From NCBI GenBank assembly GCA_012735215.1, contig JAAYHX010000005.1:2017-66016 (forward strand): a DNA stretch of 64,000 nucleotides, given 5' to 3'. The notes beneath the pieces are model-generated. The model saw only the letters and a list, made by a program, of their open reading frames with translations, was not told where the DNA came from and searched no databases. Positions 1 to 64,000 of this stretch are shown one piece after another; within the stretch, counting starts at the first letter, position 1; each line of letters opens with the position of its first letter. The position numbers were made by a program, and so were the translations under genes. The DNA comes from Tissierellia bacterium. GTDB lineage: Bacteria > Bacillota > Clostridia > Tissierellales > Tepidimicrobiaceae.

Positions 1-128
1 ACTCCACTTACTACCCTTATTACCTCATATATAAATGGCTCTCTTATCCTTTGGAATGTGTCTGAATTAGAAACGGATTTTAACTCTCCATTCACTATAT
101 AATATTGTTTAATAGCTTCACCCTTCAT
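1..128 (-). CDS. fold-type IV (branched-chain/D-amino-acid) aminotransferase-like protein, N-terminal fragment running off the window
   Basis: Manual minus-strand translation from ATG 126-128: MKGEAIKQYYIVNGELKSVSNSDTFQRIREPFIYEVIRVVSG. GGGGGA RBS 5 nt upstream. The YEVIRV-type N-terminus is typical of class IV aminotransferases. Only 42 aa are visible. Confidence 0.35.
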   Translation of the reverse strand, partial: MKGEAIKQYYIVNGELKSVSNSDTFQRIREPFIYEVIRVVSG

Positions 129-150
129 CTTGATCCCCCATTGTCATAAA

Positions 151-1020
151 CTACTCCTGTATAGCCTTAATATTCTCATTAACTATATCCCTCTTAATCT
201 TTAATAGCTCCATACTGTTACTTTCTAAAGCCTTTTGCATGTCAGTGATTGATAAGGATAGTTTTTCTAAGTCCTTTACCTTATCCTCTTTTAACTTTTG
301 TCTAAGCCTTGAGGTATGTTCTTGTGTTTCGTCTAACAATTTATTTGCTTCTTCCTTGTTCCCATTTTGAGATAAGATTAAGGCCTGATGTGCAGAATAC
401 TTTATTCTTAATAGATCTCCTCTTATTTCATCTTTATATAGATCGAAAAAGGCTGCTAGAGTATTAAAAGCTTTACTACCCTTATCTAATATACTCTTAA
501 TATCTCTATTTTCAACAGCAACAGTTAAATCATTTAAATCCTTTTTAAACTCTTCTCCTTTTCCAGCAGTAGCCCCCTTCTCAAGCCCTTCTACTTCGTA
601 ACTATTCCAACTCTTGTGAATTTCTTCAAGACCTTTATCTACTTCCTGCCACTTCATAAACAGCTCCTCAGCCTTAGTCCTTGTATCCTGTTTCTTGCTT
701 TCCTGACCTTGATTTTTACTCTCCTGCTTACCCTGTTCTTGATTTTGTTCATTGGATTCCTTGCTCTGATTATCCTTACCCTTAGATTCTTCTTCCTTTG
801 AATTCATAGCCTGGAATTCTTGTTCCGTGAGTTCCATTAACTCTTCTATTGAATCTATTGATAAGAGCAGACTATCCAATCCATCAGATACCTTACTTAA
901 AGTCTCTGGGGCTTTTTCCTTTTTTTCCACATTCTTGCCTTCTTCACCTTTTTGATTCATGCAAGATGATAATAAAACAGATAAAATAATAACTAATACT
1001 AAGTAAAGCCTTTTTCTCAA
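151..1020 (-). CDS. putative lipoprotein with Glu/Lys/Gln/Ser-rich low-complexity linker, unknown function
   Basis: ORF 151..1029. Signal peptide plus lipobox (VLLSSC). Probable TTG start at 1020, 5-6 nt after GAGGTG. Low-complexity stretch EESKGKDNQSKESNEQNQEQGKQESKNQGQESKKQD. No family recognised. Confidence 0.55.
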   Translation of the reverse strand: MRKRLYLVLVIILSVLLSSCMNQKGEEGKNVEKKEKAPETLSKVSDGLDSLLLSIDSIEELMELTEQEFQAMNSKEEESKGKDNQSKESNEQNQEQGKQESKNQGQESKKQDTRTKAEELFMKWQEVDKGLEEIHKSWNSYEVEGLEKGATAGKGEEFKKDLNDLTVAVENRDIKSILDKGSKAFNTLAAFFDLYKDEIRGDLLRIKYSAHQALILSQNGNKEEANKLLDETQEHTSRLRQKLKEDKVKDLEKLSLSITDMQKALESNSMELLKIKRDIVNENIKAIQE

Positions 1021-1073
1021 GATTATCACCTCTTAGGATAGTTTCTCCCCTAATACATTTTTTATCCTAGTTA

Positions 1074-2528
1074 CTATAAGATGGGTGATAATAATCTTGA
1101 AAAGGATTCCTTAAGTTTTATTATATTGGATCTATTGTCATAAACTTCAGTAGTAATCTCCTTACAAAGCTTTAAATCTAAATTAAATTGTTCTACCATC
1201 CTTCTATTAATTTCTTCATCATATATGAAGGCATTTACTTCAAAATTAAGCTTAAAGCTTCTTATATCCAAATTTGCAGTACCTATAGATGTAACAAAAT
1301 CATCCATAATGAAGGTTTTGCAATGTAAAAAGCCATTTTCATAGGTATAGAATTTTACTCCTGCTTCCAACAGCTCTCCTATATAGGAAAGGCCTGCCCA
1401 GTATACAAAGGGATGATCTGGTTTATGCGGTATCATTATCTTTACATCTACTCCCGAAAGACCAGCTACTTTTAATGCATCATAGATGCTATCATCGGGT
1501 ATAAAGTAAGGAGTCTGTATATAGATCCTCTTCCTTGCTTTGGTAATCATGCTAAAATACCCATCCTTTATACTTGCCCACTGGGAATCAGGACCACTGC
1601 TTACTATTTGGACACCAGACTTGCCACTACTTCTCTTGGCCGGTAAATCAGTGTTATGAGTAATATCGTCTCTAGCTGCAAACCTCCAATCCTTAATAAA
1701 CCTCCACTTTAGTTCCTCAACAGCTGAACCTCTTATTCTTATATGGGTATCTCTCCAAAACCCAAATTTCTTAGACAAGCCTAGGTACTCATCTCCTATA
1801 TTAAATCCTCCAATATAAGCTTCTTCTCCATCAATTATACATATCTTCCTGTGATTTCTATAGTTTATCCTAAAACTAAAATAGGAAAGAAAAGGAGGAA
1901 AGAATACTGCAACTTTTCCTCCTGCCCTTTTAAATTCCTTGAAGTAATTCTTGGCAAGTTTTCTTCCTCCCATGCCGTCATAGAGGAATTTAACCTCTAC
2001 CCCTTCCTTAGCCTTCTCTGTCAATGCAGAAATTAGCTTTCTACCAATACTGTCACTCCTTACAATGTAGTACTCTAGGTATATATATCTTTTGGCCTTA
2101 GATATGCTTTCTAAAAGCGCTTCAAACTTTTCTTTACCTGTAAAATACAACTCTATTTCATTATCATCAGAGAAATAGGATTGGCTGGTTAAAATATGCA
2201 TATTTACAAGGCCTTCATACTCTTCTGTCTTGGGATTGGAAAACCTATAAATATCCTTCCTTATCCTTTCCCCTTGGCAAAGAACCATTTCTTTAATATG
2301 CCTGTCTTCTTCCTCTTTCAGCTGAAACATCCTTTTCTTGCTAAAGTCTTGGGCAAGAAATAGGTATAGTATAAATCCAATCCCAGGTAGAAAGATTATT
2401 ACCATAAACCAAAGCCATGTAGATGTAGGATTTTTTCTTTGTGAAAATACTATGAGTATAGCAAATAACATGTTAATCCAAAAGTTATTTCTTAACAGCC
2501 ATATATACCCATCGATAATAGATTCCAT
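1074..2528 (-). CDS. cls: cardiolipin synthase
   Basis: 484 aa. Two N-terminal TM helices and two PLD HKD motifs (HRKICIIDGEEAYIGGFNIGDEY; HCKTFIMDDFVTSIGTANLD). Confidence 0.9.
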   Translation of the reverse strand: MESIIDGYIWLLRNNFWINMLFAILIVFSQRKNPTSTWLWFMVIIFLPGIGFILYLFLAQDFSKKRMFQLKEEEDRHIKEMVLCQGERIRKDIYRFSNPKTEEYEGLVNMHILTSQSYFSDDNEIELYFTGKEKFEALLESISKAKRYIYLEYYIVRSDSIGRKLISALTEKAKEGVEVKFLYDGMGGRKLAKNYFKEFKRAGGKVAVFFPPFLSYFSFRINYRNHRKICIIDGEEAYIGGFNIGDEYLGLSKKFGFWRDTHIRIRGSAVEELKWRFIKDWRFAARDDITHNTDLPAKRSSGKSGVQIVSSGPDSQWASIKDGYFSMITKARKRIYIQTPYFIPDDSIYDALKVAGLSGVDVKIMIPHKPDHPFVYWAGLSYIGELLEAGVKFYTYENGFLHCKTFIMDDFVTSIGTANLDIRSFKLNFEVNAFIYDEEINRRMVEQFNLDLKLCKEITTEVYDNRSNIIKLKESFSRLLSPIL

Positions 2529-2549
2529 AATATCACCACTGATCGTGAT

Positions 2550-4379
2550 TTAGTTATGCTTTTTTGCTTTATATCTCTTATTCGAATCCAAGATCTTTTT
2601 TCTTATTCTTATGTTTTCTGGGGTTATCTCAATTAATTCATCTTCCTCTATGAAGTCAATAGCTTCTTCTAAGGTCATCTTCCTTGGAGGGGATAGTTTT
2701 AATGCATCATCTGAACCTGCAGCTCTTATATTTGTCTGATGTTTCCTTCTACATACATTTACCTCTATATCAAGCCCCTTAGGATTTGACCCAATGACCA
2801 TTCCCCCATAGACTTCAGTTCCTGGAGTTATAAACAATACTCCTCTTTCTTGGGCTTGGTGGAGACCATAAGTTGTGGCTTCTCCTGTTTCAAAGGAAAT
2901 AAGAGATCCTTCCTTTCTTGTTGGTATATCACCTTTATAGGATTCATACCCGTCAAATACTGAATTTAAAATACCGTTTCCCTTAGTATCTGTCATAAAC
3001 TCCTGACCATATCCTATTAAGCCTCTGGCTGGAATAGTAAAGATAAGTCTTACATATCCTCCCTTGGATTCAGACATGCTTATAAGCTCGCCTTTTCTCC
3101 TGCCTAGCTTTTCTATAACTACACCAATATACTCTTCTGTAACGTCTATATATACTCTTTCTATAGGCTCTAGCTTTCTGCCATCTTGGTCATATTTATA
3201 TAATACTACAGGCTTAGACACTTGAAATTCATAGCCTTCTCTTCTCATATTCTCAATTAAAACTGAAAGATGTAGTTCACCTCTTCCAGATACTTTAAAG
3301 GCATCTGTAGAATCAGTTTCCTCTACCCTTAAGCTTACATCCGTTTGCAATTCCTTAAACAATCTGTTTCTTAGCTGCCTTGATGTGACATACTTTCCTT
3401 CCCTGCCTGCAAAGGGACTATCATTAACTGAAAAAGTCATGGCTATAGTTGGTTCAGATATCTGTACAAAGGAAAGAGGTTCAGGGTATTCTGCATGGCA
3501 TATAGTATCTCCTATTTGGATTCCCTCTACTCCTGTTACTGCTATTATACTACCTACCGATGACTCTTCAACTGGTATCCTTTTTAGTCCTTCAAACTCA
3601 AATATATTTGTAATCTTAACCTTCTTTTGATAATCTGCCTTCTCCTTATTGACGATTACAGCTTCCTGATTTACTCTAATTTTCCCTCTTTCAATTTTAC
3701 CAATTCCAATTCTTCCTATATAGTCATTATAATCTATAGTAGAAATCAACACTTGCAAAGGTTCGTCTACATCTCCCTCAGGTGCGGGAATATGCTTTAT
3801 TATAGCTTGAAACAAGTCCTGCATGTCACTTTTACTATCCTTCAAGTCAAAGGTAGCGTATCCTTCCTTAGCTGAAGCAAATACACAAGGAGAATCCAAG
3901 TATTCTTCACTAGCTCCTAACTCTATCAGCAGATCTAGTACTTCATCAACTACTTCTCCTGGTCTTGCCTCAGGCCTATCTATCTTGTTAATGCAGATAA
4001 CTGCTGGTAAATCTAGTTCTATTGCCTTTTTCAAAACAAATCTTGTTTGAGGCATAGGCCCTTCAAAGGCATCCACAATTAGTATTACTCCATCAACCAT
4101 TTTTAAAACCCGTTCTACTTCTCCACCAAAATCAGCATGTCCAGGAGTATCCACTATGTTAATCTTTACTCCATTATAATGGACGGCTGTATTTTTTGCC
4201 AGAATAGTTATGCCCCTTTCCCTTTCTATATCATTAGAGTCCATAACCCTTTCTTCTACAACTTGATTTTCTCTAAATACTCCACTTTGCTTTAGTAAGC
4301 TATCTACCAGAGTAGTCTTGCCATGGTCTACATGAGCAATAATTGCTATGTTCCTAATATCGTCTCGTGTAACCTTCAT
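2550..4379 (-). CDS. typA: translational GTPase TypA/BipA
   Basis: 609 aa. G-motifs [24 protein letters not shown]-like domain order and length match BipA. Confidence 0.95.
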
Positions 4380-4456
4380 AAAATATAATCACTTCCTGTT
4401 TCTAACTTGATTTATATGCCAAAGCAATTTTACCACAATATATACTTTTATTACAA

Positions 4457-4485
4457 CAAAAAATATGACAGGATAGTCCTGTCAT
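4457..4485 (-). terminator. intrinsic terminator downstream of the HATPase gene
   Basis: Perfect 9-bp stem ATGACAGGA/TCCTGTCAT (4465-4485), followed on the minus strand by a U-tract (plus-strand A-run 4457-4463). Confidence 0.75.
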
Positions 4486-4497
4486 ACCCACTGGATT

Positions 4498-4965
4498 CTA
4501 TAGGTGTTTGACTGCTATAACTCTGTTTTTATCAATGTAAAACTCATCGCACAATCTGTCCACAAGTACAAGCCCTCTTCCACAGCACTTTAACTCATCA
4601 GGATCATAAGAGGAGACATCATAGTCTATGCCGTTACCCTCATCTACCACTTCTATTTTCACATAGTCTTCCTCCACATCCAGTAAAAGGTATACATTTT
4701 TACTTATGTCACAACAATTTCCGTGTATGACCCCGTTTACAATAAGTTCGTTTATTATCAATCTGATATCAAACATCAGATCTTCATCAACAATTATCTC
4801 TGTTAATCTGTTCAATGCATTTTGTATGAAAACCTTTACATCGTTTAAATTGCTGCACACAGAGCCTCTAAATATTAACGCCATCCAACTCACGCCTATC
4901 CGTAATATTTTTTCTGCTATTATAATTCTACCCATATCTGCTTTCTTTAACTCAAATATAAACAT
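4498..4965 (-). CDS. SpoIIAB/RsbW-like anti-sigma serine kinase (HATPase_c), orphan
   Basis: N-box ELIVNGVIHGN, G-boxes DEGNGID and GRGLVLVD, size about 130-155 aa. Start is uncertain (ATG at 4965, 4935 or 4884; none has a strong RBS). No anti-anti-sigma or sigma factor gene is adjacent. Confidence 0.6.
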   Translation of the reverse strand: MFIFELKKADMGRIIIAEKILRIGVSWMALIFRGSVCSNLNDVKVFIQNALNRLTEIIVDEDLMFDIRLIINELIVNGVIHGNCCDISKNVYLLLDVEEDYVKIEVVDEGNGIDYDVSSYDPDELKCCGRGLVLVDRLCDEFYIDKNRVIAVKHL

Positions 4966-5059
4966 ATATAATACTATTTTAGCAAATTTTTTGCCATAGT
5001 GGTTTGAAATATTATAAATTGGGTAATATTTTATTAATACATATGAAAGGGGAGTTTTT

Positions 5060-5221
5060 ATGGACAGATATGTTTGTGAACCTTGTGGATACGTCTATGA
5101 TCCAGAAGTTGGCGACCCAGATAATGGTGTAGAACCAGGTACACCTTTCGAAGAACTACCAGATGATTGGGTATGCCCAATATGTGGTGCCCCAAAGGAA
5201 GATTTCGTTAAAGAAGAATAA
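5060..5221 (+). CDS. rubredoxin
   Basis: 53-aa ORF, below the ORF-track cutoff: [53 protein letters not shown]. Carries both CxxCG knuckles (CEPCG, CPICG). GGGGAG RBS 7 nt upstream. Confidence 0.92.
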
Positions 5222-5260
5222 ATAAGAAGCAGCCATTCTATTAGGATGGCTGCTTCTTAT
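5222..5260. terminator. bidirectional terminator hairpin between rubredoxin and engB
   Basis: Perfect 15-bp stem ATAAGAAGCAGCCAT / ATGGCTGCTTCTTAT with a 9-nt loop. The 3' arm overlaps the last codons of engB. Flanks are U-rich on both strands. Confidence 0.8.
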
Positions 5261-5840
5261 TTAATATGCTCTCAATTCCATCCCACACTTTATCCTTATT
5301 GATCTTTGAAGCAGATGAGTAAGGTATTATCAAATGGGAACTGTCTGTCTTCAACTTGTCCTTTACCATCTTAATATGCTTATGAAATTTTCCCTTAGAG
5401 ATCTTATCTGCCTTTGTAGCTACAACTAATCCCTCAAAATTGTAAGACCTAATCCAGCTATACATTTGCACATCTAATTGGGTAGGTTCATGCCTAATGT
5501 CTACTAAGAGTATGATTCCCTTTATATTCTTTCTTGAACTTAGATACTCTTCAATAATATGTCCCCATTTGTCTTTTTCTTTTTTTGAAACTTTAGCATA
5601 TCCATATCCAGGCAAATCAACAAATCGAAAACTATCATTTATATTATAAAAGTTTATAGTTCTTGTCTTGCCCGGTTTGCCGCTAGTTCTTGCTAAATTA
5701 TTCCTGTTGACCATGGAATTTATAAAGCTGGATTTTCCTACATTTGACCTGCCTACTAGAACAATCTCTGGCAGATTATCATCAGGATATTGACTCTTTT
5801 CCACTGCTATCTTTTCCAAGTCAGCTTTAATTATCTTCAT
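5241..5840 (-). CDS. engB: ribosome-biogenesis GTPase EngB/YsxC
   Basis: 199 aa. P-loop [25 protein letters not shown]. The lon-engB gene order is conserved. Confidence 0.9.
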
Positions 5841-8187
5841 GGCTTCCTTCCTCTTTCACCAATGCATGTTCTAATACTTCATCCATATCTTTTACCAAAA
5901 CAAACTCCATCTTCCTTCTAATCTTATTTGGGATATCTTGCAGGTCCCTACTGTTTTCATAGGGCAACAAGACCTTTTTGATGCCAATTCTATTGGCTGC
6001 CAGTACTTTTTCCTTTATTCCTCCAACGGGCAATATTCTGCCTCTTAAGGTAATCTCTCCAGTCATGGATACATCTTTGTTGACGGGTATATTGGTCAAG
6101 GCAGATATGACTGCAGTGGCCATAGTTATTCCCGCTGATGGACCATCCTTAGGAATAGCCCCTTCTGGCACATGAATATGCAAATCCATGTCCTTATAGA
6201 AGTTGCTATCTACACCAAGTCTATCAGAGTTGGCTCTTATATAGCTAACACCTGCCATAGCTGATTCCTTCATCACTTCCCCTAATTTGCCTGTAAGCTG
6301 CAGCTTTCCAGTTCCTTTCATGCAATTTACCTCAATTGAAAGGGTTTCTCCTCCAAAAGAGGTCCAGGCTAATCCTGTTGCTACACCTACCTGGTTTTCT
6401 CCTTGAGCCATATCTGGAAGATATTTTTCCTTACCCAAATATTTTGGAACATTGTCTCTATTAATCCTTACAACTGTCTGTTTAGATTCAACTATGTTTT
6501 TGGCAACCTTTCTGCATATATTGGCTATATTTCTTTCTAATTCTCTAACTCCTGATTCCCTAGTGTATTCATTGATTATTTTCCTTACAGCATTCTCTGA
6601 AATTATTAGATTTTTCTCCTTTAATCCATGCTCCTTGATTTGTTTTGGAATAAGGTGATTTTCTGCAATTTTTACCTTTTCCTCTTCTGTATATCCACTA
6701 AGCCTTATGACTTCCATACGGTCTAGTAGGGGAGCAGGTATTGTACTAGTGCTATTGGCTGTGGTGATAAACAAAACTTTGGATAAGTCAAAAGGTACAT
6801 CCAAATAATGATCCGAAAAAGTGCTGTTTTGTTCTGGATCAAGTATTTCAAGTAATGCACTTGCAGGATCCCCTCTAAAGCTAGAACTTAGCTTGTCAAT
6901 TTCATCAAATAAGAAGACTGGATTCTTTGTGCCTGCTCTTCTCATTAGAGATATTACTCTACCAGGCATAGCTCCCACATAGGTTCTTCTATGGCCTCTT
7001 AGTTCTGCCTCATCCTGGACTCCACCCAAAGACATCCTTATAAACTTCCTATTTAGTGACTCGGCTATTGATTTAGCAATAGATGTCTTTCCAACTCCTG
7101 GAGGTCCCAACAAGCATAGGATAGGACCTTTTATCTTATTGGTAAGCTTCCTTATAGCTATAAATTCTAATATTCTCTCCTTAACATCATATAAGCCATA
7201 GTGGTCCCTGTTTAGTATTTCTCGAGCTCTTTTTATATCCACCTTATCTTTAGTCTCAATAGACCAAGGAAGATCAAGGAGCCAATCCAAGTAATTTCTG
7301 ATGACTGTTGCTTCTGCAGAATGGTCTGACATCCTCTCAAGTCTTTCCACTTCTTTGAGGGCCTTTTTCTTTACCTCCTCAGGCATATCTATCTCTTCAA
7401 TCTTCTCTTTATATTCTTCTACTTCCTTGTCTATGCCTTCATCTTCTCCTAGTTCCCTCTGGATGGCCCTAAGCTGTTCCTTCAGATAGTATTCTTTTTG
7501 GACTTTGGATATCTGGGATTTAACTCGCTGGTTTATTCTTTCTTCAATTTTTAATAGCTCAATTTCCTCACTAAGCATTTGATGGAGGAGTTCCAATCTT
7601 TCATAGAAATCCAAGGTCTCTAATATTTTTTGGTGTTCATCTGGTTTAAAGTTTATGTAAGAAGATATAACATCTGCCAGCCTTCCTGGATCCTCTATGT
7701 CTGTAACTGTAAGCAATATATCTGCTGCCATCCTATTGTTTAGTCTCAAATAATCTTCAAAATCACTGATTACCAATCTCATAGCTGCTTTAATTTCCTT
7801 GGTAACAACTATGCTATCAGGATCATAAACATATTCGTCTATATCAGCTTCAAAGTATTCATCTTCTTTAACTATATTGACAATTTTCCCTCTGTTTATG
7901 CCTTCCACTAATACTCTTATACTACCACCAGGCAGCTTCAACATTTGTTTTATTTTAGAAACAGTCCCAATATGATAGAATTCTTCTTCAGTTGGGTCCT
8001 CAGTTTTAGCATCTTTTTGGGTGCATAAAAAGATATAGGAATCATTTACCATAGAATTCTCTAGCGCCTTAATTGATTTTTCTCTACCTACATCGAAATG
8101 GATAACCATATGAGGAAATACAGACAGTCCTCTTAATGGTATAAGGGGAATGGTTCTTCTTACAATCTGATAAAACTCCCTATCCAT
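5827..8187 (-). CDS. lon: ATP-dependent Lon protease
   Basis: Lon N-domain, Walker [10 protein letters not shown], catalytic-Ser motif PKDGPSAG. Start moved from 8232 to ATG 8187 (MDREFYQ...), which follows an AAGGAG RBS. Confidence 0.95.
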
Positions 8188-8292
8188 AGAATCACTCCTT
8201 TCTGTACTGAGACTATTATTTCCTACAATCAAAAGCTATTGTTTATCAATTTTTCCTTTAGTTACAAAAAGGCTCACATATGTGAGCCTTTA

Positions 8293-9570
8293 TTAAGAAA
8301 CTGATTCTTTGTTGTCCTTTTTTCTACTCTTATTTTTTGCTTTCTTATCAGAAAGAACTAGAGTAGGTTCTCCTGTCTCTATTGTTTCCTTAGTGATTAG
8401 ACATTTTTCAATATCTCCTCTTGAGGGAATTTCATACATTATATCTAAAAGATTCTCCTCTAGAATACTTCTAAGTCCTCTTGCGCCAGTTTTTCTTTCT
8501 ATTGCTTTTCTAGCTATGGCTCTTAGAGCTTCCTCTTCAAACTCTAATTCCACATCATCCATTTTAAACAATTCCTTGTACTGTTTAACCAATGAATTTT
8601 TAGGTTCTACTAGGATATCTACAAGTGCATTTTCATCTAACTCTTCTAAAGTAACAATTACTGGTAATCTACCTACAAATTCAGGAATTAAACCATATTT
8701 TAATAGATCTTCTGGCTGTATTTTCTTTAACAATTCTCCTGTGGATTCATTTACCTTGCTCTTTATATCAGCTCCGAATCCCATGGCTTTAGATCCTATT
8801 CTATTTTGTATTATCTTTTCTATTCCATCAAAGGCTCCACCAACTATGAATAGAATATTAGTTGTGTCCACTTGTATAAATTCTTGATGTGGATGTTTTC
8901 TTCCTCCTTGAGGAGGTACATTAGCAATAGTCCCTTCAAGAATCTTAAGCAAAGCCTGCTGTACTCCTTCTCCACTTACATCCCTTGTAATAGAAGGATT
9001 CTCTGATTTACGAGCTATCTTGTCAATCTCATCTATATAAACTATACCTTTTTCTGCTCTTTCAATATCATAGTCTGCTGCTTGTATCAACTTTAATATT
9101 ATATTTTCAACATCTTCTCCCACATACCCTGCTTCTGTCAATGATGTAGCATCTGCAATTGCAAAGGGGACGTTTAAGATTTTAGCTAATGTTTGAGCAA
9201 GCAGAGTTTTTCCTGATCCTGTTGGTCCAATCATTATAATGTTGCTCTTCTGAAGCTCAACATCACTTGATTTAGACACCTTCTTATTTATTCTCTTATA
9301 ATGGTTATATACTGCAACAGCTAATGCTCTTTTGGCCCTTTCCTGTCTGATTACGTATTCGTCTAAGGTTCCCTTAATTGTACTTGGTATGGGCAATTCT
9401 TTAAGCTCTTCGTCGTAAGTTTCCATAAACTCTTCATTTATTATCTCTTGGCAAAGTTCAATACATTCATCACAAATAAACACATTGGGTCCTGCTATGA
9501 GCCTGCGTACCTGATCCTGTGACTTGCCACAAAAAGAGCATCTAAGCTGCTTGTCATCGTTCTTCGACAT
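8293..9570 (-). CDS. clpX: ATP-dependent Clp protease ATP-binding subunit ClpX
   Basis: Zn finger CSFCGK...CDEC, Walker [12 protein letters not shown]-type loop. ATG 9570 follows a GAGGTG RBS; the track start at 9576 is a GTG two codons upstream. Confidence 0.95.
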
Positions 9571-9588
9571 TATCACACCTCACTTAAC

Positions 9589-10170
9589 TTATTTTCGAGT
9601 TATTACTTCATCTATTATACCATATTCTTTAGCTTGCTCTGCTGTCATAAAGAAATCTCTATCGGTATCTCTTCTAATCTTTTCAAGAGGCTGGCCTGTT
9701 CTCTCGCTTAATATCTTATTTATCAACTCTCTGGTTTGAAGAATTTTTTCTGCATGAATTCTAATGTCTTCAGCCTGACCACGAGCCCCTCCTAAAGGTT
9801 GATGGATCATTATATCTGCATTAGGCAAAGCAAATCTTTTGCCTTTTGCACCAGCTGCAAGTAAAAATGCCCCCATGCTAGCTGCCATACCAATGCATAT
9901 AGTTGATACATCAGGCTTTATATATTGCATAGTATCATATATTGCAAATCCAGCACTTACAGAACCACCTGGACTATTTATATAAAGTTGTATATCCTTA
10001 TCTGGATCTTCAGCCTCTAAAAACAATAGTTGAGCTACTACCAGATTAGCTGTTACATTATTTACTTCATCCCCAAGAAAGATAATTCTCTCCTTTAACA
10101 ACCTAGAATATATATCGTAGGATCTTTCACCTCTACTGGTCTGCTCCACTACAATTGGCACTAATGCCAT
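9589..10170 (-). CDS. clpP: ATP-dependent Clp protease proteolytic subunit
   Basis: 193 aa. Catalytic Ser in GMAASMGA, His in MIHQP, Asp in RDTDRD. Confidence 0.95.
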
Positions 10171-10190
10171 AGTTATCCCTCCTAAAAAAG

Positions 10191-11480
10191 TTAAATAGTC
10201 TTAGCGTTGTTCACTAATAGATCTATTATCTTATCTCTGATTATACCCGCTTCTAAAAATGATAAATCTCCTTTTTTCATGTTAGCCTTAAATTTATCTA
10301 CATCTTCTTGGTTATATTCTTTAGCTATCTTCTCTAATTCCTTGTCGATATCTCCTTCTGTAGCTTCTATCTTCTCTTCTTTGCTTATTGCTTCAAATAC
10401 TAAATCTGTTTTAACCTTCTTCTCTGCTATAGGCTTAAGCTGCTCTTTCAAATCCTCTAACTTGGAATTAGTTAATTGTAGGTACTGGTCTAAACCTAAT
10501 CCTTGTAGGCTTAATCTATAATCAAAGTCCTTTAATTCATGTTCTATTTGATGTTCTATCATAGCCTCTGGTATATCTACTTCAGAGTCTTCTACTACCT
10601 TATCCACAATTTTATTTTCAAATTCTACCTTTTCCTTTTCTTTTGCTTCTTTTTCTAAACGCTCTCTTATGTTGTTTTTATATTCCTCTAATGTATCAAA
10701 TTCACTAACATCTTTTGCAAACTCATCATCCAATACTGGCAATTCCTTTTCCTTTACTTCGTGGATAACTACTTCAAAAGTGGCCTCTTTTCCTTTAAGA
10801 CCCTCTTCAAAATAATCTTCAGGGAAAGTTACCTTAACATCTACTTTATCTCCCTTTTTCTTTCCAATTAATTGCTCTTCAAATCCTGGTATAAAAGTAT
10901 TGGATCCAATTTCTAATCTTTGACCTTCAGCTGTTCCACCTTCAAACTGCTCCCCGTCTACAAATCCTTTGAAGTCTATAGTAAGTATGTCTCCTTCTTT
11001 AGTTTCTCTATCTGAAGCATCAATAATTCTAGCATTCTTTTCTTGGATAGCCTTTAATTCTCTTTCTACATCTTCGTCTGTAACATTATATTCAACTTTT
11101 TCCACTTCTATACTCTTATAGTTGCCTAGTTTAACCTCAGGTTTTATAGTTACTTCAACATTTAAAATAACTGGTTTTCCTTTTTCAAATTGCTCTATAT
11201 CCACTTCAGGGGTATCTACTGGTTCAAGCTCTAAACTATCTACTGCATTTTCATAAGCCTCAGGCAATATAATATTTAGGGCATCTTCATAGAATATTCC
11301 TTCACCATAATTCATTTCGATTATCTTTCTTGGAGCTTTTCCCTTTCTAAAACCAGGTATATTAAATTTGCTTCTATTTTTTAGATAAGCCTTTTGTACT
11401 GCCTTTTCAAACTCTTCCTTTGTAAGTTCGATATTAAAAGATGCTTTATTATTTTCTTTATTCTTTAAAGTAAAATCCAT
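10191..11480 (-). CDS. tig: trigger factor
   Basis: N-terminal ribosome-binding motif GFRKGKAPR and a central FKBP PPIase domain. Start set to ATG 11480 (MDFTLKN...), which follows an AGAGGAG RBS. The tig-clpP-clpX-lon order is conserved. Confidence 0.93.
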
Positions 11481-11603
11481 TAATATGCTCCTCTCTAACG
11501 TATTTATTAATTCCAATTAAGCTAATTTATTATATCATAAAAATTATATCATATAAAATATTATTATCAATTTAATATTATGTACATTTATTATAAATAA
11601 ATA

Positions 11604-11633
11604 TTAAAAAACCAATGGATTACCCACTGGTTT
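11604..11633 (-). terminator. intrinsic terminator after tRNA-Leu
   Basis: Minus-strand stem AACCAGUGG/CCAUUGGUU (one G.U pair), followed by UUUUU. Confidence 0.7.
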
Positions 11634-11638
11634 AATAA

Positions 11639-11722
11639 TGGTGCGGGAGAGAGGACTTGAACCCCCACGTCAAAGACACTAGATCCTAAGTCTAGCGCGT
11701 CTGCCAGTTCCGCCACTCCCGC
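11639..11722 (-). tRNA. tRNA-Leu (anticodon UAG), CCA encoded
   Basis: Minus strand reads GCGGGAGTGGCGGAACTGGCAGACGCGCTAGACTTAGGATCTAGTGTCTTTGACGTGGGGGTTCAAGTCCTCTCTCCCGCACCA. The 7-bp acceptor stem is GCGGGAG/CTCCCGC. Anticodon stem CTAGA/TCTAG with loop CTTAGGA. Long variable arm, T-loop TTCAAGT. Confidence 0.92.
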
Positions 11723-11744
11723 GCGTTATTATTCTTACCATTCT

Positions 11745-11772
11745 ATTATAGCATCTTATTTTATTGTGTCAA
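11745..11772 (-). promoter_or_regulatory. sigma-A type promoter for tRNA-Leu
   Basis: The minus strand reads TTGACA, a 16-nt spacer, then TATAAT. The -10 box ends about 22 nt upstream of the tRNA 5' end. Confidence 0.6.
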
Positions 11773-11865
11773 TATAAATTTTATAAATTTATATCCTTAC
11801 CCATATTTTTTTATAATATAAACATGACAAGTCAATAGACCTATCATGTTTATATTATTTGCCTT

Positions 11866-13581
11866 TTATTTATTGTTGCTATTTTGTATCTCCCAGTTCA
11901 AGTATACTTGTGGATAGCTCCAATCTACAAAGGCTGAACAGTCAAATCCCTTAATTCTCTCATTAATTATGTGCCAGTGTTCTCTTTGATATATGAATAT
12001 ATATGGTAGTTCTTCATTAATAAGAAGACCCCATTCTTCATATATTTTCTTACGCTCTTCTTGATTTCTTGTCCTTCTAGCTAATTCTAGTAATTCATCA
12101 CTTCTTTTATTGATAAATCCTCCAGCATTGTAACCAGGTGCTTCAGCTTGGCTGCTGTGGAATATACTGTAAGGATCAGGATCTATGTCTAATGCCCAAG
12201 CTTGAGCCCATATCTGAACATCTTGCTTTTCATATACCTTATACATCAAGGAATCAAAGTCCATAGATTCAATTTCAACCTTGATTCCTAACTTGCTCCA
12301 GTTGTCCTTTGCTACTGCTGCCACTTGGCCAACCCATTCTGCTTCCCTATAGGTGGATAGGATAAAATCTAATTTCATACCATCTTTTTCTCTTATGCCA
12401 TCTTCCCTTAGTTTCCACCCAGCCTCATCTAATAGCTCTCTAGCCTTATCCAAATTGAACTCATATTTATTTAGATTTTGTTCAATACCATCTGTAAATG
12501 CCCAGGAAGCTAAAGCAATTGGAGCATTACATAACACATACCCATTAAAGTAAGAATCTACAAAAGACTGACGGTCTAAACCATAGACTAAAGCTTGCCG
12601 TATCCTTTTATCAGCTAGTCTTGCATCCCTTAAGTTTAATCCAAAGAAGGCGTAGCCATTATTAAGGAAGGAGTTAAGCCTTACATATCCCATTTCTTCT
12701 ACTGCCTTTAGATTTTCCTCTGTGCTGATGATCCCATCAAGAACATCTACCCTTCCAGCCTCCAATTCTGCCATTTGATTATCTGCAGTAACAAATTTCA
12801 ATATTAAATTTTTCACCTTAGGTGTACCTAAGAAATAATCATGATTTGCTTGAAATTGAATATATTGTCCTGGTTCAAAGACTGTAAATTTATATCCTCC
12901 TGACCCTAGTGGTTCCAGCATTTTTTCTTTCAATCTTTCTATATCTCCCTTATCAAATCCATAATAATGCTTTGGCATTATGGGCATTCCGCAGTAGCCT
13001 AAATTAGCAACAAGCTCCTCTTTAAATGTAAAAGATATGGTATGATTATCTATTACCCTTATACCAGATAGGTTTGTAGCCTTTCCCTCTTTATAATCCT
13101 CGTATCCCTCTATACCTTGTACATATGAATAGTGTCTTCCATCATAATTTGGATCTGCCATGGCTAGATATGTGAATTCAACATCATTAGCAGTAAGGGG
13201 TGTGCCATCCCAGAACTTCACATCATCCCTTAAATAGAAAGTATAAGTCCTACCATCCTCTGAAACTTCCCAATGCTCTGCCACATGTGGTATATAATTC
13301 CCTTCTTCATCATTTAATATCAATGGATCAAACATAAGACCTATTATATTTTCATCATAAGCTGTACTATAATATAGGGGCATAAATTCTCCCTTAGCTT
13401 CCGATATGCCAATAATAATAGTATCTTCCGCCCCCTCTCTTGCTAAAGCTGGATTAGCTACCGTCTCTTTGCCTGTTTCAGGTGGTTTTTCACTATCTGC
13501 CGGCTCATTAGTGCTACATGCTGTCAATAATAGTATTAGCCCTAATATTAATAATAAGATAATTGATAAGCTCTTTCTCAT
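11866..13581 (-). CDS. ABC transporter substrate-binding lipoprotein, family 5 (peptide/nickel type), orphan
   Basis: Signal peptide plus lipobox (LLLTAC). SBP_bac_5-like length and sequence, and it resembles OppA at 42657. Start set to ATG 13581 (MRKSLSI...), which follows a GGGGG RBS. No permease or ATPase genes are adjacent. Confidence 0.85.
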   Translation of the reverse strand: MRKSLSIILLLILGLILLLTACSTNEPADSEKPPETGKETVANPALAREGAEDTIIIGISEAKGEFMPLYYSTAYDENIIGLMFDPLILNDEEGNYIPHVAEHWEVSEDGRTYTFYLRDDVKFWDGTPLTANDVEFTYLAMADPNYDGRHYSYVQGIEGYEDYKEGKATNLSGIRVIDNHTISFTFKEELVANLGYCGMPIMPKHYYGFDKGDIERLKEKMLEPLGSGGYKFTVFEPGQYIQFQANHDYFLGTPKVKNLILKFVTADNQMAELEAGRVDVLDGIISTEENLKAVEEMGYVRLNSFLNNGYAFFGLNLRDARLADKRIRQALVYGLDRQSFVDSYFNGYVLCNAPIALASWAFTDGIEQNLNKYEFNLDKARELLDEAGWKLREDGIREKDGMKLDFILSTYREAEWVGQVAAVAKDNWSKLGIKVEIESMDFDSLMYKVYEKQDVQIWAQAWALDIDPDPYSIFHSSQAEAPGYNAGGFINKRSDELLELARRTRNQEERKKIYEEWGLLINEELPYIFIYQREHWHIINERIKGFDCSAFVDWSYPQVYLNWEIQNSNNK

Positions 13582-13826
13582 ATGGCCCCCTTTATAATGA
13601 ATATGTTTTTGTAGTATCATTATACTGGCTATTTGCTAGTAGTTGTTCATGCAAATAGACCTATTAGGCTGTCTCCTTGGCATATTATTTGCTGTCTTAA
13701 ATATGTATACTAACCATAAGTTCTAAATATACTTAGTGTATAAATAAAAGTATAATGAAATTTTTAAATTTTCTAATAATTGTTTGAATATTCATAATTT
13801 GGGTATATATTATTTGAGGCGATAGT

Positions 13827-14018
13827 ATGAAGAAAGATAATCACACGTATATTAATAAAAACTTTAAAATGCTAGAGAGTAGTTTATATGATCTTTGCAC
13901 TGATTTTATATTATTTCTAGATCAACTATTAAATTTAGATGTAATTACAAACAAGGAATATGAGGAATTATCAAAAGAAAAAAGAAGTTTTACTAATTCA
14001 AAAGGCAAACCACTATAA
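13827..14018 (+). CDS. hypothetical small protein (63 aa)
   Basis: ORF with a weak GAGGCG RBS. No recognisable family. Its 3' end lies inside the terminator hairpin at 14002-14034, so coding status is uncertain. Confidence 0.3.
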   Translation: MKKDNHTYINKNFKMLESSLYDLCTDFILFLDQLLNLDVITNKEYEELSKEKRSFTNSKGKPL

Positions 14019-14034
14019 AATAATGGTTTGCCTT
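14002..14034. terminator. terminator hairpin downstream of glmM (also closes the small + ORF)
   Basis: Perfect 11-bp stem AAGGCAAACCA/TGGTTTGCCTT with an 11-nt loop. Confidence 0.7.
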
Positions 14035-14046
14035 AATTAATTCAAA

Positions 14047-15393
14047 TTAGTTACCCAGCCTTTTTTCAATTAAATCTGCTAATTCCTTGGCTAGCCTTTC
14101 AATTTTTTCCATATCTTTTCCTTCTATCATCACCCTGACCAAGGGTTCTGTTCCTGATGGCCTTATTACTACCCTGCCTTCTCCTTGAAGAACATTCTCT
14201 ACCTTTTCTATTTCAGCTTTTATTACTTCATCCTCCATATATGAGTTCTTCAATTCCTTTTTAACCCTGGCATTTTCTAAAACCTGAGGGAAACTAGTCA
14301 TGAGGCTATTTAACTCTGATGCCTTTTTTCCTGTTTCCTTCATCACATTGATCAATTGTAGGCTAGTTGCAAGGCCGTCACCTGTAGTGCAATGTTCTAA
14401 AAAGATTATATGACCTGATTGTTCCCCGCCTAACACATATCCATTGGCTAGCATTTCCTCAAGAACATATCTGTCACCAACAGCAGTCTTAACAATGTTG
14501 ATCCCCTTATCCTTCAAGTAGATATCTAAGCCAATATTGGTCATTATAGTTCCAACCACTGTGTTGTTTTTTAACTTTTTATTTTCATATAGATAAGTTC
14601 CACATATAGCTAGTATGTGATCCCCATCTATTATATTCCCTTTTTCATCAGCTGCAATAAGCCTATCTGCATCTCCATCAAAGGATAAGCCAATATCTGC
14701 TTTAGATTCAAGAACAAGGGATTGAACCATTGAAGGATTCGTAGACCCGCAATCTACATTTATATTTACTCCATTTGGCTTATCATTTATTACAACTACA
14801 TCTGCTCCTAATTCCTTAAGTAGCTCAGGTGCTATCTTAAATACAGCCCCATTCCCACAGTCTACAGCTATCTTAAGTCCACTAAAATCCTTATTTATGG
14901 TATTCTTTAAGTGGTCTATGTAATCTCTGTAAGCATTAGATTCTACTACTACTCGTCCTACTTCCCCTTTAACTGGTCTTAAAGGTATATCTTCCTCACT
15001 TAAAATATATCTTTCAATTTCATCTTCTATCTCATCACTTAGTTTGAATCCATCTTCATTGAAAAATTTAATTCCATTGTATTCTACTGGATTGTGGGAT
15101 GCAGAAATTACAACTCCAGCTAAGGCATTATATTTTTTGGTTAGATATGCTACTGCAGGAGTAGGTACAACTCCTAAAGATACCACATCTAAACCAATGG
15201 AGCAGATTCCAGCAGCTATAGCTGCTTCTAGCATGTCCCCAGATATTCTAGTATCCTTGCCTACAAGGATCTTTCCTTTATTACCCTTTGACAATACATA
15301 TGCACCAGCTCTACCAATCTTAAAAGCTAGTTCTGGAGTTAAATCTTTATTTGCAATCCCTCTTATTCCATCTGTACCAAATAGTTTCCCCAT
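14047..15393 (-). CDS. glmM: phosphoglucosamine mutase
   Basis: 448 aa. N-terminal GTDGIRG, phosphoserine loop SASHNP, and the four-domain alpha-D-phosphohexomutase layout. Confidence 0.95.
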   Translation of the reverse strand: MGKLFGTDGIRGIANKDLTPELAFKIGRAGAYVLSKGNKGKILVGKDTRISGDMLEAAIAAGICSIGLDVVSLGVVPTPAVAYLTKKYNALAGVVISASHNPVEYNGIKFFNEDGFKLSDEIEDEIERYILSEEDIPLRPVKGEVGRVVVESNAYRDYIDHLKNTINKDFSGLKIAVDCGNGAVFKIAPELLKELGADVVVINDKPNGVNINVDCGSTNPSMVQSLVLESKADIGLSFDGDADRLIAADEKGNIIDGDHILAICGTYLYENKKLKNNTVVGTIMTNIGLDIYLKDKGINIVKTAVGDRYVLEEMLANGYVLGGEQSGHIIFLEHCTTGDGLATSLQLINVMKETGKKASELNSLMTSFPQVLENARVKKELKNSYMEDEVIKAEIEKVENVLQGEGRVVIRPSGTEPLVRVMIEGKDMEKIERLAKELADLIEKRLGN

Positions 15394-15477
15394 ATTTTAA
15401 CCTCCCAAAACAAAAGAATATAATATAATAATAGCACAATTGCTAGTAACCTACAAATAGCAGGTAAAAAATTTTTG

Positions 15478-16821
15478 CTAGCTATTATTTGAAAACTTAT
15501 CCAATGCCATATCTTTCAGTATGTCCTTATGATTGTATTCAGGATGTTCCATAACCTGTTCCAAAAGGTATTCCAAAATTTTACCAATTATAGGTCCCCT
15601 TTCAAAGCCCAGCTCCATCAAATCCTTGCCATTTATGTTCAGATGAGTAAGATCATAGGCTTCCTTTCTTTCTATGATTTCTCTAATCTTTTTTTCCCTT
15701 TCTATTATGTGGTCAATTTGGGCTTCTTTATTTGAACACATTATATCTGCCTTCTGTAAAGCTGTTAATTTGAATATTTCACTTTCTCCCAATCTCCTAA
15801 TAAGCCTTTTTATACCCTTTTCTTTAAAATCCGCATGGTGGTTCATATGCTCCCTTACTAAAGCATATACCTGATCTATAAGTAGATTAGAGGCTTTAAA
15901 TCTTTTAAGGACCTTTTTAGCAATATCTGCTCCTACCTTGTCATGTCCATAAAAGTGCCCTACTCCTTCCTCATCTACAGACATGGTGTGTGGCTTTCCA
16001 ATATCATGAAATAGAGCTGCAAGCCTTACTTCTAATATAGGAGGAGTATTATCTAATACACATAAAATGTGATCATACACATTCATTTCATGATGGGGAT
16101 TTTTCTGATCAAATCCAATGGATGGCATGATTTCTGGCAATAGGATTTCCAGTATTCCCATCTCTTCCATAAGCCTTATCCCTCTTGAAGGTTTAGGGCA
16201 GAGTAGAATCTTATAAAACTCATCCGCTATTCTCTCCATGGCCACTTTAGTTATATGATTGCTGTTCAATTTAGCTGCTCCAAAGGTATCCTCATCTATA
16301 TTAAAATCCAACTCACTTGAAAATCTTACAGCTCTTAATATCCTAAGATAATCTTCACTAAACCGCTGGTTGGGATCCCCTACAGTTCTAATTATCTTTC
16401 TAGATATATCTTCTTGTCCATTAAAAGGGTCTATAATTCCCTTTCTATTATTATAAGCTATGGCATTTATAGTAAAATCCCTTCTGCTCAAATCATCCTC
16501 AATGGAAGAGGAAAAAGAAACCCATTCCGGCCTTCTCCCGTCAATATAAGGTCCTTCTTTTCTGTAGGTGGTTACCTCCACTTCTCCCTCTTTAAGGTTT
16601 ATTATTATGGTTCCAAACTTTTTCCCTATATCTATGGTTTTATAATCCTTAAATATGTATTCTATATCATTAGGGCTGGCATTGGTGGTTACATCATAAT
16701 CCTTTGGTTTTCTTCCTAAGAGCATATCTCTTACACATCCACCTACTATATATGCTTCGTATCCCTTTTCATCTAATCTTTTTATAACTGTTTTCACATA
16801 CTCTGGAATATCTAATCTCAT
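15478..16821 (-). CDS. cca: CCA-adding tRNA nucleotidyltransferase
   Basis: GGCVRDMLLG...DYD polymerase-beta motif plus an HD domain (HDIGKP). Confidence 0.88.
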   Translation of the reverse strand: MRLDIPEYVKTVIKRLDEKGYEAYIVGGCVRDMLLGRKPKDYDVTTNASPNDIEYIFKDYKTIDIGKKFGTIIINLKEGEVEVTTYRKEGPYIDGRRPEWVSFSSSIEDDLSRRDFTINAIAYNNRKGIIDPFNGQEDISRKIIRTVGDPNQRFSEDYLRILRAVRFSSELDFNIDEDTFGAAKLNSNHITKVAMERIADEFYKILLCPKPSRGIRLMEEMGILEILLPEIMPSIGFDQKNPHHEMNVYDHILCVLDNTPPILEVRLAALFHDIGKPHTMSVDEEGVGHFYGHDKVGADIAKKVLKRFKASNLLIDQVYALVREHMNHHADFKEKGIKRLIRRLGESEIFKLTALQKADIMCSNKEAQIDHIIEREKKIREIIERKEAYDLTHLNINGKDLMELGFERGPIIGKILEYLLEQVMEHPEYNHKDILKDMALDKFSNNS

Positions 16822-16888
16822 AATATCACTCCATTTTCTTTATTAGTTCTAGTATAGCATAGTATTAGTTTGCAAGTATCCCCTTATA

Positions 16889-16920
16889 CAAAAAAGCTTG
16901 AGGATTTTCCCTCAAGCTTT
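16889..16920 (-). terminator. intrinsic terminator after fabF
   Basis: Stem AGCTTGAGG/CCTCAAGCT with a 6-nt loop, followed by a U-tract on the minus strand. Confidence 0.8.
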
Positions 16921-16927
16921 TCTATTA

Positions 16928-18163
16928 TTATCTCCACTTTTTTAGCAGTAAAGTAGCATTATGGCCACCAAATCCTAGAGAATTGGACATGGCATATCTT
17001 ATTTCCCTTTCTACATACTCATTGGGTACATAGTTTAAATCGCATTCTTCATCTGGTATTTCATAGTTTATCGTTGGTGGTATTTTCCCTTCATTTACAG
17101 CTAAGGCTGTGGCTATAACCTCTATTCCACCAGCAGCACCAAGTAAATGGCCTGTCATTGACTTGGTTGAGCTAATGTGAAGCTTGTAGGCCTGTTCTTT
17201 AAACAAGCTCTTTATTGCTAGTGTTTCTAGTTTGTCATTATAGTAAGTGCTAGTACCATGAGCATTGATATAATCTACTTGATGGTAATCAACGTCTCCA
17301 TCCTTTAAAGCTAATTCCATTGCCCTTTTTGCTCCATCAGCTGATGGATCTGGTGCAGTCATATGGTATGCATCGGAACTTGCTCCATAGCCTACTAATT
17401 CTGCATATATCCTTGCACCTCTTTTTAATGCGTGTTCTAGCTCTTCAAGTATGATTACTCCTGCTCCCTCTCCCATTACAAAGCCATCCCTATCCTTATC
17501 AAAAGGCCTTGAAGCTTTGCTGGGTTCATGATTTCTAGTGGATAGTGCCTTCATTGAACTAAAACCTGCTAGCGCAACAGGGGTTATAGCAGCCTCACTT
17601 CCTCCTGTGATAATCAAATCACAACCACCAGTCTGGATCATTCTAAAAGCTTCTCCTATAGCGTTACTTCCGGAAGCACAAGCTGTGGTTATTACCATAC
17701 TAGGCCCCTTTAAGCCATAATAGATGGAAATTTGACCAGAAGCCATATTTGATATCATCATAGGGATAAACACCGGGCTTACTCTTCTAGGTCCATTTTC
17801 CAAAAGCTTTGAGTGTTCCAGCTCCAAGGTTTCCATACCACCTATTCCAGAACCTAAAACTACCCCAATTCGCTCCTTGTCTTCTTTTTCCAGAGTAACT
17901 TCTCCATCCTTTAAAGCTAAATGGGTTGCTACTAATGCATATTGGGTAAACCTATCCATCCTTCTCAAAACTTTTTTGTCTATATAGTTCTCTGGAGTAA
18001 AGTTCTTTATCTCAGCTGCAATCTTTGTAGGAAAATTTTCAGTATCAAATCTAGTAATATAATCAACACCTGATTTACCAGCAATCAAAGAATTCCAATA
18101 GTCTTCTTTGCCAATTCCAATGGGGGTAACAGGTCCTAAGCCTGTAATAACAACTCTCTTCAA
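16928..18163 (-). CDS. fabF: 3-oxoacyl-ACP synthase II
   Basis: Active-site Cys in TACASG, His motifs HGTST and GHLLGAAG. 411 aa. Confidence 0.95.
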
Positions 18164-18190
18164 TTGTATTTCCTCCCTACTATAGAATGC

Positions 18191-18427
18191 TTATTCCATT
18201 TTCAGCTCTACATACTTTACTATATCACCTATATTTTTGAAGGTTTCCGCATCTTCATCAGGAATTTCTACTCCAAACTCATCTTCTATGGCCATCATTA
18301 TCTCAACTGCATCTAGAGAATCAGCCTCCAAATCGTTCATTATCGAAGTTTCCAAAGTAATGCCTTCAACATCATCTATCTCTAATATATTAGCAATTAT
18401 ATTTCTTACCTTTTGAAAAGTTGTCAT
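18191..18427 (-). CDS. acpP: acyl carrier protein
   Basis: 78 aa. Phosphopantetheine attachment site [10 protein letters not shown]. Confidence 0.95.
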
Positions 18428-18442
18428 TATAACTCCTCCTTC

Positions 18443-19186
18443 TTACATTATCATTCCGCCATCTACATTTATTGTTTGGCCTGTAATATAATCAGATTTA
18501 TCACTAGCTAAAAATACAACTATATTAGCAATATCCTTAGGACTTCCTAGTCTGCCCATGGGAACACTTTTAATCAATGACTCTCTAATTTCTTCCTTTA
18601 ATGCCTGGGCCATATCCGTCTCAATAAGGCCTGGTGCTATAGCATTTACATTGATGTTTCTTGATGCTAATTCCTTGGCTACAGCTTTTGTAAAGCCAAT
18701 AATACCAGCCTTAGAGGCGCTGTAATTTGATTGACCAATATTTCCGGCCACTCCAGCTACTGATGTTATGTTTATTATCTTTCCGTACCTTTTCTTTAGC
18801 ATATCTTTAGCAACTAGTCTGGTGCAAAGGTATGTGCCCTTTAAATTAGTGTCAATTACCTGATCCCATTCTTGGGTCTTCATTCTTATGAGCAGGGCGT
18901 CCATATTTATACCTGCATTGTTTACCAATATATCTATAGGCCCTAGTTGTTTTTTTACAGTATCTACTAGCCTTTCAACTTCCTCTTCCCTTGATACGTC
19001 TGCTTTAACGCACATGGCCTTAACAGAATATTCCTGTATGCTTTCTATAACTTCAATTGCTTTTTCCTCATTGCTTACGTAGCTAATAGCTATACTGGCT
19101 CCGTGTTTTGCAAGCTCTATGGCTATCTCTCTGCCAATTCCCCTAGATCCTCCTGTAACTAAAGCTATCTTTCCTGATAAGTCCAT
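18443..19186 (-). CDS. fabG: 3-oxoacyl-ACP reductase
   Basis: SDR motifs TGGSRGIG and YSASKAG. Located within the fab cluster. Confidence 0.93.
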   Translation of the reverse strand: MDLSGKIALVTGGSRGIGREIAIELAKHGASIAISYVSNEEKAIEVIESIQEYSVKAMCVKADVSREEEVERLVDTVKKQLGPIDILVNNAGINMDALLIRMKTQEWDQVIDTNLKGTYLCTRLVAKDMLKKRYGKIINITSVAGVAGNIGQSNYSASKAGIIGFTKAVAKELASRNINVNAIAPGLIETDMAQALKEEIRESLIKSVPMGRLGSPKDIANIVVFLASDKSDYITGQTINVDGGMIM

Positions 19187-19187
19187 A

Positions 19188-20147
19188 TTATATCTTTCCT
19201 CCTTCTTTAAGAGAATTAACAGTACTGTGAAGGGTTTCTATGCTATTAACATATAAAGTGTCAACTTTTCTATTAATTAGTTTACTTATCCTCTTTACAA
19301 ATCCGGATAGGCTCTTGCCAGGGCCTACTTCTATAAAAGTGTCAACCCCTCTATTTATGAGGAACTCTATGCTCTCCTGCCATAGAACTGATCTGCTAAC
19401 CTGCTTAACTAGCTTTTCCTTTACTTCTTCCTTTTTGACTACTGGTTTGGCATCCACATTGGAAATTAACTCTTTTTCTAAATCGAACAAAGTCGTAGTC
19501 TCCAGTTCTTTCTTTAGTTTTACTTCAGCTTCTTTCAACAAGCTAGAGTGAAAGGGGGCACTTACTGGAAGTAATACTGCCTTTTTAGCTCCCATATCCA
19601 AAACCTTATCACAAACCAGCTGTACTCCTTCCCTTTCCCCTGTAATCACTATCTGTTCAGGGGAATTAAAGTTTGCAATTTCCACCAAGTATTTGCCCTT
19701 AACTTCCTCTATGGCTTCTAATATTTTATCCTTATCTAATCCCAGTATAGCTGCCATACCTCCAAGGCCTTCTGGTACCGTTTCCTGCATCAACTTGCCC
19801 CTAATCTTAACCAGCCTCACAGCATCGCTAAATTTGACTCCGCTAGACTTAACCAAGGCCGTATATTCACCTAAACTTAAGCCTGCTGTATAATCACAGT
19901 CTATACCTTCCTTTTCCAAGGCCTTCATCATGGCAATGCTGGTTGTAAGTATGGCTGGTTGAGTATTTTCCGTTCTTATTAGATCCTCATGAGGTCCTTC
20001 AAAACATAGCTTTCTTATATCCATGTTTAGATATTCATTAGCTTCTTCAAAGACCAATCTGGATTCCTGAAAGTTCTCATAAAAGTCCTTTCCCATACCA
20101 GGGTGCTGGGCACCCTGGCCTGGAAAGATAAAAGCTACTTTACCCAT
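19188..20147 (-). CDS. fabD: malonyl-CoA:ACP transacylase
   Basis: Nucleophile elbow GLSLGEY, FPGQG N-terminus, 319 aa. Confidence 0.93.
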   Translation of the reverse strand: MGKVAFIFPGQGAQHPGMGKDFYENFQESRLVFEEANEYLNMDIRKLCFEGPHEDLIRTENTQPAILTTSIAMMKALEKEGIDCDYTAGLSLGEYTALVKSSGVKFSDAVRLVKIRGKLMQETVPEGLGGMAAILGLDKDKILEAIEEVKGKYLVEIANFNSPEQIVITGEREGVQLVCDKVLDMGAKKAVLLPVSAPFHSSLLKEAEVKLKKELETTTLFDLEKELISNVDAKPVVKKEEVKEKLVKQVSRSVLWQESIEFLINRGVDTFIEVGPGKSLSGFVKRISKLINRKVDTLYVNSIETLHSTVNSLKEGGKI

Positions 20148-21099
20148 CCAGCTTCCCTCCCTTCAAGGAGGTTAACCTGTCCAATTGAGCTAGGGCATCT
20201 TGGATTATATCCTGAATAATTTGACTACATGGCTTAATATCATTAATAAGCCCTGATATTTGCCCAGCCATTACTGAACCCTTATCCACATCTCCTTCTA
20301 CTACAGCAAGTCTGAGTCTACCTGCTCCTAGTTCTTCAAGTTGCCTAATATCCGCTCCACTACTTTCCAATTCCATGTATTCTTTAGCAAACTTGTTTCT
20401 TATCACCCTTACAGGATGTCCCGTACTTCTTCCTGTGACTATAGCGCTTCTATCCTTGGATTTTATAATCGTCTCTTTATAATTGTCATGAACTGTACAT
20501 TCCGTTGAACATACAAATCTAGTCCCCATCTGTACCCCTTCAGCACCTAAGGACAAAGCAGCTAAAAAACCTCTACCGTCTCCGATACCTCCCGCAGCAA
20601 TTACTGGAACATTTACAGCCTCCACAACCTGTGGAATCAAAGCCATGGTAGTTAACTCTCCAATATGACCTCCTGCTTCAGTTCCTTCTACTATTAAGGC
20701 ATCGGCACCTTCCCTTTCTAATCGCTTTGCTAAGGACACTGTAGGTACTACAGGTATTACTTTAATGTCAGCTTTTTTTAATCTTTCAATATACTTTCCT
20801 GGGTTTCCTGCACCTGTAGTCACAACAGGAACCCTCTCTTTACTGATAATCCCTACAATATCCTCAGCAAATGGTGACATAAGCATTATATTTACAGCAA
20901 AAGGCTTATTGCTTATTGCCTTAAGCTTCCTGATCTCTTCTCTAACCCATGCCGGTGGTGCATTTCCTGCAGCAATAATTCCAAGTCCTCCGGCTTCAGA
21001 AACTGCTGCTGCTAGCTTATGGTCAGCTACCCATGCCATGCCACCCTGTAAGATTGGGTATTTAATGTTAAGCAGCCTGCTAATTCTTGTATCGAACAT
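20140..21099 (-). CDS. fabK: enoyl-ACP reductase II (FMN, nitronate-monooxygenase fold)
   Basis: NMO-type TIM barrel lying between fabH and fabD. Start set to ATG 21099 (MFDTRIS...), which follows an AGGAGGTG RBS. Confidence 0.85.
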   Translation of the reverse strand: MFDTRISRLLNIKYPILQGGMAWVADHKLAAAVSEAGGLGIIAAGNAPPAWVREEIRKLKAISNKPFAVNIMLMSPFAEDIVGIISKERVPVVTTGAGNPGKYIERLKKADIKVIPVVPTVSLAKRLEREGADALIVEGTEAGGHIGELTTMALIPQVVEAVNVPVIAAGGIGDGRGFLAALSLGAEGVQMGTRFVCSTECTVHDNYKETIIKSKDRSAIVTGRSTGHPVRVIRNKFAKEYMELESSGADIRQLEELGAGRLRLAVVEGDVDKGSVMAGQISGLINDIKPCSQIIQDIIQDALAQLDRLTSLKGGKLDG

Positions 21100-21110
21100 G
21101 CTCACACCTC

Positions 21111-22106
21111 CTATTTGTTCCACTTTAATAAGGTAGAACCCCATGTTAAACCGGATCCAAAGGCTACCAATAAAATCATATCCCCTGTTTTCAGCAAGCT
21201 ATTCCTATATGCCTCGTCTAAGGCTACTGGTATGGACCCGCTGGACATGTTGCCATATCTGTCTAAGTTCACATAGACCTTATCAGGGGTTATCCCTATT
21301 TTCCTACTTGCTGAATCAATAATTCTTATATTGGCTTGATGAGGAACTAGGTAATCAAGTTCATCTAAAGTAATATTTGCCTTATTAAGGACATTTAGTG
21401 ATGTCTTCTCCATTATTCTCACAGCAAACTTAAAAACTTCTCTTCCATCCATTTTTATAGTGTGAAGATTGTTTGATACAGTTTCATAGCTTGCAGGTAG
21501 TCTTGAACCTCCCGCTGGCATAGTAAGCAGATTTCCATCAGTACCATCTGCTCCTAAATCAAAAGAAAGAAAACCATAACCCTCTTCACACCTCTCAAGA
21601 ATACATGCCCCTGCTCCATCTCCAAACAATATGCAAGTATTCCTGTCCTCCCAGTTGACAATTTTAGACAAGGTTTCTGCTCCAATTATGAGTACCTTCT
21701 TATAGGCTCCTGATCTTATAAAGCTTGCTCCTATCGATAATCCGTATATAAAGCCCGCACATCCTACGGATATATCAAAAGCTGCTGCATTTGCTGCCCC
21801 AATACTCTTCTGAACAATGCATGCAGTTGAGGGGAATGCCATATCTGGAGTTACTGTTGCCACCAATATTAAATCTATTTCTTCTGGTGAAATGCCTCCA
21901 TCTTGTAAGGCCCTTTTTGCAGCTATGGTAGCTATATCAGATGTAGAAGTGTCCTTGTCAACAACCCTTCTCTCTCTGATACCAGTTCTCTCTACAATCC
22001 ATTCATCTGAAGTATCTACTAGTTTAGATATGTCATCATTAGTTATTATCTTTGGTGGTATATAACTGCCTATGCCAGCTATTCCTACATAATCTACACT
22101 ATTCAA
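21111..22106 (-). CDS. fabH: 3-oxoacyl-ACP synthase III
   Basis: Catalytic Cys in GCAGF, HQAN, GNMSSGS. Confidence 0.93.
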   Translation of the reverse strand: MNSVDYVGIAGIGSYIPPKIITNDDISKLVDTSDEWIVERTGIRERRVVDKDTSTSDIATIAAKRALQDGGISPEEIDLILVATVTPDMAFPSTACIVQKSIGAANAAAFDISVGCAGFIYGLSIGASFIRSGAYKKVLIIGAETLSKIVNWEDRNTCILFGDGAGACILERCEEGYGFLSFDLGADGTDGNLLTMPAGGSRLPASYETVSNNLHTIKMDGREVFKFAVRIMEKTSLNVLNKANITLDELDYLVPHQANIRIIDSASRKIGITPDKVYVNLDRYGNMSSGSIPVALDEAYRNSLLKTGDMILLVAFGSGLTWGSTLLKWNK

Positions 22107-22292
22107 TTTTTCACCTCCATTGTGCTATATTTAGTAATCTCTCCTATCACCTCCATAAAAAGTATTTGTAAATAATTTAAAGTTTTTGTATTATTTATTA
22201 AAAGGCATAACACAAAAACTAAGATTAGTATATATGATTTTATTTTGCAGGTCAACTACCTGACAGAAAATGGTAAATTAGGAGTGTGTTAG

Positions 22293-22721
22293 ATGACAAC
22301 ATTTACAATTGAGAATATATTGAAAATACTTCCTCATAGATATCCTTTCCTATTGGTTGATAGGGTGGAAGTCCTAGAGTCAGGGAAAAAAGGTGTAGGG
22401 TATAAGGCTGTGACAATAAATGAACCTTATTTCCAAGGCCATTTTCCAGACCTACCAATAATGCCTGGTGTATTGATAGCTGAAGCCATGGCCCAGGTAG
22501 GGGCTGTAATACTGCTATCAGAAGAAAAATACAAGGGCAAAACCCCTTATTTTGCTGGAATAAATAAGCTTCGTTTCAAGAGGAAAGTAGTGCCGGGAGA
22601 AGTTTTGAGAATGGAAATAGAAATAATTAAGGTAAGAGGTTCAATTGGCATTGGGAAAGGTTCTTCCTATGTGGAAGACAAAATGGCAGCAGAGGGTGAA
22701 TTTTTATTCGCTATAGAATAA
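22293..22721 (+). CDS. fabZ: 3-hydroxyacyl-ACP dehydratase
   Basis: [12 protein letters not shown] and [12 protein letters not shown] hot-dog motifs. 142 aa. Confidence 0.95.
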
Positions 22722-22726
22722 AATTA

Positions 22727-22759
22727 GGGGAGGCTGTTAATTCACAGCTTCCCCTTTTT
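22727..22759 (+). terminator. intrinsic terminator after fabZ
   Basis: Stem GGGGAGGCTGT/ACAGCTTCCCC (one mismatch), followed by TTTTT. Confidence 0.75.
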
Positions 22760-23171
22760 GTAATTCCTTTTCCTTTATGTACTTTGCTTTCACCAGTAGA
22801 CTAAAAAATTCTTCATAGGTTAATTGGCAGAGATCTTTATTACCAATATAAAATCCGTCGGAACAGGGTTTTATATCTAAAAACTCTCCCAAAAATGACC
22901 TTAAGAAAATTCTATCCTTTTCTTCTAATAGGGAGTCAATGGTTTGAGAATGGCATAAATTATAGAGGACCCTAAAAGTCTTCTTTTCTATAATCTTTCT
23001 ATCTATTTCACAGCATTTAATTTGATCGCATATATCAATAATAATATCTAGAACTTTTACTGAATCGGTGGTTTTCAAAAAGGATAAAAACAAAGCTAAG
23101 CATTTTTCTTCCCTGTCATTTTTCTCCCCCACATAGATCAACCCCATTTCAAAAACATGAAATCCATTCAA
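22737..23171 (-). CDS. hypothetical protein (144 aa max), Cys-rich, no recognised family
   Basis: The open frame begins at TTG with no convincing RBS. The C-terminal codons overlap the fabZ terminator hairpin. Composition looks protein-like, but I recognise no homolog. Confidence 0.35.
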   Translation of the reverse strand: MNGFHVFEMGLIYVGEKNDREEKCLALFLSFLKTTDSVKVLDIIIDICDQIKCCEIDRKIIEKKTFRVLYNLCHSQTIDSLLEEKDRIFLRSFLGEFLDIKPCSDGFYIGNKDLCQLTYEEFFSLLVKAKYIKEKELQKGEAVN

Positions 23172-23284
23172 AAAAGGTGCTAAAGTCCTATATCATATTT
23201 ATATAGTACTACATTCCTAAATAAAAAACAATAGATAATTAATAATCTAGAAGTATAATAAATACCTATTACTAGGTTATTATG

Positions 23285-23310
23285 AAAAGCCTACTTTTAT
23301 GTAGGCTTTT
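23285..23310 (-). terminator. terminator hairpin closing the riboswitch-controlled operon
   Basis: Stem AAAAGCCTAC/GTAGGCTTTT with a 6-nt loop, immediately after the stop at 23311. Confidence 0.7.
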
Positions 23311-24948
23311 CTATTTGTTCTCTATAACATTTAGGATTCTATTCATTCTTTCTTCTTCAGTAATGATTTTTTTCCTATCCTTATCATATGCGTATAAGGC
23401 TCCACTTATCACTCTGGTATTTAGAGTACCACTGCAAGCAGGGTTACCTTTTAAGTGAGGTGCGTCTAAAATCCCAATTTTCACAGCCTTAGTTAAAGTT
23501 TCTGGGTCAGTTAAAGGATCCCTATCATCGGGTCCTATGGATTTTATTGCATCTAGTATAATATTAGCCTCTTTAATTAACTCTTCCTTCCTTCTCTGAA
23601 CATTAACATCTTTAGTCATATCTACAGTGCCCAAGAACTCATTCTTGATTACACCCCTTACTATCTTGCAGGATTCAATAATATCTTCAGCCGTTGCAGC
23701 ATGATGAGCTTCACAGTAGCCTACTACATGATAGATGTGTGGCTTTATAGATAAGGCTAAATAGGCTGAAGCAGCTAGTTGTCCTTTAGCTTGGCTTAAA
23801 TCAGCAGGGAAGCTTGCAAGGCCTGCCCTTGCCTGCCTGTATACTCTAAAGTTATCATCCTGTAAACTCTCTACCATTTCAATTTTTGCCAACATCTTAG
23901 CTAGGTCCATTTCTGGGGAGATAAAAGCTGGAACATTGAACATATACTGGGCTATATAATCCTTAACTCCCATCTTTTTAGCGTTATATGCTACTAAGTA
24001 AGCATCAGCCACCCCTACTGCATCGTGAGCATCTCTTAAACTCCAATGGTGAGGGTCATTTACTTCCACAGGTATATTTCTTTCCCCATGCCATCTCATT
24101 ATCTGCTGATTTTCCTCTATAGCATCCCTTAGTTTTCTAGGTCCCCTTTTATCCAACTCGCTATACCAAAACAAAGGGACTGCGCACCAGGCGTTTTTAA
24201 TGGTCCTCTGCAACATGTCAGCAAATTTAACAATATCCTGAGTGCCACTGTAGCAGCGTAGTAATGGATAATTGCCTCTTTGAGAAGCTTCATACAATCT
24301 TATAAAGTCTTCTTCACTTCTTAGAGGAACTCCTCCCGCTCCATCCAATCTCTTATCCATCAATTCCTGTCTGAAGAAGTACTCTTGAGCATTTTGATCT
24401 GGTGCTATGGATATAACATCTAAGACTTTAGACTCGGCAACCTTCTCAATTGCCTCTATTGTATCCTCTAAACTTGGCAAACCTAGATGATGCCTTAGTA
24501 TTGGATAAGGATACTTAGAATTTATTCTAGATATTACATCACTAGGGTATTCCTCATCCTTGGAATAGTCCTTACCTTTTAAGTATCCAATTACTTCATC
24601 AATATCCTCATAGCCATAAAAGATCTTATTGAATATGTCTGACTCATAAGCCACCTTTCCTGTTGGCTCTGTTCCACCAAATAACCAGGTTATACCTTGC
24701 AAGTTGTTTTGTTCTATTTTTTCACTCAATTCTTTTAAGATGGCCACAAGTGGCTCCGGAGTCAAACGATAGCTTAAGGCTACAATATCAGGCTTCTTCT
24801 CCCTTATGTTGCTGATTAATTCATCAATAGATATACCGATGCCTATAAATTCAGTTTCATATCCTTCATTTTCTGCAAGGGTTAAGAAATTCATAGTCCC
24901 TGCAACATGAACACAATTTCCTATAGTGCATGCCATAATCTTTCTCAT
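23311..24948 (-). CDS. B12-binding-domain (Rossmann-like) plus C-terminal putative TIM-barrel protein, function unknown
   Basis: 545 aa. Residues 1-125 align by eye to cobalamin-binding domains (IGNCVHVAGTMNF against GlmS IGSDCHAVGNKIL), but with CxHxxG in place of DxHxxG. The C-terminal ~400 aa are not assignable by eye. The ATGA overlap with the upstream gene implies translational coupling. Confidence 0.6.
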   Translation of the reverse strand: MRKIMACTIGNCVHVAGTMNFLTLAENEGYETEFIGIGISIDELISNIREKKPDIVALSYRLTPEPLVAILKELSEKIEQNNLQGITWLFGGTEPTGKVAYESDIFNKIFYGYEDIDEVIGYLKGKDYSKDEEYPSDVISRINSKYPYPILRHHLGLPSLEDTIEAIEKVAESKVLDVISIAPDQNAQEYFFRQELMDKRLDGAGGVPLRSEEDFIRLYEASQRGNYPLLRCYSGTQDIVKFADMLQRTIKNAWCAVPLFWYSELDKRGPRKLRDAIEENQQIMRWHGERNIPVEVNDPHHWSLRDAHDAVGVADAYLVAYNAKKMGVKDYIAQYMFNVPAFISPEMDLAKMLAKIEMVESLQDDNFRVYRQARAGLASFPADLSQAKGQLAASAYLALSIKPHIYHVVGYCEAHHAATAEDIIESCKIVRGVIKNEFLGTVDMTKDVNVQRRKEELIKEANIILDAIKSIGPDDRDPLTDPETLTKAVKIGILDAPHLKGNPACSGTLNTRVISGALYAYDKDRKKIITEEERMNRILNVIENK

Positions 24949-26060
24949 GAAGCCACCTCCTCATCAGCATTTGTCAATACTTTTCCATTCCTAGCAAATT
25001 CATGTATTTGCTCCACAGTTAAACCCTTTAATCCTAATCTTTCTACAGTTCTTCCTTCCTCATAGAAGTCTCTACCTGTGATAAGGCATGCTAGCCATAT
25101 TATGGAATCAATTGCTGGCGTTTCTATATTGAATTCCTTAGCAATGGATGATAAGGGTACCAGACTACATGGTACATCTTCATATATATATCTATTTAAA
25201 CCCTTAGGAGCTTGAAGCCCCTTGTAGCCGGGATTCTTCTGAACCGTTTCATATAGGCTTTCTCCTTTTATGCCATAAGAATCTTCCAGCCAATCCTTTG
25301 CAGACACTGTGTCAACATTTAATAGTAATCCTATTTTCATCCTTTCAGCATCCATCTTTTCTAAGAAGTTGCTTATGGATGGAGTTATGCCTTCTGTGTA
25401 ATATTCAAAAGGAGCACCTCTTTCAATGTGACCACAGTTTAAAAGGGTTGGTGCAGGATGGAAGATTGCACCATAGTTATTTATACTTGTTTCAATAACG
25501 TCTTTTACAGGTACGAATTGTGGATAAGCATCTTTAAGCATATCTATAACATCATCTGTTCTAACTGAAGGAATAGCAGATAACTTTACTTCTCTTTTAG
25601 ATTTAAATATATGAGCACTGGTTTGGGATGTTTTACGACATGCATAAACAAAGGTTTGGGCTTCAGCAACCACAATATCCTTGTCTGTGGTTCTCTTGAT
25701 GGTTGAATACACCTCTAAAGCTCCACATGTCCTTCCTGGATTCAATACTATTATCTGTCCATCCTTCAAGTAGGGAGCCATTAGCTGAGCTAACTGATAG
25801 TGCCCAGTTGCCGGAATAGTAACCATAATAATGTCAACATCCCTGATAGCCTGTTCAATATCATTTGTAACCAAATTCAATCTGCCTTCCCCATTAGTTT
25901 CTCCAGTAACTTTTATTCTTGGATCCTTTATCAAGGAAAGTATATTATCTAAAGTTCTGTTATAAAGGTTTACACTGTAGCCAATAAGAGCTAGATAACC
26001 TGCCATAGCTACTCCACCATTACCCGCTCCAATAATAGCATACCTTACATCTTTCGCCAT
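24945..26060 (-). CDS. NAD(P)-dependent opine (octopine/nopaline) dehydrogenase family protein
   Basis: 371 aa. N-terminal Rossmann motif IIGAGNGG and an Octopine_DH-like C-terminal domain. GGAGG RBS. Confidence 0.75.
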   Translation of the reverse strand: MAKDVRYAIIGAGNGGVAMAGYLALIGYSVNLYNRTLDNILSLIKDPRIKVTGETNGEGRLNLVTNDIEQAIRDVDIIMVTIPATGHYQLAQLMAPYLKDGQIIVLNPGRTCGALEVYSTIKRTTDKDIVVAEAQTFVYACRKTSQTSAHIFKSKREVKLSAIPSVRTDDVIDMLKDAYPQFVPVKDVIETSINNYGAIFHPAPTLLNCGHIERGAPFEYYTEGITPSISNFLEKMDAERMKIGLLLNVDTVSAKDWLEDSYGIKGESLYETVQKNPGYKGLQAPKGLNRYIYEDVPCSLVPLSSIAKEFNIETPAIDSIIWLACLITGRDFYEEGRTVERLGLKGLTVEQIHEFARNGKVLTNADEEVAS

Positions 26061-26101
26061 CTCATTACCTCCATTCCCACTATTTTCCTGATTCCCAACA
26101 G

Positions 26102-26261
26102 AAATAAAAAACTATAGAGGGTTCTCTATAGTCGCAACATAGCAACCCCTAAAATGCTTACGAGGTTAGCTGACGGGTTAGGGCTAAGGGCGGCCCCTCC
26201 TATACACGGATTCACCCCAAGGAATGGTTCCCCCGCTTCTCTTAACAAGAGAATTCAGCAT
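26102..26261 (-). promoter_or_regulatory. c-di-AMP riboswitch (ydaO-yuaA type) with intrinsic terminator expression platform
   Basis: Minus-strand RNA 26261->26154: AUGCUGAAUUCUCUUGUUAAGAGAAGCGGGGGAACCAUUCCUUGGGGUGAAUCCGUGUAUAGGAGGGGCCGCCCUUAGCCCUAACCCGUCAGCUAACCUCGUAAGCAU. It contains the conserved ydaO blocks as I recall them from B. subtilis ydaO: GCGGGGGA.CC, UGGGGUGAAUCC, AGGG, ACCCGUCAGCUAACCUCGUAAGC. P1 forms as AUGCU.A/UAAGCAU. A terminator CUAUAGAG-AACC-CUCUAUAG plus U6 follows at 26131-26106. This is a GC-rich island in AT-rich spacer. Confidence 0.75.
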
Positions 26262-26473
26262 ATAAATATGTTTAATTGAGAAATATGAATATTTATTGAT
26301 AAAACACTATTGATGTAATCCACTGAAAAGCAAAAACTATATAAGCATAAAGTTGAAATTATGATAATGATTAAAATACATAAGAATTTTTCCATAGGTT
26401 AGAAAGTACATTAATCTAGTTTATAATATACCATAAATAGTAATTATTTTCAATACTTGGTTGTATTTTTCAC

Positions 26474-26519
26474 AAAAAAACACCCTAAAAGTTATGTTGG
26501 TGATTTAACTTTTAGGGTG
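26474..26519 (-). terminator. intrinsic terminator after the OFOR gamma subunit
   Basis: 12-bp stem CACCCTAAAAGT/ACTTTTAGGGTG, followed by U7 on the minus strand. Confidence 0.85.
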
Positions 26520-26551
26520 GTATTAACTCTCTTATATCATTTTAAATTGTA

Positions 26552-27109
26552 TTATGCAGTTACTCCTGCTTGCTTTCTAATTGCTTCAGCGCCTTTTTCA
26601 ATTGCTTCTTTGTTGATTGGAAGTAGATGTGCTTTACCTTCACCAAATACCTTTGTAAAGCCTGCTAGTACTGAATCTACTGATACAACTTTTGTAGCCT
26701 CTAGATATGCTCCTAGCATTACCATGTTAGCTACTCTTGCATTTCCTAGTTCGCCTGCTATTTCATTACATGGTACATAGTAAATTTCTATATCGTCTCT
26801 TTCAGATTTTCTGTCAATTAGAGAGGAATTTATAAATAGTTTTCCACCTTTAACTACAGAATTTTCAAATTTGTCTAATGAAGGTTTGTTCATTATGATA
26901 GCTGTATTAGCATCCAATACTACTGGTGAACCTACATCATCACTTGAAATAACTACGTTACAGTTAGCAGTACCCCCACGCATTTCTGGACCGTAGGATG
27001 GTAACCATGATACTTGTTTACCCTCGATCATGCCTGCATAGGTTAACAATTGGCCCATAGCCATAACACCTTGACCACCAAAACCAGCTATTATTATTCT
27101 TTCTTCCAT
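26552..27109 (-). CDS. 2-oxoacid:ferredoxin oxidoreductase, gamma subunit
   Basis: 185 aa. GFGGQGV motif. Position is last in the delta-alpha-beta-gamma gene set. Confidence 0.88.
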   Translation of the reverse strand: MEERIIIAGFGGQGVMAMGQLLTYAGMIEGKQVSWLPSYGPEMRGGTANCNVVISSDDVGSPVVLDANTAIIMNKPSLDKFENSVVKGGKLFINSSLIDRKSERDDIEIYYVPCNEIAGELGNARVANMVMLGAYLEATKVVSVDSVLAGFTKVFGEGKAHLLPINKEAIEKGAEAIRKQAGVTA

Positions 27110-27856
27110 CTACTCCACCTCCTCAGGTCTTTTGAAGTTTCCTAATGGATAGTATGGTATCATGTTTTCTTCTAACCATCTTAATGCTTCTTCTGGTGTG
27201 TATCCCCAGTTAGTAGGACAAGTAGATAGTACTTCTACGATACCGAATCCTTTACCATCCAATTGAACTTGGAAGCATTCCTTAATAGCCTTTTTAGCTT
27301 TTCTTACATGAGCTGGTGTAGTTACTGTAACTCTTTCTACGAACTTAGCTCCATCTATTGTGGAAAGCATCTCTGACATTCTGATTGGTTTACCCGCATG
27401 ATTTGGATCTCTACCATATGGTGCAGTTGTTGCTTTTTGTCCAACTAATGTTGTTGGAGCCATTTGACCACCAGTCATACCGTAAATTGCGTTATTTATG
27501 AATATAGTTGATATTTTCTCACCACGAAGTGCTGCGTGAACGATTTCAGCTGTACCTATGGAGGCTAAGTCTCCATCACCTTGATAAGTAAATACAAAGT
27601 TATCTGGGTGAACTCTCTTAATTCCTGTTGCTACTGCTGGAGCTCTACCATGAGCTGCTTCATGCATATCGCAGTTGAAGTATTTGTAAGCCAATACTGA
27701 ACATCCTACAGGTGCAACTCCTATAGCATTGTCCAATACTCCTAGTTCTTCCAACACTTCACCGACCAACCTGTGAACTATTCCATGGGTACATCCAGGA
27801 CAATAGTGGGTTGGTACATCTGTTAATCCTCTAGTCTTTTGAAATACTACTGACAT
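27110..27856 (-). CDS. 2-oxoacid:ferredoxin oxidoreductase, beta (TPP-binding) subunit
   Basis: 248 aa. CPGCTHG cluster motif and GDGD...N TPP/Mg site. Confidence 0.9.
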   Translation of the reverse strand: MSVVFQKTRGLTDVPTHYCPGCTHGIVHRLVGEVLEELGVLDNAIGVAPVGCSVLAYKYFNCDMHEAAHGRAPAVATGIKRVHPDNFVFTYQGDGDLASIGTAEIVHAALRGEKISTIFINNAIYGMTGGQMAPTTLVGQKATTAPYGRDPNHAGKPIRMSEMLSTIDGAKFVERVTVTTPAHVRKAKKAIKECFQVQLDGKGFGIVEVLSTCPTNWGYTPEEALRWLEENMIPYYPLGNFKRPEEVE

Positions 27857-28917
27857 TAGATTTCACCTCCATAGATTTTCTTAACTTTTTCTATGATCTC
27901 GTTTGGTGTAGGTACCATACCTCCCAATCTTCCATGGAAGTATACTGGGAATCTACCATTTACTGCTATCTTAACATCATCTACCATTTGTCCAGAGTTC
28001 ATTTCTACTGTTAAGATACCTTTACATTTATCGCTTATCTTATTGAACTCATCGTATGGATATGGCCATAATGAAATTGGTCTTATTAATCCAACCTTGT
28101 AGCCTTCTTTTTCTAATTGTGCAATAGCAGTTTTTGCTATTCTTGATGTTGTTCCGTAAGCTGCAATTACTACATCAGCATCTTCTATATTATAGGATTC
28201 TACTTTTACTTCATTTTCTCTTATCTTTTGATATTTTGCTTGAAGGCGTATATTATGAGCTTCTAGTTCTTCTGGTGATAGGTATAGTGAGTTAATGATA
28301 TTTGGTTTTCTCTCACCTTTAGTTCCATTTGTAGCCCAATCCTTTGGTGGTAACTCTCTTGTCTTAGGCTTCTTGAATTCTACTGGTTCCATCATTTGTC
28401 CAATCATTCCATCTCCAAGGATCATAACTGGATTTCTATATTGGTCTGCTATATCAAAACCTTCTATTATAAGGTCAACTAATTCTTGTACATTTGATGG
28501 AGCTAGTACAACTAACCTATAATCTCCATTTCCACCGCCTCTTGTAGCTTGGAAATAGTCAGTTTGAGATGGTTGAATACTTCCTAGTCCTGGACCACCT
28601 CTCATGATGTTAACTATCAAACAGGGTAGTTCAGCACCTGCAATGTAAGAAATTCCTTCTTGTTTTAATGATATACCAGGGCTTGATGATGAAGTCATTA
28701 CTCTTGCACCTGATCCTGCTGCTCCATATACCATGTTTATTGCTGCAATTTCACTTTCTGCTTGTAGGAATACACCTCCTGCCTTTGGTAACTCTCTAGC
28801 CATGAATTCAGGTAATTCACTTTGTGGAGTAATTGGATAACCAAAGAAATATTTACATCCTGCTTCTATAGCAGCGGCTCCTATAGCTTCATTACCTTTC
28901 ATGAGAACTTTAGCCAT
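27856..28917 (-). CDS. 2-oxoacid:ferredoxin oxidoreductase, alpha subunit
   Basis: 353 aa. POR/KOR/VOR alpha family N-terminus (GNEA...GYPITP). Its start overlaps the beta-subunit stop by 1 nt. Confidence 0.9.
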   Translation of the reverse strand: MAKVLMKGNEAIGAAAIEAGCKYFFGYPITPQSELPEFMARELPKAGGVFLQAESEIAAINMVYGAAGSGARVMTSSSSPGISLKQEGISYIAGAELPCLIVNIMRGGPGLGSIQPSQTDYFQATRGGGNGDYRLVVLAPSNVQELVDLIIEGFDIADQYRNPVMILGDGMIGQMMEPVEFKKPKTRELPPKDWATNGTKGERKPNIINSLYLSPEELEAHNIRLQAKYQKIRENEVKVESYNIEDADVVIAAYGTTSRIAKTAIAQLEKEGYKVGLIRPISLWPYPYDEFNKISDKCKGILTVEMNSGQMVDDVKIAVNGRFPVYFHGRLGGMVPTPNEIIEKVKKIYGGEI

Positions 28918-28937
28918 TTAAAACCCTCCTTCTTTAT

Positions 28938-29171
28938 TTATAATCTCTCTACAGTTATAACTACATCTGGACACATTAGTGCACAACTAGTACATGCAAT
29001 ACACTTGTCCATATCTGTTACAGTTGCTGGATGATAGCCTTTTGCATTGATTTTGTTGCTATCTAAAGTAATTATCTTTTGTGGACATACACTTACACAT
29101 AGCCCACATCCTTTACATAGATCCTCTTGGAAAGTTACCTTTCCTCTTACCTTAGGTTTTGCTGTAGCCAT
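28938..29171 (-). CDS. 2-oxoacid:ferredoxin oxidoreductase, delta (2x[4Fe-4S] ferredoxin) subunit
   Basis: Two motifs, CKGCGLCVSVCP and CIACTSCALMCP. Start set to ATG 29171 (MATAKPK...), which follows a GGAGG RBS. Confidence 0.88.
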   Translation of the reverse strand: MATAKPKVRGKVTFQEDLCKGCGLCVSVCPQKIITLDSNKINAKGYHPATVTDMDKCIACTSCALMCPDVVITVERL

Positions 29172-29197
29172 AATATAACCTCCTTTATAATTTTTAT

Positions 29198-29878
29198 TTA
29201 GACCATCCAATCTTCCCTCATAAAGAGTTTTATTGGAAAGATTTCTCCATTTATATTAGATGGTAACTTGTTTGCAACATGTTCTAGTGCAACAACATAT
29301 CTAATTGGGATACCTATTTTCTCTGATACCTGCTCTGCTAACTGCTGACCTCTTAGGACATCTTCTACAGTTGTGCTTTTCAATAAATGGGTGGTGTTTA
29401 CTATTCCAGTTGCCTTAGCTCTAGCCATATCTTCAATTTTTCTTAAATACTCAATTGCCTTGTCTACAGACTGGGTTTCAGGCCTATTTGCATTTAGCAC
29501 AAAAAACATATCATATTTGCCTTCAATAAAATAATTATGGTATCTACCTAGGGTTCTTGCACCTGCTGGATCTCCTCCTACATCCAGTACCACATCATAG
29601 GATTCATCTTGCAGGGGAGAATATACATCAGCTGCAATTGCAGGCACATCTATTGCACTACCAGATGATTCGTGGCTGCCAATTACCCTAATGCCCATAC
29701 TTGATAGTTCTTCCGCCTTTTCCCTGCTCCTAAAGTATGCATTTACTACGTCTAAATCTGCTAGGGCAACTTTTCTTCCTTGTTCTGCAAGTTTTACTGC
29801 ATAGTTAACACTAAACTCAGTTTTTCCACTACCATAATGCCCCACAACAATCCTGATTCTTTTATCATTTAAAATCAT
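29198..29878 (-). CDS. ParA/MinD-like (SIMIBI) P-loop NTPase of unknown role
   Basis: 226 aa. Walker A GHYGSGKT, KVALADLDVVN switch region, Walker-B-like VVLDVGGD. It sits between buk and the OFOR delta gene. Confidence 0.65.
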   Translation of the reverse strand: MILNDKRIRIVVGHYGSGKTEFSVNYAVKLAEQGRKVALADLDVVNAYFRSREKAEELSSMGIRVIGSHESSGSAIDVPAIAADVYSPLQDESYDVVLDVGGDPAGARTLGRYHNYFIEGKYDMFFVLNANRPETQSVDKAIEYLRKIEDMARAKATGIVNTTHLLKSTTVEDVLRGQQLAEQVSEKIGIPIRYVVALEHVANKLPSNINGEIFPIKLFMREDWMV

Positions 29879-29893
29879 ATAACCACCTAAATT

Positions 29894-30970
29894 CTATTTG
29901 TATTCTTTTGCTTCCTCTTCACCTTTCAATACCCTTAATCCACCTTCAGCTAGAGCTGTTAGTTCATCCTCACCTGGATAAACATATACATCTGCAATAA
30001 AGCTTACCATTTCTTCTATCCAACCAGTGAACATCTTATCATGAGCTATTCCACCAGTTAGCAATATGCCATCTACCTTACCTTTTAGTGCTACAGCACA
30101 ACTTCCTACTTCTTTTGCTGTCTGATAAGCCATAGCATAGTAGACTAGTTTAGCGTATTCATCTCCATTTTCAATTCTTTCACAAACTTCCATTGCACTA
30201 TTGGTGTTTAGATAGGATACTAATCCACCTTTTCCAACCAATTTCTTTCTCATTTCTTCATAGGTGTACTTTCCTGAATAGCAAAGTCTAACAAGCTCTC
30301 CTACTGGTAGTCCACCTGATCTTTCTGGTGAAAAAGGACTTTCTCCATCTAATGCGTTAGCAACTTCAATAACTTTACCTTTTTGATGCGCACCTACTGA
30401 AATACCTCCACCTAGGTGTACAACAATCAAGTTCATATCTTCATACTTTTTGCCTTGTGATTTAGCATGTCTTCTTGCAACTGCTTTTTGGTTTAGTGCA
30501 TGGAAGATGCTAACTCTTTCAATGTCCTTAAGCCCTGAAATTCTTGCCACATCACTTAGTTCATCTACTACTACTGGGTCTACTATGTAAGCATCTACTC
30601 CAATCTTGCTAGCTATTCCGTAAGCTAGAATACCTCCTAAATCTGAAGCGTGTTCGCCTCTTTCAGTGGATCTTAAATCTTCGAGCATTCTTTCATTTAC
30701 CTTATAAGTTCCACCTTCAATTGGCTTTAATAGTCCGCCACGTCCAACTATAGCTGAGAAAGAGTTAATGTCAATGTCTCTTTCCTCTAAAGCATTCAAG
30801 ATTATATTCAACCTAAACTCATATTGATCTGACACATTTTTAAATTGGGATAGTTCTTCCACTGAGTGCCTTAGAGTTTCGCAGAATTCCATTTCTTCAT
30901 TTTTGAATACCGCAATCTTTGTAGAAGTAGAACCTGGATTTATAACCAATAGTCTAAAATCATTTGCCAT
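29894..30970 (-). CDS. buk: butyrate (branched/short-chain acyl) kinase
   Basis: 358 aa. ASKHA motif INPGSTSTK. Paired with ptb. Confidence 0.92.
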
Positions 30971-30984
30971 ACCTATTATCCTCC

Positions 30985-31887
30985 TTATTTAGAACTTAAT
31001 AAAACTGCCAATACGATGGAATATAATTTTGCTTCATCATTATCTGCTCTTGATGTAAGAACAATCGGAGCCTTAGTTCCTAATATAATTCCAGCATTCT
31101 TTGCTTTAGCAAAGTAGGTTAAGGATTTATATAGAACATTACCTGCTTCTATATATGGTACTAGTAATATGTCTGCATCTCCAGCTACTTCTGATTTAAC
31201 CCCTTTAGTTTCTGCTGCTTCTTTGGAAATAGCGTTGTCCAATGCAAATGGTCCATCTACTATGCAACCGCTAATTTCGCCTCTCTTATTCATCTCAGCT
31301 AACTCTTGAGCGTGTACAGTAGCTTCCATCTTTGGGGAAACCTTTTCCTTAGCTGCAATAACGGCTACCTTTGGATTTTCTATTTCTAGTGAGTGAGCTA
31401 ATTCCACTGCATTTGCAATTATTTCTTTCTTTTGTTCTAAATCTGGATTTATGTTCATAGCAGCATCAGTTACCAATAAAATCTTGTGATATGTTTCCAC
31501 ATCAAAGACTGCTACGTGGCTTATTAGTTTCCCAGTCCTAAGTCCTATTTCCTTGTCCAAAACTTGCTTCATAATTACAGAAGTATCTATTAGGCCCTTC
31601 ATTAAAACATCAGCCTTACCGCTGCTTACTAATTCTGTAGCTTTTCTTGCAGCCATTACACCATCTTTTTCATCAACTATTTCAACTCCAGACAGGTCAA
31701 ATCCCATTTCTCCAGCTATCGCTTCAATCTTAGATTTGTCTCCTACTAAAACAGGTTCAACTATGTTTAGATCTTTTGCTGCCTTAACAGCACTTAGTAC
31801 CTCCTTGTCTTCTGCCACAGCCACTGAAAGCTTCTTTGGCCCTTTTTGTTGAGCTAATTCTAATAGATCAGTAAAGGATTTTGTCAT
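30985..31887 (-). CDS. ptb: phosphate butyryltransferase
   Basis: 300 aa. PTA_PTB family. The ptb-buk pairing is conserved. Confidence 0.9.
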
Positions 31888-32072
31888 TTATTGCTTCCTC
31901 CTTCTCCTATATTTTAGGTTCTTTTTTTCATTTGGCACTCCTTGGTTTAAAGTTTTCATTTGGTCTTTACCAAGATTAACTATAATATCAGCTATAAAGC
32001 TGATGATCATCATTAATTTATTACCAAGTATTCAAATAAGCTAGTCCACATGGAAGAACTATAAAATCCTAT

Positions 32073-33293
32073 CTAGTCTTTTCTTAACCTGATCTGAATT
32101 CTTTCTGGTAGCAAACTTAGAACTGTAAAGTTCTTTTCCTTTACATCAACTGCAATTAGATGACTACCTTCTCCTAAGCCTTCTAGGTTCATCTCTATTT
32201 CAATGTCATCCTTCTTTAATGGTTCTAATACAGAGCTAAATCCCTGTATAGTCAATGAGAAGGGTGAACTCAGATCCTCTTCGTATATGGAAAGTCCTGC
32301 ACCCAAATTCACTATTTGAACATCCCTGAGAGTAAAGTCAAAAGACCTACTTACTATTTCTTCTACATTTAAACTTACTGTAACTTCTTGATCTGGATCC
32401 AATAACCTAACACCTTCTGGTATTTCTAGTTCTACCTTCATATTTTTATTAGTAGCCAACTCATTTATGTCTACAGGTACTGTAGATATTGATTCGATTT
32501 TATCGAGTACTTCTTCTCTTCCTACAATTTCAATTTTACTTGGGTTGGCTTTGATATCCACTATCTCATAACCATCTGGCAACTTGTTCATAGTCTGTAT
32601 TTCTATTGGAACACTTTTTACCCTATAAACAGGAATAGTTACATCCACAGAGCTCTGCTTTGTAGATATTCCTCTTACACTATTACCGTCGTCATCAACT
32701 AGCCTAATTGGCACATTTACATCTATATCATCAGTAATGCCTGTAACATCTACAGTAGCAACTACTTTCGATAAGGAATTGAGCCATGTGCTGGGGCCTT
32801 CAACAACCACAGATTGAGGCTTAACAGTTGGTGTTCCCAATACATAACCATCTGGCAATTCCCCTGCTGTTTCAACCGTTACAGGTCTTTCTCTGCTTAC
32901 AATCTTATCAAATTTGAAAAGGATTTCCTTTGGACTATAATCCTTGAGACTAACGCCAACTGGAACGTGAACATATACAGGTACCTTTACTTCACCAGTA
33001 CCATATCCACTTAAATCCACTTGAGCTATAATATCATCGGCTGATATCTTTATGACATCGGATCTTCTTCCAGTTATGGAAACTCTTATATCTATGTCAT
33101 TTAAGTTTTCTGGTTCTAATATAACTAAGCCTTGCCTCTCTAAGGAAGCTTGGTTTAGAACATTTACCTTTACACTTCTATATTCTTCCGTCCACATGGG
33201 ATTTACTTCACTCATAACATAGCTCCACAAGACAATGGCTATAATTAGAGCAAAGATCTTTAAGGTCCATTCACTTTTCTTCTCTTTGCCCAT
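32073..33293 (-). CDS. cdaR: YbbR-domain CdaA regulatory protein
   Basis: 406 aa. N-terminal TM helix plus repeated YbbR-like beta domains. Overlaps the cdaA stop by 23 nt. Confidence 0.85.
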   Translation of the reverse strand: MGKEKKSEWTLKIFALIIAIVLWSYVMSEVNPMWTEEYRSVKVNVLNQASLERQGLVILEPENLNDIDIRVSITGRRSDVIKISADDIIAQVDLSGYGTGEVKVPVYVHVPVGVSLKDYSPKEILFKFDKIVSRERPVTVETAGELPDGYVLGTPTVKPQSVVVEGPSTWLNSLSKVVATVDVTGITDDIDVNVPIRLVDDDGNSVRGISTKQSSVDVTIPVYRVKSVPIEIQTMNKLPDGYEIVDIKANPSKIEIVGREEVLDKIESISTVPVDINELATNKNMKVELEIPEGVRLLDPDQEVTVSLNVEEIVSRSFDFTLRDVQIVNLGAGLSIYEEDLSSPFSLTIQGFSSVLEPLKKDDIEIEMNLEGLGEGSHLIAVDVKEKNFTVLSLLPERIQIRLRKD

Positions 33294-34107
33294 ACTTTGC
33301 CCTCCATTTTGTAATAAATGATGGCTGTTGTTCTTTTGGCTTATACATGTCCATTAAAATCTGCTTCAATGTTTTTGAATCCAAATATCTAGCTAGACTA
33401 CCTCTTTCAGCCATGGAAATGGAGCCAGTCTCTTCCGAAACCACTATTACCAAACAATCTGATCTTTCTGAAATACCTAGAGCTGCCCTATGTCTTGTCC
33501 CTAAATCTTTGCTTAAAGATGTGTTGTCTGTTAAAGGAAGGAAACACCCAGCTGCTTTTATCTTATCATCCTTTATGATAACAGCACCGTCATGGAGAGG
33601 TGTATTTGGAATAAATATGTTTATAAGAAGGTCACTGGTAACATTGCCTTCAATCCTTGTCCCAGTTTCGACCACTTCACTCAATCCAGTTTCTCTTTCT
33701 ATAACAATTAAAGCTCCTATTTTCTGTCTGGAAAGAGAGGCTACTGCATCTACTATCTCATCAAAAACTTCATTTAAGCTTTCGCTTTTTATCTCCATAA
33801 AGGATTTAGTAAAAAATCTGCTTCTGCCAATATATTCTAACCCTCTTCTTAACTCTGGTTGGAATACTATTAAAATAGCTATAAGACCTACTGTCATAGT
33901 CGTGTCTAGTATCCAATTCAGGGTAAATAATTCAAGCCATTCGCTTACTTTAGTCAAAGCAAACAAGACAAAAATGCCCTTTATCAACTGTTCTGCTCTT
34001 GTTTCTCTGATTAACATCAGTATCTTATAAAAGGCCATAGCCACTATTAAAATATCAAATATATCCCTGATCCTAATATTTAAAAACAAATCCTTGAGGT
34101 ATTGCAA
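33271..34107 (-). CDS. cdaA: membrane diadenylate cyclase
   Basis: Three N-terminal TM helices plus a DAC domain with HDGAVII and GTRHRAA motifs. Confidence 0.93.
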   Translation of the reverse strand: MQYLKDLFLNIRIRDIFDILIVAMAFYKILMLIRETRAEQLIKGIFVLFALTKVSEWLELFTLNWILDTTMTVGLIAILIVFQPELRRGLEYIGRSRFFTKSFMEIKSESLNEVFDEIVDAVASLSRQKIGALIVIERETGLSEVVETGTRIEGNVTSDLLINIFIPNTPLHDGAVIIKDDKIKAAGCFLPLTDNTSLSKDLGTRHRAALGISERSDCLVIVVSEETGSISMAERGSLARYLDSKTLKQILMDMYKPKEQQPSFITKWRAKYGQREEK

Positions 34108-34222
34108 GGGTTACCCACCTTTAATTATTCTAAACAAAATATTTTGAACTCTATTACTATTATATATTAATTATAATATAATTCAAACCGTATTTTGACT
34201 AAATCATATTAAAAGTATATTG

Positions 34223-35422
34223 TCAATATATTGAAAATTCCGACATTATTTCCATAGTACTTTTGTAAGATTCATCTATTCTTGTTCTTTCCCCAGAGTT
34301 CAAGTTCATTAGGAGTTCATCATTATTTAAAAAGTCTTCTATTGGTATTATCTCATATTTAATCTTATTGTTTTGCTCGTATTTTCTAACCCAAGTAGGT
34401 ATATATTCTATATCCTTAATAGTTACTTGACCACTATTAAAATCTTTTTCTACTTGTATTTTTACCATAATCCCATCTTCTGTATATCTGTTCCCCATAG
34501 TGGACTTCCTCTGGTTTGATAGAAAGTTTCCCAAAGAGTAGATAACAAAATTATTCTTTCCTTCATATTCTATTATTTGGCTTTTCTGTATGACATGAGG
34601 ATGGCTACCCAGTATTATATTTGCCCCCCATTCAACCATTTTCCTAGCCAATTCTACTTGATACTCATTTGGCTCCCTCTCATACTCATTTCCCCAATGG
34701 ATCACCACAGAAACTAAATCACTTCCCATGGATTTGGCTCTGGCTATATCATCTTTTATCTTCTCCTCATCTATTGTACTTACCATATAGGACCTTTCTT
34801 CCTCAGTTAACAAATTTTCCAATCCATTATATCCATAGCAGTAAGATAAAAACGCTATCTTTATTTCATTGACTTCCTCTATTAATATATTCTCCCCTGG
34901 CTCTTTATATGTTCCAATGTTTTTCAACCCATGGCTTTGAATATTATCAATGGTGTTTATAATGCCCTGCTTACCCTGATCCAGAGCATGGTTATTGCCA
35001 GTATTAAGTATGTCAAACCCAGTTTCCTTAAGAGTTGATATGGTCTCCACAGGTGAGTTGAATCTAGGATAGCCTGATACTCCAAACTCATTACCGTAGG
35101 CTACGCTTTCAAAATTTGCTATAGCCAAATCGGCTGATTCAATGTGCTCTTTTACATATCTAAATACATCTGTAAAATCATAGGATTTAGAAGTTGAACT
35201 GTAGGCTGCTCTAATTTGAGGCATGTGAAACATTACATCTCCAACAGCCAATATTGTTGCCTCTGTCTTTTTTTCCTCCTCTACTTGATCTTCAAGCTCT
35301 TGTGGTATATCCATCTCATTGCCCCTATCAGGTTTAAGAAGGTTCGTCCAATTATCATTGAAAGAGATAAACCCTAATAATCCTACTAATATTATTAGAA
35401 AAACTAAAAGTGTTTTTTTCAT
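34223..35422 (-). CDS. CapA-family (PGA_cap) metallophosphatase-like membrane-anchored protein
   Basis: 399 aa. N-terminal TM anchor. Calcineurin-like motifs (GDVMFH, GNNH, HWGNEY, GSHPH). Confidence 0.8.
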   Translation of the reverse strand: MKKTLLVFLIILVGLLGFISFNDNWTNLLKPDRGNEMDIPQELEDQVEEEKKTEATILAVGDVMFHMPQIRAAYSSTSKSYDFTDVFRYVKEHIESADLAIANFESVAYGNEFGVSGYPRFNSPVETISTLKETGFDILNTGNNHALDQGKQGIINTIDNIQSHGLKNIGTYKEPGENILIEEVNEIKIAFLSYCYGYNGLENLLTEEERSYMVSTIDEEKIKDDIARAKSMGSDLVSVVIHWGNEYEREPNEYQVELARKMVEWGANIILGSHPHVIQKSQIIEYEGKNNFVIYSLGNFLSNQRKSTMGNRYTEDGIMVKIQVEKDFNSGQVTIKDIEYIPTWVRKYEQNNKIKYEIIPIEDFLNNDELLMNLNSGERTRIDESYKSTMEIMSEFSIY

Positions 35423-35487
35423 AAACTTACCTCTCTTTATTTTTTATTCTAATTATATTCTAATCTTTTTATATGGAATAATAAACA

Positions 35488-36198
35488 TTAATTATCTTTA
35501 CTTATGTCCAATTTTCTATTTATTGAGTCATAGATAAACTTGCTTAATTTCCTTTGATTTATCCACCAGATATATATTACATATGGAACAAACAATACAC
35601 TTAGCTGAGGTATACCAGAAGACAATATAAAATTAAAGGCCCCGTGGAGTAGAATAGGCATGTAAAGGGATCTTCTTAAGTTTATCTTTTTATCTTCTTC
35701 ATCTGTATTGAACTTGGCTAGTGATAAATAGTAGCCCATTGTGATGGCAAAGACTCCATGAGCAGGTACTGAAAAAATGCCCCTGTACAGCCCAACATGA
35801 GGATTGTTTGCATACCTAAATACTACATATACTATGTTTTCCACCGTTGCAAATCCCATGGAGGCAAATACACTATATACAATCCCATCTAAGCGTTCAT
35901 TAAAATATTCAGTTTTGTAGGGTACCTTCAACACTATTAATCTCTTAAAATACTCTTCTGTCAAGCCTGCAACGATAAAAGATGTATAGAAAGCATATAA
36001 CAAATCTGAATTAAATAGGACATTTATTCTAAGGAGGAATTCTTCAACTATAATAATAGGAATTACTGATAAAGCCCCTAAAACATAGGTAAGTAATAGT
36101 ATTTTAAATGGCTCCCTATCATATCTGTCACTTAAGTATAAACCTATGATTATCACTATAGCTGGGGTTATTGCTATAATAAACAATCTTATACTCAA
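35488..36198 (-). CDS. prsW: PrsW-family intramembrane glutamic/metalloprotease
   Basis: Multi-TM protein with EE..K and HG.FN motifs (TEEYFKR, HGAFNF). Start set to TTG 36198, 5 nt after GGAGGTG; the track start at 36222 is an upstream TTG. Confidence 0.8.
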   Translation of the reverse strand: MSIRLFIIAITPAIVIIIGLYLSDRYDREPFKILLLTYVLGALSVIPIIIVEEFLLRINVLFNSDLLYAFYTSFIVAGLTEEYFKRLIVLKVPYKTEYFNERLDGIVYSVFASMGFATVENIVYVVFRYANNPHVGLYRGIFSVPAHGVFAITMGYYLSLAKFNTDEEDKKINLRRSLYMPILLHGAFNFILSSGIPQLSVLFVPYVIYIWWINQRKLSKFIYDSINRKLDISKDN

Positions 36199-36302
36199 TA
36201 TATCACCTCCAAAAAGTATCAAAAGTACTAAAGTATATTATTAGTATTGTTAAGGAAAATAATCCAAGGGATTAATTACAAAAACCGTCATATTATTCAA
36301 TA

Positions 36303-36338
36303 CAAAAATGTAAAAAGGCCTTCTACCTAGGCCTTTTT
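36303..36338 (-). terminator. intrinsic terminator after the HPr-like gene
   Basis: Stem AAAAAGGCC/GGCCTTTTT with a 9-nt loop. UUUUU follows on the minus strand. Confidence 0.75.
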
Positions 36339-36388
36339 ACATGGGATAATTGAATAATTTCCATATAATACCTTTTAAATTAGTATTA

Positions 36389-36667
36389 CTATGAAGTTTT
36401 ACCTTCACTATGAAAATCCTTTCTTAGCAAATCCACCAAAGCTTTAATCGCCTCTTCCTCATCAGTACCTTCAGCCTTTACAAAAATTCTGTCTCCATTT
36501 AATGCTCCTATAGTCAAGATGCCCATGATGCTTTTTCCACTGTATTCCTTACCATTTTTAACTACTGTTACCTGGGATTTAAAGCTAGAAGCTTTCTTTA
36601 CAAACTTGCCTGCAAATCTAGAGCTAAATTCTGTCTTGTCAGCCAGTACTACCTCTACTTTTGCCAC
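36389..36667 (-). CDS. HPr-like phosphocarrier paralogue lacking His15 (Crh-like)
   Basis: 92 aa. Aligns without gaps to B. subtilis HPr through residue 49. Position 15 is Ser (TEFSSRFAG against SGIHARPAT). Arg17 and the Ser46 context GKSIMG are retained. Confidence 0.8.
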   Translation of the reverse strand: MAKVEVVLADKTEFSSRFAGKFVKKASSFKSQVTVVKNGKEYSGKSIMGILTIGALNGDRIFVKAEGTDEEEAIKALVDLLRKDFHSEGKTS

Positions 36668-36782
36668 AGAAGTATTCCTCCTTATTATAATGTATAAGTT
36701 CTTCCTTTGTATTCTAGGGTATAATGAAGCCTATTAACTCACATGTAGAAGACTTTGCATTGCTGTGAAAATGTTTTCATAA

Positions 36783-36810
36783 TAAAATAAGGTGCTAATC
36801 AGCACCTTAT
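36783..36810 (-). terminator. terminator after rubrerythrin
   Basis: Stem AAGGTGC/GCACCTT overlapping the stop codon, with a U-rich tail on the minus strand. Confidence 0.6.
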
Positions 36811-37355
36811 TAATATTCCTTAAACAGCTCCTTTTTAACATTGCAAAGAGGACAATTATCTTCTTCACCAGTCAAACTTATGAAACCGCATATAGGGCAT
36901 AGATAGATTTTTTCAGCCTCTAAATCCTTACCACTATCTACAGCTTCCTTAGCCTTGGTAAATAGCTCTGCATGGACTTTTTCTGCCTCAATTGCATACT
37001 TCATAGCTCTTACTGCTTCCTTTTCACCTTGCATCTCAGCAACTGCAATATATGCTGGATACATTTGTGTATATTCAAAAGTTTCTCCTCCTATAGCTCC
37101 TTCTAGGTTTTCAGATGTTGATTGGTAACCAAACTCTGCACCTGAAGTTACGTTGAAACCTCCTACTTCATCCTTTAGGGCCTTAAAATGTAAGGTAGCA
37201 TGCACTTGTTCTGCATCAGATGTTGCCATAAAAAGTCTAGCTACTGTTGGGAAGCCGTCCTTCTCTGCCTTTTCTGCCCATATTCTATATCTCATGTGAG
37301 CGTGGCTTTCTCCCCCAAATGCTGATCTTAAATTTTCTGCTGTCATCTTGTTCAT
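36810..37355 (-). CDS. rbr: rubrerythrin
   Basis: Diiron ferritin-like domain with ExxH motifs (GESHAH, EAEKVH), plus a C-terminal rubredoxin-like CPICG...CPLC. Confidence 0.92.
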   Translation of the reverse strand: MNKMTAENLRSAFGGESHAHMRYRIWAEKAEKDGFPTVARLFMATSDAEQVHATLHFKALKDEVGGFNVTSGAEFGYQSTSENLEGAIGGETFEYTQMYPAYIAVAEMQGEKEAVRAMKYAIEAEKVHAELFTKAKEAVDSGKDLEAEKIYLCPICGFISLTGEEDNCPLCNVKKELFKEY

Positions 37356-37490
37356 ATGTATTCCCCCTTTATATATATTTGTATTCTATGTACATATCTA
37401 TCACATTATTATGTATATAATATTATACCATAATAATGAAAAAAAGCTAACAGTTATTAAACAATAATAGCAGAGGTTTTCCCTCCGCTA

Positions 37491-38063
37491 TTAATAGTAT
37501 TTTCTCCTATCTAACTCCTCCTGAACTATCCTAAGGGCTTCTCCAAATCTTTGGAAATGCACAATTTCTCTTTGCCTTAAAAATCTTAGAGCATCTTTTA
37601 CACCAGGATCATCACATATATTTATAAGCCACTCATAGGTAGCCCTTGCCTTTTCCTCTGCTGCCATATCTTCATGAAGATCAGCAATAGGATCCCCTTT
37701 TGAGTTTATAAAAGCTGCTGTCCAAGGCACTCCAGAGGCGTCATGAGGATATGGACTTTTGCCATGGTTTACATAGTGTGCTTCGAAGGGTGTTCCTTTT
37801 ATCTGCTCTATAGGTGCATCTTTTACTAGCTTCCATACTATGGTACCTATTATCTCCCAGTGGGCTAGCTCTTCCGTACCTATATCTGTAAGTAGAGCTT
37901 TTGCCTGATTAGTTGGCATAGCCCATCTCTGGGTAAGATAGCGAATACCAGCTGATAACTCCCCATCTGCCCCACCGAATTGCTCTATTATCATTTGGGC
38001 TAAAGCTGGATTGGTGGTATCTACTCTAACCGGATATTGTAATTTCTTTTCATATATCCACAT
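37491..38063 (-). CDS. cotJC: spore coat protein CotJC (Mn-catalase-like ferritin fold)
   Basis: 190 aa. The conserved CotJC N-terminus MWIYEKKLQYPV. Third gene of the cotJABC order. Confidence 0.9.
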   Translation of the reverse strand: MWIYEKKLQYPVRVDTTNPALAQMIIEQFGGADGELSAGIRYLTQRWAMPTNQAKALLTDIGTEELAHWEIIGTIVWKLVKDAPIEQIKGTPFEAHYVNHGKSPYPHDASGVPWTAAFINSKGDPIADLHEDMAAEEKARATYEWLINICDDPGVKDALRFLRQREIVHFQRFGEALRIVQEELDRRKYY

Positions 38064-38077
38064 GCCTTTCCCTCCTC

Positions 38078-38335
38078 TTATAGATCAAAGTCTATCTCCC
38101 AAGGCCAGGGTCCATTTATATAGGCCCAGGGACACCCACTCATCTGATTATTTTTTAGGGGACCATATTTTGCTTGATATAAGGAAACCAGTTGGCTATA
38201 CTTTTGAGAAAAGCCATTGTGCAATTTTAAAGCCTCCTCATCATAGGGATGGGTATCTAAATACAAGGCAGTCTCTACTAAAGCAAAACTGTAGTCCATT
38301 ATTTCCTTTAATAGCATCTTCTGCTCTCTATCCAT
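38078..38335 (-). CDS. cotJB: spore coat protein CotJB
   Basis: 85 aa. Typical CotJB sequence (LYLDTHP...AL). Overlaps cotJA by 8 nt. Confidence 0.85.
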   Translation of the reverse strand: MDREQKMLLKEIMDYSFALVETALYLDTHPYDEEALKLHNGFSQKYSQLVSLYQAKYGPLKNNQMSGCPWAYINGPWPWEIDFDL

Positions 38336-38513
38336 AATATCCGCCTCCTACTACTTCTCTTGTCTTCTCATCATAGGGCATATACAGTTCTGGGAATAAG
38401 GTGCCCTTTCTAAGAGCTTCAGACGGACTATATATCTGATTGAGCCTCTGGAATGGTACATATGCTCTAGCTAGTAACATATTTCTACTTCTATCATAAT
38501 GATTTCCATTCAT
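38328..38513 (-). CDS. cotJA: spore coat-associated protein CotJA
   Basis: 61 aa. ARAYVPFQ...GTLFPEL motif. First gene of the cotJ operon. Confidence 0.8.
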   Translation of the reverse strand: MNGNHYDRSRNMLLARAYVPFQRLNQIYSPSEALRKGTLFPELYMPYDEKTREVVGGGYYG

Positions 38514-38582
38514 GTCTATCCTCCTAACCCTATGGATTTGCTTTCACTACATACTACGTAGGTAAAAATAATTTGTTACAAT

Positions 38583-38625
38583 AAAAAAAGCTTCCTTCGA
38601 ACTTATAACCGAAGAAGCTTTTTTT
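38583..38625 (-). terminator. intrinsic terminator after oppF
   Basis: Stem AAGCTTC(C)TTCG/CGAAGAAGCTT flanked by A7/T6 runs. A second perfect hairpin AAGGTTGAAAT/ATTTCAACCTT lies at 38641-38668, between it and the oppF stop. Confidence 0.75.
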
Positions 38626-38672
38626 ATCCATCATATGAAAGGTTGAAATGTTTCCATTTCAACCTTTTTATA

Positions 38673-39665
38673 CTATTTTGTTGGCTTTGCCTTACCCTCT
38701 AGTATATCTTTAGCTCTATGACAAGCAACATAGTGATCTTTTACTATTTCTGTAAACTCTGGTGCCTTTCCCTTACATTGCTCAATAGCATAAGGACATC
38801 TATCTACAAACCTACAAGTATCTGCTGGATCAATGGGGCTTGGAACATCTCCTTCCAACATAATCCTATGTCTGCTTCTTTGTACCTCTGGATCTGGTAT
38901 AGGTATAGCAGACAACAAGGCCTTTGTATAAGGATGGATTGGATTCTCATACAACTCCTCTGATTTTGCTAACTCCATCATATGTCCAAGGTACATAACT
39001 CCAACTCTATCTGAAATATACCTAACCATTGATAAATCATGGGCTATAAATAAGTAGGTAATGCCCATTTCTTCTTGTAGTTCCTTCAATAAGTTTACAA
39101 CTTGAGCCTGTATTGAAACGTCCAAAGCAGATATGGGCTCGTCACAAACTATGAACTTTGGATTTAGAGCTAATGCTCTTGCTATACCTATTCTTTGACG
39201 TTGTCCACCAGAAAACTCGTGAGGGAAACGACTAGCATGTTCTTCATTTAATCCAACTAGTTTTAATAACTCAATCACTCTATTGTGGCGCTCCGCATGA
39301 CTCTTATATGCCTTGTGTATGTCTAAAGGCTCTGCTATTATATCTTCTACAGTCATCCTAGGATTTAAGGATGCATATGGGTCTTGGAATATCATTTGAA
39401 AGTCTTTTCTAACCTCTTGCATCTCACGGCTAGAAAGGTCATAAACACTCTTTCCATTAAATAATACCTGTCCTCCTGATGGTTCATAAAGTCTAATAAT
39501 GGTTCTACCTGCTGTTGACTTTCCACATCCAGATTCTCCAACCAACCCAAAAGTCTCTCCTGGGTAGATATCAAAACTGATCCCATCTACTGCCTTTAAA
39601 GTCTTTCCTCCGCCCACATCAAAGTATTTCTTTACATTTCTTACTGAAATCAATGGTTCAGCCAT
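38673..39665 (-). CDS. oppF: oligopeptide ABC transporter ATP-binding protein
   Basis: Walker A GESGCGKST, signature FSGGQRQR, C-terminal oligo_HPY extension. Confidence 0.9.
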   Translation of the reverse strand: MAEPLISVRNVKKYFDVGGGKTLKAVDGISFDIYPGETFGLVGESGCGKSTAGRTIIRLYEPSGGQVLFNGKSVYDLSSREMQEVRKDFQMIFQDPYASLNPRMTVEDIIAEPLDIHKAYKSHAERHNRVIELLKLVGLNEEHASRFPHEFSGGQRQRIGIARALALNPKFIVCDEPISALDVSIQAQVVNLLKELQEEMGITYLFIAHDLSMVRYISDRVGVMYLGHMMELAKSEELYENPIHPYTKALLSAIPIPDPEVQRSRHRIMLEGDVPSPIDPADTCRFVDRCPYAIEQCKGKAPEFTEIVKDHYVACHRAKDILEGKAKPTK

Positions 39666-40669
39666 TAAGCTTCACTCCCTTCAGCCACACCTTTTGCCAT
39701 TGGGTGGTTCAACCAACAACAACTATAATGTGTATCTGTATGATAATCTCTTTGTGGCATATGATCCTTACAAATGATCATTGCTTCGTCACATCTATCG
39801 TAGAAGGGGCATCCCTTAGGAGGTTTATATAAATCAGGAGGTGTTCCCTCGATAGAGTGTAACATTTCAGATCTGCTCATATCTAAGCGTGGAACACTAC
39901 CTAATAGTTTTCTAGTATAAGGATGTTTTGGATTCTTAAATATTTCATATACTGTACCCTCTTCCATTAGCTGCCCACCATACATTACAATAACTCTATC
40001 ACACATGTCTGCAACTACACCCAAGTCATGAGTGATTAAAATAATGGAAGTACCAAGTTTATCTTGAATTTGCTTCATAAGATCTAGAATCTGCGCTTGA
40101 ACGGTTACGTCCAAAGCTGTGGTAGGCTCATCAGCAATTAATAGCTCTGGATTTGATACCATTGCAAGGGCGATCATAGCTCTTTGACGCATCCCACCTG
40201 AGAATTCATGGGGATACTGTCTTATCCTCTTCTCTGGTTGAGGTACAGATACTAAGTTTAACATTTCAATAGCTTTCTTTTCTGCCTCTGTTTTACTAAG
40301 TTTTTGATGCTTTATCAATCCCTCCACTATCTGATTTCCAATTCTCATAGTAGGATTTAGGGATGTCATTGGATCCTGAAATATCATAGATATTTTATTC
40401 CCACGTATTTTTTGCATTTCTTTTTCGCTTTTTTGTACTATATCTTCACCTTCAAACAGGATTTGGCCTCTCTTATAGAATGCAGGTGGCATAGGAAGAA
40501 GTTGCATGATAGAGCTTGCTGTTACGCTCTTCCCGCAGCCTGATTCTCCCACTAGGGCTACAGTTTCGCCTTTGTTTACATGAAAGCTTACTCCACGTAC
40601 CGCTTCAACTTCCCCAAAAAAGGTTTGGAAGGATACTGCTAAATCTTTTACCTCTAGTAATTTTTCCAT
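39665..40669 (-). CDS. oppD: oligopeptide ABC transporter ATP-binding protein
   Basis: Walker A GESGCGKSV, signature FSGGMRQR, C-terminal Cys-rich oligo_HPY domain. Confidence 0.9.
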   Translation of the reverse strand: MEKLLEVKDLAVSFQTFFGEVEAVRGVSFHVNKGETVALVGESGCGKSVTASSIMQLLPMPPAFYKRGQILFEGEDIVQKSEKEMQKIRGNKISMIFQDPMTSLNPTMRIGNQIVEGLIKHQKLSKTEAEKKAIEMLNLVSVPQPEKRIRQYPHEFSGGMRQRAMIALAMVSNPELLIADEPTTALDVTVQAQILDLMKQIQDKLGTSIILITHDLGVVADMCDRVIVMYGGQLMEEGTVYEIFKNPKHPYTRKLLGSVPRLDMSRSEMLHSIEGTPPDLYKPPKGCPFYDRCDEAMIICKDHMPQRDYHTDTHYSCCWLNHPMAKGVAEGSEA

Positions 40670-40683
40670 ATTTCCACCTCTTT

Positions 40684-41625
40684 CTATTTGCGTAATCTTG
40701 GATCTAGTGCATCTCTTAAACCATCACCTAATACATTGAATGAAAACATGATAAGTGAAATAAATATAGATGGTATCAATATCTGATAAAAGAGTCCTAT
40801 TGGCATTACAGCTAATCCATCGTTTGCCAATGTTCCCAAGCTTGGGCTTGGTGGCTGTAAGCCTAATCCCATGAAGCTTAAAGTTGCTTCTGAAAATATT
40901 GCTCTAGGAATTGTCAATGTTACATTAACTAGAATAGGACCTAATGTATTAGGTATTATATGTTTTTTCAATATCCATCCACTAGTAGCGCCTAAGGATT
41001 CGGATGCTAAAGAATATTCAGATTCCTTAAGCTGAAGCACCTGCCCTCTTACTAAGTTGGCCATTGGTACCCATCCAGTAATAGTCATAGCTAATATTAG
41101 AACGAACATAGATGTACCGGAACCAGCAGTTGAGAAAACTACTGAAATCAGTACAACTACAAGCATATAAGGTATACTATATACAACCTCTGCTATACGC
41201 ATCATCACAGCATCTACCTTGCGTGACGCCATACCAGCAATTCCACCATATATAACACCAATACCAAAGTCTATAAGTGCTGCAGCAATTCCTATCAACA
41301 AGGAATATCTTGTACCTAACCATACTCTACTGAATAAGTCTCTTCCTAGTTCGTCTGTACCAAACCAAAATTCATTATTAGGTCTAACATTAACCTGAGA
41401 ATAATCCTGTTCATAATAATTATGGCCACTTAGTCCTGGACCAATAAGGGACATAATACCCATTAAAATTAGAATGATCAGTCCAACCATAGCTAATTTA
41501 TTAAGCTTCAATCTGCGCCATACGTCAGCCCAATATTTAATAGTAGGACGTTTTATCTGTTCAGCATTACGACTATCCTTTGGAGCCTTCTTAAACATGT
41601 CCTTAGTATAAGTTACTTGTTCCAT
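40684..41625 (-). CDS. oppC: oligopeptide ABC transporter permease
   Basis: 313 aa. BPD_transp_1 permease with an OppC-type N-terminus. Confidence 0.88.
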   Translation of the reverse strand: MEQVTYTKDMFKKAPKDSRNAEQIKRPTIKYWADVWRRLKLNKLAMVGLIILILMGIMSLIGPGLSGHNYYEQDYSQVNVRPNNEFWFGTDELGRDLFSRVWLGTRYSLLIGIAAALIDFGIGVIYGGIAGMASRKVDAVMMRIAEVVYSIPYMLVVVLISVVFSTAGSGTSMFVLILAMTITGWVPMANLVRGQVLQLKESEYSLASESLGATSGWILKKHIIPNTLGPILVNVTLTIPRAIFSEATLSFMGLGLQPPSPSLGTLANDGLAVMPIGLFYQILIPSIFISLIMFSFNVLGDGLRDALDPRLRK

Positions 41626-41627
41626 TC

Positions 41628-42560
41628 TTAACGTCCCTCCTTAGTAAGTCTAATTCTTGGGTCAATTAACATATAAGCTATATCAACTAATAACATCATA
41701 GTAATCAATACCATAGCATAGAATACAGTTACTCCCATTATAAGAGTGTAATCCCTATTAAATACGGATGTAGTAAAGAACATTCCAAGTCCAGGTATTC
41801 CAAAAATCTTTTCAATAACAAAACTACCAGCTACAAGATTTGAAATAGTAGTACCCAACATGGATACAATTGGCAAAATTGCATTCCTAACAGCATGTTT
41901 CATGATAACTGCTGTTCTTGTAATTCCTTTGGACTTTGCTGTCTTAATATAATCTTGGTTGAGAACTTCCAGCATGCTAGAACGCATAAGTCTTGCAAAT
42001 TGCGCTAAGGGCATCATGGCTAAGGCAAAGGATGGCAATATAGTATGCCTAAATTCTCCCCAACCTCCAATAGGAAGCCAGTCAACATTTCTAGCAACAA
42101 ACTGTATTAAAAATGATCCCATAACAAAGCTAGGTACCGACACACCAATGATCGAAATAATCATGGAAATATAATCGGGGGTTTTATTCTGATATAAGGC
42201 TGCTATGGCACCTAAAGCTGGACCAAGTATTAAGGCAATTAGAATGGCCTGTACACCAAGATGGGCTGAAACAGGAAAGCCTCTAGCAATCATCTCATTT
42301 ACAGTTTCCGTATTAGACTTCATTGATTCTCCGAAGTCAAATCTTGCAATATTTTTTAAATACATCATATATTGCTCACTTTTAGGCTTATCTAACCCGT
42401 ACTTTTTCATTAAGTTCTCCATTATGTTTTCAGGTATCTTCCTGCTTTCAGTAGCAAAAGGGTTACCTGGAACAGAATGCATTAGAAAGAAAGTAATAGT
42501 AATTATTGCCCAAATAGTTACTATAGCCATTGTAAATCTTTTCAAAATATATTTAGTCAT
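41628..42560 (-). CDS. oppB: oligopeptide ABC transporter permease
   Basis: 310 aa. MTKYILKRF-type OppB/DppB N-terminus and EAA loop. Confidence 0.88.
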   Translation of the reverse strand: MTKYILKRFTMAIVTIWAIITITFFLMHSVPGNPFATESRKIPENIMENLMKKYGLDKPKSEQYMMYLKNIARFDFGESMKSNTETVNEMIARGFPVSAHLGVQAILIALILGPALGAIAALYQNKTPDYISMIISIIGVSVPSFVMGSFLIQFVARNVDWLPIGGWGEFRHTILPSFALAMMPLAQFARLMRSSMLEVLNQDYIKTAKSKGITRTAVIMKHAVRNAILPIVSMLGTTISNLVAGSFVIEKIFGIPGLGMFFTTSVFNRDYTLIMGVTVFYAMVLITMMLLVDIAYMLIDPRIRLTKEGR

Positions 42561-42656
42561 GTTTTATCAATCACCCTTTCCAAAAATGTTATAGAAAATC
42601 AAGTGGCATTTATGCCACCTGATTTTCTATAAAACCATTCACTTCTAGATAACTTA

Positions 42657-44297
42657 TTAATCAGTTATATCAGCATAAGTGATTATTGGGTATCTTACTG
42701 GAACCTTGATTATACCAGTTACATTTGGCTTCACAGTATATGGTTGAGTGTAGAAGTATACTGGAAGAACTGGCATATCTTCCATTAACATCTTTTCTGC
42801 TTGTCTCATAGCTTCCATACGTTCAGCTTGGTCAGTGGTTGTTTTTGCTTTTTGAATCAAAGCATCATATTCTGGATTGTTGTATTTTACGTCATTAAAT
42901 GCACTGTCTGACCACCATAGATCTAAGAATGTCATAGGATCCATATAGTCTCCTATCCAACCAGCTCTTGAGATTTGATAATCTCCTGATTGCTCTCTAT
43001 CAAGTTTAACTTGGAACTCAACGTTTTCAAGTCCTATTTCAATTCCTAAAGTAGTTCTCCACATTTCTTGAACAGCTTGAGCTATCTTCTTGTGGGACTC
43101 AGAAGTATTGTAAAGAAGTACGAATCCAGCATTGTTGAAATCTTGAACTGTCATGCCTTCTTCTTTCAAACCTTCTTCAAATAGCTTCTTAGCCTCATCT
43201 GGATTGTATTCAGTTAAGCTGCCAACAGTTTCTCTAAAGTCCTTACCACTTTCATCTTTTAATCCTGGAGGAACTACACCGTATGCAGGAATTTGTCCAC
43301 CTTGAGTGATGTTTTTAGTTATAGTTTCACGGTCCATTGCCATTGATAGAGCTTTTCTTACCTTAGCATTGTTAAATGGCTTAACCGCAGGGTTAACATT
43401 GTAGTAGTAAGTACCAACTTGTAATCCTATATTTAACTCAGGATTATTATTAGCTTGAAGTTCTGCAACAACTGAAGTTGGAACGTCAACGTTGATATGA
43501 TATTCTCCACCTTCATATTTTTGCCATGCAGTATTTTGGTCTTCAATGATATCAAGCTCAATACCATCTAATTTAATCTTGTCTGCATTATAGTAATTTT
43601 CATTCTTTTCTAATACTATTTGGTCATTGTGTTTCCATTCAACTAGTTTGAATGGTCCATTTGAAACGTAAGTTGATGGATCTTTTGCCCAATCTGGATT
43701 GGACTCAGCAACATTCTTGTTTACAGGGAAGTAAGTATAGAATGCAGTTAATTCTAGGAAGTAAGCTGTAGGTGATTCAAGAGTCACTTCTAGAGTCTTA
43801 TCATCTAGAGCCTTAATTGCTACATCATCAGCGGAACCATTACCTGTGTTATATGCTTCTGCTCCCTTTATATAATAAAGGATTGACGCATAGTTTGCAG
43901 CTGTTTCAGGAGCTAATGCTCTCTTCCATGAATATTCAAAGTCATGAGCAGTAACAGGATCTCCATTGGTCCATTTTGCATCGCGTAGATAGAATGTGTA
44001 AGTTAAACCGTCTTCTGATACCTCATATTTTTCAGCCATACCTTCGACTAATTCGCCTTTTTCATCGAAAGTCATAAGGCCTTCAAATACGTTCTCTAGT
44101 ATCCATGACTCATGAGTTCCTTGTGCTAATGGAGGATCTAATGAACCAGGTTCACTACTATTGTTTGTCTTAAGTATTTTCTTAGTTTCAGCATCATCTG
44201 TTTCATCTCCTGTTTCATCAGCTGGTGATGAACATCCAGTTACTAGCATTACAAGCACTAGAAAGATGCTCATCATTGCTATAAACTTTCTTCGCAT
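42657..44297 (-). CDS. oppA: oligopeptide-binding lipoprotein
   Basis: 546 aa. Lipobox LVTGC. SBP family 5. Confidence 0.9.
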   Translation of the reverse strand: MRRKFIAMMSIFLVLVMLVTGCSSPADETGDETDDAETKKILKTNNSSEPGSLDPPLAQGTHESWILENVFEGLMTFDEKGELVEGMAEKYEVSEDGLTYTFYLRDAKWTNGDPVTAHDFEYSWKRALAPETAANYASILYYIKGAEAYNTGNGSADDVAIKALDDKTLEVTLESPTAYFLELTAFYTYFPVNKNVAESNPDWAKDPSTYVSNGPFKLVEWKHNDQIVLEKNENYYNADKIKLDGIELDIIEDQNTAWQKYEGGEYHINVDVPTSVVAELQANNNPELNIGLQVGTYYYNVNPAVKPFNNAKVRKALSMAMDRETITKNITQGGQIPAYGVVPPGLKDESGKDFRETVGSLTEYNPDEAKKLFEEGLKEEGMTVQDFNNAGFVLLYNTSESHKKIAQAVQEMWRTTLGIEIGLENVEFQVKLDREQSGDYQISRAGWIGDYMDPMTFLDLWWSDSAFNDVKYNNPEYDALIQKAKTTTDQAERMEAMRQAEKMLMEDMPVLPVYFYTQPYTVKPNVTGIIKVPVRYPIITYADITD

Positions 44298-44757
44298 TTG
44301 AAATTACCCCCTTATTTTTTATTTATAATTTATATTATTTTATAAAGTTTACTACATTTGAAATAAAATTGCAAGATTAATCTATTGTGGAATAATTGCT
44401 AATAGTGGAACTATTGAAAAATTAAGCTTAAAAATCGAATATTTTAGTATAAAACGCTAGACAAGTCTTATTTCTTTCGAGTATTATATTCTTCTGTATT
44501 TATTGTTAATTATAAATCAAATCATGAATGAATTGCAATATGTTTATTAAAATATCAGAATTATTTAAAAAACAGTTTTTCCAGTATTTATTATTTTCAT
44601 TTTCGTTATTTAATAAATTTTAGTCACTGTTTTATAGTTAAATTAGATATTCAATCCACCTTTGCATAAAATTACATAGTTTATCTTTCTACTTTTTACA
44701 CATAATAGTACTACAATTTAAAAATAAAAATTATTTCTATTGAAAGGAGGAAGTAAT

Positions 44758-44979
44758 TTGGCAAGAAACAATAATTCAAACAAAATCTTAGTACCTGAAG
44801 CTCGCCAAGCTTTAGATCAAATGAAACTAGAAATAGCTTCTGAACTTGGAATCTCAAATTACAATAGTATAGATAAAGGAAATCTACCATCTAGACAAAA
44901 TGGATATGTTGGTGGATATATGACAAAGAGACTAGTAGAAATGGCACAACAAAATATGGGTGGTAAAACAACTAGCTAA
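44758..44979 (+). CDS. alpha/beta-type small acid-soluble spore protein
   Basis: ARNNNSNKILVPEARQALDQMKLEIASELGI...GGYMTKRLVEMAQ is the canonical alpha/beta SASP pattern. Probable TTG start at 44758, 7 nt after AAGGAGGA; the track start at 44740 lies inside the RBS. Confidence 0.9.
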   Translation: MARNNNSNKILVPEARQALDQMKLEIASELGISNYNSIDKGNLPSRQNGYVGGYMTKRLVEMAQQNMGGKTTS

Positions 44980-44985
44980 CTACTT

Positions 44986-45016
44986 CAAAAAAGCAGGTTC
45001 CATACCTGCTTTTTTT
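44986..45016. terminator. bidirectional terminator between the SASP gene and the L,D-transpeptidase gene
   Basis: Stem AGCAGGT/ACCTGCT flanked by A6 and T6. Confidence 0.8.
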
Positions 45017-45746
45017 AGTCCATAAGAATTATACCTAGTTCTTCATATATGCTATCAGTTATGGTATCTGTTAAAGGTATATTATTTGCCTTTAAGAATT
45101 CAATTAAGGACCTTTTCATTCCTTCACCATATATACCATCTATGTCACCATCATAGTACCCCTTTATTTTCAATCTTTTCTGTACTTCTGCCACATCAGC
45201 CCCTCTATCCCCAGGTCTTAAACTTCTCAATCCATAACCAAAGGGCCCATAATTTAGGTCGTTAACTATATGTACTATTGTATTATAATCTACCAAATCA
45301 TAGAGCTCCTCTACATCCTTGTTTCTCATTCTAATACATCCTGCTGAGGCGTTAAATCCTATACTTCCTGGCTTATTGGTACCGTGAATACCATACTTAC
45401 CCCAAGGAACATCCAGACCCAACCATCTAGACCCAAACCCACCGCCCCACCTTGCTTTTTCTATTATCCTAAAAGTCCCTAGAGGAGTTGGACTATTTGC
45501 TTTCCCTGTAGCCACCCCATAAATTTTAACCACCTCACCCCTTTTGCAATCAACCAGAGACAATCTCTTCTTATCCACCTCTATTAAAATAGCTAAGTTA
45601 TTACTCTCTATATATCCGCCTGTTTTTTGGTAGTTTATGTTTCTTTTCATAAAAAACATATGGATATAATTACCCAGTACTACGACTATTAGCACTAATA
45701 TAAACAAGAAGAAAATAAGCTTAAACCTTGTATTCAACAGCACCAC
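45015..45746 (-). CDS. L,D-transpeptidase (YkuD) with C-terminal peptidoglycan-binding domain
   Basis: N-terminal TM helix. Catalytic HGT...SAGCIRM motif. PG_binding_1 repeat (GDRGADVAEVQKRLK..GYY). Start is uncertain (GTG 45746 or TTG 45737). Confidence 0.85.
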   Translation of the reverse strand: MVLLNTRFKLIFFLFILVLIVVVLGNYIHMFFMKRNINYQKTGGYIESNNLAILIEVDKKRLSLVDCKRGEVVKIYGVATGKANSPTPLGTFRIIEKARWGGGFGSRWLGLDVPWGKYGIHGTNKPGSIGFNASAGCIRMRNKDVEELYDLVDYNTIVHIVNDLNYGPFGYGLRSLRPGDRGADVAEVQKRLKIKGYYDGDIDGIYGEGMKRSLIEFLKANNIPLTDTITDSIYEELGIILMD

Positions 45747-45939
45747 TCCCTATTGACCATATTTATTGATGTGATAAATGTGTTTGTGGTATGACTGAAC
45801 CGGCCTTATATATTTATATATATTTCTTTCTTTGCCATATTATTAATCAAGCGTCATACAATACCTACTCTATTTTAAGTAAGTAATATATGACGCTTGT
45901 TAATTTAAAAGTATGAAATTATTAAATAAAGGGAGTGAT

Positions 45940-46242
45940 CTATTCTTCAGGATTATACGGTTGGTATACTTCATAAATGCAAAAATTCTTCTTACATAAC
46001 ATCTTTAAAACACTTGGTATTTGTTGTATAGTTATGTTTAATTCAATACCGTTATACTTTAATACAATATCGTTGATATCAACAATATCACAATCATGTA
46101 ATAGGTTAATTAGTCTGTTGCTTACCTCGGCACTCTTTATATCTCCTATATTGAAAAAAACCCTGCGTTTTTTATTGGAATTCTCCAGTGAATCTAGCTG
46201 ACTTATTAATAGCGTACCTTTCATATGCAATCGCCTCACCAT
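45940..46242 (-). CDS. hypothetical protein (94-100 aa), no recognised family
   Basis: The second ATG (46224) follows a GTGAGG RBS. No motif recognised. Confidence 0.4.
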   Translation of the reverse strand: MVRRLHMKGTLLISQLDSLENSNKKRRVFFNIGDIKSAEVSNRLINLLHDCDIVDINDIVLKYNGIELNITIQQIPSVLKMLCKKNFCIYEVYQPYNPEE

Positions 46243-46552
46243 ATTTTAATAGTATTTTTACCCCATCCCATAAAAATACTGTAGAATGAATATAGAATTG
46301 ATATTCATAGTAAACAATACCACATATAATCAAAATATATATGGAATTGTATTCTCTATCACTTATAGCTCACTCCCCTTATTTCGAACAAAAACCCTCT
46401 CCTATTAGTACACTTATATCTTTAATACCCAATTTACAAAAAATAATCATTCTTTATATCAGTTTTTTAAATGGATTGTCCTGGAAGCACCTATACATAA
46501 AAGCCTATATATATTAAAATATATTAAAGAATAGTTTAACATGGAGGATAAG

Positions 46553-47233
46553 ATGGAAAAATATATAGATAAATTAGCCAAATGTATACTATTCAAAGGT
46601 GTAGAAAAAGAGGATATTATAAATAATTTAAGCAAGATACCATATAAAATTGAAACCTATAAGAAGGATCAGGTAATTGCTATCGAAGGGGACGATTGTA
46701 ATAGCCTTGGAATAATTCTCAATGGGAGGATTGAAATTCAAAAGATATTCCCTTCAGGGCAAGTAACTACTATTAATAGCTTTAAGGAAGGAAATATATT
46801 TGGTGAATCCCTTGTTTTTTCCGATAGGCATACTTACCCAGCTACAATATCAGCCATGGAAAAGTCTGAAATAATGTTTATAAAAAAGGAGGATATAGTT
46901 AAGCTCTGCATGCTCAATTCTCAAATACTGACTAATTTTGTCACTGTCCTATCCAGGAGAATATTGATGCTAAACGAGAGAATATCAAACTTATCCCAAG
47001 ACACTATTAGAAAAAAAATAGCCAGCTATTTGCTCTTAGAATATAAAAAACAAAAAAGTTTAACTATTATTCTACCCTATACAAGAAAAAAGATGGCAGA
47101 GCTCTTAAATGTGCCAAGACCTTCCCTGTCTAGGGAATTGATTAAAATGAAGGAAGAAAATATAATAGACTTTAATAAAAATGAAATAAATATTTTAGAT
47201 ATTGACATATTGGAGGAAATAATGCTAGATTAA
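46553..47233 (+). CDS. Crp/Fnr-family transcriptional regulator
   Basis: cNMP-binding beta-roll followed by a C-terminal HTH (RKKMAELLNVPRPSLSRELIKM). No N-terminal Fnr Cys cluster. ATG 46553 follows a GGAGGA RBS. Confidence 0.85.
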   Translation: MEKYIDKLAKCILFKGVEKEDIINNLSKIPYKIETYKKDQVIAIEGDDCNSLGIILNGRIEIQKIFPSGQVTTINSFKEGNIFGESLVFSDRHTYPATISAMEKSEIMFIKKEDIVKLCMLNSQILTNFVTVLSRRILMLNERISNLSQDTIRKKIASYLLLEYKKQKSLTIILPYTRKKMAELLNVPRPSLSRELIKMKEENIIDFNKNEINILDIDILEEIMLD

Positions 47234-47280
47234 CCTTAATTAATATAATTAACAACAAATTATAGCAAATAATTATGTGA

Positions 47281-47309
47281 TTGATTTTTACATTTGTCCA
47301 AAATATAAT
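47281..47309 (+). promoter_or_regulatory. candidate sigma-A promoter of the ABC exporter leader
   Basis: TTGATT, a 17-nt spacer, then TATAAT, starting 48 nt after the crp-like stop codon. Confidence 0.45.
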
Positions 47310-47336
47310 AAAATTAGCTGAAATTTTCGAACTCAC

Positions 47337-47379
47337 AAACCATAGGATGACGGATTTTCCCTGAGCCTATGGTTTTTTT
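47337..47379 (+). terminator. terminator/attenuator hairpin 20 nt upstream of the ABC exporter start codon
   Basis: 10-bp stem AAACCATAGG/CCTATGGTTT with a 19-nt loop, then a T-run. Only the RBS AATGGAGGTG lies between it and ATG 47400. Confidence 0.7.
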
Positions 47380-47399
47380 GTACTAAATGGAGGTGCAAG

Positions 47400-49181
47400 A
47401 TGAAAGAAGTAAAAACCCTGCTTAAGTTTATGAAAGGTAATATAATTGCGTATCTGATTGGAATGATATTTGTGATTATAGCTCAGTTTTTTGCCATACT
47501 AGCTCCTCTTGTTATACGAACTACCATTGATTCAATTATAGGAGATGAATTGATAACTTCACAAATAGTAGTAAAGGCAGTGGAAGTTTTTGGGGGAAAA
47601 TACTTTTTGAGGGAAAACCTGTGGATAATAGGAATCCTAATAATAGCTGTAGCAGTCCTAAGAGGAATTTTTATGTTTCTTAAAAGCTTCCTATCTAGTA
47701 AATCTGCTGAAAACACTATTAAAGCCCTTAGAGATGCTTTATACGATCACATTCAAAAACTGCCTTATGGATTCCATGTTAAAGCTGATACAGGAGATCT
47801 GGTGCAAAGATGTACCTCAGACATCGAGACCATCAGACGCTTTCTTGGCATCCAACTTGTGGAAGTATCAGGCTCCCTTTTCATGATATCCTTTGTTTTA
47901 TATGTAATGTTAAAACTAAATACTAAATTAGCCCTTGTTTCCGTGATCACTCTTCCCATACTTTTCACATTTGCATACCTATTCTTCACCAAGGTTAAAA
48001 AGATATATCAAGAAGTGGATGAAGCCGAAGCAGCCATATCTACAGTACTTCAGGAAAATCTAACGGGAGTAAGGGTAGTTAAAGCCTTTGCTAGACAAAA
48101 ATATGAACTTGTTAAATTTGATGAAAAAAATAGGGATTATACAGATAAAGCCTATAATCTGATGAAAATCCTTGCCATATATTGGGGTTGTTCTGACTTT
48201 ATCTGCTACATGCAAATAGGCTTGTTATTGCTATTTGGAAGTATTTTAGCTCTTAAAGGCCAAATATCTTTAGGCATATTTATAGCCTTTACAACTTATA
48301 TAAACATGTTAATCTGGCCTACAAGACAGTTAGGAAGAATTCTTACAGATATGGGAAAAGCTATAGTAAGCATTAGGCGTATTAACCAGATTTTAGATGA
48401 ACCTATAGAAATCCTTGAAGAAAATCACCTAAAACCAGTAATAAAAGGAAGCATATCCTTTGAGCATGTGTATTTTGAATATGAAGAAAACAAACCCGTA
48501 TTAGAAGATATAACCTTCACAGTAAAGCCTGGAGAGACGGTTGCCATAATTGGTCCTACTGGTTCTGGTAAGAGCTCTTTAATCCATCTATTGGCGAGAT
48601 TATATGAATATACTAAAGGCTCTATTAAGATTGATGGAATTGAGCTAAAATGTATTGATAAAGCTTGGATTAGGAAGAATGTTGGTATAGTTCAACAGGA
48701 GCCTTTCCTATTTGCTAAAACCATCAGGGAAAATATTAAACTAGCTAACCCAACTATTGATGATGTAAGGATGTATGAAGCTGCTAAAATTGCTAATATA
48801 GACAAGGATATTCTCTACTTTGATAAAGGCTATGACACGCTTATAGGTGAACGGGGTGTATCCCTTTCAGGAGGACAAAAGCAGAGAATGACTATAGCAA
48901 GAATCATTATTAACCAATGTCCTATAGTCGTATTTGATGATTCCTTATCTGCAGTGGACACTGAAACAGACCTTTCCATAAGAAGGGAATTAAAAAATAG
49001 AAAGAATAAATCTACAACAATTATCATATCCCATAGAATATCCACCGTATCCGAAGCAGATCTGATTATAGTACTGGATAATGGGAAAATAGTTCAAAGG
49101 GGAAATCATAAATCCCTATTAAAGGAAGAAGGTTTGTACAAGCGAATTTATCAAATACAAAACCCAATTGACCACATATAA
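47400..49181 (+). CDS. ABC exporter, fused permease/ATPase (heterodimer half 1)
   Basis: 593 aa. Six-TM ABC_membrane domain, Walker A GPTGSGKSS, signature LSGGQKQR. Confidence 0.9.
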   Translation: MKEVKTLLKFMKGNIIAYLIGMIFVIIAQFFAILAPLVIRTTIDSIIGDELITSQIVVKAVEVFGGKYFLRENLWIIGILIIAVAVLRGIFMFLKSFLSSKSAENTIKALRDALYDHIQKLPYGFHVKADTGDLVQRCTSDIETIRRFLGIQLVEVSGSLFMISFVLYVMLKLNTKLALVSVITLPILFTFAYLFFTKVKKIYQEVDEAEAAISTVLQENLTGVRVVKAFARQKYELVKFDEKNRDYTDKAYNLMKILAIYWGCSDFICYMQIGLLLLFGSILALKGQISLGIFIAFTTYINMLIWPTRQLGRILTDMGKAIVSIRRINQILDEPIEILEENHLKPVIKGSISFEHVYFEYEENKPVLEDITFTVKPGETVAIIGPTGSGKSSLIHLLARLYEYTKGSIKIDGIELKCIDKAWIRKNVGIVQQEPFLFAKTIRENIKLANPTIDDVRMYEAAKIANIDKDILYFDKGYDTLIGERGVSLSGGQKQRMTIARIIINQCPIVVFDDSLSAVDTETDLSIRRELKNRKNKSTTIIISHRISTVSEADLIIVLDNGKIVQRGNHKSLLKEEGLYKRIYQIQNPIDHI

Positions 49182-49205
49182 AGCATGCTAGCTGAGGTGA
49201 TATGT

Positions 49206-51026
49206 ATGGATGATTATAGATCCAATATTAATGTGTGGAAGGAATATTTTAATTTAATAATATCTCAGAAAAAATTATTTATAACTCTCTTTATATTAAA
49301 TATTGTAATAGGGATCCTAGATGCAGCTTTCCCATTGTTTACTCGCTATGCTGTAGACAACTTCATTGTAAACAGTTCTTTAAATGGATTAAGGGAATTT
49401 ATGCTTGTATTTATCATAATTGCACTCTTTCAATCCTTTAACATCTATCTATTTGTTGCTTTAAATGGAAAAATGGAAACCATCATATCCTATACAATCA
49501 GAAAAAGAGCCTTTGAAAATTTACAAATTCAGCCCTTATCCTTCTATGATAAAAAGGCAATAGGCTGGCTAATGGCAAGGCTTACTTCAGATATAACCAG
49601 GATTAGTGAAATAATATCTTGGGGTTTTGGAGATTTGGCTTGGGGCTTAGCCATGATGATAGCAGTGGCTGTTTCCATGTTGCTTTTAAACTTGAAACTT
49701 GCCCTTATAACCTTAACTGTAGTTCCTCTTTTAGCTGTGGTAAGCATCTATTTTCAAAGAAAGATTTTGTCTGCCCAAAGGAAAGTGCGAAAGATAAATT
49801 CCCACATTACTGCCCAATACAATGAAGGTATATCAGGGGCTAAAACTACAAAGATACTTAACAGGGAAGAAATAAATCTATTGGAATTTAGCAATCTTAC
49901 CCAAAGCATGAAGGCGGCTTCAGTAAAGGCTACCCTAATCTCTTCTCTTTATATACCTATAGTCATCATCTTAGGAAGTATAGGCACTGCCTTAGTTATG
50001 ACCTATGGTGGAATTAGGGTTGCAACAAATACTATTTCCTATGGAACCATTGTAGCCTTTATATCTTATTCAATGCAATTCTTTGAGCCTATTAGACAAC
50101 TAGCTACCATTATAGCAGAAGTTCAATCTGCAAAAGCTTCAGCTGAAAGGGTTTTTTTCCTAATAGAAGAAGTACCTGATATAGCTGACCAGGAAGAAGC
50201 AGTTGAAAAATATGGAGATTTCTTTAATCCCAAGAAGGAAAACTGGCCTGAAATTAAAGGTAAAGTGGAGTTCAAAAACGTATTCTTTGCCTATGAGGAT
50301 GGAGAATTAATCCTTGAAAACTTCAATTTAACAGTGGAAGCAGGAGAATCAATCGCCTTAGTAGGAGAAACAGGTTCTGGTAAAAGTACCATTGTAAACC
50401 TACTATGTAGATTTTATGAACCAACTAGAGGAGAAATACTGATAGATGGTATAAACTATAAAGACATGCCCCAAGTATGGATTCATGAAAACTTAGGCTA
50501 CGTATTGCAAAGCCCCCACCTATTTAGTGGAACCATTAAGGAGAATATTAAGTACGGAAATCTTGATGCTAGCGATGAAGAAATAATAGAAGCTTGCAAG
50601 CTTGTAAACTGCCATGATTTCATAGTAAAAATGGAAAAGGGCTATGATACAGAAGTGGCTCAAGGAGGAAGTTCCCTATCTACCGGACAAAAACAATTAA
50701 TTTCCCTAGCTAGAGCAATCGTTAGAAATCCAAAGATATTCGTACTAGATGAAGCTACATCCTCTATTGATACTGAAACTGAAAGTATAATCCAAAGTGC
50801 CATAGACAAAGTACTAAAGGGCAGGACCAGCTTTATAATAGCTCATAGACTATCAACAATAAAAAAAGCAGATAGGATTCTGGTGATTAAGGATGGAAAG
50901 ATTATTGAGGAAGGTAAACACAAGGACCTAATCGCAAGAAAAGGATATTATTATAAGCTATATACAAATCAGTATATTGAAGAAAAAAGCAGAGAAGTTT
51001 TAAGCAATATGCCTTCAGAAACTTAA
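49206..51026 (+). CDS. ABC exporter, fused permease/ATPase (heterodimer half 2)
   Basis: Six TM helices plus an NBD (GETGSGKST, LSTGQKQL). ATG 49206 follows a GAGGTG RBS. Confidence 0.9.
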   Translation: MDDYRSNINVWKEYFNLIISQKKLFITLFILNIVIGILDAAFPLFTRYAVDNFIVNSSLNGLREFMLVFIIIALFQSFNIYLFVALNGKMETIISYTIRKRAFENLQIQPLSFYDKKAIGWLMARLTSDITRISEIISWGFGDLAWGLAMMIAVAVSMLLLNLKLALITLTVVPLLAVVSIYFQRKILSAQRKVRKINSHITAQYNEGISGAKTTKILNREEINLLEFSNLTQSMKAASVKATLISSLYIPIVIILGSIGTALVMTYGGIRVATNTISYGTIVAFISYSMQFFEPIRQLATIIAEVQSAKASAERVFFLIEEVPDIADQEEAVEKYGDFFNPKKENWPEIKGKVEFKNVFFAYEDGELILENFNLTVEAGESIALVGETGSGKSTIVNLLCRFYEPTRGEILIDGINYKDMPQVWIHENLGYVLQSPHLFSGTIKENIKYGNLDASDEEIIEACKLVNCHDFIVKMEKGYDTEVAQGGSSLSTGQKQLISLARAIVRNPKIFVLDEATSSIDTETESIIQSAIDKVLKGRTSFIIAHRLSTIKKADRILVIKDGKIIEEGKHKDLIARKGYYYKLYTNQYIEEKSREVLSNMPSET

Positions 51027-51072
51027 AAGCATCCCACCTAGGAGAATCAAAAATCCTCCAGGTGGTGATGTT

Positions 51073-51774
51073 CTACTCCATTAATTCCCTTTCTATCTGA
51101 TTCTTGATATGAGCTTTATCTTCCTTGTTTTTATTGTGGACATAGTAGTTGTCCATGACCATTTTTACATTGGAAGGCTTATCTGACAATATGATAATTC
51201 TATCTGACAACTCAATAGCTTCATCCACATCATGGGTTACCAAAATACAAGTTCTTTTCTCCATGACCTTTAACTTCTTGAAAAACTCCATTACTGTATG
51301 CTTATTATTTATATCCAATGACTTAAAGGGCTCATCCATTAAAAGGATGCTGGAGGGATATATAAAAGCCCTTAATATGCTTATTCTCTGCTTCATGCCT
51401 CCACTAAGGTTACTAGGATAATAGTATTTATAGTCCTGTAGGTTTACAGATTTTAAATAGTCATCTATAGCCCTTTCAATATCCCGTTTATCCATTTTAC
51501 CTTCTAACACAAAGCTTAAATTGTCCCTTACATTTTTCCATGGAATCAATCTATCTTCTTGAAAAACAAAACTTATGCTTTCATCTTTGAAACCAACAAC
51601 ATCCCCAGAGTCCGGATCCAGTATCCCAGCTATTATATTCAACAGGGTACTCTTTCCACACCCAGAAGGTCCTAGAATGCAAGTTGTCTTGTCTTTAGGA
51701 AAATCAATGCTAATATTATCTAACACTTTCAATTCCTCATAACTCTTGCTAATATTCAAAACTCTATATTTCAC
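51073..51774 (-). CDS. ABC importer ATP-binding protein (NitT/TauT family)
   Basis: 233 aa. Walker A GPSGCGKST, signature LSGGMKQR. Confidence 0.88.
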   Translation of the reverse strand: MKYRVLNISKSYEELKVLDNISIDFPKDKTTCILGPSGCGKSTLLNIIAGILDPDSGDVVGFKDESISFVFQEDRLIPWKNVRDNLSFVLEGKMDKRDIERAIDDYLKSVNLQDYKYYYPSNLSGGMKQRISILRAFIYPSSILLMDEPFKSLDINNKHTVMEFFKKLKVMEKRTCILVTHDVDEAIELSDRIIILSDKPSNVKMVMDNYYVHNKNKEDKAHIKNQIERELME

Positions 51775-51778
51775 CTTA

Positions 51779-52537
51779 TCACATCCATTTGTCCACCTTT
51801 GTAAAATCTATTGCTGCTTTCATAATATAGCTAAGCAGTTTAGATATCAATAGTATTATTATAATCCATGCAAAGACCCCTGCTGTATTTAGGTACATCT
51901 TTTCAATTTGCAAATTGCTTCCTATTGCAAATTTGGGTTGAGACAGGGCTTCTCCAGCTATTACCATTTTAAGATTTGTCGATAGGGCTGAAGTAAATAC
52001 CATACTTAGATTTATAAAAATACTTGGAATATATATATCCTTAATTAGAGTTATCCTCCTTACCTTGTACAGCTTACATATTTCTAAAATCTTCTTGTCC
52101 ACATTTAATATACCTTTTTGTACAGTTTCATATAGGATTGGGAAGATCATTATAAAACCAACAAACATAGGAACTATTTCATTATTTAACCATATAAGGG
52201 CTAAAATAATTATAGCCATAGTTGGCACAGAACCTAAAAAGTTTAATATAGGAATCATTACATTATAAAAAAACTTTGAAATACTAGATAGTATTCCTGT
52301 TAAAACAGCTAAAAATAGAGAAATTAAGAAGCCTATTAGGCTTCTTAACAAAGATGAAGCTATGATACTAATAAAATCTGGAGTTTTAACTATTTCAATT
52401 AAGCTTTTTAATGTACTTCCAAGGGTTGGAAATATGACTTCATTATCTATTATTTCTGATAAGATGACCCACAGCCCCAGTAAAATCAATTTTGAAATAG
52501 TAGAAAGCCTTTTATCTTTCAAAGTAAAATCCCTCAT
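51779..52537 (-). CDS. ABC importer permease (NitT/TauT family)
   Basis: 252 aa. Six-TM BPD_transp_1-like protein. Overlaps the SBP gene by 26 nt. Confidence 0.82.
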   Translation of the reverse strand: MRDFTLKDKRLSTISKLILLGLWVILSEIIDNEVIFPTLGSTLKSLIEIVKTPDFISIIASSLLRSLIGFLISLFLAVLTGILSSISKFFYNVMIPILNFLGSVPTMAIIILALIWLNNEIVPMFVGFIMIFPILYETVQKGILNVDKKILEICKLYKVRRITLIKDIYIPSIFINLSMVFTSALSTNLKMVIAGEALSQPKFAIGSNLQIEKMYLNTAGVFAWIIIILLISKLLSYIMKAAIDFTKVDKWM

Positions 52538-53537
52538 CAGGAAGTTTACCTCCTATGACATTTGGAGCAAAATCCAGCAATACCTTATAATAGGTTTCAT
52601 ATTCCTCTCTCATGTTTTCCACATATAAGGGGCCCATATTCATTCTTTCAATACCCTTTACAACCATATCTTGAGTTATACCAAATTCCAATTCTTCTGC
52701 ATACTGACCAAGTTGTTCAGGATTCTCGCTACTCCATTTCATATTTTCTACGTAGGTTTCAATGAACTTTTCAACAAATTCCTTATTGTTCTCAATCAAA
52801 TCTGCTTTTATGATCAAGCTGGCTTGAGGATATCCCATTTGGATTCCAGTTATTTTACTCCACTCTTCATTAAAATCAAATATAATCTTTGCATCCTCTT
52901 TTTTTGACAAGATATTAGTTACTGCAGGCTCTGATAAAACTGCTAAATTGGTCTTTCCACTGATAAAAGCTGGACCTACTTCTGAAGCAGCATTTAAATA
53001 AGTAATGGATATATCTTTGTCTGGATCAATACCATTTTCTCTTAACACATATTTAAAGACTAAATCTGGTGTTAAGTTCTTGCCAAAAGAGTATATTTCC
53101 TTTCCCTTTAAATCATTAAAAGTATTAATATCTTCAGTGCTCATCATATAGAGGGTTCCCCATACAGATGTACCTACTAATTTATAAGGTATCTCCTTGT
53201 TATAGGCTTGAGCTGCCAAATTGGAAGGCACTATAGCAATATCCGCCTCTCCTTTTAATATTTTAGAAGCCAATAGATCAGGTGTATTCTGGAACTCATA
53301 CTCAATTTCTATATTTTCATCTATAATAGGTTTTTCATATGCAAGTTTTGTTACAGTCAAGGCTGGAACTCCTCCAGGGAAGCAGACCTTAACAGTTTTG
53401 CTCTCCTCTACCTTCTCTTGTCCCTCATTTTCTTCTATTTCTGTACCTGAATTGTCCTCTCCAGGCTCCTCACTTTTAGAACATGCAACAGCAAATATTA
53501 GGATTATGGATAAGAATATGAGCATCTTTCTCTTCAT
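52512..53537 (-). CDS. ABC importer substrate-binding lipoprotein (NMT1/THI5-like)
   Basis: 341 aa. Lipobox FAVAC, acidic linker, NMT1-like periplasmic binding fold. GGAGG RBS. Confidence 0.78.
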   Translation of the reverse strand: MKRKMLIFLSIILIFAVACSKSEEPGEDNSGTEIEENEGQEKVEESKTVKVCFPGGVPALTVTKLAYEKPIIDENIEIEYEFQNTPDLLASKILKGEADIAIVPSNLAAQAYNKEIPYKLVGTSVWGTLYMMSTEDINTFNDLKGKEIYSFGKNLTPDLVFKYVLRENGIDPDKDISITYLNAASEVGPAFISGKTNLAVLSEPAVTNILSKKEDAKIIFDFNEEWSKITGIQMGYPQASLIIKADLIENNKEFVEKFIETYVENMKWSSENPEQLGQYAEELEFGITQDMVVKGIERMNMGPLYVENMREEYETYYKVLLDFAPNVIGGKLPDEGFYFER

Positions 53538-53613
53538 TGTATATACCTCCTAACATCTTAATGCCTCTAAGTAATAATCACACTTAGAGGCATGTTTGAT
53601 TTATCTACTTATT

Positions 53614-55407
53614 CTATTCGTAAGCTAATTGTTTACCATATCTATAAGGCTTTCCTTCTTTATCGGTAACTTTTTCACTTTCTTCATATAATGCCCATTC
53701 ATTTTGATCTGTGTGAAGTAATTCATGGGATATATGAGATAGTGGTTCTCCTAAGAAGTCCTCATAACATTTAATTACAGAAGGATTTTCATGGGAGAAT
53801 CTAATATTACTGATTTCATCTAATCCGTATAACACTTCTCCCCTTACATAGGCCAATTGCTTTCCTTCCTCAATAGGCTGGCCTCCTCCACCAGCACAGC
53901 CGCCAGGACAAGCCATTATTTCTATGAAGTCATAGTCTACGCTTCCTTTTCTAACTGCTTCAACTAATTTTCTAGCATTTCCTAAACCGCTTGCTATAGC
54001 TACCTTTACAGTTGTACCGTCTATATCGAAGGAAGCTTCTCTCCATCCTTCTTTACCCCTTACATCCTTAAAGGCGTCTGGATCAGGATTTTCCTTTGTA
54101 ACTAGGTAATAAGCACTTCTTAAGGCTGCCTCCATTACTCCTCCTGTTACTCCAAATATTACACCAGCACCAGAACTTACTCCTAATGGTTTATCAAATT
54201 CCTCTTCTTCTAGGGTAGCCACATCAATATGTTCTGCTTTTATTATCCTATCTATTTCTCTAGTTGTCAATACAACATCTACATCACGACCTGTTCCAGC
54301 ATCGTTCATTACAGACAGACTAGCTTCATACTTCTTAGCCGTACAGGGCATTATGGATACACAGAATATCTTTGATGGATCAACATTTAGCAACTGGGCA
54401 TAATAGGTCTTTGTAATAGCGCCAAACATCTGCTGTGGGGATTTGGCTGTTGATAAGTGATCTACCATGTCAGGATATTGGGTCTTCATGAAACGTACCC
54501 AGCCTGGACAGCAAGAGGTAAACATTGGGAATTTTGAAGTTGCCCTGTTATTTAATCTCTCTAGAAATTCACTGCCTTCCTCCATTATAGTTAAGTCTGC
54601 TGCAAAATTGGTATCGAATATATAATCAAAACCTATCCTTCTAAGGGCAGCTACCAGCCTTTTAACTGTTGCAACTTCTCTGCTTATGCCCAAGCTTTCT
54701 CCCCAGGATGCCCTCACTGCAGGAGCTACTTGAACTACAGTTATCATCTCTTCGTCAGCTAAGGCATCGAATACCTTTTGGGTGTCGTCCCTTTCCCTTA
54801 AGGCCCCCACAGGACAGTGGGTTATACATTGGCCGCAAAGGGCACAATCAGATTCTTCTATTCTTCTGTTTAAGGTCACATCAACAGTAGTTCTTGAACC
54901 AGTATTAGCAACATCCCAAATATGCATATCCTGTACTTTATCACACACTTGCACGCATCTCATACACTTTATACACTTTTCATAGTTTCTAACCAAGGGG
55001 AAACCTTCAGTCCATTCTGCCCTTGGTAACTCAATAGGATAGTGTATGTCTATTATGCCTAAATCATTTGCTATTTGCTGTAAGCTACAGTTTCCACTTC
55101 TTACACATGTTGCACACCTGGCATCATGTTGGGAGAGAATCAACTCTACATTAGTCTTTCTAGCTTCACGAACTTTAGGACTGTTAGTGTATACAACCAT
55201 TCCATCATGAACAACATTGTTACAAGCAGTTACCAATCTATTAATTCCTTCAATTTCTACTACACATACTCTACAAGCTCCTATTTCATTTAATTCTTTA
55301 ACATAACACAATCTAGGTATGGATATATTGATCTTTTCAGCTGCTTCTAAAATGGTCGTTCCTTCAGGAACCTGAACCTTAATATTATCTATGATCAAGT
55401 TTACCAT
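53614..55407 (-). CDS. hydA: [FeFe]-hydrogenase catalytic subunit (M3 architecture)
   Basis: N-terminal 2Fe-2S ferredoxin-like domain, His-ligated cluster, and 2x[4Fe-4S]. H-cluster motifs TSCCPGW, MPCTAKK, EIMACPGGCAGGGGQP. The start overlaps the upstream gene by 7 nt. Confidence 0.93.
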   Translation of the reverse strand: MVNLIIDNIKVQVPEGTTILEAAEKINISIPRLCYVKELNEIGACRVCVVEIEGINRLVTACNNVVHDGMVVYTNSPKVREARKTNVELILSQHDARCATCVRSGNCSLQQIANDLGIIDIHYPIELPRAEWTEGFPLVRNYEKCIKCMRCVQVCDKVQDMHIWDVANTGSRTTVDVTLNRRIEESDCALCGQCITHCPVGALRERDDTQKVFDALADEEMITVVQVAPAVRASWGESLGISREVATVKRLVAALRRIGFDYIFDTNFAADLTIMEEGSEFLERLNNRATSKFPMFTSCCPGWVRFMKTQYPDMVDHLSTAKSPQQMFGAITKTYYAQLLNVDPSKIFCVSIMPCTAKKYEASLSVMNDAGTGRDVDVVLTTREIDRIIKAEHIDVATLEEEEFDKPLGVSSGAGVIFGVTGGVMEAALRSAYYLVTKENPDPDAFKDVRGKEGWREASFDIDGTTVKVAIASGLGNARKLVEAVRKGSVDYDFIEIMACPGGCAGGGGQPIEEGKQLAYVRGEVLYGLDEISNIRFSHENPSVIKCYEDFLGEPLSHISHELLHTDQNEWALYEESEKVTDKEGKPYRYGKQLAYE

Positions 55408-57233
55408 TTTTCGACTCTCCCTCCTTTAAATACGCCAAAGCCGAAATGATCACATCTTAGGCATCTGCGAGATTCTTGATCTGCTTCTTCCCTGGTCATT
55501 CCTATTTCTATTAAGTCAAAATCCTTTATTCTATCATAGGAGTCTCTCTCTTTCATGTTAACACGTCCACAGGGCAGCCTATCGGATAGGCGTGGATTTG
55601 GAATAGTCACATCAGTTGCTATAATATGATTGTAACCTAAGTACTCATCTATATTAGCAGCTGCTACCTTACCTGCTGCAATAGCACGGATTACTGTAGC
55701 AGGTCCTGATACACAATCTCCACCGGAATATATACCTGGTATATTCTTAACAGCAGTTGTATCTAGGGCATCAATTACCCCTTGAGTTACTGGAATTCCT
55801 TCTTTCTCAAAATCTCTAGATTCGATACCTTGTCCTATGGCACTTATTACTATATCGCATTCTATTCTTTCAATATCTCTATTAGCTTTTACAGGCTTTG
55901 GTCTTCCCCCTTTGATTGGCCCAACAATTTGTGACTGAACCCACAATGCTTTAACTCGGTTTTCTTCATCCTTTTCAACCTTCACTGGAGTATATAAGTC
56001 AAGTATTTCTATTCCTTCAGCAATGGCTCCTTCAATTTCTTCCTTCATAGCAGGCATATCCACCTTACGCCTTCGGTATACAATAGTAACCTTTTCCGCT
56101 CCTAGACGAACCACTGAACGTGCCGCATCTATGGCAACATTTCCACCACCTACTACAACTACATTTTTGCCTTTAAAATCTGGATACTTTTCATCGCCTA
56201 TTTCTCTTAGTAAGTCAACGGCTGATATAACTCCCTCTGCCTCTTGCCCTTCAACTCCCATCATCTTACCAAAGTGAGCACCTATAGCAATATAAATAGC
56301 ATCAAATTGATCTCTTAATTGGTTTATAGATATGTCATTTCCAACTGCAACTCCTGTATGAACCTTGATACCAGTAGAAAGAATTGTATCTATTTCCCTG
56401 TCTAATATATGTCTTGGAAGTCTGTAGTTTGGTATTCCGTATCTTAACATTCCACCAAGTTTCTTTCTCTTTTCAAAGATCTCTACATCATGCCCCATAA
56501 TTGATAGATAATATGCCGCACTTAATCCACTTGGTCCTCCTCCAACTATTGCTACCTTCTTTCCAGTGGAATCAGCCTTCTTTTCAGGTAGTATATTCTC
56601 TGCATTATCTACAGCAAACCTCTTTAGCCCCCTTATATTTATAGCGTCATCGATCATATTCCTTCTACATCTGTTCTCACAAGGATGCTCGCAAACATAA
56701 GCACATACGGCTGGTAATGGATTATCCTTCATTATTAGCCTAACCGCATCATCATATCTGCCTTCAGATATTAAAGCTATGTATCCAGGAATATCCACTC
56801 CAGCTGGACAAAGGGATACACAAGGAACTGGTTGATATAATTGGAAGGTACACCTATGACGTAGGATATGCTCCTCATAATCATCCCTAAATCCTTCTAT
56901 GCCCTTCAAAACCATATTTGCAGCTTCATATCCTATAGCACAATCTGCTGTATAGTAGATGGTTTTTGCTGTTTTTTCAATTAAGTCGATGGTTTCTAAG
57001 GTTGCATCTCCGTCCAAAACATCTTCCAATAGGTTCTGTAGTTGTCCTAATCCTATTCTACAAGGAACACATTTACCACAGGTTTGAGCATGTCACATCT
57101 TTAAAAAGGATGAAGCCAGGTCAATGGGACATAAGCCTGGTGGACTAGCAACTATATGTCTCTCTAAGTCCTTATATAGAACTTCAACAGTTGCTTGGGC
57201 CTTGTCCTTTGTAATAATACTAAGCCTACTCAT
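55401..57233 (-). CDS. NuoF-type [4Fe-4S] + GltD-like NAD(P)H oxidoreductase (hydrogenase partner) with in-frame TGA at 57093-57095: candidate selenoprotein, otherwise pseudogene
   Basis: Track ORFs 57093..57326 and 55401..57029 are in the same frame and are separated by one TGA. The joined product is MSRLSIITKDKAQATVEVLYKDLERHIVASPPGLCPIDLASSFLKM-[TGA]-HAQTCGKCVPCRIGLGQLQNLLEDVLDG..., 610 codons with TGA as codon 47. ATG 57233 follows an AAAGGAG RBS. There is no RBS before the TTG at 57029. The GltD-like part has Cys clusters and two Rossmann motifs, GGGPSG and GGGNVA. Confidence 0.6.
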
Positions 57234-57509
57234 AATACATATACTCCTTTCTTTTAAAATGTTTAGCGGGACTAAAATGTGATTAAGACATACAATAAGG
57301 ATTGTTATAAAATTAACATTTTTCATATAATATTAAATCTGTTACTAGATTAGTGTTGGGAATATTACTGATGATTGCTCATGTAGAAATGTAGTAGAAA
57401 GTGTGGTTTTTACAGGATATTTGTAGAATATTTTTCCGATATTTGCATTTTTTGTTATCCACTTAGTTATATTATATCATAGGTTAATTTATTATCAAAT
57501 ATTTTTGCC

Positions 57510-57560
57510 TAAAAAGAAAGAGGCCTTGAATCCCAATTATAACAGATTCAAGGCCTCTTT
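57510..57560 (-). terminator. intrinsic terminator after the permease gene
   Basis: Perfect 16-bp stem AAAGAGGCCTTGAATC/GATTCAAGGCCTCTTT with a 12-nt loop. CUUUUU follows on the minus strand. Confidence 0.85.
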
Positions 57561-57568
57561 CACTTTTC

Positions 57569-58960
57569 TCATATTAAAAATATTGACACTATTGTAGTGA
57601 CTACTAATCCTATTACAACAGGTATGAAATTCCTACTGGTTAATTCAAAGGGATTAACTTTGCAAATAGCAGCAGCTGGTATAACAGCCCAAGGAATCAA
57701 AGTACCTCCTCCTACCCAAATGGCAGCCAGCTGCCCTAAGGCTGTTAAGGTTGCTATACCTTTGCCTATGGCAATAGAGAATAATCTAGCCACAGACCCT
57801 GCTAATGAAATACCTGAAAATCCAGAACCATCTAATCCAGTTATGGCTCCTACAGATGTTAATGTTACAGAAGCAATAGTTTCATTTACAGGCACTGCAT
57901 TGGCTAATGCAAGTCCTAAATCATTAACTATGTCCTGAGATCCTGCTGGCAAATAATCTCCTATAACACTTGTAAAACCTTCTCCTCCTAGGTAGAAAAA
58001 AGCAGCTATTGGGATTATGGGTCCAAAGATTTGGAACCCAAATTTCAATCCTTCAACTATATGAGAAGTTATCTGTTCTAAAGCCTTATTCCGGTAAGCT
58101 GATATAGATACCAATATCAGTATGACAACAGCAGTTCCACCGATTAAGGCTGTTGCATCCCCACCTTGCAATTTTGCTACTAACATGACCATCACATCTA
58201 TTAAAAACAGAATAGGGATCAATATGGAATAGATTCTCTTTGTCCTTTCTTGTAAAACTACCTGTTCTTCTTTTTCAACTACGTTTATATCTTCTAGCTT
58301 TTCAGCCTTTAATTTACCGCTTTTTAGATCCTTCATCAAAAATATGAAGGCTGTTACAGTTGTTACAAGTCCCATAACAATTACTAAGGGTATGCTAGCA
58401 GATATGACTTCTGCTACAGGTATACCCGCAGCATCTCCTGTAAGCTTAGGAGCCCCTTGGATAATAAAATCTCCAGATAGGGCAATACCATGACCAAATA
58501 GATTCATAGCCATAGCTACTCCTATTGCTGGCAATCCTACATCTAATGCCACTGGCAGCATAACTGCCCCAACCAAGGCCACTGCCGGTGATGGCCAGAA
58601 GAACCATGAAATCACCATCATCAATAAGCCTATTATCCAATAGGCCAGAGCTGGACTCTTGATAAACCTAGTAAAAGGGGAGATCATCATCTGGCTTATG
58701 CCTGTCTTTTTGAGGATGGAACTCATACCTACTATAATGGATATTATCAAGATGGTTCCTAACAACTCCACTATTGCATATATGAAGCTGTTGAATATAA
58801 CCATGACAGAAGCATGAAGGGAATTGGTTGCAATAATGGCAAGAGTAAATATACCCAGCACGCATATTAGGGTGGTGTCTCGTTTAGCTATCATAAATCC
58901 TAATATCAGCAATGTAAAGGTCAAATATACCCAGTGGAGTCCAACTAACTCAACGGTCAT
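57569..58960 (-). CDS. polytopic membrane permease of unknown substrate (ion-transporter-superfamily-like)
   Basis: 463 aa, about 12 predicted TM segments with a central hydrophilic loop. I cannot assign a family by eye. It has its own terminator and lies downstream of the gcv-lpd operon. Confidence 0.6.
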   Translation of the reverse strand: MTVELVGLHWVYLTFTLLILGFMIAKRDTTLICVLGIFTLAIIATNSLHASVMVIFNSFIYAIVELLGTILIISIIVGMSSILKKTGISQMMISPFTRFIKSPALAYWIIGLLMMVISWFFWPSPAVALVGAVMLPVALDVGLPAIGVAMAMNLFGHGIALSGDFIIQGAPKLTGDAAGIPVAEVISASIPLVIVMGLVTTVTAFIFLMKDLKSGKLKAEKLEDINVVEKEEQVVLQERTKRIYSILIPILFLIDVMVMLVAKLQGGDATALIGGTAVVILILVSISAYRNKALEQITSHIVEGLKFGFQIFGPIIPIAAFFYLGGEGFTSVIGDYLPAGSQDIVNDLGLALANAVPVNETIASVTLTSVGAITGLDGSGFSGISLAGSVARLFSIAIGKGIATLTALGQLAAIWVGGGTLIPWAVIPAAAICKVNPFELTSRNFIPVVIGLVVTTIVSIFLI

Positions 58961-59046
58961 AAAATTACCTCCTTACATAAATCGTCTATACTATTTAGAT
59001 ATGCAAGAAGGTAATATTGGTTAATAAAATTTCTAAAGCCTCTACT

Positions 59047-59077
59047 AAAATAAAAAGGAGCAGACATAATGTCTGCT
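59047..59077 (-). terminator. intrinsic terminator after lpd
   Basis: Stem AGCAGACA/TGTCTGCT with a 3-nt loop, overlapping the stop codon. CCUUUUUAUUUU follows on the minus strand. Confidence 0.75.
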
Positions 59078-60488
59078 ACCTTCTGCCTTTCTTAGGAGCT
59101 ATATGTATAGCTTTATTCTCAAGACCGTGAACAGCTTCCATAAAAGCTTCACTAAGGGTTGGATGGGCATGAATCGTTCTTGCTATGCTATCTACACCCA
59201 ATCCATTAGCTATAGCCAATGCTCCTTCATGTATTAAATCGTTAGCGTGTGGGCCTACAATCATAATACCTATAATCTTATTGTCATCCTTTGTAGAAAA
59301 CACTTTGACAAAGCCATCAGGCTCTCCAAGGGAAAGGGCTTTACCATTAGCTGCAAACATGAACTTGCTTACATTGCAGTCTATTCCTTTTTCTTTAATC
59401 TCTTCTTCTGTCATACCCACATAGGCAACTTCAGGGAATGAGAACACACAGTTGGGAATAACATCAAAATTGATGTCTGGTTCAATACCCATTAGCTTTT
59501 CCATTACATATATGCCTTGATTTGAGGCCACATGAGCCAGCTGCAATCCTACATCATTTACATCCCCTATGGCGTATATACCCTGGACTGTAGTCTCGAA
59601 GTTCTCGTCAACTTTTATTCCCCTATCATCATACTCTATGCCTAGGGCAGCCAGGTTCAAACCCTCGGTAACAGGGCCCCTCCCTGAGGCAATCAATACC
59701 TTATCACCAACTACCTCGATTTCCTCATCCTTCTTTTTATATCTGGCAATAACCTTTAGCTTATTCCCTTCTTTAACTATCTCCTTAGCTCTTATGTCAA
59801 CATAAACTTCCATGCCTCTTTTTTTGAAAAACAGCGGTAGCCTAACAGCTACTTCCCTATCTATATTCTTTAGTATTCTGGAAGCGAGCAGTATTACCTT
59901 TGAACCTAATTCTTGATAAATGCTAGCAAACTCTAATCCAATGACTCCCCCACCAATTACTATAAGTGTTTCTGGGATTTCTTCCAATTCTAAAAGCTCA
60001 TCGCTAGTTATTACCCCTTCCAGATCTACACCCTTGGTTTCAGTCATCACTGCCTTTGAGCCTGTAGCAATGACTATGTTATCCACTTGAATTTCACGAC
60101 TGCCTCCATCCTTCAAATCTACAACCACAGTTCTTCTATCCTTTAATCTCCCTATACCCCTTATTAATTCAATATTCTTATAAGATGATATTAGCTGCTC
60201 AATACCCTTAACCAGTTGAGCAACTACTTTTTCCTTTCTTTCCTTTAAGGCCTTTCCGTCTAATCTGTAATTATCCACATGGATTCCATATTCTTGGGAC
60301 TTTTTCAAAGTATACATAATCTCTGCATTCTTGAAATAGGTTTTAGTGGGGATACAGCCTCGATTGAGGCATGTTCCCCCTATATCCCTATCCTCTATAA
60401 GATAAATGTTTGCCCCTAATTGGGCCCCTCTAATAGCAGCCTCATATCCTCCTGGGCCAGCACCGATTACTGCAATACTCTTTGCCAA
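59076..60488 (-). CDS. lpdA: dihydrolipoyl dehydrogenase (L-protein)
   Basis: 470 aa. FAD motif GAGPGGY, redox disulfide GGTCLNRGCIPTK, C-terminal HAHPTLSE. Confidence 0.92.
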   Translation of the reverse strand: MAKSIAVIGAGPGGYEAAIRGAQLGANIYLIEDRDIGGTCLNRGCIPTKTYFKNAEIMYTLKKSQEYGIHVDNYRLDGKALKERKEKVVAQLVKGIEQLISSYKNIELIRGIGRLKDRRTVVVDLKDGGSREIQVDNIVIATGSKAVMTETKGVDLEGVITSDELLELEEIPETLIVIGGGVIGLEFASIYQELGSKVILLASRILKNIDREVAVRLPLFFKKRGMEVYVDIRAKEIVKEGNKLKVIARYKKKDEEIEVVGDKVLIASGRGPVTEGLNLAALGIEYDDRGIKVDENFETTVQGIYAIGDVNDVGLQLAHVASNQGIYVMEKLMGIEPDINFDVIPNCVFSFPEVAYVGMTEEEIKEKGIDCNVSKFMFAANGKALSLGEPDGFVKVFSTKDDNKIIGIMIVGPHANDLIHEGALAIANGLGVDSIARTIHAHPTLSEAFMEAVHGLENKAIHIAPKKGRR

Positions 60489-60498
60489 TTAGTTACAC

Positions 60499-61956
60499 CT
60501 ACCCTTCATACTTTAGTACAGGCTTCCTTGCTGCTGTAGTCTCATCCAATCTTTTAACTGGTGTATTGTGTGGAGCTTCTTTTAACAGTTCTGGCTGGTT
60601 CTTTGCTTCTTCTGCTATTTTGATTAAGATATCAGCAAACTCATCTAGAGTCTCCTTGCTCTCACTTTCTGTTGGTTCAGTCATCAATGCCTCATGAACA
60701 ATAAGTGGGAAGTAGATTGTTGGTGGATGATATCCGTAGTCAAGCAATCTCTTTGCTACATCCAATGTAGTCACTTCTGATAGGTCTGATTTAATTAGGC
60801 CTGCCATTACAAACTCGTGCTTATATATTGTATCCTTTGCTAAATTATAATGAGCCTTTAATTTGCTTGCTAGGTAGTTAGCATTGAGTACTGCCATGTC
60901 ACTTATTCTATTTAATCCATCTTTACCCATGGTTAGTATATAGGTATAAGCCCTAACCAATATACCAAAATGGCCATAGAAATCCTTCATTCTTCCTACA
61001 GAATGTGGTATATCATAGTTTAGATAGTATCTATCTCCATCCTTTTCAACTGTAGGAGTTGGCAGGTAATCCATAAGTATCTTCTTAACTCCTACAGGTC
61101 CACTACCTGGGCCCCCGCCGCCATGAGGTGTAGAGAAGGTCTTGTGCAGATTAAAGTGTACTACATCAAACCCCATATCTCCTGGTCTTACCTTGCCTAA
61201 TATGGCATTGGCATTTGCACCGTCATAGTACAATAATCCACCAGCTTCATGGACTAATTCAGCTATTTCCACTATTTCCCTTTCAAAGAGCCCTAGTGTA
61301 TTTGGATTGGTTAACATTAGTCCTGCCACTTCATCATTTAAAGCTGCCTTTAAGCTTTCTACATCCACTAATCCTTCTTCGGTGGATTTGATCTCAATTA
61401 TGTCAAAACCTGCTACCTTTGCAGAGGCAGGGTTGGTACCATGAGCAGAGTCAGGAACTATTATCTTAGTCCTCTTAGTGTCTCCTCGGTTTTCATGGTA
61501 AGCCTTTATCAAAGCTAAGCCTGTAAGCTCACCATGAGCTCCAGCTGCTGGCTGTAATGTCATCTTATCCATTCCCGATATTTCACATAAGGCTTGATCT
61601 AATTCATACATCAGCCTTAATGCACCTTGTACTGTTTCTTCTGGTTGAAGGGGATGGATATTCTTAAATCCATCAAGTCCAGCCATATCTTCATTTATCT
61701 TAGGATTGTATTTCATAGTACAGGAACCTAAGGGGTAAAAACCTGTATCTACTCCATAGTTTAGATTTGCAAGATTAGTATAGTGTCTAATTATATCCAC
61801 TTCACTAACTTCTGGTAGGTCTAGCTCCTCATCACTTAAATATTCACTAGGAATTATTTCACCTAGTTTTACTTCCTCTACATCTAGTTTGGGTAGTTTA
61901 TATGCCTTTCTGCCGGGTCTGGATAACTCAAATACTAGCTTATTATACTTTCTCAT
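60499..61956 (-). CDS. gcvPB: glycine dehydrogenase (decarboxylating) subunit 2
   Basis: 485 aa. PLP-Lys motif [16 protein letters not shown]. Confidence 0.95.
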
Positions 61957-63299
61957 ATTATCCCCTCCAGTACTGAACTTAGTTTATCAATTTCCTCTTT
62001 TGTCCTCTTTTCTGTAACCGCATAGAGGATACCATTTTTGTATTGGGGATAATCTTTTTCTAATGCATAGCCGCCTAATATGTCTTCATCCAACAGAGCC
62101 TTACTTACTTTATCAGGAGCTAGGTCACTGGTTACTGCAAATTCCATAAAGAATGGCTTGTCAAACAGTGGTTTATATTTGCCTGATTTTGTTATCTGTT
62201 TAAAAGCATAATGAGCTTTTTGAGCCGACTGTATAGCCACTTCTCTTAGGCCCTTCTTGCCTAGACTTACCAAATATACTACAGCGGCCAAGGTGTTAAG
62301 GCCTTGATTAGAACAGATATTTGAGGTAGCCTTTTCTCTCCTAATATGCTGCTCCCTAGCCTGTAAAGTGAGCACGTATCCTCTGTTTCCATCTAGATCC
62401 ACTGTCTCACCAACTATTCTTCCAGGCATCTTTCTCATAAACTCTTTCTTAGTTGCAATATATCCTAAATAGGGTCCTCCAAATTGTAGAGAAACCCCAA
62501 GAGGTTGCCCTTCTCCTACTACTATATCCACTCCCAAGGTGGAAGGTTTCTTTAACAATCCTAAGGAAATAGGATTCATGCTAGCTATAAGCAAAGTTTT
62601 CTTTATACTGTGGGTCACTTCCTCAATGGCTTTCAAATCCTCAATAATTCCAAAGAAGTTTGGATTTTGAACTATTACTGCTGCAGTTTTATCACTGAGC
62701 TTTTCCCTCAATTCTTCTAGGTTTGTAACTCCGCCCTCTTCATCAACTTCTACTATCTCTAAGTTTTGTAAATGGGCATAGGTCTTGAGGATCTCTCTGT
62801 ATTGAGGATTCACTGTTTTAGATATGATAATTTGCTTCCTCCTAGTTATATCAGCAGCCATAAAAGCTGCTTCAGCAATTGCTGTACCGCCATCATATAG
62901 GGAAGCATTAGATACATCCATTCCAGTCAAGTTACATATCAGTGTTTGATACTCAAATATATATCTTAAAGTCCCTTGACTTACTTCAGGCTGGTATGGA
63001 GTATAGGATGTATAGAATTCACTCTTTGAAGTAATATGTCCTATTATTGATGGAATGTAATGATCATAAGCTCCAGCTCCTAAAAAGCAAGTCATTTGGT
63101 TGATGGATTTATTCTTCTGAGCCAACTTTGTTAGATATCTTGATACCTCTAATTCGGACATTGATGGGTGTAAATTAAGCTCCCTGTTTAACTTAACATT
63201 TTCAGGTATATCCTTAAATAGTTCATCAATTGAACTTACCCCTATGGCTTCCAGCATCTGCCTTTCATCATCTGGTGTATTTGGAATGTAGGTATACAT
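61953..63299 (-). CDS. gcvPA: glycine dehydrogenase (decarboxylating) subunit 1
   Basis: 448 aa. GcvPA family. 4-nt overlap with gcvPB. Confidence 0.95.
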
Positions 63300-63306
63300 A
63301 ATCAGC

Positions 63307-63690
63307 TTATACCTCCTCCTCCAAATACTTTTCGTACTCTTCGCTTGTCATTAATTCATCTAATTGTGATTTGTCTGCAAATTCAAATTTTACAATCCAG
63401 TTCTTATATGGATCTTCATTTAGCAATGCAGGCTCATCCAAAAGAGCTTCATTTACTTCCAATATTTTACCAGAAACTGGCATATATACATCAGAAGCTG
63501 CTTTTACAGATTCTACTGCTGAAACAACTTCATCTTTTTCAAACTCATCATCTACTTCTGGCAACTCAACATAAACGATATCACCAAGTTGATCTTGGGC
63601 ATAGTCTGTTAGACCAATGTATCCCTCGTCTCCATCTACTTTTACCCACTCATGATCCTTTGTGTAATACAAATCTTTTAATACTTTCAT
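63307..63690 (-). CDS. gcvH: glycine cleavage system H protein
   Basis: 127 aa. Lipoyl-Lys motif [11 protein letters not shown]. Confidence 0.95.
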
Positions 63691-63707
63691 AATTCATACC
63701 TCCTTGA

Positions 63708-64000
63708 CTATTTTTTTAAAAATCTTCTACTTATTATTTTAGCCTTAACAGGCTTATTTCTAATCATAATATCAATTTCATTGCCTAAATCAGCTTCACT
63801 GCTATCAATAAGGGCATTTCCAATATTCTTCTTTAGGGTTGGAGAAAGATAGCCTGTAGTTACATAGCCAATCTTTTTACCATCCTTATAAACTTCATAG
63901 CCTTCTCTTGGTATGCCCCTTCCTAAGAGTTCAAAGCCAACAATCTTTCTCTTTAGGCCTTCCTCCCATTGTTTCTTAAGTGCTTCCTTGCCAATAAAGT
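63708..64000 (-). CDS. gcvT: aminomethyltransferase (T-protein), C-terminal fragment running off the window
   Basis: Manual translation: ...FIGKEALKKQWEEGLKRKIVGFELLGRGIPREGYEVYKDGKKIGYVTTGYLSPTLKKNIGNALIDSSEADLGNEIDIMIRNKPVKAKIISRRFLKK*. This is a typical GcvT C-terminal barrel. Stop codon at 63708-63710. Confidence 0.9.
   Translation of the reverse strand, partial: FIGKEALKKQWEEGLKRKIVGFELLGRGIPREGYEVYKDGKKIGYVTTGYLSPTLKKNIGNALIDSSEADLGNEIDIMIRNKPVKAKIISRRFLKK

Follow-up and report, generated by a model that had tools for sequence, protein, structure and literature searches.

The c-di-AMP regulon is the main bacterial handle on K+ and osmolyte balance, and part of its riboswitch cargo is without an assignment. 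The window analyzed here, a 64,000-nucleotide stretch of DNA from a Tissierellia bacterium (contig JAAYHX010000005.1), raises this question in concrete form: what does a c-di-AMP riboswitch govern when the 2 genes behind it code for an opine dehydrogenase (ODH) family enzyme and a B12-binding protein? The first-pass annotation, made from the sequence alone, knew of no described function for this pair, and a full-text and supplement search of the literature outside the association tables of Block 2010 and Nelson 2013 likewise returned no paper on the enzyme pair or on its combination with c-di-AMP riboswitches. Our preferred reading, to which we give a probability of roughly 0.6, is that the riboswitch is an OFF switch and that the pair, expressed when c-di-AMP is low, supplies the cell with a solute or K+ counter-ion derived from an amino acid. 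In many bacteria, the gene neighborhoods and regulatory signals around the pair suggest a hitherto undescribed pathway for salt and potassium stress.

The riboswitch and the limits of its operon

A cmscan search of the whole window gave a single riboswitch match, to a c-di-AMP aptamer of the ydaO/yuaA type at 26140..26270 on the minus strand (RF00379; score 93.2 bits, gathering score 38; E 1e-20; all 134 model positions covered). The ydaO-type assignment had originally been made by eye, with an Rfam covariance-model search proposed as its check, and it came through that check well; all 4 of the core sequence blocks quoted in its favor are present, and the GC-rich island described there is real, with a G+C of 0.54 at 26120-26239 against 0.19-0.24 in the upstream intergenic DNA. 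The aptamer lies in the 5'-UTR on the coding strand, 79 nt before the ODH start, and has a P1 helix at about 26260..26155 and a pseudoknot in which the AGGGG of the 3' tail pairs with a CCCU loop. Across 20 orthologous aptamers, double (compensatory) changes occur at 9 of 25 pairs, and the pseudoknot covaries through 9 distinct complementary variants, loops and tails pairing over a mean of 5.15 bp with their own partners versus 3.9 bp with mismatched ones. By family, as judged from these sequence features, the leader RNA is a c-di-AMP riboswitch. A permissive Rfam scan of the ~150 nt of leader that precede the aptamer found nothing credible as a second riboswitch, and a tandem arrangement was dropped.

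Behind the aptamer, sequence reading and a hairpin scan place the putative expression platform at 26104..26133 (minus strand), an intrinsic terminator hairpin of the form GACTATAGAG-aacc-CTCTATAGTT followed by a T run. The hairpin and T run stand as first described, but the stem around the AACC loop is 9-10 bp, not 8 bp. A scan found an equivalent hairpin and T run in 19 of 20 orthologous leaders, with the same stem and a long loop in L004; the aptamer-then-terminator order from which an OFF switch had been predicted is present in this leader and in 19-20 of the initial set of 20 orthologs. Riboswitches for c-di-AMP that are built in this way are described as OFF switches that govern osmolyte-synthesis genes too, for example ablA and dapB (PMC9337991), and cell-wall genes are among the known targets of c-di-AMP riboswitches in general (PMC7266159). 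Pairing of the purine-rich aptamer tail with the loop or 3' arm of the terminator was considered as an anti-terminator and abandoned, its complementarity of 7.0 bp being no better than the 6.7 bp obtained with shuffled tails. Because no anti-terminator could be defined, the switching mechanism that we propose is taken from the layout only.

Set beside the leaders of B. subtilis kimA and Dehalobacter ablA, this one shares the full-length covariance-model match, the same helices and covarying pseudoknot, the position in the 5'-UTR, and the succession of aptamer and intrinsic terminator, and its cargo plausibly belongs to osmotic or K+ physiology as well. Only the cargo differs, being an uncharacterized enzyme pair with no transporter, cell-wall hydrolase, or known osmolyte gene. 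The riboswitch itself is ordinary, and the novelty lies in what it governs.

The upstream 2-oxoacid:ferredoxin oxidoreductase genes end in an intrinsic terminator, read from sequence, at 26474..26519 (minus strand; CACCCTAAAAGTT...AACTTTTAGGGTG and T7), with a hairpin and T run at the equivalent place in relatives; taken at its sequence, this terminator insulates the riboswitch operon from those genes. Between the oxidoreductase genes and the riboswitch operon, a consensus scan picked out a conserved candidate promoter at 26425..26453 (minus strand; TTGAAA, 17 nt, and TATATT with the TG of an extended -10; 10 of 12 matches), whose TTG and TG-TA-A-T columns show no variation among 5 related leaders. 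At the other end, the hairpin scan found a palindromic hairpin, AAAAGCCTAC ataa/aagt GTAGGCTTTT, at 23284..23311 directly after the stop of the second gene, where it likely ends the 2-gene operon. The flanking VOR and fab genes are common to the window's close relatives by plain synteny, and they were rejected as functional partners since that synteny is confined to close relatives and terminators lie between.

The two enzymes and their relatives

The first gene (24945..26060, minus strand) codes for a 371-aa protein that is, on its sequence, a member of the opine dehydrogenase family. It matches the helical domain PF02317 (Octopine_DH) in Pfam at 151.9 bits against a cut-off of 30 (E 1.8e-44), carries the NAD(P) Rossmann motif IIGAGNGG at its N-terminal residues 8-15, and aligns over its full length with PDB 1bg6 (273 bits), including the HPxPTLLN and RYxxEDV motifs. 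The phmmer alignment shows identity at all 3 of His202, Arg292, and Asp297 of 1bg6, which we take to be its catalytic residues. The GxGxxG and His/Arg/Asp motifs are common to this protein, the Arthrobacter N-(1-D-carboxyethyl)-L-norvaline dehydrogenase (1bg6), and the octopine and nopaline synthases of PF02317; unlike these relatives, however, the ODH described here is always paired with a B12-type mutase-like protein, once as a fusion, and 7 loci have an N-terminal PTS EIIA domain on the ODH.

The start of the second gene (23311..24948, minus strand) overlaps the ODH stop in an ATGA, with GAGGAGG upstream. Open reading frames and Pfam bear out the original description of the cargo as a coupled pair of an opine-dehydrogenase-family enzyme and a 545-aa protein with a B12-like N-terminus, while the C-terminal domain that had been called unassigned can now be given a fold. 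Residues ~1-125 form a B12-binding Rossmann domain (PF02310, 37.5 bits against a cut-off of 32.1, residues 3-98), which Foldseek matches to the corrinoid proteins 1y80, 4jgi, and 4r3u_D over ~125 residues at an rmsd of 2.0-2.6. The residues of the B12 motif are present with MutS-like spacing (C12-x-H14-x-x-G17, S59..L62, G91-G92), the Asp of DxHxxG being exchanged for a nearly invariant Cys12. Because Cys replaces the canonical Asp (CxHxxG rather than DxHxxG), we infer the use of B12 rather than reading it directly from the motif.

We assign residues ~140-545 to a glutamate-mutase-E-like (MutE-like) TIM barrel chiefly on modeled structure. In the AlphaFold model of the protein (pLDDT 91.4), the top Foldseek matches of the barrel are 6h9e_B and 1cb7_B (E ~1e-16, TM 0.59-0.68). 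Comparison with a MutE profile by hhalign gave E 2.3e-4 over 295 columns at a probability of 44%, a value of this order (2e-4) being obtained only with a purpose-built MutE alignment; the sequence-only route failed, as HMMER profiles against the PDB did not reach MutE and a profile compared with one MutE sequence had a probability of 0.7%. PF06368 scores 25.2 bits, just under its cut-off of 26.6, and TIGR01503 scores 14.8 against 390. The barrel and glutamate mutase share (R/Y)xGTxD and GxLDxP motifs, and there are paralogs fused to the glutamate mutase reactivase MutL.

Glutamate mutase itself (GlmS/MutS and GlmE/MutE, EC 5.4.99.1; 1cb7, 6h9e) also combines a B12 Rossmann domain with a TIM barrel, but it does so in separate S and E subunits, whereas gene 2 codes for a single polypeptide with the B12 domain at its N-terminus. 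In the hhalign alignment, which is moderately reliable at its probability of 44%, MutE R149, E171, and Y181 fall on Tyr233, Pro258, and the variable Lys267 (MutE numbering checked on 6h9e_B; R66 and R100 lie outside the aligned part). Because the glutamate-binding residues are not conserved, we conclude that the gene 2 protein is not a glutamate mutase. The active-site residues, the Cys in place of the Asp of DxHxxG, family scores under the Pfam and NCBIfam cut-offs, and gene context all led us to reject that identity; in contrast to the E. coli O157 cluster ECs_0760-0764 with its MutL and methylaspartase, the pair has no such neighbors in the 131 loci described below. An identity as a PLP aminomutase (lysine 5,6- or ornithine 4,5-) was rejected too: PLP/B12 aminomutases carry a conserved PLP-binding lysine in their Rossmann domain, residues 1-135 of gene 2 contain no invariant or nearly invariant Lys, and the fold match is weaker than that to MutE.

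Distribution and genomic setting of the pair

Of 131 related loci, 51 from genomes and 80 from metagenomes, 120 contain both genes, which lie side by side or fused in 119, and one locus holds a natural EIIA-ODH-B12 fusion. Metagenomes contain at least 568 relatives (~168 clusters at 50% identity), which come from many phyla and almost always keep the two genes together. Co-occurrence with ydaO leaders, which the first-pass annotation had suggested looking for in other Clostridia, was borne out, the aptamer standing ahead of the pair in 51 fetched loci (19 of the 51 from genomes and 32 of the 80 from metagenomes). Aptamer-bearing loci come from genomes of ~30% to 66% G+C, and 10 of them, confirmed with Rfam, have 46-66% G+C; the c-di-AMP link of the pair reaches beyond Clostridia-type low-G+C genomes.

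Loci without the c-di-AMP riboswitch present other osmotic or cation signals, seen in other phyla, namely nhaA-I, MscS genes, and EIIA-ODH fusions. MscS-type genes share an operon with the pair in 7 loci. The fused domain on the ODH is PTS_EIIA_2, confirmed with Pfam in L026, L028, L032, L033, and L106; in L031 and L046 it is deduced from an ORF length and a cluster that match. In L047, an nhaA-I riboswitch is followed by genes for MscS, an AsnB-like protein, the B12 protein, the ODH, and an MscS-type protein. The MscS, nhaA-I, and EIIA contexts amount to only ~15 of the 131 loci, several of them related, and they give independent support to the osmoadaptive role first proposed for the operon, which they suggest rather than settle.

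The recurrent extra genes code for amide-forming enzymes of AsnB-like, Ddl-like, and D-glutamate-cyclase-like types, a set that points to glutamate-type carboxylate chemistry if sequence resemblance is a guide. The Ddl-like and AsnB-like proteins score far under the cut-offs of all named families, the latter at 104-134 bits against 570 for TIGR03104 and without about the first 120 residues of AsnB. The NAGGN pathway (AsnO/Ngg) was rejected on that TIGR03104 score and on the lack of any GNAT/Ngg gene at the loci examined. Known osmolyte operons (ablAB for N-epsilon-acetyl-beta-lysine, asnO-ngg for NAGGN, and ect with MscS) have control by a c-di-AMP and/or cation riboswitch in common with the pair, whose own operons include Asn-synthase-like amidotransferase and MscS "safety valve" genes; the amidotransferase of asnO-ngg and the MscS gene of ect clusters are the parallels. 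The known osmolyte enzymes, on the other hand, are all absent here, and the core enzymes are from other families.

A proposed solute pathway and its rivals

We infer the direction of switching as follows: when c-di-AMP is bound, the aptamer and pseudoknot would be locked, the hairpin would terminate transcription, and the operon would be silent, and when c-di-AMP is low, the state of K+ and osmolyte import, transcription would read through. The ODH, working reductively, would then form an N-carboxyalkyl amino acid from an amino acid, a 2-oxo acid, and NAD(P)H, and gene 2 would supply a fused, probably adenosylcobalamin-dependent, glutamate-mutase-like isomerase. Together they may turn a common amino or oxo acid, most likely one akin to glutamate or 2-oxoglutarate, into an unusual imino-polycarboxylate that could serve as an organic solute or K+ counter-ion. 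In many lineages, AsnB-like, Ddl-like, or RimK-like ATP-grasp and D-glutamate-cyclase-like enzymes would amidate, ligate, or cyclize its carboxylates. What the sequences themselves show of this scheme is which riboswitch is present, that a terminator follows it, to which families the enzymes belong, that the two genes stay together, and in which regulatory settings they occur.

A more specific version, which we offer tentatively and consider somewhat doubtful, is that the pair forms a previously undescribed pathway, widespread among anaerobes, to a novel class of osmolyte or K+ counter-ion in prokaryotes. The product would be a glutamate/2-oxoglutarate-derived opine with a carbon skeleton rearranged by an adenosylcobalamin radical enzyme, sometimes amidated or cyclized, and its synthesis would be wired in different phyla to 3 ion/osmotic signals (the c-di-AMP riboswitch, nhaA-I, and PTS-EIIA). 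If true, osmolyte synthesis that depends on B12 would have its first example here. Should the pair make a new solute, osmoadaptation in anaerobes, including those of ammonia- and salt-stressed biogas communities, would gain a pathway, opine dehydrogenases a general physiological role in bacteria, and B12-type mutases a new reaction.

Opine dehydrogenases can also run in the catabolic direction, and the pair might ferment or recycle an amino acid or opine-like compound, for instance in a methylaspartate-related glutamate route, with c-di-AMP acting in the glutamate/K+ balance. The carriers are amino-acid-fermenting anaerobes from digesters, the nearest solved relative, 1bg6, is from an Arthrobacter strain grown on an opine, and glutamate fermentation begins with an enzyme of the same mutase-like fold, yet the glutamate-binding residues that such a route would lead one to expect are not conserved. 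The 2-oxoacid:ferredoxin oxidoreductase genes just upstream in the window would also suit fermentation, but they are set apart by the terminator and conserved promoter and co-occur only through synteny in close relatives. With methylaspartase, MutL, and other fermentation genes accompanying the pair in none of the 131 loci, and with ATP-consuming amide-forming enzymes and MscS channels as its recurrent partners, a setting that fits synthesis, we think a catabolic role unlikely.

Less probable again is that the pair makes an unusual amino or imino acid for the cell envelope, either for a peptidoglycan stem peptide or for a surface glycan, as a cell-wall target of the c-di-AMP riboswitch. Lachnospiraceae-type loci do place the pair among genes for a DegT aminotransferase, a GT2, a polysaccharide flippase, and a nucleotidyl transferase, but this glycan context is confined to one clade without the riboswitch. 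Peptidoglycan amidotransferases belong among the AsnB-like enzymes, Ddl-like ligases stand in the riboswitch-controlled operon in 5 loci, and Lnt-like genes follow the pair in 5; against this, the low scores of the Ddl-like and AsnB-like proteins given above tie them to no named family, and the recurrent neighbors include no Mur ligase, transpeptidase, or other gene for peptidoglycan. Control of cell-wall genes by c-di-AMP riboswitches (PMC7266159) agrees with an envelope role, whereas MscS, nhaA-I, and the EIIA fusions fit solute homeostasis better.

Synthesis of an opine-type, staphylopine-like metallophore by the ODH, perhaps to provide the B12 protein with cobalt, is very improbable and was rejected: an Octopine_DH-family enzyme does finish staphylopine-type metallophores and the partner does have a B12-binding domain, but a PDB search at E <= 0.01 gave only Arthrobacter 1bg6 and octopine dehydrogenase from a database that also holds metallophore opine dehydrogenases, and no nicotianamine-synthase-like (CntL-like) gene, exporter, or metal-uptake system recurs by the pair in the 131 loci. 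Because several cultured species carry the operon, among them Tepidanaerobacter acetatoxydans, Schnuerera ultunensis, Anaerosalibacter bizertensis, and Thermosediminibacter litoriperuensis, the solute reading that we prefer is directly testable.

[quoted passage not shown]

A covariance-model scan with Rfam 15 found one riboswitch in the 64-kb window, a c-di-AMP (ydaO/yuaA, RF00379) aptamer at 26270..26140 on the minus strand, which matches the model from end to end at 93.2 bits (gathering score 38; E 1e-20). The first-pass annotation had proposed a ydaO-yuaA riboswitch here from conserved sequence blocks; all of the blocks it quoted are in the sequence, and membership of the c-di-AMP class is virtually certain. 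The aptamer is an island with a G+C fraction of 0.54, compared with 0.19-0.24 in the upstream spacer. Seven bases past the Rfam match begins an intrinsic terminator hairpin, GACTATAGAG-aacc-CTCTATAGTT, with its T run (26133..26104, minus strand); the earlier description of a terminator was right as to the hairpin and T run, with a stem of 9-10 bp instead of the 8 bp it had given. Further on are a ribosome-binding site, GGAGG, and the start codon, the ATG at 26060.

Upstream, a separate terminator (26519..26474, minus strand) closes the neighboring 2-oxoacid:ferredoxin oxidoreductase genes, and after it comes a promoter-like site, TTGAAA-17-TGnTATATT (26453..26425, minus strand), whose key bases are invariant among five related leaders. 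At the other end, a palindromic hairpin directly after the gene 2 stop codon marks the closing limit of the operon, and because of this hairpin downstream and the terminator and promoter-like site upstream, we regard the two genes as an independent transcription unit. The approximately 150 nt between the distal promoter-like site and the aptamer (26271-26424, minus strand) have no Rfam match. In three related loci (L002, L003, and L014), there is a second element, proximal and TTGACT/TATAAT-like, immediately upstream of the aptamer; in the window this element is degenerate.

The 20 orthologous aptamers that we compared (the window and 19 genome loci) share one architecture, and 9 of the 25 predicted pairs show compensatory double changes. 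Covariation is also seen in the pseudoknot that the internal loop forms with the 3' tail, which has CCCU/AGGG, CUCUU/AAGAG, CCUUUA/UAAAGG, and CUCUAG/CUAGAG among its variants, and each loop pairs with its own tail over a mean of 5.15 bp versus 3.9 bp for mismatched partners. By these comparisons, the riboswitch appears to be a normal, functional member of its class. A simple scan found a hairpin and T run 3' of the aptamer in 19 of the 20 leaders, the other, L004, having the same stem with a long loop. Switches of the c-di-AMP class that are turned OFF, with termination favored by the bound ligand, are described as having this layout of aptamer followed by terminator (PMC9337991). A candidate anti-terminator pairing was dropped since its complementarity was no better than chance, and the direction of switching is taken from layout and precedent, which make OFF switching by termination likely.

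An opine dehydrogenase and a fused B12 mutase-like protein

Gene 1 (24945..26060, minus strand, 371 aa) and gene 2 (23311..24948, minus strand, 545 aa) are joined by an ATGA overlap, and GAGGAGG precedes the second start, so the translationally coupled pair that had been proposed from the overlap holds up. Gene 1 matches Pfam Octopine_DH (E 1.8e-44) and aligns over its full length with the Arthrobacter N-(1-D-carboxyethyl)-L-norvaline dehydrogenase (PDB 1bg6, 273 bits). The residues of that enzyme that we take to be catalytic, His202, Arg292, and Asp297, align to identical residues in gene 1, which very probably carries out opine dehydrogenase chemistry.

Gene 2 begins with a B12-binding domain (PF02310 at 37.5 bits, above the cut-off of 32.1), and its large C-terminal domain matches Met_asp_mut_E at sub-threshold scores only. 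An AlphaFold model built with 19 diverse homologues (pLDDT 91.4, pTM 0.84) has as its closest solved structures glutamate mutase subunit E (6h9e_B and 1cb7_B, E ~1e-16, TM 0.59-0.68), followed by lysine 5,6- and ornithine 4,5-aminomutase and then by acyl-CoA mutases. For the comparison with MutE, we fetched the E. coli O157 protein, checked residue numbering on the crystallised enzyme, and compared a MutE alignment with that of the gene 2 family profile to profile; the resulting match (E 2.3e-4 over 295 columns) supports homology, and both share the motifs (R/Y)xGTxD and GxLDxP. Although the barrel fold is alike, gene 2 is one fused polypeptide, and we ruled out a glutamate mutase: R149, E171, and Y181 of that enzyme align to Tyr233, Pro258, and a variable residue, family scores are sub-threshold, and neither MutL nor methylaspartase genes are neighbors. 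What the gene 2 family keeps instead are several invariant arginines, R152 and R210 among them, together with Y233, E295, and H407, a set that might suit a polycarboxylate substrate, though this is only a suggestion from residue conservation.

The cobalamin motif of gene 2 reads C12-x-H14-x-x-G17, with His, Gly, Ser/Leu, and GG elements at MutS-like spacing. In alignments A1 and A2 of the family, a nearly invariant Cys replaces the expected Asp of DxHxxG, in gene 2 relatives and in paralogues alike, including those fused to MutL, the glutamate mutase reactivase; this Cys may act in redox sensing, tune the His differently, or go with another cofactor. These paralogues span about 600-1270 aa overall: an unnamed group (P0269, P0270, P0274, and P0286-P0305) of ~600-630 aa has a B12 domain and a MutE-like barrel at 30-37% identity, and its MutL-fused members are ~830-1270 aa long. 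That paralogues fuse to MutL argues that the wider family uses adenosylcobalamin, and it is fairly probable that gene 2 itself is a corrinoid-dependent isomerase.

A widespread module with an old riboswitch link

The closest named relatives of the window are Tissierellia, and its DNA matches MAG GCA_023622125.1 and contigs from biogas-fermenter metagenomes. When one genome was scanned for each species, 51 loci were obtained, from Bacillota, Bacteroidota, Ignavibacteriota, Omnitrophota, Spirochaetota, Actinomycetota, Acidobacteriota, Verrucomicrobiota, Thermotogota, and candidate phyla; a metagenome scan added at least 568 relatives, from which 80 loci were fetched for a total of 131. Both genes are present in 120 of the 131 loci and adjacent or fused in 119, with the dehydrogenase first in 103 and second in 16; L032:495-3773 is a single 1092-aa ORF that joins an EIIA domain, the dehydrogenase, and the B12/MutE-like protein. 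The two genes are a conserved module. An exhaustive representative search (E below 1e-30) yielded 168 clusters at 50% identity, and no source gave an informative name, the labels including "cobalamin B12-binding domain-containing protein" and "methionine synthase."

A c-di-AMP aptamer lies just upstream of the pair on the same strand in 16 of 16 close genome loci, and Rfam also detects one in L050 and in a pair of Bacillota MAGs with a protein of only ~50% identity. The same model finds none in the 25 loci of other phyla or in the Lachnospiraceae, Syntrophomonadaceae, and Pelotomaculum loci. With a covariance model built from the 20 orthologous aptamers, 32 of the 80 metagenome loci have the aptamer. 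Ten of these 32 have 46-66% G+C and a protein ~55-57% identical to any reference, and Rfam confirms all ten aptamers at 79-102 bits. In this high-G+C group, the third operon gene encodes a Ddl-like ATP-grasp ligase (L094, L096, L097, L098, and L131) or an AsnB-like enzyme (L100 and L107; also L074). The link between riboswitch and cargo is old and wide.

The RNA belongs to a known class and is ordinary within it; its cargo is a widespread pair of enzymes without a name, in which gene 2 varies the B12 mutase architecture in a new way. Our literature search found no link of these enzyme families to each other, to osmolytes, or to c-di-AMP; the two primary ydaO papers may list the association, uncommented, in their gene tables, which lay outside that search.

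Flanking the operon are a fatty-acid synthesis cluster (19188-22721; minus-strand fabD, fabK, and fabH and plus-strand fabZ) and the genes for a 2-oxoacid:ferredoxin oxidoreductase of three subunits, the alpha one VorB-like (26552-28917). Close relatives show synteny for both, and neither has a link to the operon. A 144-aa ORF (22737-23171, minus strand) lies directly downstream and has no credible Pfam or NCBIfam match; related Tissierellia loci (e.g., L002, L003, L052, and L053) keep it in the same place.

A possible osmotic role and its rivals

We put the probability that the pair has an osmotic or K+ role at roughly 0.55-0.6. At low c-di-AMP, K+ and osmolyte uptake is switched on, and read-through of the terminator would then allow both enzymes to be made. 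The pair could produce an N-carboxyalkyl amino acid whose skeleton, or that of its precursor, is rearranged by the B12 radical enzyme, and this product would act as an organic solute or anion, inert in the cell, that goes with K+. In loci with amide-forming enzymes, its charge could be lowered by amidation, ligation, or lactam formation. Accessory enzymes include AsnB-like proteins in 22 loci (shorter than AsnB by about 120 N-terminal residues and scoring under the cut-off of every named family), Ddl-like ligases in 7, Lnt-like CN-hydrolases in 5, and D-glutamate-cyclase-like proteins in 3, where an AsnB-like gene comes next wherever the contig continues; in P0255, a RimK/GshB-like ATP-grasp domain is fused to the mutase-like protein. 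All act on amino-acid carboxylates or amides, and the glutamate flavor of several, and of the mutase fold, suggests a substrate derived from glutamate or 2-oxoglutarate.

Other loci hold independent clues to function. The main nhaA-I class of riboswitches senses Li+. In a Candidatus Omnitrophota MAG (L047, JBDRQI010000001.1, 3408-9598), an nhaA-I motif RNA (RF03057, 49.5 bits against 37) with its own terminator-like hairpin precedes a tightly spaced plus-strand run of MscS, AsnB-like, B12/MutE-like, dehydrogenase, and MscS-type genes, which looks like a cation-riboswitch-controlled osmotic operon around the same pair. Some nhaA-I variants are reported as Na+ sensors (PMC9337991), and this RNA may be of either ion type. 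MscS-type genes lie in the operon in seven loci (L021, L024, L027, L029, L030, L047, and L095). Known osmolyte operons carry MscS "safety valves." In seven loci, the dehydrogenase has at its N terminus a PTS_EIIA_2 domain akin to PtsN and fructose-type EIIA, confirmed by Pfam in L026, L028, L032, L033, and L106 and inferred from ORF length and cluster in L031 and L046; all but the L032 fusion are ~523 aa. PtsN regulates K+ uptake in enterobacteria.

If the pair were catabolic instead, this would fit the lifestyle of its carriers and the origin of 1bg6, but the ATP-consuming partners and the MscS genes would be out of place and no fermentation genes accompany the pair, which leaves this reading unlikely. 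A cell-envelope role would account for the Ddl-like and AsnB-like partners and for the glycan genes around the pair in one clade, but that clade lacks the riboswitch and peptidoglycan genes do not recur, so we consider it improbable. The clade in question is Lachnospiraceae-like (L017, L018, L103, L105, and L126), with the B12 gene first, no riboswitch, and DegT aminotransferase, ATP-grasp, GT2, polysaccharide flippase, and nucleotidyl transferase neighbors, a surface-glycan-type context unlike that of the other loci. A part in metallophore synthesis has no support.

On a marine-sediment contig (L078:945-7635), a 311-aa ORF, two ABC ATPase genes, and a 268-aa ORF precede the pair on the same strand, possibly an Opp/Dpp-type transporter in the same operon. 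A metagenome contig of 58% G+C has a cobalamin riboswitch (L095:9614-9790, 94 bits) ~5 kb downstream of an MscS-dehydrogenase-B12 operon, which could point to B12-related genes nearby. In a Tepidanaerobacteraceae MAG, a c-di-GMP-I-GGC riboswitch (L012:1240-1323, 74 bits) sits upstream of a 611-aa ORF and ~3.3 kb upstream of that locus's c-di-AMP riboswitch. The Thermosediminibacter litoriperuensis locus has a group II intron domain match (L006:262-332, 45 bits), and the only tRNA of the window is a tRNA-Leu with anticodon UAG and a long variable arm (11639-11722, minus strand).
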